This document shows, in pieces, positions 1 through 64,000 of a stretch of 64,000 nt of DNA. The stretch comes from Gemmatimonadota bacterium (GTDB lineage Bacteria; Gemmatimonadota; Gemmatimonadetes; JACCXV01; JAHWKZ01). The DNA lies in NCBI GenBank assembly GCA_035513155.1, contig DATKCO010000034.1, positions 2,178-66,177 on the forward strand. The letters run 5' to 3'. Position 1 is the first letter of the stretch; every line of letters begins with the position of its first letter. Made by a program: the position numbers and the translations under genes. Below the pieces are notes generated by a model. That model was not told the origin of the DNA and made no database searches. It was given only the letters and a program-made list of their open reading frames with translations.

Positions 1-279
1 GACGCCCCAGCGGGTCCGGAGCGCGGCGACCGAGATCTGGATCGCGTAGAGCGCGGCGAGCGCCGCCGCCGCGCGGGCCAGCGGCGGGTCAGGGGCGAGG
101 ATCGCGCTCGCGAGCACCGAGCCGATCGCCACCGTCACCGCGAAGTCGAAGCTGGAGATCTTCGAGAAGCTCCGGAGCCCCGCCAGCCGGGTCAGGAGCA
201 CCACCGCCGCGTACATCCCCACCGCGCTGACCGCCACCCAGGCGAGCTCGCCGGGCGACGCGCCCATCCACTTTTCCAT
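1..279 (-). CDS. DUF421/YetF-like membrane protein, N-terminal part only (rest lies beyond the left edge)
   Basis: Own translation of the minus strand from ATG 279-277 gives MEKWMGASPGELAWVAVSAVGMYAAVVLLTRLAGLRSFSKISSFDFAVTVAIGSVLASAIL... This is a TM helix followed by the R-x-x-S-x-x-S-x-FDF-x-V-x-x-x-GS pattern I associate with DUF421. An aggaggagggg RBS lies directly upstream. The ORF is open at the window edge, so it is absent from the ORF track. Confidence 0.6.
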   Translation of the reverse strand, partial: MEKWMGASPGELAWVAVSAVGMYAAVVLLTRLAGLRSFSKISSFDFAVTVAIGSVLASAILAPDPPLARAAAALAALYAIQISVAALRTRWGV

Positions 280-333
280 CCCCTCCTCCTTCGCTAGCCG
301 GTCGTTGAAAAGGCAGGACGTTTCAACGTCCTG

Positions 334-2025
334 CTAGCCGTCACGCCTCCGCCGGGCAAGCCGTTCCCGGATCCTGCGCGGCTCCTCGACCCCGAGGGCG
401 ACCGTCGCGCCTAGGTAGACTAGCCCGATCCCGCCGTAGAGCGCGAGCGCGCCAACGAGCCGCCCCCCGAGGCCCCACGCCGGCCAGCGCCCGAGGAGCC
501 AGAGGTAGGGCGCCAGCGCCAGCGCGCCGGCGACCGCGGCGGCGGCCGCCATCCGCGCGGCGGCGCGCCGGCCATCCGGGCCGAGGAGAGGTCCCAGCCG
601 GCGGCGCAGCAGGGCTCCGAGCGCGAGCGCGTTGGCGACCGCCGCGGTCGCGGTCGCGAGCGCGATCCCGGGAGTCCCGAGGAGCCACGCCAGCGTGATC
701 CCGAGCGCCACGTTGACCCCCAGCGCGACCACCGCGACCCGGACCGGCGTGCGGGTGTCGTGGAACGCGTAGAACGCGGTCGCGAACAGGCGGACCGAAG
801 CGTAGGCGAGGAGCCCGGCCGCGTACCCCGCGAGCACCCACGTGACCGCGGCCGTGTCGGCGGGCTCGAACCGGCCGCGCTCGAACAGCAGGCTCACGGC
901 CGGGCGCCCGAACGCGACCAGCGCGAGCGCGGAGGGTAGGATGAGGAACGCCATCCGCCGCCACGAGGCCGCGAGCTCGTCCCGGACCCGCTCGCCCGTC
1001 CGGGCCGCGTCGTGGGCCAGGGTCGGGAGCGCGACCTGCGCGATCGCGACCCCGAAGAGGGACAGCGGGAGGAGGTAGAGCCGCTGCGCGTAGGCGAGCG
1101 AGGCGACCGCGCCGCCGCCGAGGAAGCTCGCGATCTGGACGTCGACGAGGGTCGAGAGCTGGGCGACCCCGGTCCCGACCAGCATCGGCGTGAAGAGCGC
1201 CACGACCTTCCGCACCGCCGGGTCCCTCCACCCGCCCGCGGGCCGCAGGGTCCCGAGCGCGGCGCGGGTCGCCGGCAGCTGGACGAGGAGCTGGAGCGCG
1301 CTCCCGGCCACGACCCCCCACGCGAGCACGTAGACCGGGTCGAGGTCGACCCGCCCGACGAACGCGATCAGCGCGCCGGCCGAGACGACCGACCAGAAGA
1401 GGGGCGCGAAGTTCGGCCAGAAGAACCGGCCGTGCGCGTGGAGGACCCCCATGCACCAGGCGCCGAGGACGAGGAGCGCCATCGTCGGGAACAGGATCAC
1501 GATCAGCCGCTCGACGAGCGCGCGCAGGTCGGGATCGAACCCGGGCGCCACGACCCACGCGAGGACCGGCGCCGCGGCCATCCCGGCCAGCGTCAGAACC
1601 GCCACGGTCGCCAGCAGCAGGCCGAGCACGCCGCGCGCGAGCCGCTCGGCTTCGGCCGGGTCGGTCCGCATCTTCTCGGCCAGGACGGGGATGAACGACG
1701 CCGACAGGTTCCCCTCGCCGAGCAGGACCCGCACGAGGTTCGGGACCTTGTACGCGGCGACGAACGCGGAGTAGGCGGCCGCGCGGCCGAAGTAGAACGC
1801 GACGACCAGCTCGCGAACGAGGCCGAACACGCGGCTGACCCCGATCCCGAACATGACGACGAGGGTGGCGCGCGCGGAAGAGGGCCGGGACGCGCCTTCG
1901 CGCCGGGAAGGGCTCGGTCGCGTGGGGACCTCCTTGCGAGGGCTGGGGCGCTGCGGGACGGCCCCAAGATAGCCGGCGCCCGACCCCACCGACAGGGCGC
2001 AGCCCGGCGGCTGCGCCGACGCCAT
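334..2025 (-). CDS. murJ: Lipid II flippase MurJ (MviN family)
   Basis: ORF 334..2079. The stretch FGIGVSRVFGLVRELVVAFYFGRAAAYSAFVAAYKVPNLVRVLLGEGNLSASFIPV matches the MurJ N-terminal signature, and the protein is polytopic throughout. The start is uncertain: in-frame candidates are ATG 1854, GTG 1989, ATG 2025 and GTG 2079. The P/S/R-rich stretch upstream of 1854 may not be translated. Confidence 0.9.
   Translation of the reverse strand: MASAQPPGCALSVGSGAGYLGAVPQRPSPRKEVPTRPSPSRREGASRPSSARATLVVMFGIGVSRVFGLVRELVVAFYFGRAAAYSAFVAAYKVPNLVRVLLGEGNLSASFIPVLAEKMRTDPAEAERLARGVLGLLLATVAVLTLAGMAAAPVLAWVVAPGFDPDLRALVERLIVILFPTMALLVLGAWCMGVLHAHGRFFWPNFAPLFWSVVSAGALIAFVGRVDLDPVYVLAWGVVAGSALQLLVQLPATRAALGTLRPAGGWRDPAVRKVVALFTPMLVGTGVAQLSTLVDVQIASFLGGGAVASLAYAQRLYLLPLSLFGVAIAQVALPTLAHDAARTGERVRDELAASWRRMAFLILPSALALVAFGRPAVSLLFERGRFEPADTAAVTWVLAGYAAGLLAYASVRLFATAFYAFHDTRTPVRVAVVALGVNVALGITLAWLLGTPGIALATATAAVANALALGALLRRRLGPLLGPDGRRAAARMAAAAAVAGALALAPYLWLLGRWPAWGLGGRLVGALALYGGIGLVYLGATVALGVEEPRRIRERLARRRRDG
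1996..2017. promoter_or_regulatory. Perfect 9-bp inverted repeat GGCGCAGCC-N4-GGCTGCGCC, a candidate enhancer (UAS) for the downstream sigma-54 activator
   Basis: Read directly from the sequence. Its centre is about 85 bp upstream of the -24 element at 2090, the usual distance for a bEBP site. GC-rich palindromes can arise by chance. Confidence 0.3.
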
Positions 2026-2088
2026 CCGGCTGCGGTTCCAATCCCTGCGCGATTTTCCAAGTCGTTTACCCGGCGGCACTTACGATTC

Positions 2089-2104
2089 TGGCACGCGATG
2101 TGCT
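2089..2104 (+). promoter_or_regulatory. Sigma-54 (-24/-12) promoter
   Basis: TGGCACG-CGAT-GTGCT versus consensus TGGCACG-N4-TTGCW. GG and GC have the correct spacing. It lies 54 nt upstream of the ATG at 2158, and the operon encodes a GAFTGA activator. Confidence 0.65.
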
Positions 2105-2157
2105 CTTCTCGAACCCGGCATTTCCTCGACACTCGAGAATCAAAACCGGAGGCATCG

Positions 2158-4710
2158 ATGACCGCTCGAATCCGATCCATTTCATGGGTGATGCTCGGCG
2201 CGGCCCTGTGGGCCGGCCCCGCTTCCGCCCAGGACGTCCCCGCCGAAGCCAGCGCGGCACCCGCCGCCCTGGCGACCTGCACCAGCGCCGCCGAGGCCGG
2301 CGATCCGGCGGCGGCCGCCGAAGCCGCCGATCAGGCCAAGGCGGGCTTCGAGCGCTGGCGGGAGACCCGGCCGGACGACCCCGAGCCCCGCGTCGGGCTC
2401 GCCAAGGTCCTCCTCCAATGCCGGATCCCGTTCGCGGCGTTCATGGAGCAGGGGGCGATCTCAGCCCGGGCCGGCGAGATCCTGCGCGCGGCGCTGGAGC
2501 TCGACCCGACGCACTGGGAGGCCCGCTACCTACTTGCGCTCAACTACTATCACAATCCCGAGTTCATGGGGCTGACCGACGACGCGATCCGGGAGTTCGA
2601 GACCCTGCTCGATCAGCAGGACGGCCGGACCGACTTCCCCGAGATGGCCGGCCCGTACGCCTGGCTGGGCGATCTCTACCTCCGGACCGGCCGGGCCGAG
2701 GACGCGCGGGCGGTGTGGCAGCGCGGGGCGGCGCTGTTCCCCTCCGACGAGCGCCTGGCGGAGCGGCTCGGCCGAGCGGCGCCCGACGGTGCCGAGGGCG
2801 CGGACGGCGAGCCGATCTCCGGAAGCGCGGGCGCGCCGACGATCGACTACCAGGCCGAGCCGCTCGTCGTGAACGTAGACGCCGGATACGCGATGGACGA
2901 CACGCGGCCCCAGGCGACGCTGAGCAAGGTCGACGTCTACATGGCCCCCGGAGGAACCGCCGACATCCTCCAGGTCTTCCAGATGTTGCCCGGAGTGACC
3001 CGGGCATCGGAGGGGAGCGACCTGTTCGTCCGCGGCGGTGATCCCGCCGAGGCCCCCGTCTTCGTCGAGGGGGCGCGGCTCCTCTATCCCGGCGTCTTCG
3101 AGACCCTGCACGGCGGCATCTTCGGGATCCTCGATCCGGCCGTCCTGCGGCGCGCGTACTTCTCGAGCGGCGGCTTCTCGGCCCGCTGGGGGAACGCGCT
3201 CTCCGGGATCGTCGACCTCGAGACCGACGGCGCGCCGACCGTCGCCGGCGGGCGGCTGGGGATGAACTTCGTGGGTGGCGGCGCGACGGTTCGGAGGCCG
3301 CTGGGCGCGCGGGCGGGGATCTGGACCTCGGTCCGGGCCACCGACACCTCGCTCCTCCTGGCCCTCCAGGACCAGTCCGACGACTACCCCTCCACCCCGC
3401 GCTCGATCGAGGGGGTCGTGGGCGCCACGTTCGCTCCCCGGCGCGGCGTGGAGCTCAAGGCCGTCGCGCTCGCCGAGGGAGACGGAGCGGCGCGGGACAT
3501 CGACGCGATCGGGTGGCGGGGCCCCTTCGAGAGCCGCGGCCGGACCGCTCTCGCGCTCCTCTCCGGGCGACTGCTGGCGCCGGACGCGGGCGCCGCGCTC
3601 CGCGCCACCGCGTCGTGGTCCCGGCGGTCGACCGGGTTCGAGTTCGGCGTGCTCGACCGCGAGCGGGTCGACGAGCGGGTCGAGCTGCGGGTGACGGGCG
3701 ACCTCGGCGCCGACGATGCCCGGCAGCTCCGCTTCGGGGTCGACGCCGCGGCGCTCGAGGCCCGCGAGGACGGGCGCGTCCCGACCACCGAGCGGGTCGA
3801 CCCGGGGTCACCCTTCGAGACGCTGGACGGCTCGCGCGAGGAGACCTCCCATCTCGGAGCCTTCGTCGAGGCCGAGATCCGGCCGCTTCGGCCGCTGGCG
3901 GTCGTCGCCGGAGCGCGGGTCGACCGGCTCCCCGGCGAGGCCGACGCCACGCTCGACCCCCGCGTGGCGATCGCCTGGCGGGCGGGCGACTGGACCTGGC
4001 GCGCCGCGGGCGGCACGTTTCAGCAGGGCCGCTGGCGGGCGGGGTACGAGATCCCCGACGGGGGAATGCCGGCGGGTATTCCGCGGCGCGCCCGCCACCT
4101 CGCCTTCGGCGTGGAGCGCGAGGGCCGGCCGGCGGTCCGCCTGGAGGCGTTCACCAAGGCGTACGACCGGTACGTTCCCGAGGAGGATGACCTGGAGATC
4201 GAAGGGGGCCGGGCGTCGGGTGTCGACGCGCTCGTCCAGTGGCCGCACACCGACCGCTGGGGTGGCTGGCTCGCGTACTCGCTGCTGCGCGGGCGGCTCG
4301 ACCTGGTGGAGGGCAGCAGCGTCCCCTCGGAGGTCGACGTCACCCACTCGCTGACCGCGGTGGCGACGCGGACGATCGGAGCGTGGCAGATCGGGACGAC
4401 CGCGCGCTACGCGACCGGGCGACCCTACACGCCGGCCATCGGTGCGATCCGGGACGGTGGCTTTCCCGAGCCGGTCCACGGAGAGTGGATGTCGCGCCGA
4501 CTGCCCGACTACGTGCGGCTCGACGCCCGCCTGACCCGCTTCCAGCGGATCGGCGGCCGGTTCACCGTGTTCTACCTGGAGGCCCTCAACGTGCTCGACC
4601 GCGCGAACGCCTCCGGCGTCGTCTACGACGCCGACTGGAAGAACGCCCGCTTCGTCGACTCCTTCTTCGCCGACCGCACCCTCGTCGCCGGCGCGGAGAT
4701 CGACCTGTAG
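2158..4710 (+). CDS. TonB-dependent-receptor-like outer membrane protein with an N-terminal TPR extension of about 220 aa
   Basis: This is the internal part of ORF 1012..4710. ATG 2158 is preceded by ccggagg. The signal peptide is MTARIRSISWVMLGAALWAGPASA/QD. TPR-like helices follow (WEARYLLALNYY..., YAWLGDLYLRTGRAEDARAVWQRG). Then comes a plug-like segment (VDVYMAPGGTADILQVFQMLPGVTRASEGSDLFVRGGDPAEAPVFVEG) and a beta-rich C-terminus. Confidence 0.8.
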   Translation: MTARIRSISWVMLGAALWAGPASAQDVPAEASAAPAALATCTSAAEAGDPAAAAEAADQAKAGFERWRETRPDDPEPRVGLAKVLLQCRIPFAAFMEQGAISARAGEILRAALELDPTHWEARYLLALNYYHNPEFMGLTDDAIREFETLLDQQDGRTDFPEMAGPYAWLGDLYLRTGRAEDARAVWQRGAALFPSDERLAERLGRAAPDGAEGADGEPISGSAGAPTIDYQAEPLVVNVDAGYAMDDTRPQATLSKVDVYMAPGGTADILQVFQMLPGVTRASEGSDLFVRGGDPAEAPVFVEGARLLYPGVFETLHGGIFGILDPAVLRRAYFSSGGFSARWGNALSGIVDLETDGAPTVAGGRLGMNFVGGGATVRRPLGARAGIWTSVRATDTSLLLALQDQSDDYPSTPRSIEGVVGATFAPRRGVELKAVALAEGDGAARDIDAIGWRGPFESRGRTALALLSGRLLAPDAGAALRATASWSRRSTGFEFGVLDRERVDERVELRVTGDLGADDARQLRFGVDAAALEAREDGRVPTTERVDPGSPFETLDGSREETSHLGAFVEAEIRPLRPLAVVAGARVDRLPGEADATLDPRVAIAWRAGDWTWRAAGGTFQQGRWRAGYEIPDGGMPAGIPRRARHLAFGVEREGRPAVRLEAFTKAYDRYVPEEDDLEIEGGRASGVDALVQWPHTDRWGGWLAYSLLRGRLDLVEGSSVPSEVDVTHSLTAVATRTIGAWQIGTTARYATGRPYTPAIGAIRDGGFPEPVHGEWMSRRLPDYVRLDARLTRFQRIGGRFTVFYLEALNVLDRANASGVVYDADWKNARFVDSFFADRTLVAGAEIDL

Positions 4711-6075
4711 ATGGAGCACCCGGTTCCGGCCACGATCGCGTTCTTCGCGCTCGGCGCGAACTTCATCGGGACCCTCTACGTCCTCCTGTTCGACCCGCGG
4801 AGCCGGGGGCTCCGCTGGTTCGCCGTCTTCGAGCTAGACATCATGGCCTGGCTCGCCCTTCAGGGCTGGGCGTTCGCGACCGGCGAGATGTCGCCGGCGC
4901 ACCACGCCGCCTACGCGATCTCCGTCCACCTGCTGCCGGCCCTGTTCGTGATCTCCACGCTGGTCGACCTGCGGGACATCCGCTGGCGGACGATCGTCCC
5001 CCTCCTCGCGGTCGCGCTCCTGACCACGCCCCTCTCCGTTCGCGCGTTCACCGGAGACCCCGCGCGAGCCGTCGCGCTCGCCGCGGTCGTCTGGCAGCTC
5101 GCGGGGTGGGGCTTCGGCTCGGCGCTCCACATCCGCCGCGAGCTGCCGGGCGCCTTCGACCCGGGAGCCCGCCGCCGCTTGCGGATCGTCGTCCTCGCCT
5201 TCCTCGTGGTCGTCGTACCGGGGTCCGTCGTGCTCGGCTGGCTGACCGACGACTCCTTCTTCGTCTACGCGATGCCGCTCGTCACCGTCGCCATCCAGAT
5301 CGCCATGTTCGTCGGGGTCCTCCACCTCCGCTTCTACGACATCGAGGTGCGCTCGACACGACGCGGCGAGCTCGCGGCCGACGCGGCGGAGCTCCAGCGG
5401 AACGCGCTGGTCGGCGAGCTGGCGGCCTCGTTCGCGCACGAGGTCCGGAACCCGCTGACCGGGGTGCGCTCCCTCGCCCAGCGCCTTGCGGAGGACGAGG
5501 TCGCCGAGCCCGACCGGCGACGCTACGCGGAGGTCATCATGCGCGAGGTCGGGCGGGTCGAGCAGATCGTGGCCAACCTGCTCGCCTTCGCGCGCCGCGC
5601 GCCCTTCCGGCCGCCGGCCCCGGGGCCGATCGAGCTGGACCCGCTCTACGACGACCTCCGGATCCTCGTCGCCTCGCGGGCCGAGCGCGCCGGCGTGGCC
5701 GTGGAAGTCGCGCCCCGCGGAGTGCGGGTGCGCGCGACCCGCGAGACGCTGGCCCAGGCGCTCCTCAACCTGCTCCTCAACGCGATCCACCACTCCCCCG
5801 CCGGCGGGCGCGTGGTCCTCGAGGCCCGCGTGGACAGCGATGCCGCCCTGCTCGTCGTGCGGGACCAGGGCCCTGGCGTCCCCGACGTCGAGCGCGAGCG
5901 GATCTTCGAGCCTCTCTACAGCTCGAGCGGCGGGAGCGGGCTCGGGCTCGCGGTGGTCCGCCGGATCGCGGCGGAGTCGGGCTGGCGCGTGGAGGTCGAC
6001 GACGCGGTGGCGGGCGGGGCGGAGTTCCGGCTCCGCGTCCCACTCGCCACCGCGGCCGCGGTGGAAGTGGCGTGA
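4711..6075 (+). CDS. Sensor histidine kinase with a polytopic membrane N-terminus
   Basis: The H-box is FAHEVRNPLTGV, with N/G boxes (LLLNAIHHSP, GSGLGLAVVRRIA) and about 6-7 hydrophobic helices at the N-terminus. Its ATG directly abuts the TAG of the receptor gene (TAGATG). Confidence 0.9.
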   Translation: MEHPVPATIAFFALGANFIGTLYVLLFDPRSRGLRWFAVFELDIMAWLALQGWAFATGEMSPAHHAAYAISVHLLPALFVISTLVDLRDIRWRTIVPLLAVALLTTPLSVRAFTGDPARAVALAAVVWQLAGWGFGSALHIRRELPGAFDPGARRRLRIVVLAFLVVVVPGSVVLGWLTDDSFFVYAMPLVTVAIQIAMFVGVLHLRFYDIEVRSTRRGELAADAAELQRNALVGELAASFAHEVRNPLTGVRSLAQRLAEDEVAEPDRRRYAEVIMREVGRVEQIVANLLAFARRAPFRPPAPGPIELDPLYDDLRILVASRAERAGVAVEVAPRGVRVRATRETLAQALLNLLLNAIHHSPAGGRVVLEARVDSDAALLVVRDQGPGVPDVERERIFEPLYSSSGGSGLGLAVVRRIAAESGWRVEVDDAVAGGAEFRLRVPLATAAAVEVA

Positions 6076-7439
6076 AGATCCTGGTCGTCGACGACGAGGA
6101 GGCGATCCGGCTCGCGCTGGACGAGCTGCTGCGTGGAGAGGGGCACTCGGTCCGCGAGGCGGGAGACGGCGACCAGGCCCTCGCCGCCCTCGACGGGGCC
6201 CCCGCCGACCTGGTGCTGGCCGATCTGCGCATGCCCGGGATGGACGGGATGCGGCTCCTGGAGGCGGTCCGCGCCCGCTACCCCGATACGCTGGTCGTCC
6301 TGATCACCGCCCAGGGGGACGAGCGGACCGCGGTCCAGGCGCTCAAGCTCGGCGCCTACGACTACCTCCCCAAGCCGTTCGACAACGAGGAGATCCGGGC
6401 CACGCTGCGGCACGCCCACGAGGTCCTCTCGCTGCGCGAGGAGAACCGGCGGCTCCGCCGCGAGCTCTCCGGCGAATTCCGCGGCATGATCGGCGACTCC
6501 CAAGCGATCCGCGAAGTCGCCGAGACGATCCGCCGGGCCGGGCCGACCGACGCCACCGTGCTCGTGACCGGCGAGAGCGGTACGGGGAAGGAGCTCGCGG
6601 CCCGGGCGCTCCACGCCGAGAGCCGGCGGTCGGACTGGCCCTTCGTGGCGCTCAACTGCTCGGCGCTGCCCGGAGAGCTGATCGAGAGCGAGCTCTTCGG
6701 ACACGTGAAGGGCGCGTTCACCGGCGCCGACCGGGACCGCGCGGGGATCTTCGAGGCGGCGCAGGAAGGGACCCTGTTCCTCGACGAGGTCGGAGACCTC
6801 TCCCCGTCCGCCCAGGCCAAGCTCCTGCGTGCGGTCGAGGAAGGCCGCGTGACCCCGGTCGGCACGTCGGTCGCGCGGCCCGTCGACGTGCGCCTCGTAG
6901 CGGCCACGAACCGGCCGCTCGAGACGATGGTCGAGGAGGGCGGGTTCCGCGAGGACCTCCTCTACCGCCTGCAGGTCGTCACCCTTCGCCTGCCCCCCCT
7001 GCGGGAGCGTCGCGTGGACATCCCGGCGCTCGCGGTCCACTTCGTCGCCGAGCTCGCGGCGCGACACGACCGGCCCGTCCGCTCGCTCACGGCGGCCGCC
7101 CGCCGCGCCCTCGTCGCCTACGACTGGCCCGGGAACGTCCGCGAGCTGAGGAACGTGCTGGAGCGGGCGGTCGTGCTCGCGGAGGGGGAGGAGATCGACC
7201 TCCCGGCGCTCCCTTCCCGGGTGACCGGCGCGACCGGGACCGCGGGCCCGGTCGACGCGGCGCTGGCCGATCTGCCGTTCACGGAGGCGCGCGACCGCGC
7301 GATGGAGTCGTTCGAGCGGTCGTTCCTCACCGCCGCCCTGGAGCGGCACGGCGGCAACGTCTCGGCCACCGCCCGCGCGCTCGGGCTCCATCGCCAGAGC
7401 CTCCAGAAGATCCTTCGCCGTCTCGACCTCGCCCCGTGA
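6072..7439 (+). CDS. Sigma-54-dependent response regulator (NtrC family: REC, AAA+, Fis-type HTH)
   Basis: This is the internal part of ORF 4239..7439. It contains VKILVVDDEE...DLRMPGMDG (REC), GESGTGKE (Walker A), an intact GAFTGA, and a C-terminal HTH (GNVSATARALGLHRQSLQKILRRL). The GTG start overlaps the kinase stop as GTGA. Confidence 0.95.
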   Translation: MKILVVDDEEAIRLALDELLRGEGHSVREAGDGDQALAALDGAPADLVLADLRMPGMDGMRLLEAVRARYPDTLVVLITAQGDERTAVQALKLGAYDYLPKPFDNEEIRATLRHAHEVLSLREENRRLRRELSGEFRGMIGDSQAIREVAETIRRAGPTDATVLVTGESGTGKELAARALHAESRRSDWPFVALNCSALPGELIESELFGHVKGAFTGADRDRAGIFEAAQEGTLFLDEVGDLSPSAQAKLLRAVEEGRVTPVGTSVARPVDVRLVAATNRPLETMVEEGGFREDLLYRLQVVTLRLPPLRERRVDIPALAVHFVAELAARHDRPVRSLTAAARRALVAYDWPGNVRELRNVLERAVVLAEGEEIDLPALPSRVTGATGTAGPVDAALADLPFTEARDRAMESFERSFLTAALERHGGNVSATARALGLHRQSLQKILRRLDLAP

Positions 7440-7496
7440 TCGCCGACCGTGGCGGCGTTGCCCGGCTCCCGCGGCGCCCCTAGGTTCGCACCACCC

Positions 7497-8414
7497 ATGC
7501 CGGAACCGAGCCCTGCCCCGCGCGCGGGGGTCCGCGCCGAGCGGGACGCCCACGCGGCGTGCGCCCGGCTGGCGGCCACCCACTACGAGAACTTCCCCGT
7601 CCGCGGACCGTTCCTGCGGCCCGCCGAGCGCCGCGACCTCGCCGCGATCTACGCCTTCTGCCGCACGACCGACGACCTGGGCGACGAGGCTGCGGGCGAT
7701 CGGACCGCGCTGCTGGCGGCGTGGCGCGAGCAGGTCGCCGACGCGCTCGCGGGGCGCCCGCCCCCCGGCGCGCCGATCCTCGCCGCGGTGGCGCGCGCGG
7801 CGGCGGGGCGGGACCTGGAGCCGGACCTCTTCTTCCGCCTGATCGAGGCCAACGTGCGCGACCAGACGGTGCGCGAGTACGTGGACCGGGACGCGCTCCT
7901 CGACTACTGCGAGCACAGCGCCACGCCGGTCGGAAGGATGGTCCTCGGCGTCGCGGGCGCCCGCGAAGAGGAGCTCCGGCGCCTGGCCGATCACACGTCC
8001 ATCGGTCTCCAGCTGGCGAACTTCTGGCAGGACCTCGCGCGGGACCGCGACCAGGGCCGCTGCTACCTGCCCCTCGCCGATTGCCGGCGACACGGGGTGG
8101 AGCCAGGCGCCGCTCTCGCCGCCCCCGCCGCGGGGGCCGCCCTCCGGGCGCTCGTCGCCGACGAGGTGGGGTGGGCGCGGGAGCATCTCCTGGGAGGGTG
8201 GCCGCTGGCCGACCGGCTCCCTCTCCGCTGGCGTCCGCTCGTCCGCGCCTTCACCCGCGGTGGGTGGGCGATCTGCGATGCCATCGAGCGACAGGACTTC
8301 GACACGCTGGCGAGCCGGCCCGCGCTCTCCCGCCGCGATCGGACCCGCCTGCTCCTCGCCGAGTGGGCGCGCGCGTGGCGGACCGGGATCGCGCACCCGG
8401 TCGGGCGCCCGTGA
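7497..8414 (+). CDS. hpnC: Hydroxysqualene synthase HpnC (squalene/phytoene synthase family)
   Basis: ORF 7449..8414. It has THYENFPV near the N-terminus, AIYAFCRTTDDLGDE, and LQLANFWQDLARDRDQGRCYLP. The ATG at 7497 gives the family-typical N-terminus. Confidence 0.8.
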   Translation: MPEPSPAPRAGVRAERDAHAACARLAATHYENFPVRGPFLRPAERRDLAAIYAFCRTTDDLGDEAAGDRTALLAAWREQVADALAGRPPPGAPILAAVARAAAGRDLEPDLFFRLIEANVRDQTVREYVDRDALLDYCEHSATPVGRMVLGVAGAREEELRRLADHTSIGLQLANFWQDLARDRDQGRCYLPLADCRRHGVEPGAALAAPAAGAALRALVADEVGWAREHLLGGWPLADRLPLRWRPLVRAFTRGGWAICDAIERQDFDTLASRPALSRRDRTRLLLAEWARAWRTGIAHPVGRP

Positions 8415-9289
8415 ACGGGATCCCGGCCGGGAGGCCCGACCCCGTCGCCGCGGGCTATGCCGCGTGCGAGCTCGCCACGCGCCGGGCGGCCGCCAACTTC
8501 GGGCTCGGGATCCGCCTGCTTCCCGCCGAGCGCCGGCGCGCGCTGTCGGCGGTGTACTGGTTCTCCCACCTGGCCGACGACGTGGTCGACGGGGACACGC
8601 CCCCCGGCCCCCGCCCCGCCGCGCTCGACGCGCTCCGGGCCCGGCTCGATGGGGCGCTCGACGGCTCGCCCGCCGACGCGCGCTGGGCGGCGCTCGCGCA
8701 TGCGGTCCGGCGCTACGCGATCCCCCCGACCCTTCTCCACGCGCTTCTCGACGGCGTCGCGCGCGACCTCGATCCCGAGCCCTTCCCCGACTGGCCGGCC
8801 CTCGAGTCGTACTGCTGGGGGGTGGCCAGCGTCGTCGGCCTCGTGTCGCTCCGGATCTTCGGCGGCGCCGGCCAGCCCGCCGAGCGGGCCGCCGAGCGGC
8901 TCGGCATCGCGCTCCAGCTGACGAACATCCTGCGCGACATCCGCGAGGACGGCGAGCGCGGCCGCTGGTACCTCCCGCTCGACGAGACCCTCCGCTTCGG
9001 CGTCGACCCGGCCCGCGTCCAGAGCGGCGCGCCCGGGCCGGGCTTCGAGCCGCTGTTCCGGTTCCAGGTCGAGCGGGCGCGCGCCTTCTACGACGAGGGG
9101 GCGGGGCTCTATCGCTGGCTGCCGGTCTCGACCCGCGCCTGTCCGGCCGCGCTCGCCGCCGTCTACCGGGGCCTTCTCGAGCGGATGGCGGCCGACCCCC
9201 GCCGCGTCCTCCGCGAGCGCGTCTCGATCGGCCCGCCGGCCAAGGTCGTCCGCGCGCTCGGGGCGACCGCGCGCGCGCTGATCGCGTGA
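8411..9289 (+). CDS. hpnD: Presqualene diphosphate synthase HpnD
   Basis: This is the internal part of ORF 7559..9289. It contains LLPAERRRALSAVYWFSHLADDVVDG and LQLTNILRDIREDGERGRWYLP. The GTG start forms a GTGA overlap with the hpnC stop. Confidence 0.8.
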   Translation: MNGIPAGRPDPVAAGYAACELATRRAAANFGLGIRLLPAERRRALSAVYWFSHLADDVVDGDTPPGPRPAALDALRARLDGALDGSPADARWAALAHAVRRYAIPPTLLHALLDGVARDLDPEPFPDWPALESYCWGVASVVGLVSLRIFGGAGQPAERAAERLGIALQLTNILRDIREDGERGRWYLPLDETLRFGVDPARVQSGAPGPGFEPLFRFQVERARAFYDEGAGLYRWLPVSTRACPAALAAVYRGLLERMAADPRRVLRERVSIGPPAKVVRALGATARALIA

Positions 9290-10626
9290 AGCCGGGAAGC
9301 CGCCGCGTCGTCGTCCTCGGAGGCGGCCTGGCGGGGATGGCGGCGGCGCTCGATCTCGCCGCGGCCGGCTGCGAGGTCCTCCTCTGCGAGCGGCGGCCCT
9401 TCCTCGGGGGCCGCGCGTTCTCGTTCCGCGATCCGGAGTCGGGCGCGGTGATCGACAACGGCCAGCACGTCCTCCTCGGCGCGTGCGATCGCCTGCGGGC
9501 GTTCCTCGCCGCGATCGGCTCCCCGCCGGATGCGTTCGTCCGCCAGCGATCGCTGGCCGTTCCGATCCTCGACGGTACGGGCCGTCGCGCGACCCTCTCC
9601 GCCGTTCCCGCTCCGCCTCCCCTTCACCTGGCTCCCGCCCTTCTCCGCTATCGCCATCTCTCCTTCTCCGACCGCCTGCGGGTGGCCAGGGACGCGCGCG
9701 CCCTCGTCCGCCATCCGGACCGGAGGGCGCTCGAGGACATCCCGCTGGGCGAGTGGCTCGCCCGCCGGGGCGCCTCTCCCACACAGGTCGAGCGGTTCTG
9801 GGAGCCGCTCGTGACTCCGGCCCTCAACGTCGCGATCGCCGAGGCCAACCTCCCGCTCGCCGCGTTCTTCCTCGAGCGCGCGCTCTGGGGTGGAGCGCGG
9901 GGCGGGGCGCTCTGGCTGCCGCGGGTCGGGCTCAGCGAGGCGCTGGGCGAGCCGGGCCTGCGCGCGCTCGAGGCGGCCGGGGTCGAGGTCCGGCTCGCCG
10001 CGCGCGTGGCCGCGATCGAGACCGACGCCGGCCGCGCGGTCGGCGCGCGGCTGGCCGGCGGCGAGGCGCTCGCCGCCGACGCGGTCGTGAGCGCGCTGCC
10101 GCCCCGCGAGCTCGACGCCGTGCTCCCGGGAGGGCCGGGCTACGCCGCGATCGGAGAGGCACCCATCGTCAACGCGTATCTCTGGTACGACCGGCCGGTC
10201 ACCGAGCACCCGTTCGCCGGCACGTTCGGCTCGCAGCTCCAGTGGGTGTTCGACCGCGAGCGGCTCCTCGGCGCGGACCGCTCTGGCGGGCCCTGCCTGG
10301 GAATCTCCCTGAGCGCCGCCGCGGCGTGGGTCGAGCGCCCGAAGGAGGAGATCGCCGCCGATCTGGACGCCGCGGTCGGGCGTGTCTTCCCGCTCCGGCG
10401 TGGGGCGCGGCTCGAGGCTTCGGCCGTCGTCAAGGAGCCGCGCGCCACCTTCCGCGCCGCGGCCGGGAGCGCCCGTCTGCGACCCGGGCCCGAAGGCCCG
10501 CTGCCGGGGCTCTGGCTCGCCGGCGACTGGACCGATACGGGGTGGCCCGCGACGATGGAGGGCGCGGTCCGGAGCGGCGAGCGCGCGGCCACGGCGGCGC
10601 TGGCCGCGCTCGGGGGCCCCCGGTGA
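9286..10626 (+). CDS. hpnE: Hydroxysqualene dehydroxylase HpnE (FAD-dependent amine-oxidase family)
   Basis: This is the internal part of ORF 8260..10626. It has the dinucleotide fold VVVLGGGLAGMAAALDLAAAG and the C-terminal LAGDWTDTGWPATMEGAVRSG. The GTG start forms a GTGA overlap with the hpnD stop. The gene order C-D-E is canonical. Confidence 0.8.
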   Translation: MKPGSRRVVVLGGGLAGMAAALDLAAAGCEVLLCERRPFLGGRAFSFRDPESGAVIDNGQHVLLGACDRLRAFLAAIGSPPDAFVRQRSLAVPILDGTGRRATLSAVPAPPPLHLAPALLRYRHLSFSDRLRVARDARALVRHPDRRALEDIPLGEWLARRGASPTQVERFWEPLVTPALNVAIAEANLPLAAFFLERALWGGARGGALWLPRVGLSEALGEPGLRALEAAGVEVRLAARVAAIETDAGRAVGARLAGGEALAADAVVSALPPRELDAVLPGGPGYAAIGEAPIVNAYLWYDRPVTEHPFAGTFGSQLQWVFDRERLLGADRSGGPCLGISLSAAAAWVERPKEEIAADLDAAVGRVFPLRRGARLEASAVVKEPRATFRAAAGSARLRPGPEGPLPGLWLAGDWTDTGWPATMEGAVRSGERAATAALAALGGPR

Positions 10627-10952
10627 GCGGGGAATGCTCCGTCCGCTTCCTCCCGTCGGGGCGCGAGGTCTCCGTCCCCGCCGGCACGTACCTCACCACG
10701 GCCGCCGTCCGGGCGGGGGTGGAGATCATCCACGACTGCGACGGCCAGGGGGTGTGCTCGACGTGCCGGGTACAGGTCGTCGAAGGGAGCCACGCGGTGG
10801 GGCCGCCGGACGCACGCGAGCGGCTCCAGCTCGGCGCGGCGATCGCGTCGGGATGGCGCCTGTGCTGTCTCGTCGTCGTAGGTGGCGACTGCGTGGTCCG
10901 GGTCCCCGCGGGCGACTTCCCCTACCCCCCGGAGCTTCAGCGCGGCGATTGA
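10623..10952 (+). CDS. 2Fe-2S ferredoxin
   Basis: This is the internal part of ORF 9483..10952. The cysteine pattern is CDGQGVCSTC, with a later CC (WRLCCLV). The GTG start forms a GTGA overlap with the hpnE stop. Confidence 0.8.
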   Translation: MSGECSVRFLPSGREVSVPAGTYLTTAAVRAGVEIIHDCDGQGVCSTCRVQVVEGSHAVGPPDARERLQLGAAIASGWRLCCLVVVGGDCVVRVPAGDFPYPPELQRGD

Positions 10953-10959
10953 GCTGGGG

Positions 10960-11349
10960 TCAGCCCCCGTCCAGCAGCTCCCTGGCCCGCTCGGCGTCGC
11001 TCACCGACAGGATCAGCCGACCCCGATCCCCGGACACGGCCGAATACGCGTATTTGATGTCGATGCTGTTGTCGGCGAGGCGGTCGGCGAGGGCCGCCAG
11101 CGCGCCCGGCTCATCCTCCACCCTGAGGTCGAGGACGCGGCTCGTGTAGGTGCGGTATCCGCGCGCCTCGAGCGCCTGGAGCGCCTCCTCGTGGCGATCG
11201 ACGATGACGTGGACGATCCCGTAGTCGGTCCCGCTGGGGACCATGATCGCCTGGATGTTGATTCCTTCGTCGGCGAGCACCTCGCAGAGCGCGCCCAGGC
11301 GTCCCGGCCGGTTCTCGAGGAAGACCGAGATCTGCTGGGCGATCGCCAT
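10960..11349 (-). CDS. ACT-domain protein (two ACT-like repeats)
   Basis: This is the C-terminal 129 aa of ORF 10960..12192. It has two repeats of the ISVFLENRPGRLGALCEVLADEGINI / LDLRVEDEPGALAALADRLADNSIDI type. The upstream part of the ORF is R/G-rich nonsense antisense to lemA. Confidence 0.75.
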   Translation of the reverse strand: MAIAQQISVFLENRPGRLGALCEVLADEGINIQAIMVPSGTDYGIVHVIVDRHEEALQALEARGYRTYTSRVLDLRVEDEPGALAALADRLADNSIDIKYAYSAVSGDRGRLILSVSDAERARELLDGG

Positions 11350-11411
11350 GTCGGTCAATATATCCGCGGGTTTTCCCCTCGCCATCGATCCAGCGGGCTC
11401 GCTCGCGCTCG

Positions 11412-11440
11412 TTGACTTGCGATACCGCCCGGCGTAGCGT
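11412..11440 (+). promoter_or_regulatory. Sigma-70-like promoter for lemA-htpX (TTGACT-N17-TAGCGT)
   Basis: Hexamers and spacing were read from the sequence. It lies 36 nt upstream of GTG 11476, which has a caggagg RBS. Confidence 0.4.
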
Positions 11441-11475
11441 CGTGTGTCTCCCCATCCCCTCGACAGGAGGTCCGC

Positions 11476-12051
11476 GTGCTCGGTCTCGGAATCGGCGTCG
11501 TCCTGCTGGCGTTTCTCGGCCTGCTCGTGCTGCTGGTGGGCTGGGGGATCCTGACCTACAACGCCCTCGTCACGCTCCGCAACCAGCTGCAGAACGCCTG
11601 GGCCCAGATCGACGTCCAGCTCAAGCGCCGGTACGACCTGATCCCGAACCTGGTCGAGATGGTCAAGGACTACATGCAGTATGAGCAGGAGGTGCTGACC
11701 CAGGTCACGCAGGCCCGCGCCGCCGCCGTCTCCGCGCAGGGCCCGGCGGAGCAGGGTCGGGCCGAGAACGTTCTGACCGGGGCCCTGCGGCAGCTGTTCG
11801 CCGTGGTCGAGAACTACCCCGAGCTCAAGGCGAACGAGAACGTGATGAAGCTCCAGGAGGAGCTGACCGGGACCGAGAACCGGATCGCGTTCGCGCGCCA
11901 GTTCTACAACGACATGGTGATGCGCTTCAACACCCGGCTGCAGACGTTCCCCACCAACATCATCGCCGGCATGCTGGGCTTCACGCCGCGGGAGTTCTTC
12001 GCCACCGACGACGACGCGGAACGGGAACCGGTCAAGGTCGACCTCCGCTAG
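11476..12051 (+). CDS. LemA family protein
   Basis: It has an N-terminal TM helix followed by YNALVTLRNQLQNAWAQIDVQLKRRYDLIPNLVEMVK and FARQFYNDMVMRFNTRLQTFPTNIIA, which are typical LemA motifs. Confidence 0.9.
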   Translation: MLGLGIGVVLLAFLGLLVLLVGWGILTYNALVTLRNQLQNAWAQIDVQLKRRYDLIPNLVEMVKDYMQYEQEVLTQVTQARAAAVSAQGPAEQGRAENVLTGALRQLFAVVENYPELKANENVMKLQEELTGTENRIAFARQFYNDMVMRFNTRLQTFPTNIIAGMLGFTPREFFATDDDAEREPVKVDLR

Positions 12052-12080
12052 TCGCTCGCGGCGGGCGTCCACCGGCACCC

Positions 12081-13004
12081 ATGCAGACCCGCGGCCTCTA
12101 CGGCGAGATCGCGGCCAACCGGCGTCGCTCGCTGCTGCTCGTCGTCGCGCTGATCGGCCTCCTGGGCGCCTTCGGCGCCGCTCTCGGCACACTGTATGGC
12201 GAGCCCTCCGCCGGCCTCGTCGTGGCGGTCGTCGTCGCGGTCGTGTTGCTCCTGACCACCTGGTACGGCGGGGCCTCGATGACGCTGGCCGCCAGCACCG
12301 CCCGGCCGGCCGATCCCGAGCGCGACCGGATGCTGGTCAACGTGGTCCACGAGATGGCGATCGCGTCGGGATTGCCGGTTCCCGCCGTCTACGTGATCGA
12401 GGACTCCGCCCCCAACGCGTTCGCCACCGGTCGCGACCCGGAGCACGCGGCCATCGCCGTCACGACCGGCCTCTACCAGAAGCTCGACCGCGACGAGCTC
12501 CAGGGGGTCATCGCCCACGAGCTGGCCCACGTCCGCAACTACGACATCCGCTACACCACGCTGGTCGCCGTGACCGTGGGCGCGATCGCGCTGCTCGCGG
12601 ACTTCGCCCTCCGGCACCTCTGGTGGGGCGGCGGACCCCGCCGGTCCCGGAACCGGGACGTGGGGGGGCCCCTGATCCTGGTGGCGGTCCTGATCGCGGT
12701 GCTGGCACCGATCTCGGCCCGCCTCCTCCAGGCCGCCGTCTCGCGGGGCCGCGAGACCCTCGCCGATCTGGGCGGGGCGGAGATGACCCGCTACCCCGAG
12801 GCGCTCGCCCGGGCGCTACTGAAGATCGAGGCGGACCCGGAGGTCCTCGAGGCCGCGAACCGGGCCACCGCCCCGCTCTACATCGTGAACCCGATCAAGG
12901 CCTTCGAGAAGCGCGCCGCCGGACTCCTGCGGACCCACCCCCCGACCGAGGAGCGCGTGCGCCTCCTGCGGGGCCTGGGCTCCCCTTCCTCGGGCGGGGC
13001 CTGA
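12081..13004 (+). CDS. htpX: M48 zinc metalloprotease, HtpX homologue
   Basis: It has the HELAHVRNYD zinc motif, TM helices and C-terminal THPPTEERV. LemA-M48 pairing is a common arrangement. Confidence 0.9.
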   Translation: MQTRGLYGEIAANRRRSLLLVVALIGLLGAFGAALGTLYGEPSAGLVVAVVVAVVLLLTTWYGGASMTLAASTARPADPERDRMLVNVVHEMAIASGLPVPAVYVIEDSAPNAFATGRDPEHAAIAVTTGLYQKLDRDELQGVIAHELAHVRNYDIRYTTLVAVTVGAIALLADFALRHLWWGGGPRRSRNRDVGGPLILVAVLIAVLAPISARLLQAAVSRGRETLADLGGAEMTRYPEALARALLKIEADPEVLEAANRATAPLYIVNPIKAFEKRAAGLLRTHPPTEERVRLLRGLGSPSSGGA

Positions 13005-13101
13005 GCCCCATTGCGGCCCGCGGCGGCCGGATGCGCTATCTTTAAGGATTGGCACCGAGATTCGACCCCCTTTCCACACGCTCACGCAACGGAGGATCCG
13101 A

Positions 13102-13659
13102 ATGAGTTCGATTCGTACTGCGACCCCGCTCGTCCTGGCGATCGGCCTGGCCCTGTCCGCCTGCCAGCAGCCCGCCGTCGAGACCGGCGAGATGGAGGAG
13201 ACACCGTCCGACACCGTCGCGACCGTCTCCGCCGAGGAACAGCTCGACGTGCTCCGCACCGACTACGAGCAGGCCTGGAACGCGCGCGACATGGACGCGA
13301 TCGTCGCCATGCTGACGCCCGAGTATCACGAGATCGGCGCCGAAGGATCGTACGGCCACGCCGAAGTGGCGGCGATGATGCAGGACAGCGCGAACCTGCC
13401 GCCCGAGGGCGCCACGATGTCGATCGAGACGAAGTCCCTGGAGGTCTCCGAGTCCGGTGACGTCGCCTACGGGACCGGGACGACGACGATCACGTTCCCG
13501 GGCGCGGACGGCGAGGAGACGGCCCAGAGCACGGACTGGATCGCGGGCTTCAAGAAGGTCGGCGACGAGTGGAAGCTCGATCGCCTGGCGACCGTCCCGA
13601 CGGCCGCGGAGTCCGGCATGCAGGCTCCGGCCGGGGAGAACGCGACCGAAACGATGTAA
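13102..13659 (+). CDS. Lipoprotein with an NTF2-like (SnoaL/DUF4440-type) domain
   Basis: It has the lipobox LALSAC. LDVLRTDYEQAWNARDMDAIVAMLTPEY and WIAGFKKVGDEWKL resemble DUF4440/SnoaL-like proteins. Confidence 0.65.
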   Translation: MSSIRTATPLVLAIGLALSACQQPAVETGEMEETPSDTVATVSAEEQLDVLRTDYEQAWNARDMDAIVAMLTPEYHEIGAEGSYGHAEVAAMMQDSANLPPEGATMSIETKSLEVSESGDVAYGTGTTTITFPGADGEETAQSTDWIAGFKKVGDEWKLDRLATVPTAAESGMQAPAGENATETM

Positions 13660-13688
13660 CATCGGTCGCGGCCGCAAGGAGGAACTAC

Positions 13689-13717
13689 GAAGGCCCCGCG
13701 GGATCCGCGGGGCCTTC
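13689..13717. terminator. Hairpin with a 13-bp stem between convergent genes (GAAGGCCCCGCGG-gat-CCGCGGGGCCTTC)
   Basis: The stem is a perfect complement read from the sequence. There is no strong U-tract on either side, so intrinsic termination is plausible but not certain. Confidence 0.5.
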
Positions 13718-13750
13718 GTTCATGGGACGCACGAGCCGAGGGGGCCCCCG

Positions 13751-14167
13751 CTACTCCGCCCCGTGCCCCTCCCCCGTCGGCTCCGCCAGGATCGCCTCGA
13801 TGCTCCCCAACGCGAACAGCCGATCCGCGCCGCGCAGCTCGCAGAACGCCTCGAGATACTCCTGCCCGTCGTAGAAGTGGATGTTGAACGGCCGGACGAC
13901 CCGCTCGGTCGTGTCGCCGCTCGATCTCGACGTGTAGCGGATGCGAAGCCGGCCCGCGCTCTCCACGGCCTCCCGGACCCGCGCCGCGATCGCCGGGTCG
14001 GCTCGGCCGCCGGCGTCGAGCAGCTCCGAGTAGCGCGCGAAGGACGGACCTCCTCCCGCCTTGAGCTTGGCGGCCAGCGAGGCCAGCATGGGATCAGCCG
14101 GTGCCTCCCGCCGGGCTTCCTCCACCAGCCCGCGCAGTCGCTCCCGCTCCTGTTCGGTCAGCTCCAT
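13751..14167 (-). CDS. Small WYL-domain protein (no recognisable HTH)
   Basis: RLRIRYTSRSSGDTTERVVRPFNIHFYDGQEYLEAFCELRGADRLFALGSIEAI follows the WYL-domain pattern, with EYL in place of WYL. Confidence 0.6.
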   Translation of the reverse strand: MELTEQERERLRGLVEEARREAPADPMLASLAAKLKAGGGPSFARYSELLDAGGRADPAIAARVREAVESAGRLRIRYTSRSSGDTTERVVRPFNIHFYDGQEYLEAFCELRGADRLFALGSIEAILAEPTGEGHGAE

Positions 14168-14212
14168 GCCGGGAATCTACGGTCGCTCCATGAGGGGCAC
14201 CAACGACTCGCT

Positions 14213-14241
14213 TTGCTCCCGACTTTGGACCCGCGTATATT
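14213..14241 (+). promoter_or_regulatory. Sigma-70-like promoter for the cold-shock gene (TTGCTC-N17-TATATT)
   Basis: Hexamers and spacing were read from the sequence. It predicts an AT-rich 5' UTR of about 115 nt, as is common for csp genes. Confidence 0.45.
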
Positions 14242-14361
14242 CGCCCCGCTCGCGAGGGCCCTGAGGCGCGAGCGTGTGAAGGGTTGTAAGTCAGTGCCCT
14301 GATAGTCAATTACAGTTGTCACTTCAGTTGTTTTCTCGTCCGTTCGTGGGAGGATTTCCCG

Positions 14362-14634
14362 ATGGGATCGAATGGCAGTTTCTCGTTCGGCCGCATGCTC
14401 AAGAACCTGTTCGGAAAGGCCGAGTCGGTGTCGGAGCGCGGATCCGTGAAGTGGTTCGACGCGCAGAAGGGTTTCGGGTTCATCGAGCGACCGGACGGTA
14501 GCGACATCTTCGTCCACTACAGCGACATCATCGGCAGTGGCTTCCGCACGCTGACCGAGGGGCAGGCGGTCAAGTTCGAGGTCTCGCAGAGCGCCAAGGG
14601 TCCCCAGGCCGTGAAGGTCGAGCGGCTGGAGTAG
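14362..14634 (+). CDS. Cold-shock protein (CspA family) with a 24-aa N-terminal extension
   Basis: It has the motifs [15 protein letters not shown] (RNP1) and DIFVHYS (RNP2). A strong RBS gggagga lies 7 nt before ATG 14362. Confidence 0.9.
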
Positions 14635-14662
14635 CCCCCGCCCCGCTCCCGCTCCCTCTCGA

Positions 14663-14697
14663 GGGGCCGGTCGCGACTCGACCGGCCCCCTTTTTTT
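14663..14697 (+). terminator. Rho-independent terminator (11-bp perfect stem plus T7)
   Basis: GGGGCCGGTCG-cgact-CGACCGGCCCC is followed by cTTTTTTT. It lies between the csp gene and the convergent luxC-like gene, whose stop codon uses the last T. Confidence 0.85.
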
Positions 14698-15992
14698 CAC
14701 GCCTCCCAATCCACCCAGCGGACCAGGTCGACGAGCCCGGGCCGCCCGTCCCGGCGCCAGTCGGCCGGAGGCCGTTGAAGCCGCCCGAGCGGCGCCACGC
14801 GCTCAACGCCCGCGAGGGCGAGCGCCGCGGCCAGCGGCTCGACCCGCGCCGGCGGGCCGGCCACGCCCACCGCCGCTACCAGACCCCGGCGCCGCTCGCA
14901 GAGATCCGCCGCGTCCTCGGCCCGCTCGACCGGCGCGAGGATCAGGATCCGCGGGGCCGGCGGGGGCTCCGGGGCTCCGGCCCGGACCCGCCACTGGACC
15001 GACCACCCGGCGGCGGCATCCCCCACCGTGAGGCCCGCCGCCCCCGCCGCCCGCTCGACCCCCGCCAGGGCGAACCACTCGGCCCAGGCGGCACGCTCGC
15101 GCGCCGCGCTCTCCCGTCGCGGCGCCGCCGGCCAGCGGTCCTCGCATGCCGCCAGGACCGCCTCGGCCAACTCCTCGCCCCCGGCTCCCTCGATCCAGGC
15201 GACGACCGGGGACAGGCACCCCGCCTGGCCGGCGAACGCCACGTCGTCGGCGAGGGCGGCGACGACGCCCCCCCGGTCCTCCGCCAGCGCCTCCCGCGTC
15301 ACGACCGCCGCCGACAGCCGCGGCCCGTGAGCCACGAGCCTTGCCGCCTCGGGCACGCGGGTCCGGAGCGCGGCGAGGGTCTCGCCCCGTCCCGTCGCCA
15401 CGACGAGGTCGGCGGCCCCGAGGGCGGCGGCCGCCGCGGGAGAGTCGACCGGCCACGTCGCCACCTCGATCGCCGCGCCCAGTCCGGGATCGACCTCCCG
15501 CAGCGTGGCCGCGAAGCGCGCCGCGAGGTCGTCGGCGCCGGTGGCGGGCTTGAGCCAGACCGGCGACTTCACGGTCAGGAGGTCGATCATGTCGCCGACC
15601 GGCGTCGTTGGCACCCCGCGCGACGCGAGCGCCACCGCCAGCCGTGGGCCGACCGCCCGGCGACGCGCGCCCCCCAGCTCCACGAATCCGTCGAGTGCGC
15701 GCGCGTCTCCGAGCTCGCCGTCCACGCGGGCGAGGAGCGTCTCCGCCGTCCACGCGGCGAACCCGGCGTCGAGGACCTCGGCGATCGCTCGCTCCGGGAC
15801 GCCGTGATGGACGGCCAGCGCTTCCTCCCCCTCGCGCCGGGCGGAATCGGCGGGGTCGCGCCATCGGGCGGCGACCGTTTCCAGCGCCGCCGCGATCTCC
15901 CGCACCGGCCGCTCCCGCAACGCCTCCCCGGCGCGCGCCAGCTCGGCGCACCGGGCGCGCGCCGGGCCGGACTCGTGCGGCTCGGGGCTCAC
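14697..15992 (-). CDS. LuxC-family acyl-CoA reductase (aldehyde-forming)
   Basis: This is the C-terminal 431 aa of ORF 14697..16220. It has an aldehyde-dehydrogenase-like catalytic segment AFAGQAGCLSP and overall LuxC-like architecture. The GTG start forms a GTGA overlap with the upstream stop. Confidence 0.8.
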   Translation of the reverse strand: MSPEPHESGPARARCAELARAGEALRERPVREIAAALETVAARWRDPADSARREGEEALAVHHGVPERAIAEVLDAGFAAWTAETLLARVDGELGDARALDGFVELGGARRRAVGPRLAVALASRGVPTTPVGDMIDLLTVKSPVWLKPATGADDLAARFAATLREVDPGLGAAIEVATWPVDSPAAAAALGAADLVVATGRGETLAALRTRVPEAARLVAHGPRLSAAVVTREALAEDRGGVVAALADDVAFAGQAGCLSPVVAWIEGAGGEELAEAVLAACEDRWPAAPRRESAARERAAWAEWFALAGVERAAGAAGLTVGDAAAGWSVQWRVRAGAPEPPPAPRILILAPVERAEDAADLCERRRGLVAAVGVAGPPARVEPLAAALALAGVERVAPLGRLQRPPADWRRDGRPGLVDLVRWVDWEA

Positions 15993-17131
15993 TCCCCCGC
16001 CAGCCAGAGGTCGGCCGCCAGCGAGCATCCCCGCGCCTCCGCTCCCGGCTCCCGGCCGCGCAGCTCGAACTCCGCCGGGCCGAGCCGCGCACCGAGGTCG
16101 CTGGTCTGGAGCGCGACCGCGCTCCCGCGGTTCGCCAGGTCGTAATGGACCACCGCGCCGACCTCTCCGTCCGCCAGCTCGCGGCCCGTCTCGGGCTCGA
16201 CGATCCGTACGCGAGCCCACGGCGGGACGACGAGGCCGCTCCCCGGGCTCGCGTCCACACCCAGCGCGCGCCGGCCCCGGGGGTCGTAGTACTGGGTGGA
16301 GAGCTCGGTCATGCCGTACTCCGCGACCTGGAGCGCCGGGCCGATCCCCAGGGTCCGCTCGATCGCCGCCGCGAGGCCACCCGGGTCCGCGTCCCCCCGG
16401 ACGCCCTTGAACCCTCCCGTCACCATCGCCCGGCTACCGGCCGCCAGCGCCCACGACTCCGGCGCCAGCGAGGACACGACGTGGTGGAAAGCCAGCGCGG
16501 TGCCCGCCACGAGCACGGGCTCGCCGTCGGACCGCGCGCGGTCGAGCGCGGCGGCCAGGATCCCCGGGTCGAACCCGCCCGACCCCGGCCCGTCCGTCAG
16601 GAAGAACGCCGACCCCGGCGCTCCGAACGCCTCGCGGAACACGGCGAACATGTGGACGAGCGACGAATCCGGCGCATCCCCCGGCGCCGGGCTCAGGAAC
16701 AGGCAGCGGATCCGCTCGCGGTCCGGCAGCAGGAATCGCCGCCCCGACTGCAGCGCCGCCGCGTTGTAGAGCGCGAGCGAGTCGAACGCGTGGACGCCGC
16801 GCGTCGCCTGTGTCGTGCCGGAGGTGCGAAACGCGGCTCGCTCCTCGGCCTCGGGGAACGTCGTCCACCTCCCGACCTTGAAGGCCCCCGTCGGCACCGG
16901 GGGGATCATCGCCCACTCCGTGACGTCGGCGGGCGCTCCCACTCCCTGAAGGAGGCAGAACTGGCGGTACACGGGGTTGAAGCGATGCTGGTGGGCGAAG
17001 ACGTCGCGGGCGAGGCGATCGAACTCGGCCTCCGTCAAGGGGTCGCGCCAGCCGCGGCCGATGGCCTCCAGGATCTCGGGGTCGAGCCGGGTGACCTCGC
17101 GCTGACGGGCCGCGTCGAGACCGGACGTCAA
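15989..17131 (-). CDS. LuxE-family acyl-protein synthetase (adenylate-forming)
   Basis: ORF 15989..17311. It has VFAHQHRFNPVYRQFCLLQG and FRTSGTTQATRGVH (ANL-type P-loop). The likely TTG start at 17131 overlaps the queE stop (TTGA). An alternative GTG lies at 17152. Confidence 0.8.
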   Translation of the reverse strand: MTSGLDAARQREVTRLDPEILEAIGRGWRDPLTEAEFDRLARDVFAHQHRFNPVYRQFCLLQGVGAPADVTEWAMIPPVPTGAFKVGRWTTFPEAEERAAFRTSGTTQATRGVHAFDSLALYNAAALQSGRRFLLPDRERIRCLFLSPAPGDAPDSSLVHMFAVFREAFGAPGSAFFLTDGPGSGGFDPGILAAALDRARSDGEPVLVAGTALAFHHVVSSLAPESWALAAGSRAMVTGGFKGVRGDADPGGLAAAIERTLGIGPALQVAEYGMTELSTQYYDPRGRRALGVDASPGSGLVVPPWARVRIVEPETGRELADGEVGAVVHYDLANRGSAVALQTSDLGARLGPAEFELRGREPGAEARGCSLAADLWLAGE

Positions 17132-17769
17132 ACGCCGCGCGCGGTGGGTGACCAGATGTGCTTGTGAAGCTGGAGCTGGAGCCGCACGGGCAACCGGTCG
17201 GCGAGGATCCACGCGGCCATCGCGGCCGGGTCGAGCCCGCCCCACTCCGGCGAGAACAGCACCGCGTGCCGGTCCGCGAGGCCATGCTCGCCCACGACTC
17301 CCCGCGCCCACTCGTAGTCCGCACGGTCACAGATCACGAACTTGATCTCGTCCGCGGCATCCAGGTGCCGCAGGTTCTCCCACCGGTTCCGTCCCACCAT
17401 CCCGCTGCCCGGTGTCTTGAGATCCATGATGACCCGCACGCCCTCGGGGACGTCCTCCACCGGCCAGGCCCCGCTCGTCTCCAGCAGCACCTCGTGACCG
17501 GCGGCAAGCAGCCGCTCCAGGAGCGCGATCGTCTCCCGCTGGATGAGCGGCTCCCCGCCCGTCACCTCGACCAGGCGGCACCCGTGGCCCCCCACCTCCG
17601 CGACGATGTCGTCGAGGGAGCGCTCGCTCCCTTCGAAGAACGCGTATTCGGTGTCGCAGTAGCTGCACCGGAGGTCGCAGTAGGTGAGGCGGACGAAGAC
17701 GCAGGGACGGCCGGCGTGCGTGGACTCGCCCTGGATGGAGTGGAAGATCTCGTTGACTCGCAACGGCAT
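17128..17769 (-). CDS. queE: 7-carboxy-7-deazaguanine synthase QueE (radical SAM)
   Basis: It starts MPLRVNEIFHSIQGESTHAGRPCVFVRLTYCDLRCSYCDT (CX3CX2C) and contains VEVTGGEPL, which is the canonical QueE layout. Confidence 0.85.
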   Translation of the reverse strand: MPLRVNEIFHSIQGESTHAGRPCVFVRLTYCDLRCSYCDTEYAFFEGSERSLDDIVAEVGGHGCRLVEVTGGEPLIQRETIALLERLLAAGHEVLLETSGAWPVEDVPEGVRVIMDLKTPGSGMVGRNRWENLRHLDAADEIKFVICDRADYEWARGVVGEHGLADRHAVLFSPEWGGLDPAAMAAWILADRLPVRLQLQLHKHIWSPTARGV

Positions 17770-17810
17770 AGCCTGAAATCTACGCCGCCTCGCGGCCGCG
17801 ACCAAGCGCC

Positions 17811-19190
17811 TCAGCCGTCTTCCAGGAACTCGAACCGGTAGTTGGACAGGACGCGCCGGGCGACCATCCGCCCGAGCTCCCGCGCCCGATCGACCGCCTC
17901 GGGGGTGAACTCCAGCGGGTCGAGCATGCGCAGGATGTGATTCTCGGCGGCGATGTCGGGATCGGGGTACACGCGAATCCGCACGTGGTCGATCCAGGCC
18001 ATCGATTCGAACGCATCGGTCAGCTTCCGGAGGACCTCGGGGCCACAGCCGGAGCCCCCCAGGATCTCCCGGCTCGCGTGATAGAGCGCCAACTGGGTCC
18101 GGTGCGCCCGCATGACATCGTCCTGCTTGGCATCCCGGCTCTGCGCGGTCTTCTGCTGGTGGATCGCCGAATATCCCAGCTCCGAGAGCGAGCGGAAGCC
18201 GTGGAGATACTTGTAGGGCGCGCTGATCGAGGAGACGATCACGAGATCGGCCCCGCTCTCCTCGGCCACGTCGGTCGTGAACGGGTTCCGATCCTCCCCG
18301 TCCAGCACCTCCACCGTGTAATGCCCGAGGCGATAGGGCTCTCCGGCGGCGTCCTCCAGCGTCACGGGCTGGTAGAAGGGATAGCTGGCCATCGAGCCGA
18401 TGGCGGCCCGCGCCATCGGCACCCCGCGGATCCGCAGCGACGTGTTGCGGGTGTGGGGGTCTCCCCGGAACCTGGCCAGGATCGGGTGCCCCGGGTCCAC
18501 CCCACCCTCTTCGAACGCCCGGACGATCTTGCGTCCCTCCGACCCCAGGATCAGGTGGATCGCCTCGGGACGGACGGGCTGTTCGCGGAACAGCTCGAGG
18601 ATCCGCGCCTCGCGCTCACCGAGGATCAGCGTCACCGGATGGTTGAGGTCCACCGCCAGGATGGCGGCCTCGGTGCGAAGATCCTCCCAGTCGCGGCCGC
18701 GCAGCACCTCGTCCCGCAGGTACTCCCCGATCGGCTCCAGCGTCCACAGGGGGAACAGCACGTTCACCGTCGACTCCGCCGCCCACGATTTCCAGGTGCG
18801 CCGCGAGGACCACGACGCCCGCGGGCCCTCGCGCGACCAGTCCAGCAGCTTGCGGCTCAACCCCTTCCCCTGGCCCAGGAGGCTGGCGTCGAAGCGCTCC
18901 ATCCGAGACATCCCTTCCGCCATCGTTCCGAGCAGATCGTCCCGCCCCACGCCGGCGCACGCCGCGGTCACGAAGAACGCGCCGGCGGAGGAGCCGACGG
19001 CGAGGTCGATCCCCGGGGGACCGGTCTCCCGCGGCTCGGCGCGGTCGCGGAAGCCCGACCGCAGAACGAAACCCCGCTCCTCGAGCACCTCGAGGACGCC
19101 GAAATGGTACGCCACCGCGGGCACGAACCCCCCCAGGAACTTGCCCGCGATCATGCGGGGGCGAGCCACCGGAACCGGTTCGTTGAACAC
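17811..19190 (-). CDS. Patatin-like phospholipase
   Basis: It has the oxyanion region GGFVPAVAYHFGVL and the GxSxG nucleophile elbow GSSAG. It is 459 aa long. Confidence 0.85.
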   Translation of the reverse strand: MFNEPVPVARPRMIAGKFLGGFVPAVAYHFGVLEVLEERGFVLRSGFRDRAEPRETGPPGIDLAVGSSAGAFFVTAACAGVGRDDLLGTMAEGMSRMERFDASLLGQGKGLSRKLLDWSREGPRASWSSRRTWKSWAAESTVNVLFPLWTLEPIGEYLRDEVLRGRDWEDLRTEAAILAVDLNHPVTLILGEREARILELFREQPVRPEAIHLILGSEGRKIVRAFEEGGVDPGHPILARFRGDPHTRNTSLRIRGVPMARAAIGSMASYPFYQPVTLEDAAGEPYRLGHYTVEVLDGEDRNPFTTDVAEESGADLVIVSSISAPYKYLHGFRSLSELGYSAIHQQKTAQSRDAKQDDVMRAHRTQLALYHASREILGGSGCGPEVLRKLTDAFESMAWIDHVRIRVYPDPDIAAENHILRMLDPLEFTPEAVDRARELGRMVARRVLSNYRFEFLEDG

Positions 19191-19293
19191 TGCGACCTCC
19201 GTCGAGGGGGCGATCCGCGTCGATGGCTCGGGGACGGTGCGGGCACTACGTTAGTCGGACCCCCTCGAACCTGCTATCGCTCAAGGAGGCTTC

Positions 19294-20064
19294 ATGGCTC
19301 GCTCGCTCGTCGCGCTCCTCGCTCTGCTTCTCGTCGCCGGGTGCCAGAACGAGGGCGGGACTTCAGCCGGGGAGGCGGTGAACGACACCCTGGCCGCCGA
19401 GCCCGCCGGGCACGATCACGTCGAGGAGATTCCCTCCCGCGCCGCGGAGCTGGAGCGGGACGCGGGCTCGAAGCCCCAGGCGGTCATGGACTTCCTTGGG
19501 ATCGACCGCGACGATCAGGTGGCCGACATCTTCGCCGGGAGCGGCTACTACACGTACCTGCTGAGCGAGCGGGTGGGGCCGACGGGCAAGGTCTGGGCGC
19601 AGGGGTTCAGCCCGGGGCTCGCCGCCCGCACCGAGCGCGGCGATCTGGCCGGCGCCGGCAACGTCGAGCTCGTCGACTCCCTCTCGCAGCTCCCGAACGG
19701 CGCCCTGGACGCGGCGATCATCATCCGCGGCTACCACCTGTTCCCGGACGCCTCGGTCCTGCTGTCCCAGCTCGACCGCGCCCTCAAGCCCGGCGGGACG
19801 GTGGGCGTGGTGGAGGTCCGGCTCGGACAGGACTATGGGCACGACATGGAGACCCACCGGATGGGCGAGAAGACGATCATCGAGGAGTTCCAGCAGCACG
19901 GGTTCGACTACGTCGGGGCGAGCGAGGCGCTCTACAACCCCGAGGACCCGCACACCGACTTCATGGAGGGTCAGCGGCACCTCTCCGACCGCATGCTGCT
20001 GAAGTTCTCCAAGCCGGGAGCGCCGGCGCCCGCGGCGCCCTCGACGGCGCGGAGCTCGAGCTAG
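19294..20064 (+). CDS. Class I SAM-dependent methyltransferase with a lipoprotein signal
   Basis: It has the lipobox LLVAGC, the SAM motif I VADIFAGSGYYT and the post-I region LKPGGTVGVVE. Confidence 0.75.
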   Translation: MARSLVALLALLLVAGCQNEGGTSAGEAVNDTLAAEPAGHDHVEEIPSRAAELERDAGSKPQAVMDFLGIDRDDQVADIFAGSGYYTYLLSERVGPTGKVWAQGFSPGLAARTERGDLAGAGNVELVDSLSQLPNGALDAAIIIRGYHLFPDASVLLSQLDRALKPGGTVGVVEVRLGQDYGHDMETHRMGEKTIIEEFQQHGFDYVGASEALYNPEDPHTDFMEGQRHLSDRMLLKFSKPGAPAPAAPSTARSSS

Positions 20065-20071
20065 CCGAGGA

Positions 20072-20989
20072 TCAGCGGCCGCCCCCGGGGGGCGGGACCT
20101 CGAGCAGGCGGGCGATCTCCTCCGCGTGGAGGTTCACCCAGGCGCCGTAGAAGTTCACCTGGGGCATCTCGACCGGAACCGAGCCGCTCTCCCTGGCCGC
20201 GAGGCGGCGGGCCCGCACGGTCGGCGCGCCGAGATGGTAGAGCGTGGCCATCACCCCCGGGTTGTCGCCGATCTCGAGGCCGGCGATCCGGGCATAGGCC
20301 CGCCGCGACTGCGCCAGCAGCGCGGCCGCGTACTCCAGGCTGCCCGACACCGTGGTCAGCGCCGACAGTACCTCCTTCACGTCCCGTCGCGACCGTCCCA
20401 TCGTCGCGGCGACCTGTGGCTCGATCCTGAGGGCGAGCCGGAACGAGACCTGGGCCGGCCCGAGCGTCCACAGGTAGGGAGCGCGCACGCGGTCGCGCTC
20501 GGGCTCGAGGCCGGCACCCACGTCGCGCTGGTAGGCCCGCTCCTGATCGGCGACCCACCGCTCGAGGTCCCGCTCTCGGATGGTTCCGAAGACCGCCTGG
20601 AACAGGCTCTCTCCGATCGCGTCGATGCGGCCCACGAGGAGGGTCTCCTCCGCGGCCACGATGCCGCCCAGCGCGATCGGGGAGACGTCGAACGCCCGGG
20701 CCACCGACACGACCGGCTCGCGATTGCGCGCCAGCCACTGGCGCGCGGATCGGGACATAGGCGTGCGCGCGCGCCGCTGCTCCTCCGGCGGGAGTGACTC
20801 CCAGCCGACGTTCCCCACCACCGGAACGAGATCGGTCGGGAGCTCTCCCGATTCCCCGACCGCATCGCCGAACAGATCCGATGTCGGCTCGGGCGACCGC
20901 CACCACCAGATCGCTGTCAGCACCAGGACGACCGCGCCGGACACTGCCGTCGCCCACGAGATCAGCCGGCGGCGGCGCCCGGGAGTCAC
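20072..20989 (-). CDS. Membrane-anchored hypothetical protein
   Basis: This is the C-terminal 305 aa of ORF 20072..21721. It has one N-terminal TM helix (ISWATAVSGAVVLVLTAIWWW) and normal composition downstream. The GTG start forms a GTGA overlap with the nfo stop. I do not recognise the family. Confidence 0.6.
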   Translation of the reverse strand: MTPGRRRRLISWATAVSGAVVLVLTAIWWWRSPEPTSDLFGDAVGESGELPTDLVPVVGNVGWESLPPEEQRRARTPMSRSARQWLARNREPVVSVARAFDVSPIALGGIVAAEETLLVGRIDAIGESLFQAVFGTIRERDLERWVADQERAYQRDVGAGLEPERDRVRAPYLWTLGPAQVSFRLALRIEPQVAATMGRSRRDVKEVLSALTTVSGSLEYAAALLAQSRRAYARIAGLEIGDNPGVMATLYHLGAPTVRARRLAARESGSVPVEMPQVNFYGAWVNLHAEEIARLLEVPPPGGGR

Positions 20990-21834
20990 GAACCGCCGGC
21001 CAGCAGCCGCAGCAGCCCCAGGTTGACGACGTCCATGTCGTCCTCCTTCGGCGTCTCGAGCACCTTGGGGACGCCCGCGAGGCGCCCGTCCCGCATGATC
21101 GTCCGGAACGCCGTCTCGCCGATCTCGCCCTGCCCGATGTGAGCGTGCCGGTCGACCCGGCTCCCGCACGGCTTGCGGGAGTCGTTGAGGTGGAGGGCGC
21201 CGAGACGCGCCCGGCCGACCGTGCCGTCGAGCTCGGCCATCAGCCTCGTCCAACCCTCCTCGTCGGAGATGTCGTAGCCCGCCGCGAAGACGTGGCAGGT
21301 GTCGACGCACACCCCGAGCCGGCCTTCCTGCTCGACGCCCTCGATGATGCGGGCGAGTTGCTCGAACCGATATCCGACGTTGGCCCCCTGACCCGCCGTC
21401 GTCTCCAGCAGGACCCGGGTGCCCTCGTCGGGGACCTTCTCGAAGACGGCGTTCAGCGACGCGGCCACCCGGTCGAGGACCGCGTCCTCGTCGGCGTCGG
21501 CGTCCCCGACCGGGTGCATGACCAGGGCCGGGATGCCGAGCCGCTGGCAGGTGCGGATCTCTTCGACGAAGGCCGAGCGCGACTTGGCCCGGACCGCGGC
21601 ATCGCGGGTTCCCAGGCGGGTCAGGTAGATGTCGTGGGCCAGGACGACCCGGCAGGACGAGGCCTTCCACGCGGCATGGAAGGCGGCTACATCCTCGTCG
21701 GACAGATCGCGGCCGCGCCATTGTCTCGGGCTGGAGGTGAAGATCTGGATCGCCGTGCAGCCGAGAGCCTCGCCCCGCGCGAAGGCGGTGTGGAGACCGC
21801 CGGCCGTCGACATGTGCGCGCCGAGGAGCGACAT
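20986..21834 (-). CDS. nfo: Endonuclease IV
   Basis: It contains MSLLGAHMSTAGGL...IFTSSPRQW...LVMHPG-like...LLETTAGQG...VCVDTCHVFAAGYD...LHLNDS, the Nfo/AP endonuclease 2 metal-ligand pattern. Confidence 0.9.
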   Translation of the reverse strand: MSLLGAHMSTAGGLHTAFARGEALGCTAIQIFTSSPRQWRGRDLSDEDVAAFHAAWKASSCRVVLAHDIYLTRLGTRDAAVRAKSRSAFVEEIRTCQRLGIPALVMHPVGDADADEDAVLDRVAASLNAVFEKVPDEGTRVLLETTAGQGANVGYRFEQLARIIEGVEQEGRLGVCVDTCHVFAAGYDISDEEGWTRLMAELDGTVGRARLGALHLNDSRKPCGSRVDRHAHIGQGEIGETAFRTIMRDGRLAGVPKVLETPKEDDMDVVNLGLLRLLAGGS

Positions 21835-21890
21835 GCGCCCGATTCTAGGGGCTTGCACCGGCGGGGCGCCAGCGGCGAACTTCGGGCGCG

Positions 21891-23255
21891 ATGCGGGCCT
21901 TGCTCTCCACGATCGCCTTCCTCTTCGTCGCCTCGACCGCCCTCGCCCAGGTCGCGGTGGCGCCTCCGTCGGCGAGGACCGCCCTCGGCCTCACCGTATA
22001 TGACGGCTTCGCGGTCGTCCGGGAGAGCCGCTCCCTTCCGGGCGGATCGGAACGCTCGATCCTCTGGCCGGAGGTCCCCCCCTCGCTCGACCCCGGAACC
22101 GTCATCCTCCGCGGCGACGGGCGCACGCTGGAGATCCGGCGCCAGGCCTGGGAGGCTCCGCTCTCCTCGGGGGCCGCGCTCCGTTCCGCTGTCGGCTCGA
22201 GAGTCACGCTGGTGGGCGAGGACGGGTCGCGGATCGCGGCCGTCCTCGAGTCCGCGGACGGTCCCACGTTCCGGGTGGGTGACCGGCTCCTCGTCGCCTG
22301 GCCCGGAGCGGTCGAGCTGCCCGCGCCGCCCGACGCCTCGGCGGGAGGGGCGCTGCGCTGGGAGCTCGCCGCCCCCGCGCCCTCTCCTCTCACCGCCGCG
22401 TTCCTGGCCGACGGCCTGAGCTGGTCGGCCGACTACACGGCGGTACTGGGAGAGGACTCGATGGCGCTCGACGGCTTCGTCACCGTCGAGAACGGCACCG
22501 GCCTCGCCTTCACGGGCGCCCGCCTCCAACTCGTCGCCGGCGAAGTCCGCCGCGTGGCGGACGGCGGCGCCCCGCGACCCGTCGCGATGCGGATGGCCGA
22601 GGCGGCCGTCGGCGACGACGTCTCCCGGGAGGCCTTCGGCGACGTGCATCTCTACACCGTCGACGATCCGGTCACGCTGTCGGCCGTCGGCTCGACCCGC
22701 ATCTCGCTGTTCCACGCTCCGCGCGTCCCGGTGCGGCGGGAATACGTCCTCTACAGCCAGCCCTGGTGGTTCCAGAGCCGCGCGCCGGACCTTCCCGCCA
22801 CCGAGCATCCGCAGGTGAGGCTCGCCTTCGAGAACCGGAACGTCGCGGGCGGCGACGACCCGCTGCCGGCCGGGGTGCTCCACACCTGGCGGGCGGACGA
22901 CCAGGGCCGACTCCAGTTCAGCGGCGAGGCGGCGATCCCCCACACGCCCTCCGGTGAGGAGGTCGTGGCCACGATCGGCGCCGCCTTCGACATCGTGGCC
23001 GAGCGCGCGCAGACCGATTACCGCCAGCTGGATCCGCGCACCTTCGAATCCGCCTGGCGGATCGAGATCCGCAATCGCAGCCGGTCGGCCGCTTCGGTCC
23101 TGGTCGTCGAGCGGATGCCCGGTTTCGAGTGGACGATCGTCGAGGAGAGCCGTCCGCACGAGCGGATCGACGCCCAGGTCGTGCGCTGGACCGTGCCGGT
23201 CCCCGCGGGTGGCTCGGCGACGCTCACCTACCGGGTTCGTGTGACGCAGGGTTGA
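21891..23255 (+). CDS. Secreted DUF4139-like protein
   Basis: It has a signal peptide (...FVASTALA/QV). Its beta-rich repeats and LSWSADYTAVL...FVTVENGTGLAFTGARLQLVAGEV are typical of DUF4139. Confidence 0.65.
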   Translation: MRALLSTIAFLFVASTALAQVAVAPPSARTALGLTVYDGFAVVRESRSLPGGSERSILWPEVPPSLDPGTVILRGDGRTLEIRRQAWEAPLSSGAALRSAVGSRVTLVGEDGSRIAAVLESADGPTFRVGDRLLVAWPGAVELPAPPDASAGGALRWELAAPAPSPLTAAFLADGLSWSADYTAVLGEDSMALDGFVTVENGTGLAFTGARLQLVAGEVRRVADGGAPRPVAMRMAEAAVGDDVSREAFGDVHLYTVDDPVTLSAVGSTRISLFHAPRVPVRREYVLYSQPWWFQSRAPDLPATEHPQVRLAFENRNVAGGDDPLPAGVLHTWRADDQGRLQFSGEAAIPHTPSGEEVVATIGAAFDIVAERAQTDYRQLDPRTFESAWRIEIRNRSRSAASVLVVERMPGFEWTIVEESRPHERIDAQVVRWTVPVPAGGSATLTYRVRVTQG

Positions 23256-23286
23256 ACGCCTTCGCAGGTCGCTCGGTCTATTCGCC

Positions 23287-24502
23287 GTGAACTTCTGGGA
23301 AGCGCTCTCCTCCGCCCTACAGTCCCTGCGCGCCAACAAGCTGCGGTCATTCCTCACGCTCCTCGGGATCATCGTTGCCGTGACGTCGATCATCGCCGTC
23401 GTCACCGTGATTCAGGGACTGGACTCCAAGGTCTCCGAGCTCGTCACGGGCCGCGGCGCGGACGTCTTCATCCTAGACCGCATCGGCACCAGCGAGGCGT
23501 TCAGCTCGCAGGCGATGATCGAGGCCATGCGACGCCCCGAGCTGACCGCCGACGACGCGCAGGCGCTCGCCCGCGAGGGCAGGTCGCTGGCCTACGTGGC
23601 CGCCGAGGCGAACCAGCGGGAGGACGTCTGGGGCGGCAGCCGCAGGGTCGAGGACATGAACATCCGCGGCGTGGGTCCCGAGTACCCCTATCTGTCGACG
23701 TTCGAGATCGCCCGCGGCCGTCACCTGTCGCCGCTGGAGATCGAGCGCGCGCGTCCGATCGCCGTCATCGGCCAGGATGTCGCCCGGGAGCTGTTCCCCA
23801 CCCGCGATCCGCTCGGCGAGACGATCCGCGTGCGCGGACGTCATTTCACGATCGTCGGCGTGGCCGCGGTCCAGGGCTCCACGTTCGGTGTCACCCAGGA
23901 CGACTTCGTCGTCGTGCCGCTCACCACGTGGCAGAAGATCTTCAGCCGGCGGCAGAGCGTGAGCATCTCGATCAAGGCCGCCGACCCGGACGACATCCAA
24001 TCCTCGATCGACGAGACGCGCATGATCATGCGCCTCCGCCACAATCTCCGGCCGTCGGAGCCCGACGACTTCGGCTTCATGACCACCCAGGAGCTGCTGG
24101 ATCTCTACCGCAAGATCACGACCGGCATCTACTCGGCGCTGGTGGGCCTGGTCGCGATCTCCCTCGTCATCGGCGGCATCGTGGTCATGAACATCATGCT
24201 GGTGGCGGTGACCGAACGGACGCGCGAGATCGGCATCCGAAAGGCGATCGGAGCGCGCGCGGTGGACATCCAGCGCCAGTTCCTGACCGAGGCGGTGATC
24301 CTCTCCGCGATCGGCGGACTGGCGGGGGTCGCTCTGGGCTTCGCGATCGCGATCCTCATCTCGCAGATCACGCCGCTCCCCTACGCGTTGCGCTGGTGGT
24401 CGATCGGACTGGGCATCGGGGTCTCGTCGCTGGTCGGGATCGCGTTCGGCATCTATCCCGCCGCCAAGGCCGCGCGCCTGGACCCCATCGTGGCGCTGCG
24501 CC

Positions 24503-24510
<8 letters not shown>
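23287..24510 (+). CDS. MacB/FtsX-type ABC transporter permease
   Basis: It has LRANKLRSFLTLLGIIVAVTSIIAV, a large periplasmic loop and the FtsX C-terminus (TERTREIGIRKAIGA...FGIYPAAKAARLDPIVALRHE). Confidence 0.9.
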
Positions 24511-25804
<1,294 letters not shown>

Positions 25805-25823
25805 CCCCGGGGCGGTCCGGCCC

Positions 25824-26312
25824 TCAGCGCTCGGGGACCGCGAGCTGGATCCCCTCCTGCACCGCCCGCCGCTGGAGCGCGTTGGCGCTGTCCACGAGCG
25901 CGTTGTGGGTGTCGACCAGCGCCGAGTACCGGGCATAGACGCGCTGCATCTCGGCCAAGACGGCGTTGTGCGCGGAGACGGCCTCGTTGTGGCGGTCGAT
26001 CTCCCCCAGATACTGCCGGTGCTGCGGCGTGGGGAGCCTCCCCCCCACGGCCTGGCGCTCCCAGTGGCCGAGCCGCTCGCTGGCGCTCGCCAGGGCGCGC
26101 TTTTCCCCCGCCAGCCGGTCGTCCAGGCGGGCGAGAAGCTGTTTCAGGGAGTCGATCCGGGTCGCTCCCACCTCGATCTCTCCCTGCATGGCGGCCCAGG
26201 CCTCCCGCTCCGGTGCCTGCCCCCGCCACCGGACCCAGCCCAGCGCCAGGAACGCCAGCACGAACGCGGCGGTCAGGAGCAGGAAGACGCGGAACTGGCG
26301 GCTGTTCCTCAC
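25824..26312 (-). CDS. Membrane-anchored coiled-coil hypothetical protein
   Basis: This is the C-terminal 162 aa of ORF 25824..26375. It has a TM helix (FRVFLLLTAAFVLAFLALGW) followed by heptad-like helices. The GTG start forms a GTGA overlap with the ABC-F stop. Confidence 0.55.
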   Translation of the reverse strand: MRNSRQFRVFLLLTAAFVLAFLALGWVRWRGQAPEREAWAAMQGEIEVGATRIDSLKQLLARLDDRLAGEKRALASASERLGHWERQAVGGRLPTPQHRQYLGEIDRHNEAVSAHNAVLAEMQRVYARYSALVDTHNALVDSANALQRRAVQEGIQLAVPER

Positions 26313-28273
26313 CGGACGCGGGTCCCGGCCGCTTCGCCGCCGAGGGCCGTCAGCTCGCGCTCGACGGCCGTCCACTGCTCCATCAGCCGCTCGACGCGGC
26401 CCGCCACCTCACGCTCCTCGGACTCCAGCGCACGCACATCCTCGTGCTCGGTCCCCGCATAGAAGCCGGGATCCGCGAACCGGGCGTGGATCTCCGCCAA
26501 CCGGGCCTCGGCCTGGTCGACCTCCTCCAGCAGCCGATCGCGCTCCGCGGAGAGATCCGCCGCGCGCCTGCGGCGCTCCCTCTCTGCGGCGCGATCCGCG
26601 GGAGCGCCTTCCGGGGCGCGCGCTGGCCGCTCCCGCGCCGTGCGCTCGCGCAACGCCCGGGATGAGACGGACTCGGCGTCCAGGTGGTCGTCCCCGCACA
26701 CCTCCACGTACTGGTCGTACGACCCGTGGAAGTCGCGGATGCCGTCGGGGCGGATCTCCAGGATCCGATCCGCGACCTCGCTGACGAACCAGCGGTCGTG
26801 GCTGACGAGGATCGCCGTGCCGTCGAAGGCCGCCAGCCCCTCGACCAGCGACTCGATCGCCTCGAGGTCGAGGTGATTGGTGGGCTCGTCGAGGACCAGG
26901 ACGTTGGGCTTCTCGACGGCCAGGCGCGCGAACACGAGCCGCGCGGCCTCGCCGCCGGAGAGCTTCCCCACCGGCTTCAGCGCCTCGTCGCCGGAGAAGA
27001 GGACCAGGCCCAGCTGACCGCGGACGAAGCCGATCCCCTCGCCGGGGCTCGCGTCCCACAGCCAGCTCTCTGCCGTCTGACGGCCGTCCCCGAGCTGCTC
27101 GCGATGGTCCTGCGCGAACCATCCGGGGTACGTCTCGTAGCCCCACTCGACCTCGCCCGCGTCCGGCTCGAGCTGGCCGACGAGGATCTTGAGCAGCGTG
27201 GACTTCCCGATCCCGTTGGGGCCCAGCACGGCCAGCCGGTCCCCCCGCTTGACCTCCAGGTTGACGTCGGACAGGACCTGGCGGTCCCCGAACGCCTTCG
27301 AGATCCCGCGCGCGGTGAGCGCCACCTTGCCGCTCGGCCGCCGTTGACGGAAGCGGAACGTGGGCCAGCGCCGCGAGCTCTGGGGGAGCCTCTCGATCTC
27401 GATCTTCTCGATTCGCTTGATCCGGCTCTGGGCCTGGCGCGCCTTGCTCGCCTTCGCCCGGAAGCGGTCCACGAACGCCTGGTGGTCCGCGATCTCCCTC
27501 TCCCGCCGCGTGATCTCGGTCTCCTTGCGCTCCCGCTCCTCGCGCTTGGCAGCCTGGAACCGGGTATAGCCTCCCGCGTACAGGGTCACGGTCTCGTAGT
27601 CCACGTCGAGGATGTGGGTCGAGACGTTGTCGAGGAACCGATGGTCGTGGGAGATGACGACGGCCGTTCCCTCGAACCCCTGCAGGAACTTCTCGAACCA
27701 GCGGATCGAGAGGATGTCGAGGTGATTGGTCGGCTCGTCCAGCAGCAGGACGTCCGGGTCGGCGGCGAGCGTCTGCGCGAGCAGGACGCGCAGCTTGAAC
27801 CCCCCGGACAGCGTGGCGAGTGGCTCCCGGTGGACGGCGGTCGGGATCCCGAGCCCTTCGAGGATCTCCGCCGCGCGGGCCTCCACGGAGTAGCCGTCGT
27901 GGCGCAGCACGACCTCCTCGGCGGCCGAGTATCGCTCGGAGTCGAAGTGGTCGGCCGCCCGCTCCAGGACCTCCTGCTTGACGACGAGCGCATCCCAGAG
28001 CTCCCGGTTCCCCATCAGGACGACATCGAGGATCGGGACGGCCTCGTACTCGAAGTGGTCCTGTCTGAGGACGCCCAGCCGGGCGCGGCGCGGGATCGAG
28101 ACCGTCCCCTCGCTGGGAGGCGTCTCGCCCGCCAGGATCCGCAGCAGCGTCGACTTGCCCGAGCCGTTCGCCCCTACGAGCCCGTAGCGGGACCCCTCCG
28201 ACAGCTGCAGCGACACCCCGCTGAACAGGGTCTGGTCGCCGAACGACTTCGACAGGTTCGAAACCGTGATCAT
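26309..28273 (-). CDS. ABC-F family ATPase (Uup/YheS-like, two ABC domains plus a C-terminal coiled coil)
   Basis: It has two Walker A motifs (GANGSGKST, GPNGIGKST), two signature motifs (LSGGFK, LSGGEA), no TM segments, and a charged helical linker and tail. Confidence 0.95.
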   Translation of the reverse strand: MITVSNLSKSFGDQTLFSGVSLQLSEGSRYGLVGANGSGKSTLLRILAGETPPSEGTVSIPRRARLGVLRQDHFEYEAVPILDVVLMGNRELWDALVVKQEVLERAADHFDSERYSAAEEVVLRHDGYSVEARAAEILEGLGIPTAVHREPLATLSGGFKLRVLLAQTLAADPDVLLLDEPTNHLDILSIRWFEKFLQGFEGTAVVISHDHRFLDNVSTHILDVDYETVTLYAGGYTRFQAAKREERERKETEITRREREIADHQAFVDRFRAKASKARQAQSRIKRIEKIEIERLPQSSRRWPTFRFRQRRPSGKVALTARGISKAFGDRQVLSDVNLEVKRGDRLAVLGPNGIGKSTLLKILVGQLEPDAGEVEWGYETYPGWFAQDHREQLGDGRQTAESWLWDASPGEGIGFVRGQLGLVLFSGDEALKPVGKLSGGEAARLVFARLAVEKPNVLVLDEPTNHLDLEAIESLVEGLAAFDGTAILVSHDRWFVSEVADRILEIRPDGIRDFHGSYDQYVEVCGDDHLDAESVSSRALRERTARERPARAPEGAPADRAAERERRRRAADLSAERDRLLEEVDQAEARLAEIHARFADPGFYAGTEHEDVRALESEEREVAGRVERLMEQWTAVERELTALGGEAAGTRVR

Positions 28274-28305
28274 CGACCTAGAAACCGGTTTATTAGATCG
28301 GTCAT
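28270..28305 (-). other. Candidate 11-codon leader mini-ORF (MTDLINRFLGR) whose TGA overlaps the ABC-F ATG
   Basis: GGAG lies 6 nt upstream of its ATG. It uses rare AT-rich codons (CTA, ATA, TTT). Its stop forms ATGA with the ABC-F start. Translation is unproven. Confidence 0.3.
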
Positions 28306-28323
28306 AACACGCTCCAGAATCAT

Positions 28324-28332
28324 ATTATACCA
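28324..28332 (-). promoter_or_regulatory. Extended -10 promoter element TGGTATAAT for the ABC-F gene
   Basis: It is a perfect TGnTATAAT on the minus strand, within an AT-rich patch about 50 nt upstream of ATG 28273. Confidence 0.5.
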
Positions 28333-28474
28333 CTCTACACGATGTCGGGTTCCGGAGCGGACCGGTGGGATTCCGGTGCCCAGGCGACCCCTCAGCGGCC
28401 GACCGCGAGCCCCGCGGACGGGACGAGCGGGGAGCCTGCGGCGCAGGCCGCGAGGAGGAGAGCGATCCGCACCG

Positions 28475-31258
28475 CTACAGCGCGAGCGCGTCGATTGGAG
28501 TCATCGAGAGGGCCGCCGCGGTCCGCGGGGTCATCTCGCGTCCCTCCGACAGGGCGCGCTCGAGCTCCGCTTCACCCAGCGCCTCCCGGCAGGCCGCCTC
28601 GGCCGTCGCCACCGATCTCTCCTCGAGGGGGCTCGTCGAGAGACTCGCGCGGCGGTGCATCTCCCGCCCCGCCCCCAGCAGGACCGCGGCCCGCCGGTGA
28701 TGTCCCTCGGCCGAGTCCACCGTCGCGAGCGCCAGGATGGTGATCGCCATGCCGGGCTCGTGGCCCAGCTCCTCCTCCCCGCGGAGCGCCTCCGCGAACA
28801 GCTCCCGCGCCCGTCCCCGGTCGCCGCGCTCCCGCGCCACCACCCCCAGATAGTAGAGGGACCAGACGCCACCGGGACGGGACCCCAGCTGCTCGAACTC
28901 CCGTTGGCTCTCGCGGAACAGCGCCTCGGCCCGATCCAGATCGCCTTCCTCCACCGCGATCGTGCCCAGGTACTGCAGCGAGAACGCGTAGGTGACCGGG
29001 CTCCCTTCCCGGCGCGACACTTCCAGCCCCCGCTCGAAGAAGGAGCGGGCGGTCTCCCGGTCGCCGCGCGCGGCGTACAGGTCGCCGAGATTGAGCAGGG
29101 CGCCACCGTGCCCGAACGTCCCTCCGACCTCCTGGTAGATGCCGAGCGCCTCGCGGAACATCGCCTCCGCCTCGTCCAGCTCCCCGTGGCGACGCTTCAG
29201 GTTGCCCAGGTTCATGAGCGCCCGCGCGACCCCCTTGGAGTGGCCGAGGGTCCGGTAGAGCGCCAGGCTCTCCTGGAAGTTCGCGGCCACCTCCGGGCTG
29301 TTGTCGCCTCCGATCTGGCGGAGCCGCCCGCACAGGTTGAGCGCCCGCGCGCGCGCGGGTACCGACAACGCCTCACCCTGCGCCAGTGCCTGGTCCAACC
29401 AGTCACGGCCGTCCTGGAGGCTCAGGGCGCCAGTGCGGAACCACAGCGCCGGAATCGCCGCCGACAGCCGGACCACCAGGTCCGCCGCGCCCTGATCCAG
29501 TGCCCACCGGATCGCGGCCCGGATGTTCGCCACCTCGAGAGCAAGCCGGTCCAGTCGGCTGGTCGCATCCTGGCGGGCTGGCATCAACTCATCGAAGTGC
29601 TCCGCCATGGTGGCGAAGTGCTCTGCGTGGCGCCGTCGCCACCGATCGGCCTCGCCACTCGCCTCCAGGCACTCGACCCCGAACGCGAGGACGGTGCGCA
29701 GGCGCTCGAAGCGGGGCTCTCCCGTGGAGGTCGGCCGCTGCTGGAGCAGACTCTTGTCGATCAGCGACGACAGCCCGTCGAGGACGGGCAGGGGATCCTC
29801 CGCCGGCGAACAGATCTCCTCGGCGGAGTCGAGCGCGAAGCCGCCGTCGAACACGGCCTGGCGGCGGAACAGCGCCTTCTCCTCCGCGTCGAGCAGCTCG
29901 TAGGACCAGGCGATCGCGTTTCGGAGCGTGCGATGACGGTCCGGCACGTCCCGCGCCTTCGACGTCAGCAGATCGAAGCGCCGCTCGAGCCGCCGCAGGA
30001 TGGCCTCCGGCGCGAACAGCTGGACCCGCGCCGCCGCGAGCTCGATCGCCAGCGGGAGGCCGTCCAGCTGCCGCACGATCGCCACGAGCGTCCGGGCGTT
30101 GCCCTCGTCGAGCTGGAAGTCAGGCCGCTTCGCCTGGGCCCGCTCCACGAACAGGGTCACCGCCTCGTTGGCTTCCAGGACATCGAGATCGTCCCCTTCG
30201 CCGGGGACGTACAGGGGGCCCACCGGAAACTCGTGATCCCCCTGGATGCGGAGAGCCGCCTGGCTGGTGACCAACACGGTCAGGCGCGGCGCGGCGCGGA
30301 GGATCTGGCCGATGCGCGGCGCCGCTTCGACGATCTGCTCGAAGTTGTCCAGAACGAGCAGGAGCTCGCGTTCGGCCAGCCACGTACCCAGAGCAGACTC
30401 CGCGGACTCCCCACTCTCCGGGGTCACGCCGACCGCTTCGAGGATCACGGCCGCCAGCCGGTCCGGCTCCCGGACGGACGTCAGGTTGACAAAGAACACC
30501 CCGTCCCGGAAGGCGTCGATGATATCCGCCGCCACCTGCAGGGCGATCCGCGTCTTCCCCACCCCTCCCGGTCCGATCAGGGTCACGAGACGGGTGCCCC
30601 CGCGAAGCACGAGCTCGCGCACGGCCTTGAGCTCCCGCTCCCGACCGACCAGCGGCGTGGCCTGAGCCGGCAGGTTGTGGGGGCGGACGTCGAGCGTTCG
30701 CAGCGGAGGGAAATCGGCCTCCAGGTCGGAGGCCACGAGCTGGAAGATCCGCTCCGGCTGCGCCAGGTCCTTCAGGCGCCGCTTCCCCAGGTCCCGCAGC
30801 GCGATTCCTTCCGGGAATCGGTCTTCGACGATCCGCTCCACCGCCTGGCTGAGCAGGATCTGACCACCGTGGCCCGCCGACAGGATCCGCGCCGTCCGGT
30901 TGAGCGCCGGCCCGAAATAGTCCTCGTCGCGCTTCTCGGCATCACCGCAATGGAGCGCGACGCGGACACGGATCGGGTCGGGAGTCTCCCAGGTCTCGGC
31001 CCGCAGCGAGCGCTGGATCGCCAGCGCGGCTTCGATCGCGCGGGCGGCGTCGGCGAAGACGGCGTGGAACGCGTCCCCCACCTCCTTGAAGACGACCCCG
31101 CCGGAGGCCGTTATCACGTCCCTCAGGACGCGGTCGTGACGCTCGAGGGCGTGCCGCATGCGGTCGCGATGACGCTCCCACAGGTCGGTACTGCCTTCGA
31201 TGTCCGTGAACAGGAACGTGACCGTTCCCGCCGGGATGCTGGACTGAGGGGAGTTCAC
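28475..31258 (-). CDS. Class III adenylate/guanylate cyclase fused to a NB-ARC/AAA ATPase and TPR repeats (STAND-type)
   Basis: The cyclase domain has GTVTFLFTDIEGSTDLWE and GDAFHAVF...ARILSAGHGGQIL. The P-loop is GPGGVGKT, followed by LLLVLDNFEQ and GLPLAIELAAAR. Many TPR units follow in the C-terminal 350 aa. Confidence 0.9.
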   Translation of the reverse strand: MNSPQSSIPAGTVTFLFTDIEGSTDLWERHRDRMRHALERHDRVLRDVITASGGVVFKEVGDAFHAVFADAARAIEAALAIQRSLRAETWETPDPIRVRVALHCGDAEKRDEDYFGPALNRTARILSAGHGGQILLSQAVERIVEDRFPEGIALRDLGKRRLKDLAQPERIFQLVASDLEADFPPLRTLDVRPHNLPAQATPLVGRERELKAVRELVLRGGTRLVTLIGPGGVGKTRIALQVAADIIDAFRDGVFFVNLTSVREPDRLAAVILEAVGVTPESGESAESALGTWLAERELLLVLDNFEQIVEAAPRIGQILRAAPRLTVLVTSQAALRIQGDHEFPVGPLYVPGEGDDLDVLEANEAVTLFVERAQAKRPDFQLDEGNARTLVAIVRQLDGLPLAIELAAARVQLFAPEAILRRLERRFDLLTSKARDVPDRHRTLRNAIAWSYELLDAEEKALFRRQAVFDGGFALDSAEEICSPAEDPLPVLDGLSSLIDKSLLQQRPTSTGEPRFERLRTVLAFGVECLEASGEADRWRRRHAEHFATMAEHFDELMPARQDATSRLDRLALEVANIRAAIRWALDQGAADLVVRLSAAIPALWFRTGALSLQDGRDWLDQALAQGEALSVPARARALNLCGRLRQIGGDNSPEVAANFQESLALYRTLGHSKGVARALMNLGNLKRRHGELDEAEAMFREALGIYQEVGGTFGHGGALLNLGDLYAARGDRETARSFFERGLEVSRREGSPVTYAFSLQYLGTIAVEEGDLDRAEALFRESQREFEQLGSRPGGVWSLYYLGVVARERGDRGRARELFAEALRGEEELGHEPGMAITILALATVDSAEGHHRRAAVLLGAGREMHRRASLSTSPLEERSVATAEAACREALGEAELERALSEGREMTPRTAAALSMTPIDALAL

Positions 31259-31295
31259 GAGTGCATGGCAGGATCGAGGGACGACAGGATCGGGG

Positions 31296-32069
31296 TCAGC
31301 CGGCGACCTGCGATCCCGGCACGATCACGTTCGAGCCGTCCACCAGACGCAAGAGGGCCTTCCTTCCTCCGTCGTAGTCGTCCGCCCAGGCGAGCACGGG
31401 GACCGTCTCGCCCCGGTACCGGACCTTGTCCACCGGGACCGCCGCTCCGTCGGACAGGGCATGCCGCCAGAAGGGGTTCTCCGCCTTCTCCTCGCCCACG
31501 GTCGAGGGGGGGCCATGGCCGCACCACAGGACGGTCTCGTCCGGCAGGTCGTCGAACACCTCCCGCACGGTCTGGAACAGAGCCGCGGCGCTCGCGCCCT
31601 CGCCGTCCGTCCGGCCGCTGCCGAGCCGGAACAGGAAATCGCCCACGAAGATATGCTCCTCGATCTGGAAGCTGACGCTGTCGGCCGTGTGGCCGGGCGT
31701 GGCCTGGACGAGGATGCAGCGTGCCCCGAAGTCGAGCGCCTCGCCTCCGGAGACCGGCCGATCGACCGGGAACGACCCCCCCGGTGCGCCGGCCACCTCG
31801 CCCCCTGCGAGCTCGACCAGGGCCTCGACGCCGGCGCAGTGGTCGGGATGGCCGTGAGTGACGAGGATCCACCGCAGGTCGCCTCCCCATTCCGCCGCGG
31901 CGGCCGCCAGGTCGTCCACCCGGTCCCCGGGGTCGACGATCGCCAGCGCTCCGGTGTCGTTGTCCTTCACCAGGAAGCCGTTCGTCAGCAGGCTGTTCAG
32001 CACGAAGCGGCGCACGGTCACCTTGTGGCTGACCACGACGTCGTCGCGAGGCGGGGGAGACGCGCTCAT
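31296..32069 (-). CDS. MBL-fold metallo-hydrolase (glyoxalase II-like) with an extra C-terminal segment of about 50 aa
   Basis: It has the LVTHGHPDHCAG motif and TPGHTADS. The ATG forms an ATGA overlap with the kbl stop. Confidence 0.85.
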   Translation of the reverse strand: MSASPPPRDDVVVSHKVTVRRFVLNSLLTNGFLVKDNDTGALAIVDPGDRVDDLAAAAAEWGGDLRWILVTHGHPDHCAGVEALVELAGGEVAGAPGGSFPVDRPVSGGEALDFGARCILVQATPGHTADSVSFQIEEHIFVGDFLFRLGSGRTDGEGASAAALFQTVREVFDDLPDETVLWCGHGPPSTVGEEKAENPFWRHALSDGAAVPVDKVRYRGETVPVLAWADDYDGGRKALLRLVDGSNVIVPGSQVAG

Positions 32070-33265
32070 CGCTCGACGACCCCGTTGGCCGCCCCCACCT
32101 CGGCGATCGCCTCGACCGCGCGGCTCAGCTCGTCACGGGTATGCGCCGCGGAGATCTGGCACCGCAGCCGGGCCTCGCCCTTCGGGACGACCGGGAAGCC
32201 GAACCCCGAGACGTACACGCCCCGCTCGAACAGCTGGTCCGAGAGCCGGATCGCCAGGGCCGTGTCGCCCACGATCACGGGCACGATCGGGTGCACCCCG
32301 TCCGGAACCTCGAAACCGCGCTCTCGCAGCGCCCGGCGGAACCAGCGGGTATTCTCCCGCAGGCGCTCGACCAGGCCGGGATCCTCGTCGAGCAGATCGA
32401 AAGCGGCGAGCGATGCCGCGACGATCATCGGCGGAAGCGCGTTGGAGAACAGATAGGGACGGGATCGCTGACGCAGCGCTCCGACCACCGCCCGCGGGCC
32501 CGCGACGAAGCCCCCTGCCGCTCCGCCCAGCGCTTTGCCCAGCGTGCCCGTCGTGATCGGGACCTCGCCGTGCACGCCCAGCTCCTCGGCCGTCCCCCGT
32601 CCGCGCTCGCCCAGCACGCCGGTCGCATGGGAGTCGTCCACCACGAGGAGGGCCCCGTGCTGCCGGCACAGCTCGAGCAGAGCGGGAATATCGGCGAGGG
32701 CGCCTTCCATCGAGAACACGCCGTCCGTCACGACCACGCGGTGGCGCGACTCGTCCTGCTCCAGCATGTCGGCCAGCGCGGAGATGTCCGCGTGGGCGTA
32801 GCGGTAGCGGGTGGCCTTGCAGAGGCGGATCCCGTCGATGATCGAGGCGTGATTGAGCTCGTCGGAGAACACCGCGTCCTGCTCGTCGAGGATCGTGGCG
32901 AACAGCGCTTCGTTCGCGTTCCAGCACGACGTGTAGAGGATCGCGTCGTCGGATTCGAAGAAGTCCGCGATCCGCCGCTCGAGCTCGAGGTGCAGTGAAG
33001 CGGTGCCGCAGATGAACCGGACGGACGCCATCCCGAAGCCCCACTCCGCCACCGCCGTGGTCGCCGCCGCGCGGATCCGCGGATGGTTCGCCAGCCCCAG
33101 GTAGTTGTTCGAGGTCAGCATGACGACCTCGCGGCCCTCGACCTCGACCTCCGCGTCCTGGGGGCCCTGGAGCTCGCGCTCGACCTTGAACGTGCCCGCC
33201 TCGCGCAGCGCGGTGAGCTCCGCCTCCAGGTGCTCCAGCAGTCCGGCGGTGTTATTCCGCGACAT
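32066..33265 (-). CDS. kbl: Glycine C-acetyltransferase (2-amino-3-ketobutyrate CoA ligase)
   Basis: It has SNNYLGLANHP, DELNHASIIDG, VVVTDGVFSMEG, VDDSHATG and the PLP lysine region TLGKALGG. Confidence 0.95.
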   Translation of the reverse strand: MSRNNTAGLLEHLEAELTALREAGTFKVERELQGPQDAEVEVEGREVVMLTSNNYLGLANHPRIRAAATTAVAEWGFGMASVRFICGTASLHLELERRIADFFESDDAILYTSCWNANEALFATILDEQDAVFSDELNHASIIDGIRLCKATRYRYAHADISALADMLEQDESRHRVVVTDGVFSMEGALADIPALLELCRQHGALLVVDDSHATGVLGERGRGTAEELGVHGEVPITTGTLGKALGGAAGGFVAGPRAVVGALRQRSRPYLFSNALPPMIVAASLAAFDLLDEDPGLVERLRENTRWFRRALRERGFEVPDGVHPIVPVIVGDTALAIRLSDQLFERGVYVSGFGFPVVPKGEARLRCQISAAHTRDELSRAVEAIAEVGAANGVVER

Positions 33266-34361
33266 TTCCGTTCTTCCCGTGTGGATAGAAGACGACCTTC
33301 ATCGCCTCGTGGGCGTCGAAGGCCTCCATGCCCTCGACGAACGCCTCCAGACCTTCGTATTCGTGCGACACCAGGGGCCGTACGTCGAGTCCACCGGCCA
33401 GCAGCTCCAGCATGCGGTCCCAGGTGGAGAAGATCCGCCGGCCGATGATCGCGTGCAGGGAGAGGCCCTTGAAGATCAGGTCCCGTGCGAAGTGGTGAAT
33501 CGTCACCGCCTCGCGCGACGGCAACCCGAGCAGCGAGACCGTCCCGCCCATGCGCGCGATCCGGAGGGCCTGGTTGATCGCGGACTCGGCTCCCGACATC
33601 TCCAGCACCAGGTCCACGCCGCCGGCGGTCTCGTCGAGGATTCGCTCCTCCACCTCGGCGGCTTCCTCCGTTCCCGACCGCAGGACCACCACGTTGTCCG
33701 CTGCCTTCAGCTCGCGCCACTTGCGGGCCCGGGCGATCGCCTTCTCGTTGACGTCGATCAGGTAGACGCGTCTCGCGCGCTCGTGGTGCGCGATTGCCGC
33801 GGCCATCGCGCCGATCGGTCCATAGCCCGTGATCGCCACCACGGCCCCCGTGAGATCGTGATCCTGGACGGTGTGCACGGCGTTCCCGAGCGCGTCCAGG
33901 AAGGCCCCCACCTCGAGCGGCACGACCGCGGGATCGAGGGGAACGACGTTCCGCGCCGGGACGATGACGTAGCCGGCGAAGGCCCCGTCGCTGTGGAATC
34001 CGATGATGCGCGTGTCGCGACAGACGTGCCCCTGACCGCTGCGGCACTGCCGGCAGACACCGCACGTCACGTGCATCTCGGCCGATGCGAACGCCCCTTC
34101 CCGGAGGTCGTCCCGTCCCGGCGCCCGGCCGACCGCGTCGATCTCCCCGCAGAACTCGTGTCCGTAGATCCGCGGCGGCACGATCATGTCGCGCACGGTC
34201 GGGTCCCAGTGGTAGATGTGGCGGTCGGACCCGCAGATCGCCGTCGCGCGCACCTTCAGGCGCACCTCCCCCTCGCCGGGCGCGGGCACGGCGACCTCAC
34301 GGATCTCGGTTCCGTCCCGCCCCTCCCGGTCGTCGACCTTGACGACCGCCCGCATGGTCAC
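33252..34361 (-). CDS. tdh: L-threonine 3-dehydrogenase (zinc ADH family)
   Basis: It has AICGSDRHIY and GHEFCGEI, plus the structural-zinc cysteines CGVCRQCRSGQGHVC and GYGPIG. It lies directly upstream of kbl. The start is GTG 34361 (GTGA with the trxB stop) or ATG 34355. Confidence 0.9.
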   Translation of the reverse strand: MTMRAVVKVDDREGRDGTEIREVAVPAPGEGEVRLKVRATAICGSDRHIYHWDPTVRDMIVPPRIYGHEFCGEIDAVGRAPGRDDLREGAFASAEMHVTCGVCRQCRSGQGHVCRDTRIIGFHSDGAFAGYVIVPARNVVPLDPAVVPLEVGAFLDALGNAVHTVQDHDLTGAVVAITGYGPIGAMAAAIAHHERARRVYLIDVNEKAIARARKWRELKAADNVVVLRSGTEEAAEVEERILDETAGGVDLVLEMSGAESAINQALRIARMGGTVSLLGLPSREAVTIHHFARDLIFKGLSLHAIIGRRIFSTWDRMLELLAGGLDVRPLVSHEYEGLEAFVEGMEAFDAHEAMKVVFYPHGKNGNVAE

Positions 34362-35344
34362 GCCCCCCTCGCCGCGACATCGCCCACCACCGGATCGAGG
34401 GCGTCACCCACCCGATCCAGGTACCGCTCGGCGTCGATCGCCGCGCGACACCCAGCGCCCGCCGCGGTGACCGCCTGCCGGTAGACGTGGTCGTGCACGT
34501 CTCCGCCGATGAACACCCCCTCGATATCCGTGAGCGACCGCCCCGGGTCCTTCGGGATCAGGTATCCCAGGGCGTCCATCGGGAGCTGATTCTCGAAGAT
34601 CTCCGTGTTCGGGACGTGGCCGATCGCCAGGAACACCCCGTCGACCTTCATCTCCCACCGGGCGTCGGTCTCGTGGTTCCAGAGCCGCACGGACTCGACC
34701 TGACGCTCGCCCAGGACCTCGGTGAGATGCGTGTTCCACAGGAACTCGATCCGGGGGTGGGTTCGCGCGCGGTCCTGCATGATCTTGCTGGCGCGCAGCT
34801 CGTCGCGCCGATGGACGACGATCACGCGACGCGCGAAGCGTGCCAGGAAGAGCGCCTCCTCCATCGCGCTGTCCCCACCCCCGATCACGAGAACCACCTG
34901 GTCGCGGAAGAACGCCCCATCGCACGTGGCGCAGGTCGAGACCCCATGACCCAGGAGCCGCTTCTCTCCCGGGACCCCGAGCATCCGGGCGGTCGCGCCC
35001 GAGCAGATGATCAGCGCGCGGGCGCGATGCGGCTCGCCCTCGATCTCGATCGCGAACGGTCGCGCGGACAGATCGACCGCCGTGGCATCACCGGCCACGA
35101 AGCGCGCCCCGAAGCGCTCCGCCTGGCGCCGCATGTTGTCGATGAGCTGGGGGCCCATGATCCCTTCGGGGAAGCCCGGGTAGTTCTCGACTTCGGTGGT
35201 GAGCGAGAGTTGCCCGCCCGCTTCCACCCCCGACACGACCAGGGGCGCGAGGTTCGCCCGAGCCGCGTAGATCGCCGCCGTAAGGCCGGCGCAACCAGAT
35301 CCCAGGATGATGACGCTCTCGACGGGCGGGGGGACTTCCGTCAC
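34358..35344 (-). CDS. trxB: Thioredoxin reductase
   Basis: This is the C-terminal 328 aa of ORF 34358..35875. It has IILGSGCAGLTAAIYAARA, the redox CATCDG and GGGDSAMEEA. The GTG start forms a GTGA overlap with the upstream stop. Confidence 0.95.
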   Translation of the reverse strand: MTEVPPPVESVIILGSGCAGLTAAIYAARANLAPLVVSGVEAGGQLSLTTEVENYPGFPEGIMGPQLIDNMRRQAERFGARFVAGDATAVDLSARPFAIEIEGEPHRARALIICSGATARMLGVPGEKRLLGHGVSTCATCDGAFFRDQVVLVIGGGDSAMEEALFLARFARRVIVVHRRDELRASKIMQDRARTHPRIEFLWNTHLTEVLGERQVESVRLWNHETDARWEMKVDGVFLAIGHVPNTEIFENQLPMDALGYLIPKDPGRSLTDIEGVFIGGDVHDHVYRQAVTAAGAGCRAAIDAERYLDRVGDALDPVVGDVAARGA

Positions 35345-36000
35345 TGCGTGGATCCCACCTCCGCGGGCAGCGAGGTGTCGGCCCGTCCTTTGATCTGGAG
35401 CTTCGCCAGCCCGATCTCGGCGTCGCGGAACGCGGTGCGGATCCCGACGAAGTGCGCCGCCAGCACCTGCACGGGCAGGACACCCGGGATCTCCACCACC
35501 GCCGTGGTGCGGCCATCCGACGCCGCGCGGGTCGAGACCCGGGCGTCCGGCACCACGGAGCGGACCAGGTCGGCCACCTGCTTGTCCCGCGGCCGGTACG
35601 ATTTGCGGGGATCCGTGCTGAACTCGAGGTCGAAGGGAAGCACGTAGGCGATCGCCGTCTCCGACCAGGCCCCGAGCGGCGCCGGGTCGGAGCTCGACCG
35701 CGCCTTCTCCACCTTCCCTTCCAGGACGACCAGGGACTCGGTCGTTTCGATCTCCTGCTCCACCGTCCGCTCGGCGGTCAGGTCGTGCTCGATCGTCACC
35801 CCTTCGCGCGTGTCGGTCACGCGGGTCTTGAGGTGATAGCTTCCACTGCCGTTGCCCCGATCCTGCCCCGTCCATTCGGAGACCACCTCGACTGTGGTGG
35901 CGGCGAATCCGGGCGCGGTCTGGGCGAACGCGAGCGCGGGCGTCACGAGGACCAGGACGGCCCCCAGGACCGCGTGGCGGGCGAGCTTGAGCCGAAACAC
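35341..36000 (-). CDS. Secreted hypothetical protein
   Basis: GTG 36000 is preceded by a ggaggg RBS. The signal peptide is VFRLKLARHAVLGAVLVLVTPALAFA/Q. The rest of ORF 35341..36171 would run into tRNA-Gln. Confidence 0.6.
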   Translation of the reverse strand: MFRLKLARHAVLGAVLVLVTPALAFAQTAPGFAATTVEVVSEWTGQDRGNGSGSYHLKTRVTDTREGVTIEHDLTAERTVEQEIETTESLVVLEGKVEKARSSSDPAPLGAWSETAIAYVLPFDLEFSTDPRKSYRPRDKQVADLVRSVVPDARVSTRAASDGRTTAVVEIPGVLPVQVLAAHFVGIRTAFRDAEIGLAKLQIKGRADTSLPAEVGSTQ

Positions 36001-36110
36001 GGGCGTTTCCCTCCAGCTAGGGTTAAACGCGACCCGGAGTGGGCGCGTTTTTCGGGTATGGTGGTGGACGACGAACAACGGGGAGCGGACCTCCGCTCCC
36101 CGCCGTCGAC

Positions 36111-36186
36111 TGGTTGGCCCGCCTGGACTCGAACCAGGAGTCTCTTGATCCAGAGTCAAGCGTGTTGCCAATTACACCACGGGCCA
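36111..36186 (-). tRNA. tRNA-Gln (anticodon CTG), CCA encoded
   Basis: Cloverleaf folded by hand: acceptor TGGCCCG/CGGGCCA, anticodon stem CTTGA/TCAAG with loop CTCTGGA, T-arm CCTGG-TTCGAGT-CCAGG, then discriminator A and CCA. Confidence 0.9.
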
Positions 36187-36236
36187 ACCAGGGTCACGAA
36201 AGTAGGCCCGCTCGGCGCGAGCGGCAACACCTCGCG

Positions 36237-36746
36237 GTGCCCGTCACGCCCACGACAGGAGGACCCCTGACAGGGAGCGGTGTCCGCGTTTTGACCGCGT
36301 GCATGGGAGGCCTGGCCCTGGCCGCCTGCGACAACAGCAACACCCTGGTCCTGGACCCGAATCCCGCCATCCGCGTCGTCCTCGACGCCACGGCCTGTTC
36401 CAGCGTCCAGGCGTGCGGCACGTGCCTGCTCAAGGCCGCAGCTTACGACAAGAACAGCAAGCCGGCCCCGTTCCCCACCCTGATCTGGTCCTCGGGGAAC
36501 ACCTCACGCGCGACCGTGGAGCAGACCGGCCGCGTGAACGGATGGCGGGCAGGAGACGTGACGATCCGGGTCGAGGTGCTGGAGACGGGGGCGTTCGACC
36601 AGGTCACGTTCCCGGTGGTCGTGAACCCGAACATCTCCTGCACACCGCCGACCACCCTCATGCCCGCGACGACCCGTGACCCTCGCGGAGACGGGATGTA
36701 TCTTGTGACCCGAACCGTACAATCCACGGAAGGAAGCTCACGATGA
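36237..36746 (+). CDS. Lipoprotein with a bacterial Ig-like (Big_2-type) domain
   Basis: This is the internal part of ORF 36039..36746, whose 5' part is antisense to the tRNA. It has the lipobox LALAAC. TLIWSSGNTSRATVEQTGRVNGWRAGDVTIRVEV is Big_2-like. The start is uncertain (GTG 36237, TTG 36291 or ATG 36303). Confidence 0.6.
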   Translation: MPVTPTTGGPLTGSGVRVLTACMGGLALAACDNSNTLVLDPNPAIRVVLDATACSSVQACGTCLLKAAAYDKNSKPAPFPTLIWSSGNTSRATVEQTGRVNGWRAGDVTIRVEVLETGAFDQVTFPVVVNPNISCTPPTTLMPATTRDPRGDGMYLVTRTVQSTEGSSR

Positions 36747-37105
36747 GTCTGCTACGAACCGTTCCCGCGATCTTCGCGGCGGGCATGACCCTCGCGGCCT
36801 GCTCGGACGACGGCCCGACCACGATCGAGATCCCGCTGGCGCAGGTGGAGATCACGGCCGGATGCTCGGCGATCGGCGAAGGGGAGAGCTGCCCGATGCA
36901 GGCGCGCGGGATCACCGCCGACGGGGAGATCCTGACGAATGCCATTCTGCGCTGGTCCTCCAGCGCCACCGAGATCGTGCAGGTGAACGCTGAGGGTCGA
37001 GTCTTCGGGATTTCTCCGGGGAAGGCGACGATCATAGTCGAAGCCGCGCTCGGCGAGGGGTCCGACAGCGCGGAGGTCTTCGTGTTCCCCCGCACCAAGT
37101 TCTGA
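36743..37105 (+). CDS. Lipoprotein with a bacterial Ig-like (Big_2-type) domain
   Basis: It has the lipobox MTLAAC. LRWSSSATEIVQVNAEGRVFGISPGKATIIVEA is Big_2-like. The ATG forms an ATGA overlap with the upstream gene. Confidence 0.7.
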   Translation: MSLLRTVPAIFAAGMTLAACSDDGPTTIEIPLAQVEITAGCSAIGEGESCPMQARGITADGEILTNAILRWSSSATEIVQVNAEGRVFGISPGKATIIVEAALGEGSDSAEVFVFPRTKF

Positions 37106-37117
37106 CCTGGCGGCGGC

Positions 37118-38245
37118 TCAGCGCGTGCGTTTGAGCGCGGCGCGCTGGGCGCGCGCCTCGACCGCCAGCCGGATCAGGCGGTCGCAGAGCTCCGGGTAGG
37201 GGACGCCCGTCGCCTCCCACAACCTCGGGTACATGCTCATCTGCGTGAAGCCCGGGATCGTGTTGATCTCGTTCAGCCAGATCGAGTCGGACCCGGCCTC
37301 GAGGAAGAAGTCGACCCGCGCCATCCCGCGCGCGTCGATCGCCCGGAAGGCGGCCACCGCCAGCTCCCGCACCCGGGACGCAATCGTCTCCGGGATCTCC
37401 GCCGGGACCACGAGCCGCACCGCGTCGTCGAAGTACTTGTCCTCGTAGTCGTAGAACTCGTGGCCCGGGACCACCTCGCCCACGACCGAGGCGCGAGGGT
37501 CCTCGTTCCCGAGCACCCCGCACTCGAGCTCCCTTCCCACGATCGCCTTCTCGACCAGGATCTTCGCGTCGTAGGTCGCGGCATCCTCGACCGCCGGGCC
37601 CAGCTCCTCCATCGAATGTGCCTTCCCCACCCCGATCGAGGAGCCGCTGTTCGCGGGCTTGACGAAGCAGGGAAAGCCGAGTCGGGCGGCGACCTCGCCT
37701 TTGACTCCTGCGGCGTCCCGCTCCCAATCGCTCCGGCGGAAGACCCGGTACCTGCCCACCGGGAGCCCGGCCGCCGACCACACCGCCTTCGCGATCTCCT
37801 TGTCCATGCCGACGGCGCTGCCGGTGATCCCGGCCCCCACGTACGCCACCCCGGCGAGCTCGAACAAGCCCTGCAGCGCACCGTCCTCGCCGGTCTGGCC
37901 GTGGACCAGGGGAAACAGGACGTCGAGCGGAGGCATGTCGGCCGGCGCCCGCTCGCCCGGCCTGATCAGCCGCCCTCCCCGGCCCGGATCGGCGAGGAGA
38001 GCGACCGTCTCCGTGCTGGGAGGCTCGCCCTCCAGCGCGCCGGCCGCCTCGGCCCGCTCGATCAGGCGCTCCACCGCGTCGGAGGCGACCAGCCAGCGGC
38101 CCTCCTTGGTGATCCCGATCTGGACGATCTCGTACTTCCCGGGATCCAGCGCGCCGAGAACCGAGCGGGCGGACATGAGGCTCACCTCGTGCTCGCTCGA
38201 GCTTCCCCCGAACAGCACCCCCACGCGGAGCTTGCCGGCGCTCAC
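37118..38245 (-). CDS. ddl: D-alanine--D-alanine ligase
   Basis: This is the C-terminal 375 aa of ORF 37118..38671. It has VGVLFGGSSSEHEVS, FPLVHGQTGEDGALQG, FVKPANSGSSIG and LNEINTIPGFT. The GTG start forms a GTGA overlap with the upstream stop. Confidence 0.95.
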   Translation of the reverse strand: MSAGKLRVGVLFGGSSSEHEVSLMSARSVLGALDPGKYEIVQIGITKEGRWLVASDAVERLIERAEAAGALEGEPPSTETVALLADPGRGGRLIRPGERAPADMPPLDVLFPLVHGQTGEDGALQGLFELAGVAYVGAGITGSAVGMDKEIAKAVWSAAGLPVGRYRVFRRSDWERDAAGVKGEVAARLGFPCFVKPANSGSSIGVGKAHSMEELGPAVEDAATYDAKILVEKAIVGRELECGVLGNEDPRASVVGEVVPGHEFYDYEDKYFDDAVRLVVPAEIPETIASRVRELAVAAFRAIDARGMARVDFFLEAGSDSIWLNEINTIPGFTQMSMYPRLWEATGVPYPELCDRLIRLAVEARAQRAALKRTR

Positions 38246-39054
38246 GCGTCCGCCAGCACGGAGAGCAGGAAGCGGTGGGTCTCCGGTCCCCCGGCGGCGA
38301 TCCAGCCGGTCCCCCGGTGGCCCGCCCCGCCCTTCCAGTCGCTCACCCGGCCGCCGGCCTCGAGCACGAGCAGCTCGCCGGCGGCGATGTCCCACGGACT
38401 CAGGCCTGTCTCCCAGAAGCCGTCCACCCGCCCCGCCGCGACGTAGGCGAGGTCCAGCGCGGCCGAGCCGGCCCGCCGCATGTCGCTCGACCGCAGGAAC
38501 AGCTCCCGGAAGGCGCGCAGATACCGGTCGATCTCCGCGGGTCGCCGGAACGGGAAGCCGGTGGCGAGGAGCGGCCCCTCGTCGGCCGCCTCCGCGACCG
38601 TCAGACGCCGGGCATCGGCGGGATCTCCCCGATCCAGCCAGGCGCCGGCGCCGGCGCGCGCGCTGAACCATTCCCCGCGCACCGGATCGACGACGAGCCC
38701 GGCCAGCGGCGTCTCTCCTTCGTAGAGAGCGATCGACACCGCGAACATCGGGAACCCGTGGACGTAGTTGGCGGTGCCGTCGAGCGGATCGACGATCCAG
38801 CGCAGGCCGGAGGTGCCGCTCCGGCCGCCCGACTCCTCGGCAACGATCGCGTGCTCGGGAAACGCCCGCGAGAGCCGCTCGACGATCCGCCGCTCGGACT
38901 CCCGGTCCGCCTCCGTGACCAGGTCGCGCGGGCGCTTGCGCGTCGCCTCCGCTCGCCCGGTCGTCGCCCAGGCCGCGAGCAGCACGTCGACCGCCTCGCC
39001 TGCCGCCTCACGGGCCACCGCCAGGGCCTCCTCGGCATCGCTCGCGTCAGCCAC
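38242..39054 (-). CDS. Inositol monophosphatase family protein (SuhB-like)
   Basis: It has the motifs EESG, WIVDPLDGTANYVHG and WDIAAG. The GTG start overlaps the proS end by 8 nt (GTGGCTGA). Confidence 0.9.
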   Translation of the reverse strand: MADASDAEEALAVAREAAGEAVDVLLAAWATTGRAEATRKRPRDLVTEADRESERRIVERLSRAFPEHAIVAEESGGRSGTSGLRWIVDPLDGTANYVHGFPMFAVSIALYEGETPLAGLVVDPVRGEWFSARAGAGAWLDRGDPADARRLTVAEAADEGPLLATGFPFRRPAEIDRYLRAFRELFLRSSDMRRAGSAALDLAYVAAGRVDGFWETGLSPWDIAAGELLVLEAGGRVSDWKGGAGHRGTGWIAAGGPETHRFLLSVLADA

Positions 39055-40771
39055 CGCCGCGAGCCTCGAGGACGCGAGCGCGGACGTGGGCGATCGCCTC
39101 CTGCGGCGAGAAGCGGGCCGCGTCCTTCCGCGCCCGCCGGCTCGTCACCTCGACGACCCCGTCCTTGAGCCCACGGTCGCCCACGACGATCCGCCACGGG
39201 ACGCCGATCAGATCCGCGTCGGCGAACTTGGAGCCTGCCCGGTCCGCCCGATCGTCGAGCAGCGCTTCGAGGCCCTCCGCGCGGCAATCGTCGTAGATCC
39301 GCTCCGCGACTTCGACGACCTCCGGCGAGTCCATGTTGAGAGGGATAACCTCCACCTCCCAGGGAGCGATCGCGACCGGCCACACGATCCCGTGCTCGTC
39401 GTGGTTCTGCTCGATCGCGGCCGCCACCGTGCGGGTGATCCCGAGCCCGTAGCACCCCATGAGGAACGGGCGCTGCCGGCCCTCCTCGTCGAGGAACGTG
39501 GCGCCCATCACCTCGCTGTACTTCGTGCCGAGCTTGAAGATGTGGCCCACCTCGATGCCGCGGGTCCCGTCGAGCGGCGCCCCGCACCGCGGACACGGAT
39601 CGCCTCCTACCAGGCGCACGGCGTCGATCCAGGCGTCGGGCTCGACGTCCCGTCCGATCTCGAGCCCGGTGACGTGGAAACCGGTCCGGTTCGCCCCGGC
39701 GACGAGGTTTCCGCGCCCGGCCAGGGAGTAGTCGGCGACGACGCGAACCTCTGGCGGCAATCCGTGCGGCCCCGCGAATCCGACCTCCGCGCCCGTGATC
39801 TCGCACACCCGGGCCGGCCCGGTCATCTCGACCCTGTCGACCCCCAGCGCCCGCCCGAGCTTCTCCTCCTCGACCTCGCGGTCGCCGCGGACGAGGACCG
39901 CGACCGTCTCCCCCGCCGCCTGGAACAACAGCGTCTTGACGAACTCCGCGGGCGCGCGTCCGAGCAGCTCCGACACCTCCTCGACCGTCGTCCGGCCCGG
40001 GGTCTCCACCTCCGCCAGCGGCTGGGCGGAGTTCCCCGCCTCGTGCTGCGAGGGAACCGCCTCGGCACGCCCGGACGAGGCGGCGTAGCCGCACGACCCG
40101 CAGCTGAACACCAGGCTCTCGCCGGTCTCGGCGAGCACCATGAACTCGTGGTTCTCCTCGCCGCCGATCTCTCCCGACGAGGCCTCGACGTCGCGGAACG
40201 CGAGGCCGCACCGCTCGAACACCCGGCCGTATGCGTCGTGAAAGTCGCGGTAGGTGGCGTCGACCGACGCCTCGTCGGCATGGAACGAGTAGGCGTCCTT
40301 CATCGTGAACTCGCGGCCGCGCATGACCCCGAACCGCGGGCGGATCTCGTCGCGGAACTTGGTCTGGATCTGGTACAGGGAGAGCGGCAGCTGGCGGTAG
40401 GAGCGCACCTCGCTCCGCACGAGGTCGGTCACGATCTCCTCGTGCGTGGGCCCGAGGGCGTACTCACGGCCGTGACGGTCTTCGAGCCGCATCATGAGCG
40501 GCCCGTAGAGATCCCAGCGGCCGGTCTCGCGCCACAGCTCGGCCGGCAGCAGGATCGGCAGCAGGAGCTCGATCGCCCCGATCCGGGCGAGCTCCTCGCG
40601 GACGATCGCCTCGACCTTGAGGATCACCCGCCGGCAGAGCGGCAGATAGGTGTAGACCCCGCGGGCGAGCGGGCGCAGCATCCCCGCGCGCACCATGAGC
40701 CGGTGGCTCGCGACCTCGGCGTCGGCGGGATCCTCCTTGAGGGTCGGGATGAAGGCTCGGGTCCAGCGCAT
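39047..40771 (-). CDS. proS: Prolyl-tRNA synthetase (bacterial type with insertion/editing domain)
   Basis: It has MRWTRAFIPTLKEDPADAEVASHRLMVRAG, class II motifs (FRDEIRPRFGVMRGREF, GCYGLGITR) and a C-terminal anticodon-binding domain. Confidence 0.95.
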   Translation of the reverse strand: MRWTRAFIPTLKEDPADAEVASHRLMVRAGMLRPLARGVYTYLPLCRRVILKVEAIVREELARIGAIELLLPILLPAELWRETGRWDLYGPLMMRLEDRHGREYALGPTHEEIVTDLVRSEVRSYRQLPLSLYQIQTKFRDEIRPRFGVMRGREFTMKDAYSFHADEASVDATYRDFHDAYGRVFERCGLAFRDVEASSGEIGGEENHEFMVLAETGESLVFSCGSCGYAASSGRAEAVPSQHEAGNSAQPLAEVETPGRTTVEEVSELLGRAPAEFVKTLLFQAAGETVAVLVRGDREVEEEKLGRALGVDRVEMTGPARVCEITGAEVGFAGPHGLPPEVRVVADYSLAGRGNLVAGANRTGFHVTGLEIGRDVEPDAWIDAVRLVGGDPCPRCGAPLDGTRGIEVGHIFKLGTKYSEVMGATFLDEEGRQRPFLMGCYGLGITRTVAAAIEQNHDEHGIVWPVAIAPWEVEVIPLNMDSPEVVEVAERIYDDCRAEGLEALLDDRADRAGSKFADADLIGVPWRIVVGDRGLKDGVVEVTSRRARKDAARFSPQEAIAHVRARVLEARGGG

Positions 40772-40850
40772 GGGGCCGGAATGTAGGGGAGGCGCGGGGA
40801 GGGGTGCTACCCGGCCGCGCGGTCGAGGCCGACCTCATCCCCGGCGGAAG

Positions 40851-41996
40851 TCACTCTCCTCCCGCATACGCGATCCGGTAGACGACGCCGTTTTCGTCGT
40901 CGGAGACGAGCAGCGCGCCGTCCGGCATGACGAGGACGTCGACGGGTCGGCCCCAGTCGTCCTCCCCTTGCAGCCACCCTTCCGCGAACGGCTCGTACGA
41001 CACCGCCTCGTCGTTCTCGATCCCGACGCGCATCACGCGGTAGCCGATCTTCTCGCTCCGGTTCCACGAGCCGTGCTCGGCGATGAAGAGATCCCCCCGG
41101 TACTCCGCCGGGAACATCTCCCCGTCGTAGAACCGGATCCCCAGCGCGGCGACGTGCGGGCCGAGCTTCCGGGCCGGTGGCACGAACTCCGAGCACGGCC
41201 GGCGATCCCCGTACTCGGGATCCGGAATGTCGCCCCCGTGACAGAAGGGGTAGCCGTAGTGGCGTCCGAGCTCGGGGACGCGGTTCAGCTCGTCCGGGGG
41301 CACGTCGTCCCCCATCCGGTCGCGGCCGTTGTCCGTGAACCAGAGGACTCTGGTGGCGGGATTCCAGTCGAACCCGACGGAGTTCCGCACCCCCTCCGCG
41401 ACGATCTCCCGCTCCGAGCCGTCGGGACGGATGCGGGTGATCGTGGCGAAGATCGGATCCTCCGACAGGCAGATGTTGCACGGCGCACCGACCGGGACGT
41501 AGAGCCACTCCTGGTCCGGATCGAAGCGGATGAACTTCCAGCCGTGGCTGCGCTCGGTCGGATAGTCGTCCCGGATGACGACGGGATCCGGCGGGTTCTC
41601 CAGCCGGTCGTCGATGTCGTCGTACCGGAGGATCCGGCTCACCTCGGCCACGTAGAGCGACCCGTCACGCCACGCGACGCCGTTCGGCGCCCGCAGCCCC
41701 TCGTCCACCACGTGGACCCGGTCGGCCACCTGGTCGCCGTCGGTGTCGACGACCGCGTGGACCTTGTCCCCCTCGCGCGAGCCCACGTAGAGGACGCCGG
41801 CCGGCGAGAGCGTCAGCGAGCGGGCGTTCGGCACGTCGGCCGCGTAGACCGAGATCGAGAATCCCGGGGGCAGGCGGATCGATTCGAGCGGCAGGTCGGT
41901 ACGCGCGCCCGTCGGACCGCCTCGCTCCTGCGCTCCCGCGCAGCCGGGGAGCAGGAAGAGGGAGAGCGCGAGGAGCGGGAGCGTTCGCAGCGTCAT
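40851..41996 (-). CDS. PQQ-dependent sugar (sorbosone/glucose) dehydrogenase family lipoprotein
   Basis: It has the lipobox LLPGCAG and beta-propeller family motifs (RAPNGVAWRDGSLYVAE, GVRNSVGFDWNP, LWFTDNGRD, YGYPFCHG). Confidence 0.85.
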   Translation of the reverse strand: MTLRTLPLLALSLFLLPGCAGAQERGGPTGARTDLPLESIRLPPGFSISVYAADVPNARSLTLSPAGVLYVGSREGDKVHAVVDTDGDQVADRVHVVDEGLRAPNGVAWRDGSLYVAEVSRILRYDDIDDRLENPPDPVVIRDDYPTERSHGWKFIRFDPDQEWLYVPVGAPCNICLSEDPIFATITRIRPDGSEREIVAEGVRNSVGFDWNPATRVLWFTDNGRDRMGDDVPPDELNRVPELGRHYGYPFCHGGDIPDPEYGDRRPCSEFVPPARKLGPHVAALGIRFYDGEMFPAEYRGDLFIAEHGSWNRSEKIGYRVMRVGIENDEAVSYEPFAEGWLQGEDDWGRPVDVLVMPDGALLVSDDENGVVYRIAYAGGE

Positions 41997-42012
41997 CGGG
42001 GATCTCCTATCT

Positions 42013-43404
42013 TTACGAGGTCGGTCCGAGCAGGTCGTCGAGACGCGCGGCCACCCGCTCGTCGTCCCCGGGGAGGAGGGTCCGCACGTCGATCCACACC
42101 GCCTCGTCGGTTACCCGCGCGACGATCGGAGGATCCCCTTCGCGGAGCCCCGCCTCGAGCCGCGACGCCGAGCCGGGAGCCTCCACGCGGACCGCCCAGC
42201 CGGGGAGCGGGACCTCGGGCAGCGTTCCCCCGCCAGCCCGGCCGTCGTGCGGAGCGACGCGGCATCGCTGCCGCGCCGCCGGCCCGAGCCGCGCGAGCAG
42301 GGCCTCGGCCCGCCGCTCGAGAGCCGCCGTGTCGGCCGCGACCATCGCCCGAACCGGCACAGCCTCGGGATCGCCGAGCCACAGCCGAAGCGTGGCCTCG
42401 AGTGCCGCGAGCGTCATCTTGTCGACGCGGAGCGCCCGCAGGAGCGGATTCTCCCGCAGCCTCCCGACCCACTCCGCGCGGCCGCACACGATCCCCGCCT
42501 GAGGGCCGCCCAGCAGCTTGTCCCCGCTGGCGCAGACGATCGCCGCTCCGGCGTCGATCGCCGCGCGGAGGGTCGGCTCCGCCGGAGCGGCGGAAAGCGC
42601 GTCGACGATCCCCGTCCCCTGGTCGAAGACGACGGGGACCCCGTGCTCCTCTCCCATCCGGCACAGCTCCTCCAGACCGACCTCGGCGACGAAGCCGGCC
42701 TGCGAGAAATTGGAGCGGTGGACCTTCAGGATCGCCCGCACGTCGCCGCCCTCGATCGCCTTCCGATAGTCGGCGGGGTGGGTCTTGTTCGTGGCTCCGA
42801 CCTCGACCAGGCGGGCGCGTCCTCGGGCCACGATCTCGTGGATCCGGAAGCCGCCGCCGATCTCGATCAGCTCGCCCCGGGAGACGACGACCGCGCCGCC
42901 GGCCGCCAGCGTGTCGACCGCCAGCAGGAGCGCCGCCGCGTTGTTGTTGACGACGAGCGCCGCCTCCGCGCCCGTCAGGAGCCGCAGGAGCCCGCCAGCG
43001 TGGACGTACCGCGACCCCCGCTCGCCCCGCTCCAGGTCGTACTCCAGCGGGGTGTACCGGGCGCCCGCGGTCACTGCGGCCTCGATCGCCTCGGGCGCGA
43101 GCGGCGCGCGGCCCAGGTTCGTGTGGACGACGACGCCGGTGGCGTTGACGACCGGCCTCAGCGCCGGCCGTGTCAGCCGCCGGACCTCGGACTCCCACTG
43201 CGCGAGCACCGCGCGCTCGACCTCCTCGCGTGAGGCGAATCCGCCTCCGTCCTCCCTCAGCGCGGCACGGACGGCCTCGAGAGCGCGCTCGAGGCCGACT
43301 CGCTCGAGGCGTTCGCCCGCCACGAGAGCCCGCACCTCGGCCGGCACCCGCTCGAGACAGTCGTGGACGGCGGGCAGCCAGCGCGGTCCGGCGGGGCCGC
43401 TCAT
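42013..43404 (-). CDS. selA: L-seryl-tRNA(Sec) selenium transferase
   Basis: This is the C-terminal 463 aa of ORF 42013..43728. It has VVNATGVVVHTNLGRAP, VNNNAAALLL and the PLP-lysine motif SGDKLLGGPQAGI. The ATG forms an ATGA overlap with the upstream stop. Confidence 0.9.
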   Translation of the reverse strand: MSGPAGPRWLPAVHDCLERVPAEVRALVAGERLERVGLERALEAVRAALREDGGGFASREEVERAVLAQWESEVRRLTRPALRPVVNATGVVVHTNLGRAPLAPEAIEAAVTAGARYTPLEYDLERGERGSRYVHAGGLLRLLTGAEAALVVNNNAAALLLAVDTLAAGGAVVVSRGELIEIGGGFRIHEIVARGRARLVEVGATNKTHPADYRKAIEGGDVRAILKVHRSNFSQAGFVAEVGLEELCRMGEEHGVPVVFDQGTGIVDALSAAPAEPTLRAAIDAGAAIVCASGDKLLGGPQAGIVCGRAEWVGRLRENPLLRALRVDKMTLAALEATLRLWLGDPEAVPVRAMVAADTAALERRAEALLARLGPAARQRCRVAPHDGRAGGGTLPEVPLPGWAVRVEAPGSASRLEAGLREGDPPIVARVTDEAVWIDVRTLLPGDDERVAARLDDLLGPTS

Positions 43405-44585
43405 CCGCCTCCCTCCGGGGTCCCGTCCTCGGGCGCGTCCTCCTCGCCCGGCCACGGAATCCGCTCCGACGGCCACACGGCCGGGCCCTCGTACCGCGGG
43501 CGGAACGTTCGTCCGCCTTCCGGCGTCGCCGCCAGGCCGCTCGCGTTCTCGAGATCGAGCTCGATCCGGTAGGCGCGGTCGCGGAAGAGCGGCTCGGCCG
43601 GCACGACCCGCAACCCGCGCGGCCCCTCCGCCTCTACCGCCGAGATCGCGATCCGCCGCCCGCGCAGCCGGCCGGGGTCGATCGAATCCAGCGGCACGGT
43701 GGCGGAAACTCCCTCGTCGGCCTGCCACAGCCGGACCGACGGCGGCCCGATCTCCCGGTCGGTCGCCAGCGCGTCGTCCAGCGTCACGCGAAGCGTGCGC
43801 GACTCGGGTGTCTCCACCGACACCACGAGCGGTGGGGTCGTGTCGACGACCGCGATCCGATATGTCGCCTCATGGGCGCGGCGATCGATCGACAGCTCGA
43901 ACGTGTCACGGGCTCCCGGCTCCTCCGTCATCTGCCACCCCGGGGGGCGGGTGCGCTCGAGCCACGCGGTGGCCGCGTAGCGGCCGTAGGCCACCCCTTC
44001 CATCTCCACCCGACCCTGAGAGTCGGCGACCGTCGAGTAGTCGAGGTCGTGGTCCAGCGCCTCGAGCCGGTAGCGGGCGAGGGCCGCCGGCACGCTGTCC
44101 TGAAGGATCGACGCGCGCACGATCGAGAGCGTGAGCGGCGTCTCTCCTCCGATCGAGAACAGGATCGTCCGCGGACGGGTCGTCCGGTTCCCCCCGCGGT
44201 CCGCCAGCCCCGGCAGAATGGTTACCATGTACGTCACGCCGTCCACCATCGGGCTCTGCGGCGACAGCGTGATCGTCTCGCCATCCAGACGGATGTCGAA
44301 CTTCGGCGTCTCGGGGTTCACGAGGATGAGCTGGGGCAGCTCCTGCTGGACGCGCGGTCCGAGCGGCTCGTCGAAACGGAGCCGGATCGCCTGGTCCGGA
44401 GCGGCGTTGACCGCGCGATCGGCGGGCTCACTCTCCACCAGTACGGGGGGATTCGTGTCCTCGGGTCCGCCGGGGGGAAACCCCTCGCTCGCGCAGGCGG
44501 CGAGCGCGATCGCGGCGATCGCGACCCACGCGCCCCGAGGACGGGCCAGGATCCGCCCGCGGTCGCGGCCCGGGGCTCGGATCAG
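43401..44585 (-). CDS. Lipoprotein with SbsA-Ig/Big_5-like domains
   Basis: This is the C-terminal part of ORF 43401..45152. It has the lipobox IALAAC, followed by NPPVLVESEPADRAVNAAPDQAIRLRFDEPL and a second TTPPLVVSVETPESRTLRVTLDDAL repeat. There is no in-frame ATG, GTG or TTG between the valS stop and the lipobox. CTG 44585 (CTGA overlap) is the only near-cognate candidate. Confidence 0.65.
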   Translation of the reverse strand: MIRAPGRDRGRILARPRGAWVAIAAIALAACASEGFPPGGPEDTNPPVLVESEPADRAVNAAPDQAIRLRFDEPLGPRVQQELPQLILVNPETPKFDIRLDGETITLSPQSPMVDGVTYMVTILPGLADRGGNRTTRPRTILFSIGGETPLTLSIVRASILQDSVPAALARYRLEALDHDLDYSTVADSQGRVEMEGVAYGRYAATAWLERTRPPGWQMTEEPGARDTFELSIDRRAHEATYRIAVVDTTPPLVVSVETPESRTLRVTLDDALATDREIGPPSVRLWQADEGVSATVPLDSIDPGRLRGRRIAISAVEAEGPRGLRVVPAEPLFRDRAYRIELDLENASGLAATPEGGRTFRPRYEGPAVWPSERIPWPGEEDAPEDGTPEGGG

Positions 44586-47260
44586 TGACCCTCGAGGCTC
44601 GCCCGGAGCTCGCCCAACCGCTCGAGGGAGCGCTCGAGGTCGGCTGCCTTCTCGCGCTCCCGCTCGACGACGGCCGCCGGTGCCCGCGCCACGAACCGCT
44701 CGTCGGCGAGCTTGCCGCGCGCGGCACCCAGCAGCCCCTCCAGGTTCTCGATCTCGCTCCCCAGCCGTTCGCGCTCCCGCTCGACATCCACCAGGTCCGC
44801 CAGGCGGACCGCCACCTCGACCCCGCTCCTCACGACCTCTCCGGCGATCCCGTCGCCGCGCGGCGCGTCCGCCACGATCCGCGTCTCGCTGGCCGAGGAC
44901 AGCCGGGCGATGTCGCCGGCGTACCGCTCGAGGGTCGCGCGGTCGGCCGCGGTCTCCGCTGCGACCGTCATCGGCGCGCGGCGTCCCGGCGGGACGTCGT
45001 ACCGCGCGCGCAACGCGCGTGCCGCGCCGATCACGTCCTGGAGCAGCGCCATCGCCTCGGCCTCCTGGGGGAACGACCAGCCGCCCGGGTCCGGCCACGG
45101 CGCGACCATGATCGAATCCGCCTCCCGCAGCGCGTCCGGGAGCTGCTGCCACAGCTCCTCGGTGACGAACGGCATGAACGGATGCAGGAGCCTCAGGCTA
45201 CGCTCGAGCGCGATCAGCAGCACGCTCCGGACCCGGTCCCCGGCCGGACCGTCGAGGCGCGGCTTGGACCACTCGATGTACCAATCGCAGTAGTCGTGCC
45301 AGAGGAACTCGTAGACGGCCTGCACCGCCTCGTTCATGCGGAACGCGGCCAGCGCCCCCTCGACCCTCCTGGTCGTCTCGTCCAGCCGATGGAGGATCCA
45401 GCGGTCCGGCTCCTCGAGGTCGGTGATCGCCGGCGCCTCCGGGCGGAAGCCCGCGGGCAGGTTCATCAGCGCGAAGCGCGCGGCGTTCCACAGCTTGTTG
45501 GCGAAGTTCCGCCCCTGCTTGAAGTCCTCGGGGGCGAGGTGGATGTCGGTTCCCGTGGGGGCGCTCGCCACCAGCGTGAACCTGAGCGCGTCCGCCCCGT
45601 GCTCGTCGATCACCTCGCGCGGGTCGATCCCGTTCCCCAGCGACTTCGACATCCGGCGGCCCTGGGCGTCGCGCACGGTCCCATTGATGATCACGTCGTC
45701 GAACGGGCACTCGCCCATGCAGTAGTAGCCGGCCATCACCATGCGGGCGACCCAGAAGAACAGGATCTCCGAGGCCGTCACGAGCGTGTTCGTCGGATAG
45801 AAGGTCGCCAGGTCCTCGGTCTCTTCGGGCCACCCCAGCGTCGAGAACGGCCACAGCCAGGACGAGAACCACGTATCGAGGACGTCCGGGTCCTGCTCGA
45901 GCTCCTCCGAACCGCACTCCAGGCAGTGGTCGGGATCCTCGCGGGCGGCGAACGCGTGCCCGCTCGCGCACGTCCAGACCGGAATCCGGTGCCCCCACCA
46001 GATCTGCCGCGAGATGCACCAGTCGCGCACGTTCTCGAGCCAGTGCGCGTAGACCTTCTCCCAGCGCGCCGGCGTGATCGACAGCCGCCCGGAGCGCAGG
46101 GCTTCGAGGGCGGGACCGGCCAGCGGCTCCATCCGGACGAACCACTGGTCGCTGAGATACGGCTCGACCACCGTGTCGCAGCGATAGCAGCGGCCCACGG
46201 CGTGGGTGATCTCCTCGACCCCGACCAGCGCCCCCTCGGCCTCCAGCGCCTCGAGCACGGCATCGCGCGCCGCGTAGCGGTCGAGCCCGGCGAACGCGCC
46301 CGCCGCCTCGCTCATCGTCGCGTCGGGGTCGAGCACGTTGACCCGCTCGAGACCGTGGCGCTCGCCGATCCAGAAGTCGTTCGGGTCGTGGGCCGGCGTG
46401 ACCTTGACCGCGCCGGTGCCGTACTCCGGGTCGACGTACGCGTCGGCCACGATCGGAAGCCTGCGGCCGACCAGCGGCAGGATCGCGGCGCGACCGACGA
46501 GGTCGCGGTACCGGTCGTCGTCGGGATGGACCGCGATCCCGGTGTCGCCCAGCATCGTCTCCGGCCGCGTGGTCGCGACCTCGACGAACCCGGAGCCGTC
46601 CTCGAGCGGGTAGCGGACGCGATAGAGCCGGCCGGTCTGCTCGTGCTTCTCCGCCTCCTCGTCGGACAAGGCGGTCCCGCAGCGGGGGCACCAGTTGATG
46701 ATGTACTGGCCGCGATAGATGAGGCCGTCGTCGAACAGGCGCACGAACACTTCGCGCACCGCGCGCGAGAGTCCCTCGTCCATCGTGAAGCGGGCACGAT
46801 CCCAGTCGCACGACATGCCGAGCCGCATGAGCTGATCGTAGATCTCGTCGCCGTACTTCTCTCTCCACGCCCAGACCCGCTGCAGGAACGACTCGCGCCC
46901 GAGGTCCTGCCGCGTCTTCCCCTCGTCGGCGAGCTGCCGCTCGACCACGTTCTGGGTGGCGATCCCCGCGTGGTCGGTCCCGGGCAGGTAGAGGGCGCGC
47001 CGGCCCCGCATCCGCTCGCGCCGGATCAGGACGTCCTGCAGCGTGTTGTTGAGCGCGTGACCCATGTGCAGCACGCCTGTCACGTTGGGGGGCGGGATGA
47101 CGATCGTGTAGGGCTCGGGACCCGGGCCGGGCTCCGGATGGAAATACCCCCGCTCCCGCCACACGGCGTAGCGGCGCAACTCCAGCGCCGAGGGGTTGTA
47201 TCGCGGCGGCAGCGCGGCGGTGCCGTCGGGGGCGGCGCGTCGGGCTTCGGTCTCGGGCAT
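44582..47260 (-). CDS. valS: Valyl-tRNA synthetase
   Basis: It has the HIGH motif (PPPNVTGVLHMGHA), the KMSKS motif (RMSKSLGN), an editing domain and a C-terminal coiled coil. Confidence 0.97.
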   Translation of the reverse strand: MPETEARRAAPDGTAALPPRYNPSALELRRYAVWRERGYFHPEPGPGPEPYTIVIPPPNVTGVLHMGHALNNTLQDVLIRRERMRGRRALYLPGTDHAGIATQNVVERQLADEGKTRQDLGRESFLQRVWAWREKYGDEIYDQLMRLGMSCDWDRARFTMDEGLSRAVREVFVRLFDDGLIYRGQYIINWCPRCGTALSDEEAEKHEQTGRLYRVRYPLEDGSGFVEVATTRPETMLGDTGIAVHPDDDRYRDLVGRAAILPLVGRRLPIVADAYVDPEYGTGAVKVTPAHDPNDFWIGERHGLERVNVLDPDATMSEAAGAFAGLDRYAARDAVLEALEAEGALVGVEEITHAVGRCYRCDTVVEPYLSDQWFVRMEPLAGPALEALRSGRLSITPARWEKVYAHWLENVRDWCISRQIWWGHRIPVWTCASGHAFAAREDPDHCLECGSEELEQDPDVLDTWFSSWLWPFSTLGWPEETEDLATFYPTNTLVTASEILFFWVARMVMAGYYCMGECPFDDVIINGTVRDAQGRRMSKSLGNGIDPREVIDEHGADALRFTLVASAPTGTDIHLAPEDFKQGRNFANKLWNAARFALMNLPAGFRPEAPAITDLEEPDRWILHRLDETTRRVEGALAAFRMNEAVQAVYEFLWHDYCDWYIEWSKPRLDGPAGDRVRSVLLIALERSLRLLHPFMPFVTEELWQQLPDALREADSIMVAPWPDPGGWSFPQEAEAMALLQDVIGAARALRARYDVPPGRRAPMTVAAETAADRATLERYAGDIARLSSASETRIVADAPRGDGIAGEVVRSGVEVAVRLADLVDVERERERLGSEIENLEGLLGAARGKLADERFVARAPAAVVEREREKAADLERSLERLGELRASLEGH

Positions 47261-47334
47261 GGGCCTCGCGGAGGCGTGCGGGACGGGGCGCTTCGAAGAC
47301 GAACCGCTAGTCTACCGGCAGCCGGCGCGGAGCG

Positions 47335-49272
47335 TCAACGCGCGCGGGCGGCGACCACCCAATGGCCGAGGACGAGGAGCGCGCCCAGCAGGAAGGCCCA
47401 CGGGACGAGTCCCAGGCCGACGACCGGCCCGGGCGTCCCGGCCTCGACCGTGGCCGCCGCGGGCAGGGGCGTCCCCTCCGCGTCCCCGCCGCCGCTCGCG
47501 CGCGCGGCCGCCGCCAGCGTGGCCGTGTCGGCCTCCGTCCGGGCGAGATCCGGCGTCCACGGCTCGACCGCGAGCGCCCGCGTCTCGGTCCGGCCGTCCG
47601 CGGTGACCTCGAGGCGCCAGGCGCCGGCGGGCAAGGGGGCCACCGCGATCGTGTCCCCCTCCGCGTTTCCGCTCGCGACCTCCGCGCCGCCGCCGATCGG
47701 CGTCACCCGCCAGCGCGCTGGACCCGGCCCCTCGGCCAACGGCACCACGAGCGGCTCCCCCACCGCGACCTTTCCCCCCGGCGGCATGATGACCAGCGGC
47801 CGCGCCGCCGGGCTCGCGCCCGCCAGCCACCGCCAGGCGGCCTCCGTCCACGCGCCCCAGAAGCCGCGGCCCGCGTCCCCCCCCTCGAGCGGCATCCGGT
47901 ACCAGCCGGTCCCGAGCGCCACGATCATCCGGCTGCCGTCGCGCTCGAGGCTCCAGGCGATCGGCGCCGCGCCCGCCCGGACGAGCACGCGGGCCCCGGC
48001 CGGGAGGTCGACGGCGGCGCCGGGAAGCCCCTCGATCGGCGGCCACGCCGGGCTCCCGTCCGGGACCGGGCCGGGGCCCACCAGGGCTTCGATCCACTGC
48101 CGGCCCGCGTCGGTCAGGACGGGGGCGGCGGACACGCCGCCGCCCGCCGGCGCCCGGAAGCCGCTCAACTCGCCGCCCCCCGACCCCGCGGCCCAGTACG
48201 TCCCACCTCCGCCCATCGCCCGGAAGCGCGCCACCCAACCCCGGCCGGCCGGGCCGAGGAGCCCCGGATCCCCGACCAGCCACAGGGTCGCGTAGCGCTC
48301 CGGATTCAGGGCGTCCCAGCTCGTCACCGCGCCACCGTCGACGCGCCGCAGCGCGCCCGCCCGCCCGCTCCAGACCGCGTCGACCGGCCCCGCCCCAGCG
48401 GCGACGAGCGCGCGCCGGAGGAAGCCGAGCTCCCAGCCGGGGTCGAGCCCCGCGAGCAGGGTCCGGCCGGCCGAGTTCGGCCGCCACACGACGGCGCGGG
48501 CGTCGTTCCCCTCCACGGGATCCTCCGGCTCCTCGAGCCGCGCCTCGACGACCCGCTCTCCGGGACCGGGATCGGGCAGGGCCACCCGCACGACCCGGCG
48601 CTCCCCCGCCGCCAGGGCGGGCGCGCGACCGCGCGCGACGACCCGCCCGTCGACGAGCGTCGCGAGCGCCCGTTCCGAGGTCGGCTCCCCGCCCACGGCC
48701 GCGACCTCGATCACCGCCGTGGCCCCGCCGTCTTCCTCCTCGACGTCGAGGCGGAGCACCGCGGCGTCGGCGACCGTGGGGGGTCCGGGCGCGCGCACGA
48801 ACAGCGGCACGCTGGGCGCCGCGGCGGCACGGCCCCCGGTCGCGCGACCGTCCCCGACGAGCAGGATCGCCCCCGGCAGGGCCGCGGCCGCGGTCTCGAT
48901 CGCGCCGGCCGGATCGCTCGTCGCGCCCCCGAACGAGTCGACCTCGACCCGCCACCCCGCGCTCCAGCGCGAGAACGCCTCTCCCGCCAGCCATTCCGCG
49001 GCCGACGCCTGCCGGGTCGCGCCGCCGGGCGCCGCCACGTTCATGCTCGCGGAGCGGTCGACCAGGACGATCAGGGTCGGGCGATCCCCCACCCCGGACG
49101 GGCGCCAGCCGGCATTGAGGAGCGCGAGGCCGAGGAGGAGAGCCGCCCCCAGCTGGAGGCCCGCCGACAGCGGCGCCGCCCGGCGCGGCGGCGAGAGCGC
49201 GAGCCACGCGATCAGCGCGGCCGTCCCCACGGCGACCAGCGCGAGCGCGGGAGGGTCCCAGGCGGGGGTCAG
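47335..49272 (-). CDS. BatA-like membrane protein (N-terminal double-TM domain plus VWA-like DxSxS)
   Basis: This is the C-terminal part of ORF 47335..49530. Two TM helices sit at the very N-terminus, followed by LIVLVDRSASM, and there is a C-terminal TM anchor. The family domain normally starts at residue 1, which fits initiation at CTG 49272 (CTGA overlap with the nudix stop). The alternative is ATG 49392, inside the nudix gene. Confidence 0.7.
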   Translation of the reverse strand: MTPAWDPPALALVAVGTAALIAWLALSPPRRAAPLSAGLQLGAALLLGLALLNAGWRPSGVGDRPTLIVLVDRSASMNVAAPGGATRQASAAEWLAGEAFSRWSAGWRVEVDSFGGATSDPAGAIETAAAALPGAILLVGDGRATGGRAAAAPSVPLFVRAPGPPTVADAAVLRLDVEEEDGGATAVIEVAAVGGEPTSERALATLVDGRVVARGRAPALAAGERRVVRVALPDPGPGERVVEARLEEPEDPVEGNDARAVVWRPNSAGRTLLAGLDPGWELGFLRRALVAAGAGPVDAVWSGRAGALRRVDGGAVTSWDALNPERYATLWLVGDPGLLGPAGRGWVARFRAMGGGGTYWAAGSGGGELSGFRAPAGGGVSAAPVLTDAGRQWIEALVGPGPVPDGSPAWPPIEGLPGAAVDLPAGARVLVRAGAAPIAWSLERDGSRMIVALGTGWYRMPLEGGDAGRGFWGAWTEAAWRWLAGASPAARPLVIMPPGGKVAVGEPLVVPLAEGPGPARWRVTPIGGGAEVASGNAEGDTIAVAPLPAGAWRLEVTADGRTETRALAVEPWTPDLARTEADTATLAAAARASGGGDAEGTPLPAAATVEAGTPGPVVGLGLVPWAFLLGALLVLGHWVVAARAR

Positions 49273-49730
49273 GGAGACTCCACCCCCAGGTAGGCGGCCG
49301 GCGCCTCGGGGCTCTCCCAGTGGGCTCGGAGCCAGCGCGCGAGGAGGGTCGGGCGGAACGCCGCCTCGGCGAACGTCCGGCGGCTGAGCCATTCGATCCC
49401 CACCAGGGTCACCGGCTGGAACTCCGCCTCGGGGTCCATCCCGAGGCGCGGCCGGCCGCTCCAGGCGGTCGCGTAGAACGTGCAGTCGACGACGTGACGG
49501 GCGCCGGAGTGGAACTCGCTGAGCGCCCACAGCCGACCCTCGAGGATCTCGAGGCCCGTCTCCTCCCGCATCTCCCGGCAGGCGGCCTCCCAGAGGGTCT
49601 CGCCGGGCTCGAGGTGCCCGCCGGGAAGGACGAGGTAGTCGTCGCCGGACTTGTGGTGACGAACGCAGAGCAGGAGGCCGTCCGCGAAGAGCGCGACTTG
49701 GGCGCGGACCGTGGGCGCGGCGTCAGCCAC
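49269..49730 (-). CDS. NUDIX hydrolase
   Basis: It has the Nudix box GGHLEPGETLWEAACREMREETGL. The GTG start overlaps the upstream gene by 8 nt (GTGGCTGA). Confidence 0.9.
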   Translation of the reverse strand: MADAAPTVRAQVALFADGLLLCVRHHKSGDDYLVLPGGHLEPGETLWEAACREMREETGLEILEGRLWALSEFHSGARHVVDCTFYATAWSGRPRLGMDPEAEFQPVTLVGIEWLSRRTFAEAAFRPTLLARWLRAHWESPEAPAAYLGVESP

Positions 49731-50319
49731 CGCGGGAGAGCCGCCCCGCGATCCCGTCGAGATCGGGCGGGCCCCAGATCGGCCGCCGCCACGCGCCCGG
49801 TGCCGTGCCGATCAGCGCGCCCGGGTCTCCGGTCGCTCCATCCGGCTCCGGGAGATAGAGCGCGTCCATCCGGTCGACGATCCGCCGTGCCGAGGACTTG
49901 ATCTCCTTCTGCCCGCGTCGCGCGACCATGAGCGCGAGGTCGGGAGACAGGCTCTCGACGACCCGGTTGCCCTCGACGAGGATCCCGGGGGCCCCATCGA
50001 GCTCGGCGAGCGCCAGCTCGATCCCCCGCGCCTCCTGCCCGCGCGCGACGACCACCCAGCGCACGTCCGCGGCCCCCGCCAGCCAGTATCGACCGGTGTC
50101 CTTTCCGTCGACCGCCGTGTCGGCCCGGTCGGCGAACACGCGCGGCTCGTCGCCGAGGAGCCCGCTCACGCAGCACGTCTCGGGGTCCCGCCCGCAGCTC
50201 CGGTAATGGCCGCGAGTGACCTTGACCGCGGCCCAGCCCGGGAGACGGGCCAGCAGGTCGCACACGAGCCCCGTCTTTCCGACTTCCGAGCACGTCCCCG
50301 AGACCGTCACGATGCGCAT
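49723..50319 (-). CDS. P-loop protein of the BioD/CobQ-like (GTxxxVGKT) type
   Basis: It starts MRIVTVSGTCSEVGKTGLV at the N-terminus and contains ILVEGNR, resembling dethiobiotin-synthetase-like folds. It has a Cys-rich patch (HYRSCGRDPETCCV). The family assignment is tentative. Confidence 0.55.
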   Translation of the reverse strand: MRIVTVSGTCSEVGKTGLVCDLLARLPGWAAVKVTRGHYRSCGRDPETCCVSGLLGDEPRVFADRADTAVDGKDTGRYWLAGAADVRWVVVARGQEARGIELALAELDGAPGILVEGNRVVESLSPDLALMVARRGQKEIKSSARRIVDRMDALYLPEPDGATGDPGALIGTAPGAWRRPIWGPPDLDGIAGRLSRGG

Positions 50320-50357
50320 GGGAGGCAATCTACCGCGTGATCCCGCCGGGCGCGCCT

Positions 50358-51002
50358 TCAGCGGCCCACTTCCCATCCTTCGTGAGTCAGAGCGAAGCAC
50401 AGCGCCTCCAGCTCGATCACCAGGTTCACGTCCTGCAAGGTCACGCCTGCGGGAAGGACGAGCTTGCGGGGGGCGAAGTTCAGGATCGCCGAGATCCCGG
50501 CCGCGGCCATCGCCTCCGCCACCTCCTGGGCGCTCTCGGCGGGCGTCACTACGATCCCGATCTCGACCTGCTTCTCCCGCACCGACTTCCCGAGCCGGCG
50601 GACGTCCTCGACGGTGATCGCGCCCCAGCGGCGACCGATCTTCCGCGGGTCGTTGTCGTACACCGCCACCACGTCGAACCCGCGGCGGCGGAAGGCGTCG
50701 TAGCCGTGGAGCGCCGCGGCCAGCTTGCCCGCTCCCGCCAGGGCCACGTTCCAGCGCCGGTCCACGCCGAGGATCTCGGCCAGCCGGGCGCGGAGCGCGG
50801 GCACTGAATAGCCGAGACCGCGCTTGCCGAAGGAGCCGAAGTGGGACAGGTCCTTCCGCACCTGGGCCGACGTCGTCCCGCCCCGCTCGGCGAGATCGTC
50901 GCTGGAGATCGTCTCGCGTCCCTCGCTCTCGAAGGCCTCGAGGAAGCGCAGGTAGTGGCTCAGGCGTCGGATGGCCGAGTCGGAGATCTTGCGGGGCTTC
51001 AT
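50358..51002 (-). CDS. rex: Redox-sensing transcriptional repressor Rex
   Basis: This is the C-terminal 214 aa of ORF 50358..51161. It has the winged helix (ISDSAIRRLSHYLRFLE...TSAQVRKDLSHFGSFGKRGLGY) and the Rossmann motif (VALAGAGKLAAAL...AILNFAP). Confidence 0.9.
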   Translation of the reverse strand: MKPRKISDSAIRRLSHYLRFLEAFESEGRETISSDDLAERGGTTSAQVRKDLSHFGSFGKRGLGYSVPALRARLAEILGVDRRWNVALAGAGKLAAALHGYDAFRRRGFDVVAVYDNDPRKIGRRWGAITVEDVRRLGKSVREKQVEIGIVVTPAESAQEVAEAMAAAGISAILNFAPRKLVLPAGVTLQDVNLVIELEALCFALTHEGWEVGR

Positions 51003-51018
51003 CGCGGCTGCGGAAAGT

Positions 51019-51036
51019 TTGTGATTGTTTTCACAA
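51019..51036. promoter_or_regulatory. Rex operator (TTGTGAT-TGTT-TTCACAA)
   Basis: It matches the Rex box consensus TTGTGAA-N4-TTCACAA at 13 of 14 specified positions. It lies in the divergent region between rex (start 51002) and the MFS gene (start 51139). Confidence 0.75.
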
Positions 51037-51138
51037 GCTAGGCCAGTATACGGCCCGCCGTTCGAGACGGTCAAGCGCCGCGGCGCGGCCGGACCCGCCG
51101 TCGACATTCCCCGTCCCCGCCCGTATGCTAGGGGCTCC

Positions 51139-52485
51139 GTGCCCCGCTTCCTCGAACGCATCGGCCTCGGCCGGCCCGAGCTCCGCGCCTGGGCGCTCTA
51201 CGACTGGGCGAACTCCGCCTGGGTCCTGACGATCCAGACCGCGGTCTTCCCCATCTACTTCAAGAGCGTAGTGGCCGCCGATCTCGCCCAGGGCGTGGCA
51301 CTGCAGCGATACGGCTGGATCACATCGGGAGCCCTCGTGCTCATCGCCATTGCCGCGCCGCTGCTCGGGGCGCTGGCGGATTTCGCCGGGATCCGGAAGC
51401 GGATGCTGGGAGTCTTTCTCGCGATCGGGGCGGTCGCCACGGCTTGCTTGTTCTTCGTCCAGCGCGGGGACTGGCTGATGGCGGCGTTGATCTTCGGCGC
51501 CGCGAACATCGGCGCTCAGGGTGCCTTCGTCTTCTACGACGCTTTGCTGGGCCACGTCGCCCGACCGGACGAGGTCGACCGCGTTTCTACGGCCGGTTAC
51601 GCTGTCGGATACCTCGGGAGCGCGATGTTGCTCGCCCTGCAGCTGGCCTGGATCGCATCACCCGGGTCGTTTGGCCTTCCTTCCGGTGAGGACCTCTCGC
51701 CGAGCGCCGCGACACTCCCCCACCGGCTCGCCTTCCTCTCGGTCGCCGTGTGGTGGGTGGTGTTTTCCATTCCTCTCTTCCTCCGGGTGCCCGAGCCGCC
51801 GCGTCGAATCGAGCCGGACGAGCGGCCGGGGCAGAACCCGGTTCGGGTCGCCTTCGTCCGGCTCACCGAGACGCTCCGGGACCTGCGCTCCTACCGCCAG
51901 GCGTTTCTGATGCTGCTCGCGTTCGTGATCTACAACGACGGGATCGGCACGATCATCAAGATGGCGGCACTCTATGCCGCGGAGCTCGACATCCCGGTGA
52001 GCGCGATCGCCCTCTCGATCCTGGTCGCCCAGGTCGTGGGGATCCCGTTCGCATTTCTGTTCGGCGCCCTCGCCGGACGCATCGGTCCCAAGCGGTCGAT
52101 CCAGATCGGCCTGGTCGTCTACATCGCGGCCACGATCTACGCCTTCTTTCTGGATAGTTCCGCCGAGTTCTTTCTCCTGGCGGTGGTGATATCGACGGTC
52201 CAGGGGGGAACGCAGGCCTTGAGTCGGTCGCTGTTCACCAGCCTCATCCCACGGCACCGGACCGGAGAGTTCTTCGGGTTCTGGGGAGTCCTCGACAAAT
52301 TCGGCGGGGCGCTCGGACCGTTCGTATTCGCTTCGACGGTCGCTCTGCTCGGCTCGGTTCGCGGGGGGGTGCTGTCGGTCCTCGCGTTCTTCGTGGTGGG
52401 ATTCATCGTGTTGACCCGCGTCGACGTCGACGCCGGCCGCGCGGCCGCTCGAGCCGCCGAGGAGGGGCTGATCCCCGCGCCCTGA
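51139..52485 (+). CDS. MFS transporter, UMF1/Atg22-like family
   Basis: This is the internal part of ORF 51025..52485. It has RAWALYDWANSAWVLTI at the N-terminus and about 12 TM helices. GTG 51139 gives the family-typical start. Confidence 0.85.
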   Translation: MPRFLERIGLGRPELRAWALYDWANSAWVLTIQTAVFPIYFKSVVAADLAQGVALQRYGWITSGALVLIAIAAPLLGALADFAGIRKRMLGVFLAIGAVATACLFFVQRGDWLMAALIFGAANIGAQGAFVFYDALLGHVARPDEVDRVSTAGYAVGYLGSAMLLALQLAWIASPGSFGLPSGEDLSPSAATLPHRLAFLSVAVWWVVFSIPLFLRVPEPPRRIEPDERPGQNPVRVAFVRLTETLRDLRSYRQAFLMLLAFVIYNDGIGTIIKMAALYAAELDIPVSAIALSILVAQVVGIPFAFLFGALAGRIGPKRSIQIGLVVYIAATIYAFFLDSSAEFFLLAVVISTVQGGTQALSRSLFTSLIPRHRTGEFFGFWGVLDKFGGALGPFVFASTVALLGSVRGGVLSVLAFFVVGFIVLTRVDVDAGRAAARAAEEGLIPAP

Positions 52486-52687
52486 GGCAAGAGTTTTCCA
52501 CATCTGTCCACAATGCCCCGTCGATCCGCGGGGAGATCGCCGCGATCGGGTGAAAAACGGGGCCTCGCTGGAACGCGTCGAACCCTGGTCACGCATCTTA
52601 CAAGCGGTGAAAACGTGCAACATATTGCGTCATAACAGGTTAGCTTTTGTTACTTTAGGCCGTACCTTAAATCATGGTGCATATCCG

Positions 52688-53551
52688 TCACATTCTCCCG
52701 GCATTGGATCGCGGGTCCCGCGGAGCCCCTTCGCCCCCGGCGACACCCTCGGGTGTGGAAAAGACCAGCTCCGCCTCGAGGGTCAGAAACTCCTCCGGGG
52801 TCAAGGTCTCCGGCCTCCGGGAGAGGTCGAGACCCGTCCGGCGCGCCACCTCCTCGACTCCCGCGGGGTCCAGCCCCCACTCGTCGAGCGTGCGCAGCGA
52901 TTTCTGGATCTGCTTCCGGCGCTGGGTGAACAGGTCGCGGACGAGCGACCGCACCCGCTCCCGCCGTGCCGCACTCAGGCCGAACCGGTCGTGCGGGGTC
53001 AGGCGGACGACCGTGGACACCACCGCGGGCGGAGGTTGGAAGGCGCCCGATCCCACTTCGAAGAGGATCTCGACGTCGGCCAGGAGCCGGACCCCGACCG
53101 TCAGCGCCCCGTACGCCTTCGTCCCGGGGTCGGCGGCGAGCCGCTCCGCGACCTCGCGCTGGATCATGAACACCATGTCACGGACGGCGGCGACCTCGAC
53201 CTGCTCCAGGATCCGAAACAGCAGCGGCGACGTGACCGCGTACGGAAGGTTGCCGACGACCCAGGCGGGATCGGGCGAGCCGCCCGCCGGGAGCGGCACC
53301 TCGAGCGCGTCACCCACCACGACCGTCAGCGGGCTCCCTTCCGGCCACCGCCGCCGGAGGCTCGCGGCCAGCTCCGGGTCGAGCTCGATCGCGAGCACGC
53401 GGTAGCCGCGCGCGAGCAGGGGCTCGGTCAGCGCGCCCCTTCCGGGTCCGATCTCGACGATCCGCGCGCCCGGCGGCGCGCCGATCGAGTCGACGATCCG
53501 GGCCGCCACCCCGCGGTCGTGCAGGAAGTGCTGGGAGAGTCGCGGCGTCAC
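52688..53551 (-). CDS. rsmA: 16S rRNA (adenine1518/1519-N6)-dimethyltransferase
   Basis: This is the C-terminal 287 aa of ORF 52688..54064. It has LSQHFLHD, VEIGPGRGALTEPL, VVGNLPY and FQPPPAV. The GTG start forms a GTGA overlap with the STAS gene stop. Confidence 0.9.
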   Translation of the reverse strand: MTPRLSQHFLHDRGVAARIVDSIGAPPGARIVEIGPGRGALTEPLLARGYRVLAIELDPELAASLRRRWPEGSPLTVVVGDALEVPLPAGGSPDPAWVVGNLPYAVTSPLLFRILEQVEVAAVRDMVFMIQREVAERLAADPGTKAYGALTVGVRLLADVEILFEVGSGAFQPPPAVVSTVVRLTPHDRFGLSAARRERVRSLVRDLFTQRRKQIQKSLRTLDEWGLDPAGVEEVARRTGLDLSRRPETLTPEEFLTLEAELVFSTPEGVAGGEGAPRDPRSNAGRM

Positions 53552-53907
53552 CTCGAGACGACGGCGACCGCGTCCTCCACGTTCTCGGAGAAGAGGAGGG
53601 CCTCGTCGAGGTGGAGGTGCCGGCGGATCTCGCGGAAGTCCTCGCGCAGGCCCGCCACGGCGAGATGGCCACCGGCCTCGCCGCAGCGGAACGCCAGGTG
53701 GACGAGCATCGCGAAACCCGACGTGTCGATGTGACTCAGCCGGTCGAGCGCCACGACAAGGCTCCGCGCCCCGTCCGCGATCTCGGCCTCGGCCCGCCGG
53801 CGGAGCTCCTCCCGGTTCGTGATCAGGAGCTCGCCCGCGAGCCCGAGCACGACGATCCCGTTCTCGCGCGCGTCGCGCTCGATCGTCAACGTCCTGTCTT
53901 CGCTCAT
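53548..53907 (-). CDS. STAS-domain protein (anti-sigma-factor antagonist-like)
   Basis: It is 119 aa long. LVVALDRLSHIDTSGFAMLV has the conserved phosphorylatable-Ser/Thr context. The ATG forms an ATGA overlap with the upstream stop. Confidence 0.85.
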   Translation of the reverse strand: MSEDRTLTIERDARENGIVVLGLAGELLITNREELRRRAEAEIADGARSLVVALDRLSHIDTSGFAMLVHLAFRCGEAGGHLAVAGLREDFREIRRHLHLDEALLFSENVEDAVAVVSR

Positions 53908-55109
53908 CCGGATCCTCCCTGGAGCCGCCGGCCGGCGGCGGCCAGCCGCGCCGACGCCTCCCGGAGCGCCGACTCGGCAGCGGCGAACGAGAGCCGCAGA
54001 TACCCCTCGACGCCGAACGCGGCGCCGGGGACGAGGGCCAGGCGCTCGTGCTCCAGCAGATCATAGCACAGCGCGGTCGAGTCGCCGCCCAGTGCCCGGC
54101 ACCACTCCCGGGCGTCGATCCACAGGTAGAACGCCCCGTCCGGGGGCAGCGGCTCGATCCCCGGGACTCCGGCCAGCGCGTCGAGCAGGAGCTCCCGGCG
54201 CGCGGCGAACGCGGTCACCATCGCCGTCACCGCGGCCACCCGCTCCCCCGGGTTTGTGAGCGCGGCCAGCGCCGCGTACTGGCAGGGAAGCGCCGTGTTC
54301 GTGTTCACGTGCCCCTGGAGGCGCGTCATGGCGCGGATGACCTCGACGGGACCGGACGCGTATCCCACCCGCCAGCCCGTCATCGCGTACGCCTTCGAGA
54401 AGCCGTCCACGACGACGATCCGCTCGTAGTCGCCACGCCACGCGGCCAGGGAGGCGAACCCCTCGCGATACCGGATCTCCCGGTAGATCTCGTCGGAGAC
54501 GATCCAGAGGCCGTGCCGCGCCGCGACCCCGACCAGCGCGTCGATCTCGTCACGATCGTAGATCACCCCGGTGGGATTCGAGGGGGAATTCAAGACCACG
54601 CCCCGTGCCCCCGCCCGCGCCGCCTCGTCCAGCGCGTCGGGCCGGAGCTTCCAGCCGTCCGCGGCGGACGTCTCCACGATCATCGGGTCGGCCCGGGCGA
54701 TCCGAGCCATCGCTGGATACGACACCCAGTACGGCGTCGGCACGACCACCCCGTCCCCCGGTCCGAAGAGCGTGAACAGGGCCTCGAAGAGGACCTGCTT
54801 CGCCCCCGCGCTGACGAGTACCTCCTCCGCGACGCACGGACCCCCGCACGCTTCGGTCACGTGGGCCGCGATCGCCTCGCGGAGGGGTCGCAGCCCGGCG
54901 GCCGGCGGGTAGTAGGTGTGGCCCTCCCGGATCGCGCGAACCCCGGCCTCGGCGATGTACTCCGGCGTCGGGAAGTCGGGCTCTCCCGCCGACAGCGCCA
55001 CCACCGGCTCCCCCGCGCGGGCGAGCGCGGCCGCCCGCGCCGTCATCCCGAGGGTGGCGGACTCCTCGATCCCCGCCAGGTTCCCCAGGCTCGCGCCGGC
55101 GACGGTCAC
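53904..55109 (-). CDS. Class I/II pyridoxal-phosphate aminotransferase (aspartate aminotransferase-like)
   Basis: This is the C-terminal 401 aa of ORF 53904..55700. It has LSAGEPDFPTP, NSPSNPTG, SDEIY and the PLP lysine in DGFSKAYAMTGWR. The GTG start forms a GTGA overlap with the coaD stop. Confidence 0.9.
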   Translation of the reverse strand: MTVAGASLGNLAGIEESATLGMTARAAALARAGEPVVALSAGEPDFPTPEYIAEAGVRAIREGHTYYPPAAGLRPLREAIAAHVTEACGGPCVAEEVLVSAGAKQVLFEALFTLFGPGDGVVVPTPYWVSYPAMARIARADPMIVETSAADGWKLRPDALDEAARAGARGVVLNSPSNPTGVIYDRDEIDALVGVAARHGLWIVSDEIYREIRYREGFASLAAWRGDYERIVVVDGFSKAYAMTGWRVGYASGPVEVIRAMTRLQGHVNTNTALPCQYAALAALTNPGERVAAVTAMVTAFAARRELLLDALAGVPGIEPLPPDGAFYLWIDAREWCRALGGDSTALCYDLLEHERLALVPGAAFGVEGYLRLSFAAAESALREASARLAAAGRRLQGGSG

Positions 55110-55609
55110 CCGCCCTCCGCGAACCGCTCCGCCAGGCGGCGGGCGACGGGCCGGGAGACGAACTCGCCGATGTCGCCGCCCAGCCGGGCCACCTCGCGCA
55201 CCATGCTGGACGAGAGGAACGAATAGGTCGAGTCGGGGGCCATGAAGAGGATCTCGATCTCCGGGGCGAGGTGCTTGTTCATGAGGGCCATCTGGAACTC
55301 CAGCTCGAAGTCCGATACCGCGCGCAGGCCGCGCAGGATCGTCCGCGCGCCGATCTCGCGCGCGAACTCCACCGTGAGTCCCGAGAACGCCGTCACTTCG
55401 ACGCGCGACTCCGCGGTTAGGACCTCCCGCAGCATCTCCACCCGCTCGTCGAGCGGGAACATGGGCGACTTCGACGTGTCGGAGGCGACAGCGACGACCA
55501 GTCGGTCGAAGACCGCCAGCCCGCGGCCGATCAGGTCCTCGTGGCCGCGGGTCACCGGATCGAAGGTCCCGGGATAGAGGGCGACGGAGGGGCGGCTCGG
55601 CTCGCTCAC
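55106..55609 (-). CDS. coaD: Phosphopantetheine adenylyltransferase
   Basis: It has ALYPGTFDPVTRGHEDLI and ILRGLRAVSDFEFE-like ELEFQMA. The GTG start forms a GTGA overlap with the rsmD stop. Confidence 0.95.
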   Translation of the reverse strand: MSEPSRPSVALYPGTFDPVTRGHEDLIGRGLAVFDRLVVAVASDTSKSPMFPLDERVEMLREVLTAESRVEVTAFSGLTVEFAREIGARTILRGLRAVSDFELEFQMALMNKHLAPEIEILFMAPDSTYSFLSSSMVREVARLGGDIGEFVSRPVARRLAERFAEGG

Positions 55610-56142
55610 GGGCGCCGGAAGATCGTGAGCGCGGTATCGCCGTATCGCCGCGTGTCCGCCTCGAGGCCGGCGGGGACGTCCGGATGCCGCGAGGCGGCAT
55701 GCTCGAGGACCGCGGCCGTCGTCCACCACTCCTCCCCGACCACCTCGCGCAGCACGGGGTCGAGCGGATCGGCGTAGGGCGGATCGCAGAACACGAGGTC
55801 GTAGCGCGACGGCCCGCCGCGCAGACGGCGGGCGTAGGCGAGGGCGTCCCCGCGCCGGACCCGCACCCGCTGGTCGAGCCCGAAATCCCGGACGTTCCGC
55901 TCCAGGGCGTTCAGCGCCGCGCCCGACCGCTCCACGCAGGTGGCGGTCCGCGCCCCGCGCGAGAGCGCTTCCAGGGCCAGCGCCCCCGTGCCGGCGTACA
56001 GGTCGAGCACCCGGGCGCCGCGCACCTCGTCGCCGAGGATGCTGAACAGGGCCTCCCGGACCCGGTCGGCGGTGGGGCGCAGACCGGCCGCCCGGGCGCT
56101 CGCCAGCCGGCGGCCGCCGAACTCCCCGGCGATCACCCTCAC
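55606..56142 (-). CDS. rsmD: 16S rRNA (guanine966-N2)-methyltransferase
   Basis: This is the C-terminal 178 aa of the frame listed as ORF 55606..57759. It has RPTADRVREALFSIL, VLDLYAGTGALALEALSRGA and DLVFCDPPY. The GTG start forms a GTGA overlap with the recJ stop. Confidence 0.9.
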   Translation of the reverse strand: MRVIAGEFGGRRLASARAAGLRPTADRVREALFSILGDEVRGARVLDLYAGTGALALEALSRGARTATCVERSGAALNALERNVRDFGLDQRVRVRRGDALAYARRLRGGPSRYDLVFCDPPYADPLDPVLREVVGEEWWTTAAVLEHAASRHPDVPAGLEADTRRYGDTALTIFRRP

Positions 56143-57860
56143 CCGCGGCCGTTCCCGGGCAGCACGTCGATCAGCCGCCCCTGGATCGCCGATCGGCCGA
56201 GGTAGGTGTTCTCCCGCAGCCGGCAGGCGATCGTCAGCGGACCGCGGTTGAGATCCAGCTCCTGCATCAGAGTCCCCAGGTTGAAGCCGATCGTGTCGAG
56301 CGTGCGGCCGTTCGCGGCCACCAGCATCTTCAGATGATTCTCGCCCACGATACGCGGATACCCGCGCGCCGACACCTCGCGGACGGCCACGACGGGCTCG
56401 GGGTTGCCCGGGCCGTAGGGGCCGAAGCGACCCAGCGCCTGGTAGAGCGGCGCGTCGATCGCCTGCAGCGGCAGCTCGAGGTCGATCGTCAGGGTGGGCA
56501 CCAGGTGCGAGGGATCGATCCGCTCGCGCGCGAAGCCCTGGAACGCCTCCCGGAACGCGTCGACCCGGTCGTGCCGGATCGCGAGCCCCGCCGCGTAGCG
56601 GTGCCCGCCGAAGGCGTCGAGATGCTCCGCGCAGGCGGTCAGCGCCTCGAGCAGGTGGAAGCCCGAGACGCTGCGCGCCGAGCCGCGGCCCCGGCCGTCC
56701 CCGTCCAGCGCGATCATCACGGTCGGCCGATGGAACCGCTCGACGACCCGTGACGCGACGATCCCGATGACGCCGGGATGCCAGTCCTGGCCCGCCAGCA
56801 CGATCGCCCGGTCGCGCGCCGGATCGTAGAGCGACTCCAGCTGGGCCAGCGCCTCGGCCAGCAGGTTCCGGTCCGCCGCCTGGCGATCGGAGTTCACCTC
56901 CTCGAGCGCGTCGGCGATCCGCTCGGCCTCCGCGGGATCGTCGCTCAGCAGGAGCTCGACGCCCCGCACCGCCGCGTCCATGCGCCCGACCGCGTTGATG
57001 CGGGGGGCCAGGACGAACCCCACCTGCCACGCCGAGGGACGGCTCCGCGCGAGCTCGGTGCGCTCGAGCAGTGCCTTGAGCCCCGCGTTCCGCGTGCGGC
57101 CGAGCTCCTCGAGCCCGTGCCGGATGAGGACCCGGTTCTCGCCCGTCACGGGGACCAGGTCGGCGATCGTCCCCAGGGCGACGAGGTCGAGCCCCCGGCG
57201 GAGCGTGTCGCGGTCCCGTCCGGCGGACAGCTCGAGCGCCTCGCACAGCTTGAACGCCACACCGACGGCGGCCAGGTTCAGATCGGGGTAGCCGGAGTCC
57301 GCCCGCTTGGGGTCGAGCAGGGCGGTCGCCGCGGGCAGCTCGGGCCCGGGCTCGTGATGATCCGTCACGATGACGTCCAGACCCGCCCGGCGGGCGGCCG
57401 CGACCTCCTCGACGGCGGTGATCCCGCAATCGCACGTGACGAGGAGGCCCGCCCCGGCCTCGACCAGCGTGGCCACGCCGTCCCGGGATAGCCCGTAGCC
57501 ATCCTCGACGCGGTGGGGGATGTAGTACTCGACCGACGCGCCGCGCCACCGCAGGTAGCGGACGAGCAGTGCGGTCGCGGTGATCCCGTCCACGTCGTAG
57601 TCCCCGTGGACGACCACCTTCTCGCCCGCCGCGATGGCCGCCTCGAGGCGGGCCACCGCGACGTCCATGTCCCGCATCAGGAACGGATCGTGGAGCTCGT
57701 CGAGGGAGGGGTCGAGGAACGAGCGCGCCTTGTCGACGGTGTCGAAGCCGCGGCGACACAGCAGCTCACCCACGGGCGCCGGAACGCCGAGTGCGCGCGC
57801 CAGCGACGCCGACGCGTGGTCGTCCACCGCTGCCGGCCAGGTCCAGGTGGGTCTCAGCAC
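56139..57860 (-). CDS. recJ: Single-stranded-DNA-specific exonuclease RecJ
   Basis: It has the DHH motifs (HGDYDVDGITA, VIVTDHH) and the DHHA1 motif GGHRYAAG. GTG 57860 was chosen because the longer ORF (to 57998) would overlap the 3' end of rnpB. Confidence 0.95.
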   Translation of the reverse strand: MLRPTWTWPAAVDDHASASLARALGVPAPVGELLCRRGFDTVDKARSFLDPSLDELHDPFLMRDMDVAVARLEAAIAAGEKVVVHGDYDVDGITATALLVRYLRWRGASVEYYIPHRVEDGYGLSRDGVATLVEAGAGLLVTCDCGITAVEEVAAARRAGLDVIVTDHHEPGPELPAATALLDPKRADSGYPDLNLAAVGVAFKLCEALELSAGRDRDTLRRGLDLVALGTIADLVPVTGENRVLIRHGLEELGRTRNAGLKALLERTELARSRPSAWQVGFVLAPRINAVGRMDAAVRGVELLLSDDPAEAERIADALEEVNSDRQAADRNLLAEALAQLESLYDPARDRAIVLAGQDWHPGVIGIVASRVVERFHRPTVMIALDGDGRGRGSARSVSGFHLLEALTACAEHLDAFGGHRYAAGLAIRHDRVDAFREAFQGFARERIDPSHLVPTLTIDLELPLQAIDAPLYQALGRFGPYGPGNPEPVVAVREVSARGYPRIVGENHLKMLVAANGRTLDTIGFNLGTLMQELDLNRGPLTIACRLRENTYLGRSAIQGRLIDVLPGNGRG

Positions 57861-57894
57861 GTCCGTTTCATTCGAGATGATCGAGGGAAAAGTT

Positions 57895-58272
57895 GCGGGA
57901 GCGGACGGACGATAAGCCGGGTTCTGTACCGCGTTGCGCGGTGACGGCCATCGATCTGAGCGGCCTACCCGGAAGTCAAACGCGGCGGGCCACCGCATCC
58001 TTCCCTACATGGCCTTGCTCCGGACGGGGTTTGCCGTGCCGCCCCGCTCGCGCGGAGGCGCGGTGGGCTCTTACCCCACCTTTTCACCCTTGCCGGGTCC
58101 CTCGCGGGACCTTGGGCGGTCTGTTCTCTGTGGCACTTTCCGTCACCCCGAAGGGTGCCTCGCGTACCCGCGCCTCGCGACGCGGTCCACGAGCGTCCTG
58201 CCCTGTGGAGCCCGGACTTTCCTCCAGCGGCCCTAGGGACCGCCGGCGACCGTCTGTCCGCCCGGCTCCCGC
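57895..58272 (-). ncRNA. rnpB: RNase P RNA, bacterial type A
   Basis: The minus strand contains GGAGGAAAGTCCGGGCTCCACAGGGCA (P4), GAAAGTGCCACAGAGAACAGACCGCC, GGTAAGAGCCCACC, GGCAAACCCCGTCCGGAGCAAGGCC and the 3' ACAGAACCCGGCTTATC. The P1 pairing is GGACAGACG/CGTCCGTCC. The ends are approximate to within about 10 nt. Confidence 0.92.
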
Positions 58273-58688
58273 AACGATTCAAAATGCATGTCTATGGCCC
58301 GATTGGCCAGTTCGTCGGCGCGGGCGTTATCCTCCCGGCGCACGTATTCGAGGCGGACGTCGCCGGCCTGCGCCAAGGCGCTCCGGGCCGCGTCGTAGCG
58401 CGGCTTGAGATCCGCGTGCTTGACCCGGTACTCCCCGGTCAGCTGTCGGACCATGAGCTGGGAGTCGGACCGTACCTCGATCTCGGTGTCGGGATCGGGA
58501 TCGACTGCCCGCAGGGCGTGAAGCAGGGCCTCGTACTCTGCCTGGTTGTTCGTGCGCTCGCCGAGGTACGCGCACCCCTCCTCGACCGGCTCGCCGTCCC
58601 GGGTCTCGACCACCCACCCCGCGCCCGCGGGGCCGGGATTGCCGCGCGCCGCGCCGTCGGTGCGGATCACGAGCTCGCGCCGGGGCAC
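58233..58688 (-). CDS. RNase H (type 1) family protein
   Basis: This is the C-terminal 151 aa of ORF 58233..58835. It has IRTDGAARGNPGPAG, NNQAEYEALLHAL, SDSQLMVRQL and NARADELAN. GTG 58688 shares 1 nt with the upstream TAG. The last 13 or so codons overlap the 5' end of rnpB. Confidence 0.85.
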   Translation of the reverse strand: MPRRELVIRTDGAARGNPGPAGAGWVVETRDGEPVEEGCAYLGERTNNQAEYEALLHALRAVDPDPDTEIEVRSDSQLMVRQLTGEYRVKHADLKPRYDAARSALAQAGDVRLEYVRREDNARADELANRAIDMHFESLREPGGQTVAGGP

Positions 58689-59449
58689 TACACGTCGGAG
58701 GGGGCCGGATCGACGGCCGCCGTCTCCAGCGGCGCGTAGACGAGCACGCCGCAGGCCTCGCACGGATGAAGGGATCCTTCGTGGGTGATCTCCCGCACGA
58801 CCTGGGGGGGCAGCCGGCTGAAGCAGGCGCCGCACGCCAGCCCCTTCAGCGGCACCAGCGCGGGAAAGCGGTGCCCGCGCCGCAGCCGGTCGTAGAGGCG
58901 ATAGACGGCGGGATCGACCTCCGTCACCATCGCCTGGCGCCGCGTCTCGAGCGCCGCGACCTCGCGCTCGATCGACGCCGCCTCCTCGTCCAGCTCCTTC
59001 AGCCGGTCGGCGGCCGCGGCGCGCTTGAGCTCGAGCTCGCCGTCGATCTCGCCGATCCGGCCCTCGATCGCCTCCCGGCGCTCCATCTCCTCGAGGATCT
59101 CGTCCTCCAGCTCGCCGATCGCGCGTCGGGTCCCCTGGATCTCAGTCAGCAGCGCGCTGTAGGCGACGTTCGTCTTGACCTCGTTGAGCTGCCGTTCGTA
59201 CCGAGCGAGGTGCTCCTGCTGCATCTCGAGCTCGCTCTCGTGGCGCCGTCGCTCGAGGCGCACCTGCTCGAGCTCGCCCTCCCGCGTCGCCCTCTCCTCT
59301 TCCAACACGGTGATCTCACGACTGACCTCGGCGCGGTCCCCGGGGATCTCCTTTCCGCGTCGTCCCAGCTCCGACAGCTTGCGATCGAGCGTCTGTACGG
59401 CCAGCAGCGCCTCCAGGCTGTCGATGGCCCTCATCGGTCTAGCGGTCAT
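58688..59449 (-). CDS. Coiled-coil protein with a C-terminal C4 zinc ribbon (COG1579-like)
   Basis: ATG 59449 is preceded by gggaggg. It has a long heptad-rich region and then CGACFSRLPPQ...HPCEACGVLVY (CxxC...CxxC). Confidence 0.8.
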   Translation of the reverse strand: MTARPMRAIDSLEALLAVQTLDRKLSELGRRGKEIPGDRAEVSREITVLEEERATREGELEQVRLERRRHESELEMQQEHLARYERQLNEVKTNVAYSALLTEIQGTRRAIGELEDEILEEMERREAIEGRIGEIDGELELKRAAAADRLKELDEEAASIEREVAALETRRQAMVTEVDPAVYRLYDRLRRGHRFPALVPLKGLACGACFSRLPPQVVREITHEGSLHPCEACGVLVYAPLETAAVDPAPSDV

Positions 59450-59466
59450 AGCCCTCCCGTTCGGGG

Positions 59467-59497
59467 AAACAAAAAAAGGTGCGCCTCGCGGCACACC
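59467..59497 (-). terminator. Rho-independent terminator (GGTGTGCC-GCGA-GGCGCACC plus T7GTTT)
   Basis: The 8-bp stem has one G-U pair and a GNRA loop, and a U-tract follows on the minus strand. It lies about 170 nt downstream of the 560-aa gene and about 18 nt upstream of the Zn-ribbon ATG. Confidence 0.7.
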
Positions 59498-59619
59498 TCG
59501 CTGCATACTAGAGGGTCGTGATCTCGCCCTCGCCCTGAACGAGCCGGCGGGCGACACCCCCCACTCATTCGGGAATCGTGGGAACCTTGATCGAGGGCCT
59601 TCCTTCCATGGTCTATCCT

Positions 59620-59649
59620 AATCTATCACCCCGCGCCGGGCACCGCCAA
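59620..59649 (-). promoter_or_regulatory. Possible sigma-70-like promoter (TTGGCG-N17/18-ATAGAT/TAGATT)
   Basis: Hexamers were read from the minus strand in a locally AT-richer patch. It would drive a transcript of about 150 nt ending at the 59467-59497 terminator. Confidence 0.35.
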
Positions 59650-59665
59650 CCTGAGCTCGCTTCCT

Positions 59666-61348
59666 CTACGCATCCATTTCAGCGAGCCTCCGGACGGCGC
59701 GCCCGAGCTTCGCGTGGCGGTCGAATCGGAGCACGAAATCGGACTCGAAGATGCCCCCTTTGGCGCGGACCACCAGGCCCAGGTCGCGTCGCTCCTTCGC
59801 GCTCCACCGCCGAATCCCGGGGATCATGCAGACGAGGGGAGCCCATCGGTCCCAGGCGATCCGCTCGCCCCGGGGGAGCCTCCGGAACGAGCGCAGGCCG
59901 ACGAGCGCGGCGGCTTCCTCCGCGCATGTACGGATCCCTCGTTCCCGGTCGGCTCCGAAGCGACGCGCGAGGTACCGCGAGATGCCGAGACCGACCGTCC
60001 CGAGGTCGATCCTCCCTATCGACGCCTCGTTCCGCCCGGCCAGGTCGAGAAACAGGTACTCGGAGGACAGCTTCTCGAGGGTGGCGACGCCCGAGCGGTG
60101 CCGGGGAGCCTTCTTCAAGTGGGCAAGCTCCCGCCGGACGAGCCTCTTCACCCGCGGGTCGTCGGGCCGGAACCCGAGCTTGTAGTAGAACCACCAGGCC
60201 CCGGATTTCAACCCCTCTTCGTTGTCGTAGCCGAGCTGGTAGGGGTTGACGGCGAACGTCTCGGCGTGGAAGAGCTCGCGCGCCATGGCGAGGACGTGGC
60301 CGTAGACGCGGGCCGCCTCCCCACCGCGGTAGGTGTCGAAGACGTTGTAGGCCACCTCCACCGAGCGGAAGAGCGCGCTCAGCAGGACATAGCCGATGGG
60401 GACTCCGTTCTTGAGCGTGAGGAAGCCGTGGACCGCCTCGAACAGCAGGCGCCGCTCCGGACGGGTCCCCATGCAGGCGAACTGGAGACCGTCCCCGCAA
60501 TCGACCATCCGGACCGTGCCCGGGTCCGCGTACGCGAACGCGTCGAGGTCGCGGCTTCGGGTGACCATCGCCTCTCGCGCGAGGTCGACCAGCCGCCGAC
60601 CCTCGCGGCCCGAGAGCGGGCGCACGGAGCGCGGCCGGGTCCGCACGGCTTTTGCGACATCCGGACGGGTCCGGTCGAGAGGGCGGGTCTGGAAGTGGAT
60701 CCTCGAAGGGACCTTGGCCTTCGTGCGCGAAGGGGTGCCGGGGCCAGGCGAGAGCCGGATCGGGATGTCGAGCTGATCGTATAGCGTCTCCCGACCGAAC
60801 GAGTCGGCGCGCATCGCGCGGAAGCGCTTCACGAGGAACTCGGCGTCGGTCTCCTTCGGACCCTTCAGGCGGCCGCTCCACTCCTCCGCCGAGTAGTCGA
60901 ACCCGTCGAGCCCCGGCGTCTCGGAGTACGGGACGAGGAGGTGCAGGAGACCAACGAGCCGCGATGCGTTCTCGAATCCCCTCCAGTCGACGGACAGCCG
61001 GTCGGGCCAGCGCTCCGCGAGCCAGAGGGCGGTGGGCCAGTAGAACTCGGAGCGGAGCTCCGTTCCGGCGATTCCCGAATCGACGAGCCCGCGGCGATTG
61101 CGCCTCAGGTCGGCGCGATCGGCGAAGGAGCCGAGCATCGCCTCGACCCGATCCAGCACGTCCGCATCGTCGGGGTACGCTCGCAGGAAGGTCAGCGCGT
61201 CGTGGAGCCGTGCGATCCGGTTCGCATCCGGGAGGCTCCGCCCCGCCAGCGCGTCCAGGAGCTCGAGCTTCTGAACCGCTGCCGAGCCACCGAAGTGGTC
61301 CCGGATCCTCTCCAGCCGTGCGAGCAGGGACGAGGCCGAGGCCCTCAC
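59666..61348 (-). CDS. Uncharacterised 560-aa protein with a GNAT-like core segment
   Basis: It is a full-length ORF of normal composition. The central region (LKNGVPIGYVLLSALF...VYGHVLAMARELF...WWFYYKLGFRP) resembles an acetyltransferase fold. I recognise no family. Confidence 0.7.
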   Translation of the reverse strand: MRASASSLLARLERIRDHFGGSAAVQKLELLDALAGRSLPDANRIARLHDALTFLRAYPDDADVLDRVEAMLGSFADRADLRRNRRGLVDSGIAGTELRSEFYWPTALWLAERWPDRLSVDWRGFENASRLVGLLHLLVPYSETPGLDGFDYSAEEWSGRLKGPKETDAEFLVKRFRAMRADSFGRETLYDQLDIPIRLSPGPGTPSRTKAKVPSRIHFQTRPLDRTRPDVAKAVRTRPRSVRPLSGREGRRLVDLAREAMVTRSRDLDAFAYADPGTVRMVDCGDGLQFACMGTRPERRLLFEAVHGFLTLKNGVPIGYVLLSALFRSVEVAYNVFDTYRGGEAARVYGHVLAMARELFHAETFAVNPYQLGYDNEEGLKSGAWWFYYKLGFRPDDPRVKRLVRRELAHLKKAPRHRSGVATLEKLSSEYLFLDLAGRNEASIGRIDLGTVGLGISRYLARRFGADRERGIRTCAEEAAALVGLRSFRRLPRGERIAWDRWAPLVCMIPGIRRWSAKERRDLGLVVRAKGGIFESDFVLRFDRHAKLGRAVRRLAEMDA

Positions 61349-61417
61349 GGGAGATCCCCGTTCCGGCAGGCGTCACGGGCGGGCGGGCGAGATGAGGGTA
61401 CGGAGACGCCGCGGTGA

Positions 61418-61494
61418 TGGTGGGCGGTGCAGGATTCGAACCTGCGACCTCCGGTATGTGAGACCGGCGCTCTAACCAACTGAGCTAACCACCC
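61418..61494 (-). tRNA. tRNA-Val (anticodon CAC), CCA encoded
   Basis: Cloverleaf folded by hand: acceptor GGGTGGT/ACCGCCC, D-arm TAGCTCAGTTGGTTAGAGC, anticodon stem CCGGT/ACCGG with loop CTCACAT, T-arm GCAGG-TTCGAAT-CCTGC, then A and CCA. Confidence 0.9.
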
Positions 61495-61522
61495 ACGGAA
61501 GGACGAGAAGCTAACCGCCGCG

Positions 61523-61987
61523 TCAGGAGCCCGTCAACGGAAGCGGAGACAGGTTCAGCCGCTGCCCGCTGAAGCTGAAGTGCTGCGTGCAGATGCCCGA
61601 GACGCCGGGGAAGGTGCCCTCGAACCGGATCGTTCCCAAGCCGACGATGCTGCCCTCCGTGACGCGGGACTCACTGACCTCCATGAAGCCCGGAAACGTG
61701 CCCCCCGCGGGATTGTCGACGAGGATCGTTCCCTCCACCGTCATGATCCGGGACTCGGTGTCGATGGTGCCCGTGAGCGTGGCGGCGTCGCCGAACAGGA
61801 ACGTCACGTTGTCTCCGACGCGCTCGATCGTGACTTCGGCGCTGAAGCTGCTGGCCTGCCCGGTGCACTCGTCGACCGGGATCGAGACGTTCAGCTGGTA
61901 GGTCCCCTCCACGCCGGTGGAAGGGGTGCTCTCGCAGCCGGCCGCCAGGGCGGCGAGCAGCGCGATTATCAAGGTGCGATGCAGCAT
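61523..61987 (-). CDS. Hypothetical lipoprotein
   Basis: It has the lipobox LAALAAGC and is a 154-aa beta-rich protein. It lies between two tRNA genes. Confidence 0.7.
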   Translation of the reverse strand: MLHRTLIIALLAALAAGCESTPSTGVEGTYQLNVSIPVDECTGQASSFSAEVTIERVGDNVTFLFGDAATLTGTIDTESRIMTVEGTILVDNPAGGTFPGFMEVSESRVTEGSIVGLGTIRFEGTFPGVSGICTQHFSFSGQRLNLSPLPLTGS

Positions 61988-62009
61988 TCTCTCCCTCTCT
62001 GTTATCGAG

Positions 62010-62082
62010 TGGGCCCGGCTGGATTCGAACCAGCGACCCTCGGATTATGAGTCCGGTGCTCTAACCGCTGAGCTACGGGCCC
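62010..62082 (-). tRNA. tRNA with a CAT anticodon (elongator Met, or more likely lysidine-modified Ile2); CCA not encoded
   Basis: Cloverleaf folded by hand: acceptor GGGCCCG/CGGGCCC, D-arm GCTCAGCGGTTAGAGC, anticodon loop CTCATAA, T-arm GCTGG-TTCGAAT-CCAGC, discriminator A followed by CTC. G1-C72 pairing excludes an initiator tRNA. Confidence 0.85.
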
Positions 62083-62150
62083 CGACGTGTGTCGAGGATC
62101 GCCCGATCGCGCCGGCGGCCGGTGGGACCCGGTATCGCCGGAGAAACTGT

Positions 62151-62191
62151 GTACCCCGTGCCGCGGTTGGGTTCCACTGCGCGCGGGGTAC
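62151..62191 (-). terminator. Hairpin downstream of rpoD (GTACCCCG...CGGGGTAC), a possible terminator
   Basis: It has an 8-bp outer stem with an internally paired loop, followed by ACAGTTTCTCC on the minus strand. The U-tract is weak. Confidence 0.35.
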
Positions 62192-62214
62192 GATAGGCGG
62201 AGTCGCGGCGGTCC

Positions 62215-63777
62215 TCAGAGGTCGTAGAACTTGAGCAGATCGCGGCACTTCGATGGGTGCCGCAGCTTCTTCAACGCCTTCGCCTCGATCTGCCGCACCC
62301 GCTCGCGGGTGATGTTGAAGATCGAGCCCACCTCCTCCAGCGTCCGCGGACACCCGTCCCCGATCCCGAACCGGAGTCGGATGATCCGCTCCTCGCGCTG
62401 GGAAAGCGTGTGCAGGACCGAGTTCACGTTCTCCTTCAGCAGCGCGAAGGCCGCGTTCCTCGACGGTGACAAACTCCGGCTGTCCTCGATGATGTCGGAG
62501 ATCTGCGTGTCCTGATCGGTCTGCACCGGGCGGTCCAGCGAGATCGGCTCCTGGGCGATCTTCAGCACCGCCTTCACCTTCTCGATCGGCAGGTCCAGCT
62601 TCTCGGCGACCTCCTCCGGTGTCGGCTCGCGCCCGTTGCGCTGGACGCTTCGGCGCGTGTAGCGGTTCACCTTGTTGATCGTCTCGATCATGTGGACGGG
62701 GATCCGGATCGTCCGCGACTGCTCGGCGATCGCCCGCGTGATCGCCTGTCGGATCCACCACGTGGCATAGGTGGAGAACTTGTATCCCTTGCGGTGGTCG
62801 AACTTCTCGGTCGCCCGCAGGAGGCCGGAGTTGCCTTCCTGGATGAGGTCCAGGAACTCGAGGCCGCGGCCGATGTACCGCTTGGCCACCGACACCACCA
62901 GCCGCACGTTCGCCTCCACCATCCGCCGGCGCGACGACATGACCTGGCGGGTGAGCTGGCCGACCTCGGCCAGGAGCGCGTGATATTCGGCCCGGGTGAG
63001 CCCGGTCGCGCGCTCGAGGTCACGCTCGCGCCACGACATGGCGGTCAGCCCGTCCAGCTCGCGCAGCTTCTCGGCCAGGTACTCGATCTGGGAGTGGTGG
63101 AGGGGTAGCGCCAGGAAGAACTGACGCACGGACTCCATCTCGGCGTGCGCCTGCTTGCCCTTCTGCCCCCGCAGCCCGCTGCGGTCGAACACCGCGCGCC
63201 CGGCCCGCCAGAGCTCCTCCTGCGCGCGCAGTTCGTCGGCGAGATCGCTCGCGTCCAGCGGGGCGGCCTCGTCCTCGTCGCCGTCCCACTCGGCGAAATC
63301 GTCGCCCAAGAACGCCTCCGGCCGCATCGACCCCTCGACCACCGCGGCCCCCTGCTCGAACGCCCGCTCGATCGACGTATAGGAGCGGAAGACCGCTTCG
63401 CGGAGCGCCACCTGGCCCTCGGCGATGGCTCGCGCCAGTTCGATCTCCTCTTCCCCGCTCAGGAGGGGCACCCGCCCCATCTCTTGGAAGTACATGCGGA
63501 TCAGGTCGTCGTACACCTGGAGCCGCGCGCCGAACGCGCCGCTTCCGTCTTGTTCCTCCTCCTCCTCGACCTCCGACTCCGGCTCGTCCTCGACCGCCGC
63601 CTCCGCCGCGGGGCGCTCGAGCTTCCCGTCCGGGCGCTCCTCGTCGCCCTCCAGCTCGTCTCCTTCGTCTTCGCGCAGGTCGAGGATCATGCGGTCGATG
63701 GTCTCCGATTCGTGGGAGTCGTCGGGTGGCCCGGTCTCGACATCGTTCCGGGAGGTCGCGCGACGGGAATTGGCCAT
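62215..63777 (-). CDS. rpoD: Primary RNA polymerase sigma factor RpoD
   Basis: It has an acidic N-terminal region, region 2 ([41 protein letters not shown]) and region 4 ([24 protein letters not shown]). The ATG at 63777 was chosen. Confidence 0.97.
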
Positions 63778-63820
63778 GGCAGGTCGTCGGTAAGGGGAGG
63801 CTCGACCAGTCAGAGGAGTC

Positions 63821-63850
63821 AAGGTACCCGGGCGTCCGGCGCGGTGTCAA
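63821..63850 (-). promoter_or_regulatory. Sigma-70-like promoter upstream of rpoD (TTGACA-N18-TACCTT)
   Basis: It has a perfect -35 hexamer on the minus strand, about 45 nt upstream of the rpoD ATG. Confidence 0.4.
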
Positions 63851-63861
63851 ACACGCGCCGC

Positions 63862-64000
63862 TCAGCCGCGCGGTCGCCGCGTCCCGAACCGTCCAGGCGC
63901 GATCTCCCGCCGCACCCGCTGCCGCTCGACCATGTCCTCGAGGACGTCTCCGGTCGGCTCGACCCGGCGCTCGTGCACCCCGCGCTCGAGCGCATCTTCG
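63862..64000 (-). CDS. 3' end of a gene running in from the right edge (possibly dnaG, by synteny only)
   Basis: The open frame on the minus strand ends at TGA 63864-62 (...EDALERGVHERRVEPTGDVLEDMVERQRVRREIAPGRFGTRRPRG). The 46 aa carry no diagnostic motif. The dnaG guess rests only on the common dnaG-rpoD order. Confidence 0.35.
   Translation of the reverse strand, partial: EDALERGVHERRVEPTGDVLEDMVERQRVRREIAPGRFGTRRPRG

Follow-up and report, generated by a model that had tools for sequence, protein, structure and literature searches.

The queE-luxE-luxC gene cluster of Gemmatimonadota, in which a 7-carboxy-7-deazaguanine (CDG) synthase gene is joined to genes for LuxE- and LuxC-like proteins, probably encodes enzymes for a branch of 7-deazaguanine (queuosine precursor) biosynthesis that does without QueC and QueF and leads from CDG through an aldehyde to preQ1. 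If so, this would be an undescribed route from CDG to preQ1 with both QueC and QueF bypassed. A literature search found no paper describing a LuxE/LuxC route between these compounds. The original prediction was that LuxE and LuxC act on CDG, the QueE product, at its carboxylate. Independent support for this comes from gene neighborhoods of four phyla and from a preQ1-I-like leader of the Symbiobacteriaceae. The prediction can be extended by one step: the likely end product is preQ1 and not the aldehyde, because a class-III aminotransferase (AT3) belongs to the unit in most lineages.

Organization of the locus

The window, a 64,000-nucleotide stretch of a Gemmatimonadota metagenome-assembled genome, contains four consecutive open reading frames on the minus strand (Table 1). 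The gene order, coordinates, motifs, 41-nt gap and 4-nt overlaps that had been predicted were all borne out on the sequence. The TTG start codon of luxE overlaps the TGA stop codon of queE as TTGA, and the GTG start codon of luxC overlaps the TGA stop codon of luxE as GTGA. The 41 nt that separate the patatin-like gene from queE were searched for promoter-like and terminator-like sites, and none was seen. A strong terminator had been proposed to end the unit. The hairpin is present, but it is followed by a T-run, CTTTTTTT, on the plus strand and has an A-run on the lux side. It is the terminator of a convergent cold-shock gene that ends at position 14634; for the lux unit it is at best a bidirectional terminator because the A-run precedes the hairpin on that side.

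Table 1. Features of the queE-luxE-luxC locus (positions in the window)
Feature	Position	Strand	Properties
Patatin-like hydrolase gene	17811..19190	-	459 aa; GSSAG; PF01734 24.7 bits, under the 27.7-bit cutoff
Spacer between patatin-like gene and queE	17770..17810	-	41 nt; sequence read directly
queE, CDG synthase (radical SAM)	17128..17769	-	213 aa from ATG; CDLRCSYC (CX3CX2C); GGEPL
LuxE-like acyl-protein synthetase gene	15989..17131	-	380 aa; TTG start; PF04443 match, 26.5 bits, above the curated cutoff of 24.9
LuxC-like thioester reductase gene	14697..15992	-	431 aa; GTG start; AGQAGCLSP; PF05893 match, 143 bits, cutoff 21
GC-rich hairpin	14663..14689	.	11 pairs, 10 of them G-C; common to convergent cold-shock gene

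LuxE- and LuxC-like proteins

A clade profile of the LuxE-like family matched the LuxE chain of the LuxC-LuxE structure (7XC6_E) with an E value of 8e-22. Residues K242, R360, and C369, the last being the cysteine of the C-terminal GCS (GAEARGCS), are invariant in clade A1 and, in the alignment with true LuxE, fall on Lys238, Arg355, and Cys364. The protein therefore has the Lys/Arg pair and the C-terminal acyl-accepting cysteine of LuxE, and it has no ANL C-terminal subdomain. The profile of the LuxC-like family matched 7XC6_A with an E value of 2e-40, with C259 (AGQAGC259LSP) aligned to the catalytic Cys296; the roles of all these residues are as described for the lux enzymes (PMC9157457). 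This alignment stops at chain residue 447 of 477 (458 in the numbering of the structure paper), as does the window protein. In every clade sampled, the LuxC-like protein terminates near the position of residue 458 in true LuxC and has no counterpart of P460-P488, the segment with which true LuxC closes its 40-Å hydrophobic cleft for the myristoyl group (PMC9157457). Both proteins scored far below the NCBIfam equivalog cutoffs, LuxE-like with 39.5 bits against 550 for the long-chain-fatty-acid--protein ligase LuxE (NF052244) and LuxC-like with 26.3 bits against 750 for the long-chain-fatty-acyl-CoA reductase LuxC (NF052251). Together, the sequences suggest that lux-type chemistry has been kept in these proteins and that the fatty-acyl cleft has not.

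LuxE-LuxC fusion proteins exist, and a Zn-dependent alcohol dehydrogenase is fused to some homologues of ∼40% identity. The latter indicates that what becomes of the aldehyde, and perhaps which substrate is used, differs between members of the family.

Gene neighborhoods of luxE

The neighborhoods of 216 distinct homologous luxE genes from public genomes were compared, counting que genes within 5 kb as linked. luxC lies alongside luxE at 193 loci and AT3 at 118. queD and/or queE is linked at 57 loci in four phyla, while queC, queF, tgt, and queA were found near none of the 216, and neither queC nor queF was found in the 64-kb window. At about a third of the luxE-luxC loci (68 of 216), no aminotransferase gene and no que gene lies close by.

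The queE-luxE adjacency is not peculiar to the genome studied here. The queE-luxE-luxC arrangement recurs in 17 distinct Gemmatimonadota genomes and is therefore not due to chance. The Verrucomicrobiia have queE-small ORF-AT3-luxE-luxC with different flanks (16 genomes), other Verrucomicrobiota, including a Limisphaera isolate, have luxE-luxC-queD (13 genomes), and the Symbiobacteriaceae have queD-queE-luxE-luxC-AT3 (10 genomes), a gene order that matches the order of the proposed reactions. In Minicystis rosea, queD lies 3.6 kb from AT3-luxE. The Gemmatimonadota and Verrucomicrobiia clusters are sister groups neither in queE nor in luxE, so the linkage is not a single transferred cassette. 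Most phyla have AT3 linked to luxE-luxC. This Gemmatimonadota clade is an exception: no AT3-family aminotransferase was found anywhere in the 64-kb window or close to luxE at any Gemmatimonadota locus.

The queE genes were compared with their orthologs in other phyla. The window protein scores 291.7 bits against TIGR04349 (cutoff 300), and its Verrucomicrobiia ortholog scores 300.3. Orthologs with 52 to 65% identity from other phyla are directly followed by queC (24 loci) or, in most others, by queD; queC lies within a few nucleotides 3' of queE in Acidobacteriota and other phyla, and queD follows it in Ignavibacteriota and Chthoniobacterales. In the Gemmatimonadota, luxE-luxC, with its 4-nt overlap, fills the slot behind queE that queC fills elsewhere. 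queC accompanies 24 of 77 queE genes at loci without luxE and none at luxE loci (Fisher P = 3e-7). At locus L005, a queE from a different subfamily, inverted and interrupted by an intein, has taken the place of the usual one and still lies between the patatin-like gene and luxE.

These neighborhoods could also be read as those of a general module, luxE-luxC(-AT3), that converts an unrelated acid to an aldehyde (and then to an amine), with proximity to que genes being inherited synteny without functional meaning. The aldehyde might, for example, be the semialdehyde of an amino acid or a dicarboxylate, formed as in the ArgB/C/D pathway. This would account for the 91 of 216 loci, the majority of those with AT3-luxE-luxC, that have no que gene nearby, for the Myxococcota trio set among housekeeping genes (Rrf2, SufB, and PAPS reductase), for the best scores of AT3 against ArgD/GabT-type models, and for the Gemmatimonadota loci, whose entire neighborhood is syntenic. 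However, que linkage occurs in four phyla with varied arrangements and flanks, at 26% observed against a chance level of ∼0.5% per lineage, queE has been swapped in place at L005, and a preQ1-I-like leader directly precedes luxE-luxC in one genome (see below). We consider the general module quite unlikely.

The patatin-like gene

The original prediction also considered a fatty-aldehyde module in which the patatin-like lipase takes the place of LuxD and frees a fatty acid that LuxE and LuxC convert to the aldehyde without a luciferase. In such a reading queE would be an unrelated insertion. In 15 of the 17 Gemmatimonadota loci the patatin-like gene does sit on the same strand, 41 nt upstream, its Ser/Asp dyad (GSSAG serine and DGE aspartate) is conserved within the clade and shared with distant patatins, and the catalytic residues of LuxE and LuxC are conserved as well. 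The module is nevertheless not supported, because the patatin-like gene is confined to one clade and missing from loci L001 and L015, which retain queE-luxE-luxC, and because the LuxC-like protein lacks the lid of the hydrophobic cleft. Only 75 patatin-like homologues were found; every match with at least 60% identity belongs to this Gemmatimonadota clade, the next are at 23 to 25%, and the family is absent from every other luxE-luxC context. The low scores against both long-chain equivalog models also argue against a fatty-acyl substrate, as do the partners: over the 216 loci these are AT3, queE, and queD in place of luxD and luxAB, and no luciferase or luxD was found within 8 kb in the gene tables of the syntenic loci L001 and L003. 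Fatty-aldehyde formation is thus very improbable. The patatin-like gene is a lineage-specific neighbor that is probably co-transcribed and probably a passenger, and a role for it in the pathway is doubtful.

A preQ1-I-like leader

All 10 Symbiobacteriaceae operons have a conserved leader of 34 to 37 nt 5' of queD, and the same leader lies directly 5' of luxE-luxC in an eleventh genome (L257). Its alignment to the preQ1-I aptamer of Thermoanaerobacter tengcongensis has no gaps, with 22 of 34 bases identical, and it retains the ligand-recognition bases G5, U6, C15, and A29. Two P1 pairs show compensatory changes, and P2 can form from GCAG:CUGC, which would give the P1 and P2 helices of an H-type pseudoknot. 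Across the alignment, 96.7% of cells are paired, compared to 23 to 54% when the partners are slid. The order of elements is promoter-like site, aptamer, intrinsic terminator, and queD. Rfam preQ1 models, including RF00522, gave no match to 81- to 261-nt stretches with the leader, either at the gathering score or at an E value of ≤10. The leader is a candidate riboswitch of the preQ1 type.

The leader also bears on a reading in which LuxE and LuxC act on a carboxylate of the queuosine pathway and the end product is not preQ1. The substrate could be CDG, giving a new deazapurine (an aldehyde, alcohol, or other derivative for a different RNA or DNA modification or metabolite), or it could be 6-carboxy-tetrahydropterin, the QueD product. 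The absence of a linked aminotransferase in the Gemmatimonadota clusters, the 13 Verrucomicrobiota loci where luxE-luxC is linked to queD only, and the Zn-alcohol dehydrogenase-LuxE fusions fit such a reading. It is harder to reconcile with an aminotransferase as the commonest partner (118 of 216 loci) and with the Symbiobacteriaceae, where a single operon holds queD, queE, luxE, luxC, and AT3 in the order of the pathway, preceded by a leader with the preQ1-specific C15. A QueD product as the substrate is further opposed by the window itself, where luxE is translationally coupled to queE and not to queD. This reading is rather unlikely.

Proposed route to preQ1

The gene identities, catalytic residues, gene linkage, and leader element are as observed above, and from them we infer the substrate, the product, and a transamination step. 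QueE would form CDG, whose carboxylate would be adenylated with ATP by the LuxE-like enzyme and passed as a thioester to its own C-terminal C369. The acyl group would then move to C259 of the LuxC-like enzyme and be reduced with NAD(P)H to 7-formyl-7-deazaguanine. AT3 would convert this aldehyde to 7-aminomethyl-7-deazaguanine (preQ1), and Tgt would insert preQ1 into tRNA. Against a preQ1 route stand the lack of tgt and queA linkage to luxE at any locus, the Rfam miss of the leader, the lack of a linked aminotransferase for the last step in the Gemmatimonadota, the 68 loci with neither AT3 nor a que gene and the 91 AT3-luxE-luxC loci with no que gene, and the alcohol dehydrogenase fusions.

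Comparison with known systems

In canonical preQ1 synthesis, QueC converts CDG to preQ0 with 2 ATP and NH3, and QueF converts preQ0 to preQ1 with 2 NADPH. The proposed route is predicted to begin at the same point, with CDG made by QueE, and to finish at preQ1 as well. Like QueC, LuxE would use ATP to activate the CDG carboxylate, and like QueF, LuxC would reduce via a covalent cysteine adduct. In contrast, LuxE and LuxC come from unrelated protein families, and the amide and nitrile of the QueC/QueF route would be replaced by an aldehyde and a transamination at a cost of 1 ATP, 1 NADPH, and an amino donor.

The lux fatty-acid reductase LuxC-LuxE of Photobacterium phosphoreum (PDB 7XC6; PMC9157457) comprises the same two families, its genes likewise being adjacent or overlapping, with the same Lys/Arg adenylation pair, acyl-carrying cysteine in LuxE, and catalytic cysteine in LuxC. 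Its chemistry, predicted to be the same here, runs from acid plus ATP to acyl-AMP, acyl-S-LuxE, acyl-S-LuxC, and, with NADPH, the aldehyde. The window proteins are very distant from it in sequence (the equivalog scores above), the LuxC-like protein lacks the C-terminal P460-P488 that builds the hydrophobic cleft, and the unit has no luxA, luxB, or luxD. The lux partners are an acyltransferase and a luciferase, whereas the partners here are queE, queD, and an aminotransferase.

The T. tengcongensis preQ1-I riboswitch (PMC7641330) shares with the leader a 34-nt H-type pseudoknot, the four recognition bases, an A-rich tail, and a 5' position between promoter and terminator ahead of que genes. The leader differs in having no RF00522 match, a P2 that is a continuous 4-bp Watson-Crick helix, 2 to 3 extra L2 bases in some copies, and an operon that contains luxE-luxC-AT3 instead of queC and queF.

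The logic of an acid that is activated, reduced to an aldehyde, and aminated by a class-III pyridoxal phosphate enzyme is that of ArgB/ArgC/ArgD, LysZ/LysY/LysJ, and CAR plus omega-transaminase cascades, and fatty-amine synthesis by TabE/TabA follows the same acid-aldehyde-amine sequence (bioRxiv 10.1101/2025.08.11.669332). Unlike these modules, the proposed route would use a self-acylating synthetase of the LuxE type in place of a kinase, carrier protein, or CAR, and its predicted substrate is a deazapurine.

Gene content of the queE-luxE-luxC unit

The original prediction of four same-strand genes, a patatin-like gene followed by queE, a luxE-like gene, and a luxC-like gene, matches the sequence exactly in placement, motifs, and overlaps; the genes are on the minus strand. 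The G+C content of the window is 70 to 75%, and its LuxE-like protein shares 100% identity with one from a Gemmatimonadota MAG. Pfam and NCBIfam gave concordant family calls for the four genes: the LuxC-like protein is a clear family match (143 bits), the LuxE-like protein scores barely over its family cutoff, QueE is slightly short of the TIGR04349 cutoff (291.7 versus 300), and the patatin-like protein is under the Pfam cutoff. No promoter-like site was seen inside the unit. The hairpin 3' of luxC belongs first to the convergent cold-shock protein gene. RNase P RNA and tRNA genes found elsewhere in the window are included in the table.

Coordinates of features in the window and in homologous loci fetched from public genomes (L handles)
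Locus	Feature	Coordinates	Strand	Remarks
Window	Patatin-like gene	19190..17811	-	GSSAG present; 41-nt spacer to queE
Window	queE	17769..17128	-	CX3CX2C and GGEPL
Window	luxE-like gene	17131..15989	-	TTG start overlaps queE stop (TTGA)
Window	luxC-like gene	15992..14697	-	GTG start overlaps luxE stop (GTGA); AGQAGCLSP
Window	Hairpin 3' of luxC	14663-14689		T run on plus strand, A run on lux side
Window	Cold-shock protein gene	14362-14634	+	Converges on luxC
Window	Bacterial RNase P RNA, class A	57897-58265	-	212 bits
Window	tRNA genes (three)	36114-36186, 61421-61494, 62010-62082 (-)		
L005	Inverted queE of another subfamily	5180-7171	-	Contains intein
L028	80- to 90-aa ORF	5484-5726		
L020	80- to 90-aa ORF	4080-4352		
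L058	80- to 90-aa ORF	760-1065		
L020	Inserted gene, ~450 to 480 aa	5542-6987	-	Opposite strand
L028	preQ1-I-like element	6989-7024		19.7 bits, E of ~0.005 (model R1)
L237	Group II intron catalytic domain	108-183		Sub-threshold, 38.6 bits versus gathering score of 40; upstream of CopC/CopD gene
L246	c-di-AMP riboswitch aptamer	1286-1423		87 to 94 bits for L246 and L251
L251	c-di-AMP riboswitch aptamer	4594-4740		

The patatin-like protein has a conserved Ser/Asp dyad and belongs to a family with 75 detectable members, in which the hits at ≥60% identity all fall within this Gemmatimonadota clade and the next are at 23 to 25%. The gene is missing from two homologous loci (L001 and L015), and it is linked only where the entire surrounding region is syntenic. 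For these reasons, the proposal that patatin substitutes for LuxD in a fatty-aldehyde module found no support, and the gene is treated here as a neighbor of queE-luxE-luxC.

Probable lux-type chemistry of the LuxE-like and LuxC-like proteins

Profiles of the LuxE-like and LuxC-like clades matched the LuxE and LuxC chains of the cryo-EM LuxC-LuxE complex (7XC6) with E values of 8e−22 and 2e−40, respectively. The key residues of LuxE are Lys238, Arg355, and the acyl-carrying Cys364 in a C-terminal TRxxKGCxLS motif, and that of LuxC is Cys296 (PMC9157457). Because the corresponding residues of the window proteins (K242, R360, and C369 in LuxE-like; C259 in LuxC-like) are invariant across the clade, the chemistry leading from an acid via acyl-AMP, a LuxE thioester, and a LuxC thioester to an aldehyde is very probably conserved. 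In true LuxC, the C-terminal segment P460-P488 reaches over the neighboring subunit and closes a hydrophobic cleft of >40 Å for the myristoyl chain (PMC9157457). Every aligned LuxC-like protein stops where this segment starts, and the window proteins are far under the cutoffs of the NCBIfam equivalog models of long-chain LuxE and LuxC enzymes. Judged from sequence, these proteins appear to have the LuxE/LuxC mode of action, yet are predicted not to be the fatty-acid enzymes.

Of 1.84 billion cluster representatives searched, 616 matched at E ≤ 1e−30, including LuxE-LuxC fusions and proteins in which a Zn-dependent alcohol dehydrogenase is fused to a LuxE-like domain (representatives P0216 and P0219, ~40% identity to the window protein). 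The latter suggest that some family members may feed an aldehyde-to-alcohol step. Since such fusions occur in the family, its members differ in what becomes of the aldehyde and perhaps also in substrate.

Recurrent linkage of luxE to queE and queD

The luxE set was assembled from scans of 185,579 species-representative genomes, each scan giving its best 80 loci, and from exact-sequence lookups, which returned no entries for the window LuxE and LuxC. At least 216 distinct homologous luxE genes were retrieved, and these form a single clade distant from true LuxE in the tree. Among the 216 luxE loci listed, genes within 5 kb of luxE include luxC in 193, a class III aminotransferase (AT3) in 118, queE in 43, queD in 24, and queD and/or queE in 57 (26%), while queC, queF, tgt, and queA are found in none.

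The adjacency of queE and luxE, from which a role in 7-deazapurine metabolism had been proposed, recurs beyond one genome. Among the loci listed, the order is (patatin)-queE-luxE-luxC in 17 Gemmatimonadota genomes; queE, an 80- to 90-aa open reading frame (ORF), AT3, and luxE-luxC in 16 Verrucomicrobiia genomes with unrelated flanks; luxE-luxC-queD in 13 genomes of other Verrucomicrobiota, a Limisphaera isolate included; and queD-queE-luxE-luxC-AT3 in 10 Symbiobacteriaceae genomes, with the families confirmed. Minicystis rosea has AT3-luxE with queD 3.6 kb away. Movement of one cassette between phyla was considered and rejected: the linked Gemmatimonadota and Verrucomicrobiia clades are placed apart, not as sisters, by the queE and luxE phylogenies alike, so the que-lux linkage is not one recently transferred cassette. 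No que gene lies within 5 kb in 91 AT3-luxE-luxC loci and 68 luxE(-luxC) loci of the 216 listed, and the AT3-luxE-luxC trio of Myxococcota sits amid housekeeping genes. No aminotransferase gene of the AT3 family was found in the 64-kb window, and none of the Gemmatimonadota loci has one close to luxE. Assignment of AT3 as a HemL-type or ArgD equivalog was rejected, as no NCBIfam cutoff was attained.

Individual loci showed further features. The usual queE of L005 is swapped for an inverted one of another subfamily, still between the patatin-like gene and luxE, whose radical-SAM motif is split by an ~340-aa intein (CSWC before it, DTPYTW after it) with weak LAGLIDADG matches. The conserved 80- to 90-aa ORF (MSLRIIVKADQIRNWIEERRGTPARRRNTD...LLVDQEAGxTFHxF), always between queE and the aminotransferase gene in Verrucomicrobiia and present in ~20 loci of this group besides those tabulated, had no Pfam match and may be a further pathway component. 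Four Verrucomicrobiia loci (L017, L020, L027, and L045) have an opposite-strand gene of ~450 to 480 aa between the aminotransferase gene and luxE; these genes had no Pfam match and share 40 to 49% mutual identity. The L246 contig (JBLNEM010000166.1) has the title “MAG: Mycobacterium leprae” and a queD-queE-luxE-luxC-AT3 operon typical of Symbiobacteriaceae (73 to 78% identity); this bin is probably mislabelled or contaminated.

The luxE-linked loci were compared with 77 loci from other phyla that contain an orthologous queE (52 to 65% identity) without luxE. There, queC is directly behind queE in 24 loci and queD in most of the remainder; in Gemmatimonadota, luxE-luxC takes the same tightly coupled slot. 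queC accompanies none of the 57 que-linked luxE loci versus 24 of the 77 luxE-free queE loci (Fisher P = 3e−7), which is the pattern expected if a gene displaces a functionally equivalent, unrelated one.

A putative preQ1-type leader in Symbiobacteriaceae

Riboswitches of the preQ1-I class control genes for synthesis or uptake of preQ1 (7-aminomethyl-7-deazaguanine), typically queCDEF in Firmicutes. In the Symbiobacteriaceae operon, luxE-luxC-AT3 stands in the usual place of queC and queF. In 10 of 10 Symbiobacteriaceae operons, queD is preceded by a near-invariant leader element with variable flanks, CGCGG-U-N-GCAG-N(3-6)-C-CCGCG-UGAUCAAAAC-UGCG, and in L257 this element lies immediately ahead of luxE-luxC. 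In L249 (leader at 5786-5880), a promoter-like site is followed by the aptamer, a hairpin with T6, and queD. Gap-free alignment of the short versions with the Thermoanaerobacter tengcongensis preQ1-I aptamer (sequence and residue roles from PMC7641330) gives 22 identical bases of 34. The leader retains G5, U6, A29, and the specificity base C15, its P1 pairs 2-19 and 3-18 show compensatory changes, and P2 could form by GCAG:CUGC pairing. Since Rfam, whether at the gathering score or at E ≤ 10, reports no PreQ1 match in the Symbiobacteriaceae leaders and loci, membership of the leader in the preQ1-I class rests on direct alignment and is not certain.

Rfam detected no riboswitch in the window or in eight Verrucomicrobiia loci. 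Our own covariance model of the leader, R1, found it in Symbiobacteriaceae only, apart from one weak match in L028, and matched neither the window nor canonical queE loci. In L028 and L293, both from Verrucomicrobiia, a preQ1-I-like element, UGCUG-U-...AAAC-CAGCA-UGAACAAAAC-CGCG, overlaps the luxE start codon; it may be a riboswitch that acts on translation, or the resemblance may be coincidental. The c-di-AMP aptamers of L246 and L251 precede the queD operon by distances between a few hundred bases and ~1.2 kb and probably belong to the neighboring gene.

A proposed route from CDG to preQ1

We favor, with moderate confidence, a QueC- and QueF-independent conversion of 7-carboxy-7-deazaguanine (CDG) to preQ1 by LuxE, LuxC, and a class III aminotransferase. 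The sequence comparisons show which genes these are, their catalytic residues, their linkage, and the leader, and from there we infer the substrate, the product, and the final reaction. In this scheme, LuxE would adenylate CDG, the QueE product, and form a thioester, LuxC would convert the thioester to 7-formyl-7-deazaguanine, and the aminotransferase would produce preQ1. The chance seems a little better than even that this is an undescribed and widespread preQ1 pathway, with numerous carrier species in Gemmatimonadota, Verrucomicrobiota, Myxococcota, Bacillota, and further phyla, and with the Symbiobacteriaceae version under a divergent preQ1-I riboswitch. A full-text literature search, with most subscription journals outside its coverage, returned no link of CDG or preQ1 to LuxC or LuxE and no mention of 7-formyl-7-deazaguanine.

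Among tRNA modifications, queuosine is nearly universal. To our knowledge, FolE, QueD, QueE, QueC, QueF, and Tgt have been treated as its sole de novo route, and a genome without queC or queF is usually classified as that of a salvager. If CDG can also be converted to preQ1 by a second route, many soil and sediment phyla would require re-annotation, the Lux-type proteins of nonluminous bacteria would be explained, 7-formyl-7-deazaguanine would be a new biological deazapurine intermediate, and preQ1-I riboswitches would have a broader regulon and range of sequences than is now known. Such a route would also provide a compact, ATP-sparing carboxylate-to-amine cascade on a heteroaromatic acid that could be used in biocatalysis.

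QueC and QueF together consume 2 ATP, NH3, and 2 NADPH, whereas the proposed lux-type route would require 1 ATP, 1 NADPH, and an amino donor. The catalytic residues are common to the lux fatty-acid reductase (7XC6) and the proteins described here, while the P460-P488 cleft lid of true LuxC is absent from the LuxC-like proteins aligned. The proposed route combines known kinds of system, a lux-type carboxylate reductase and a preQ1 pathway.
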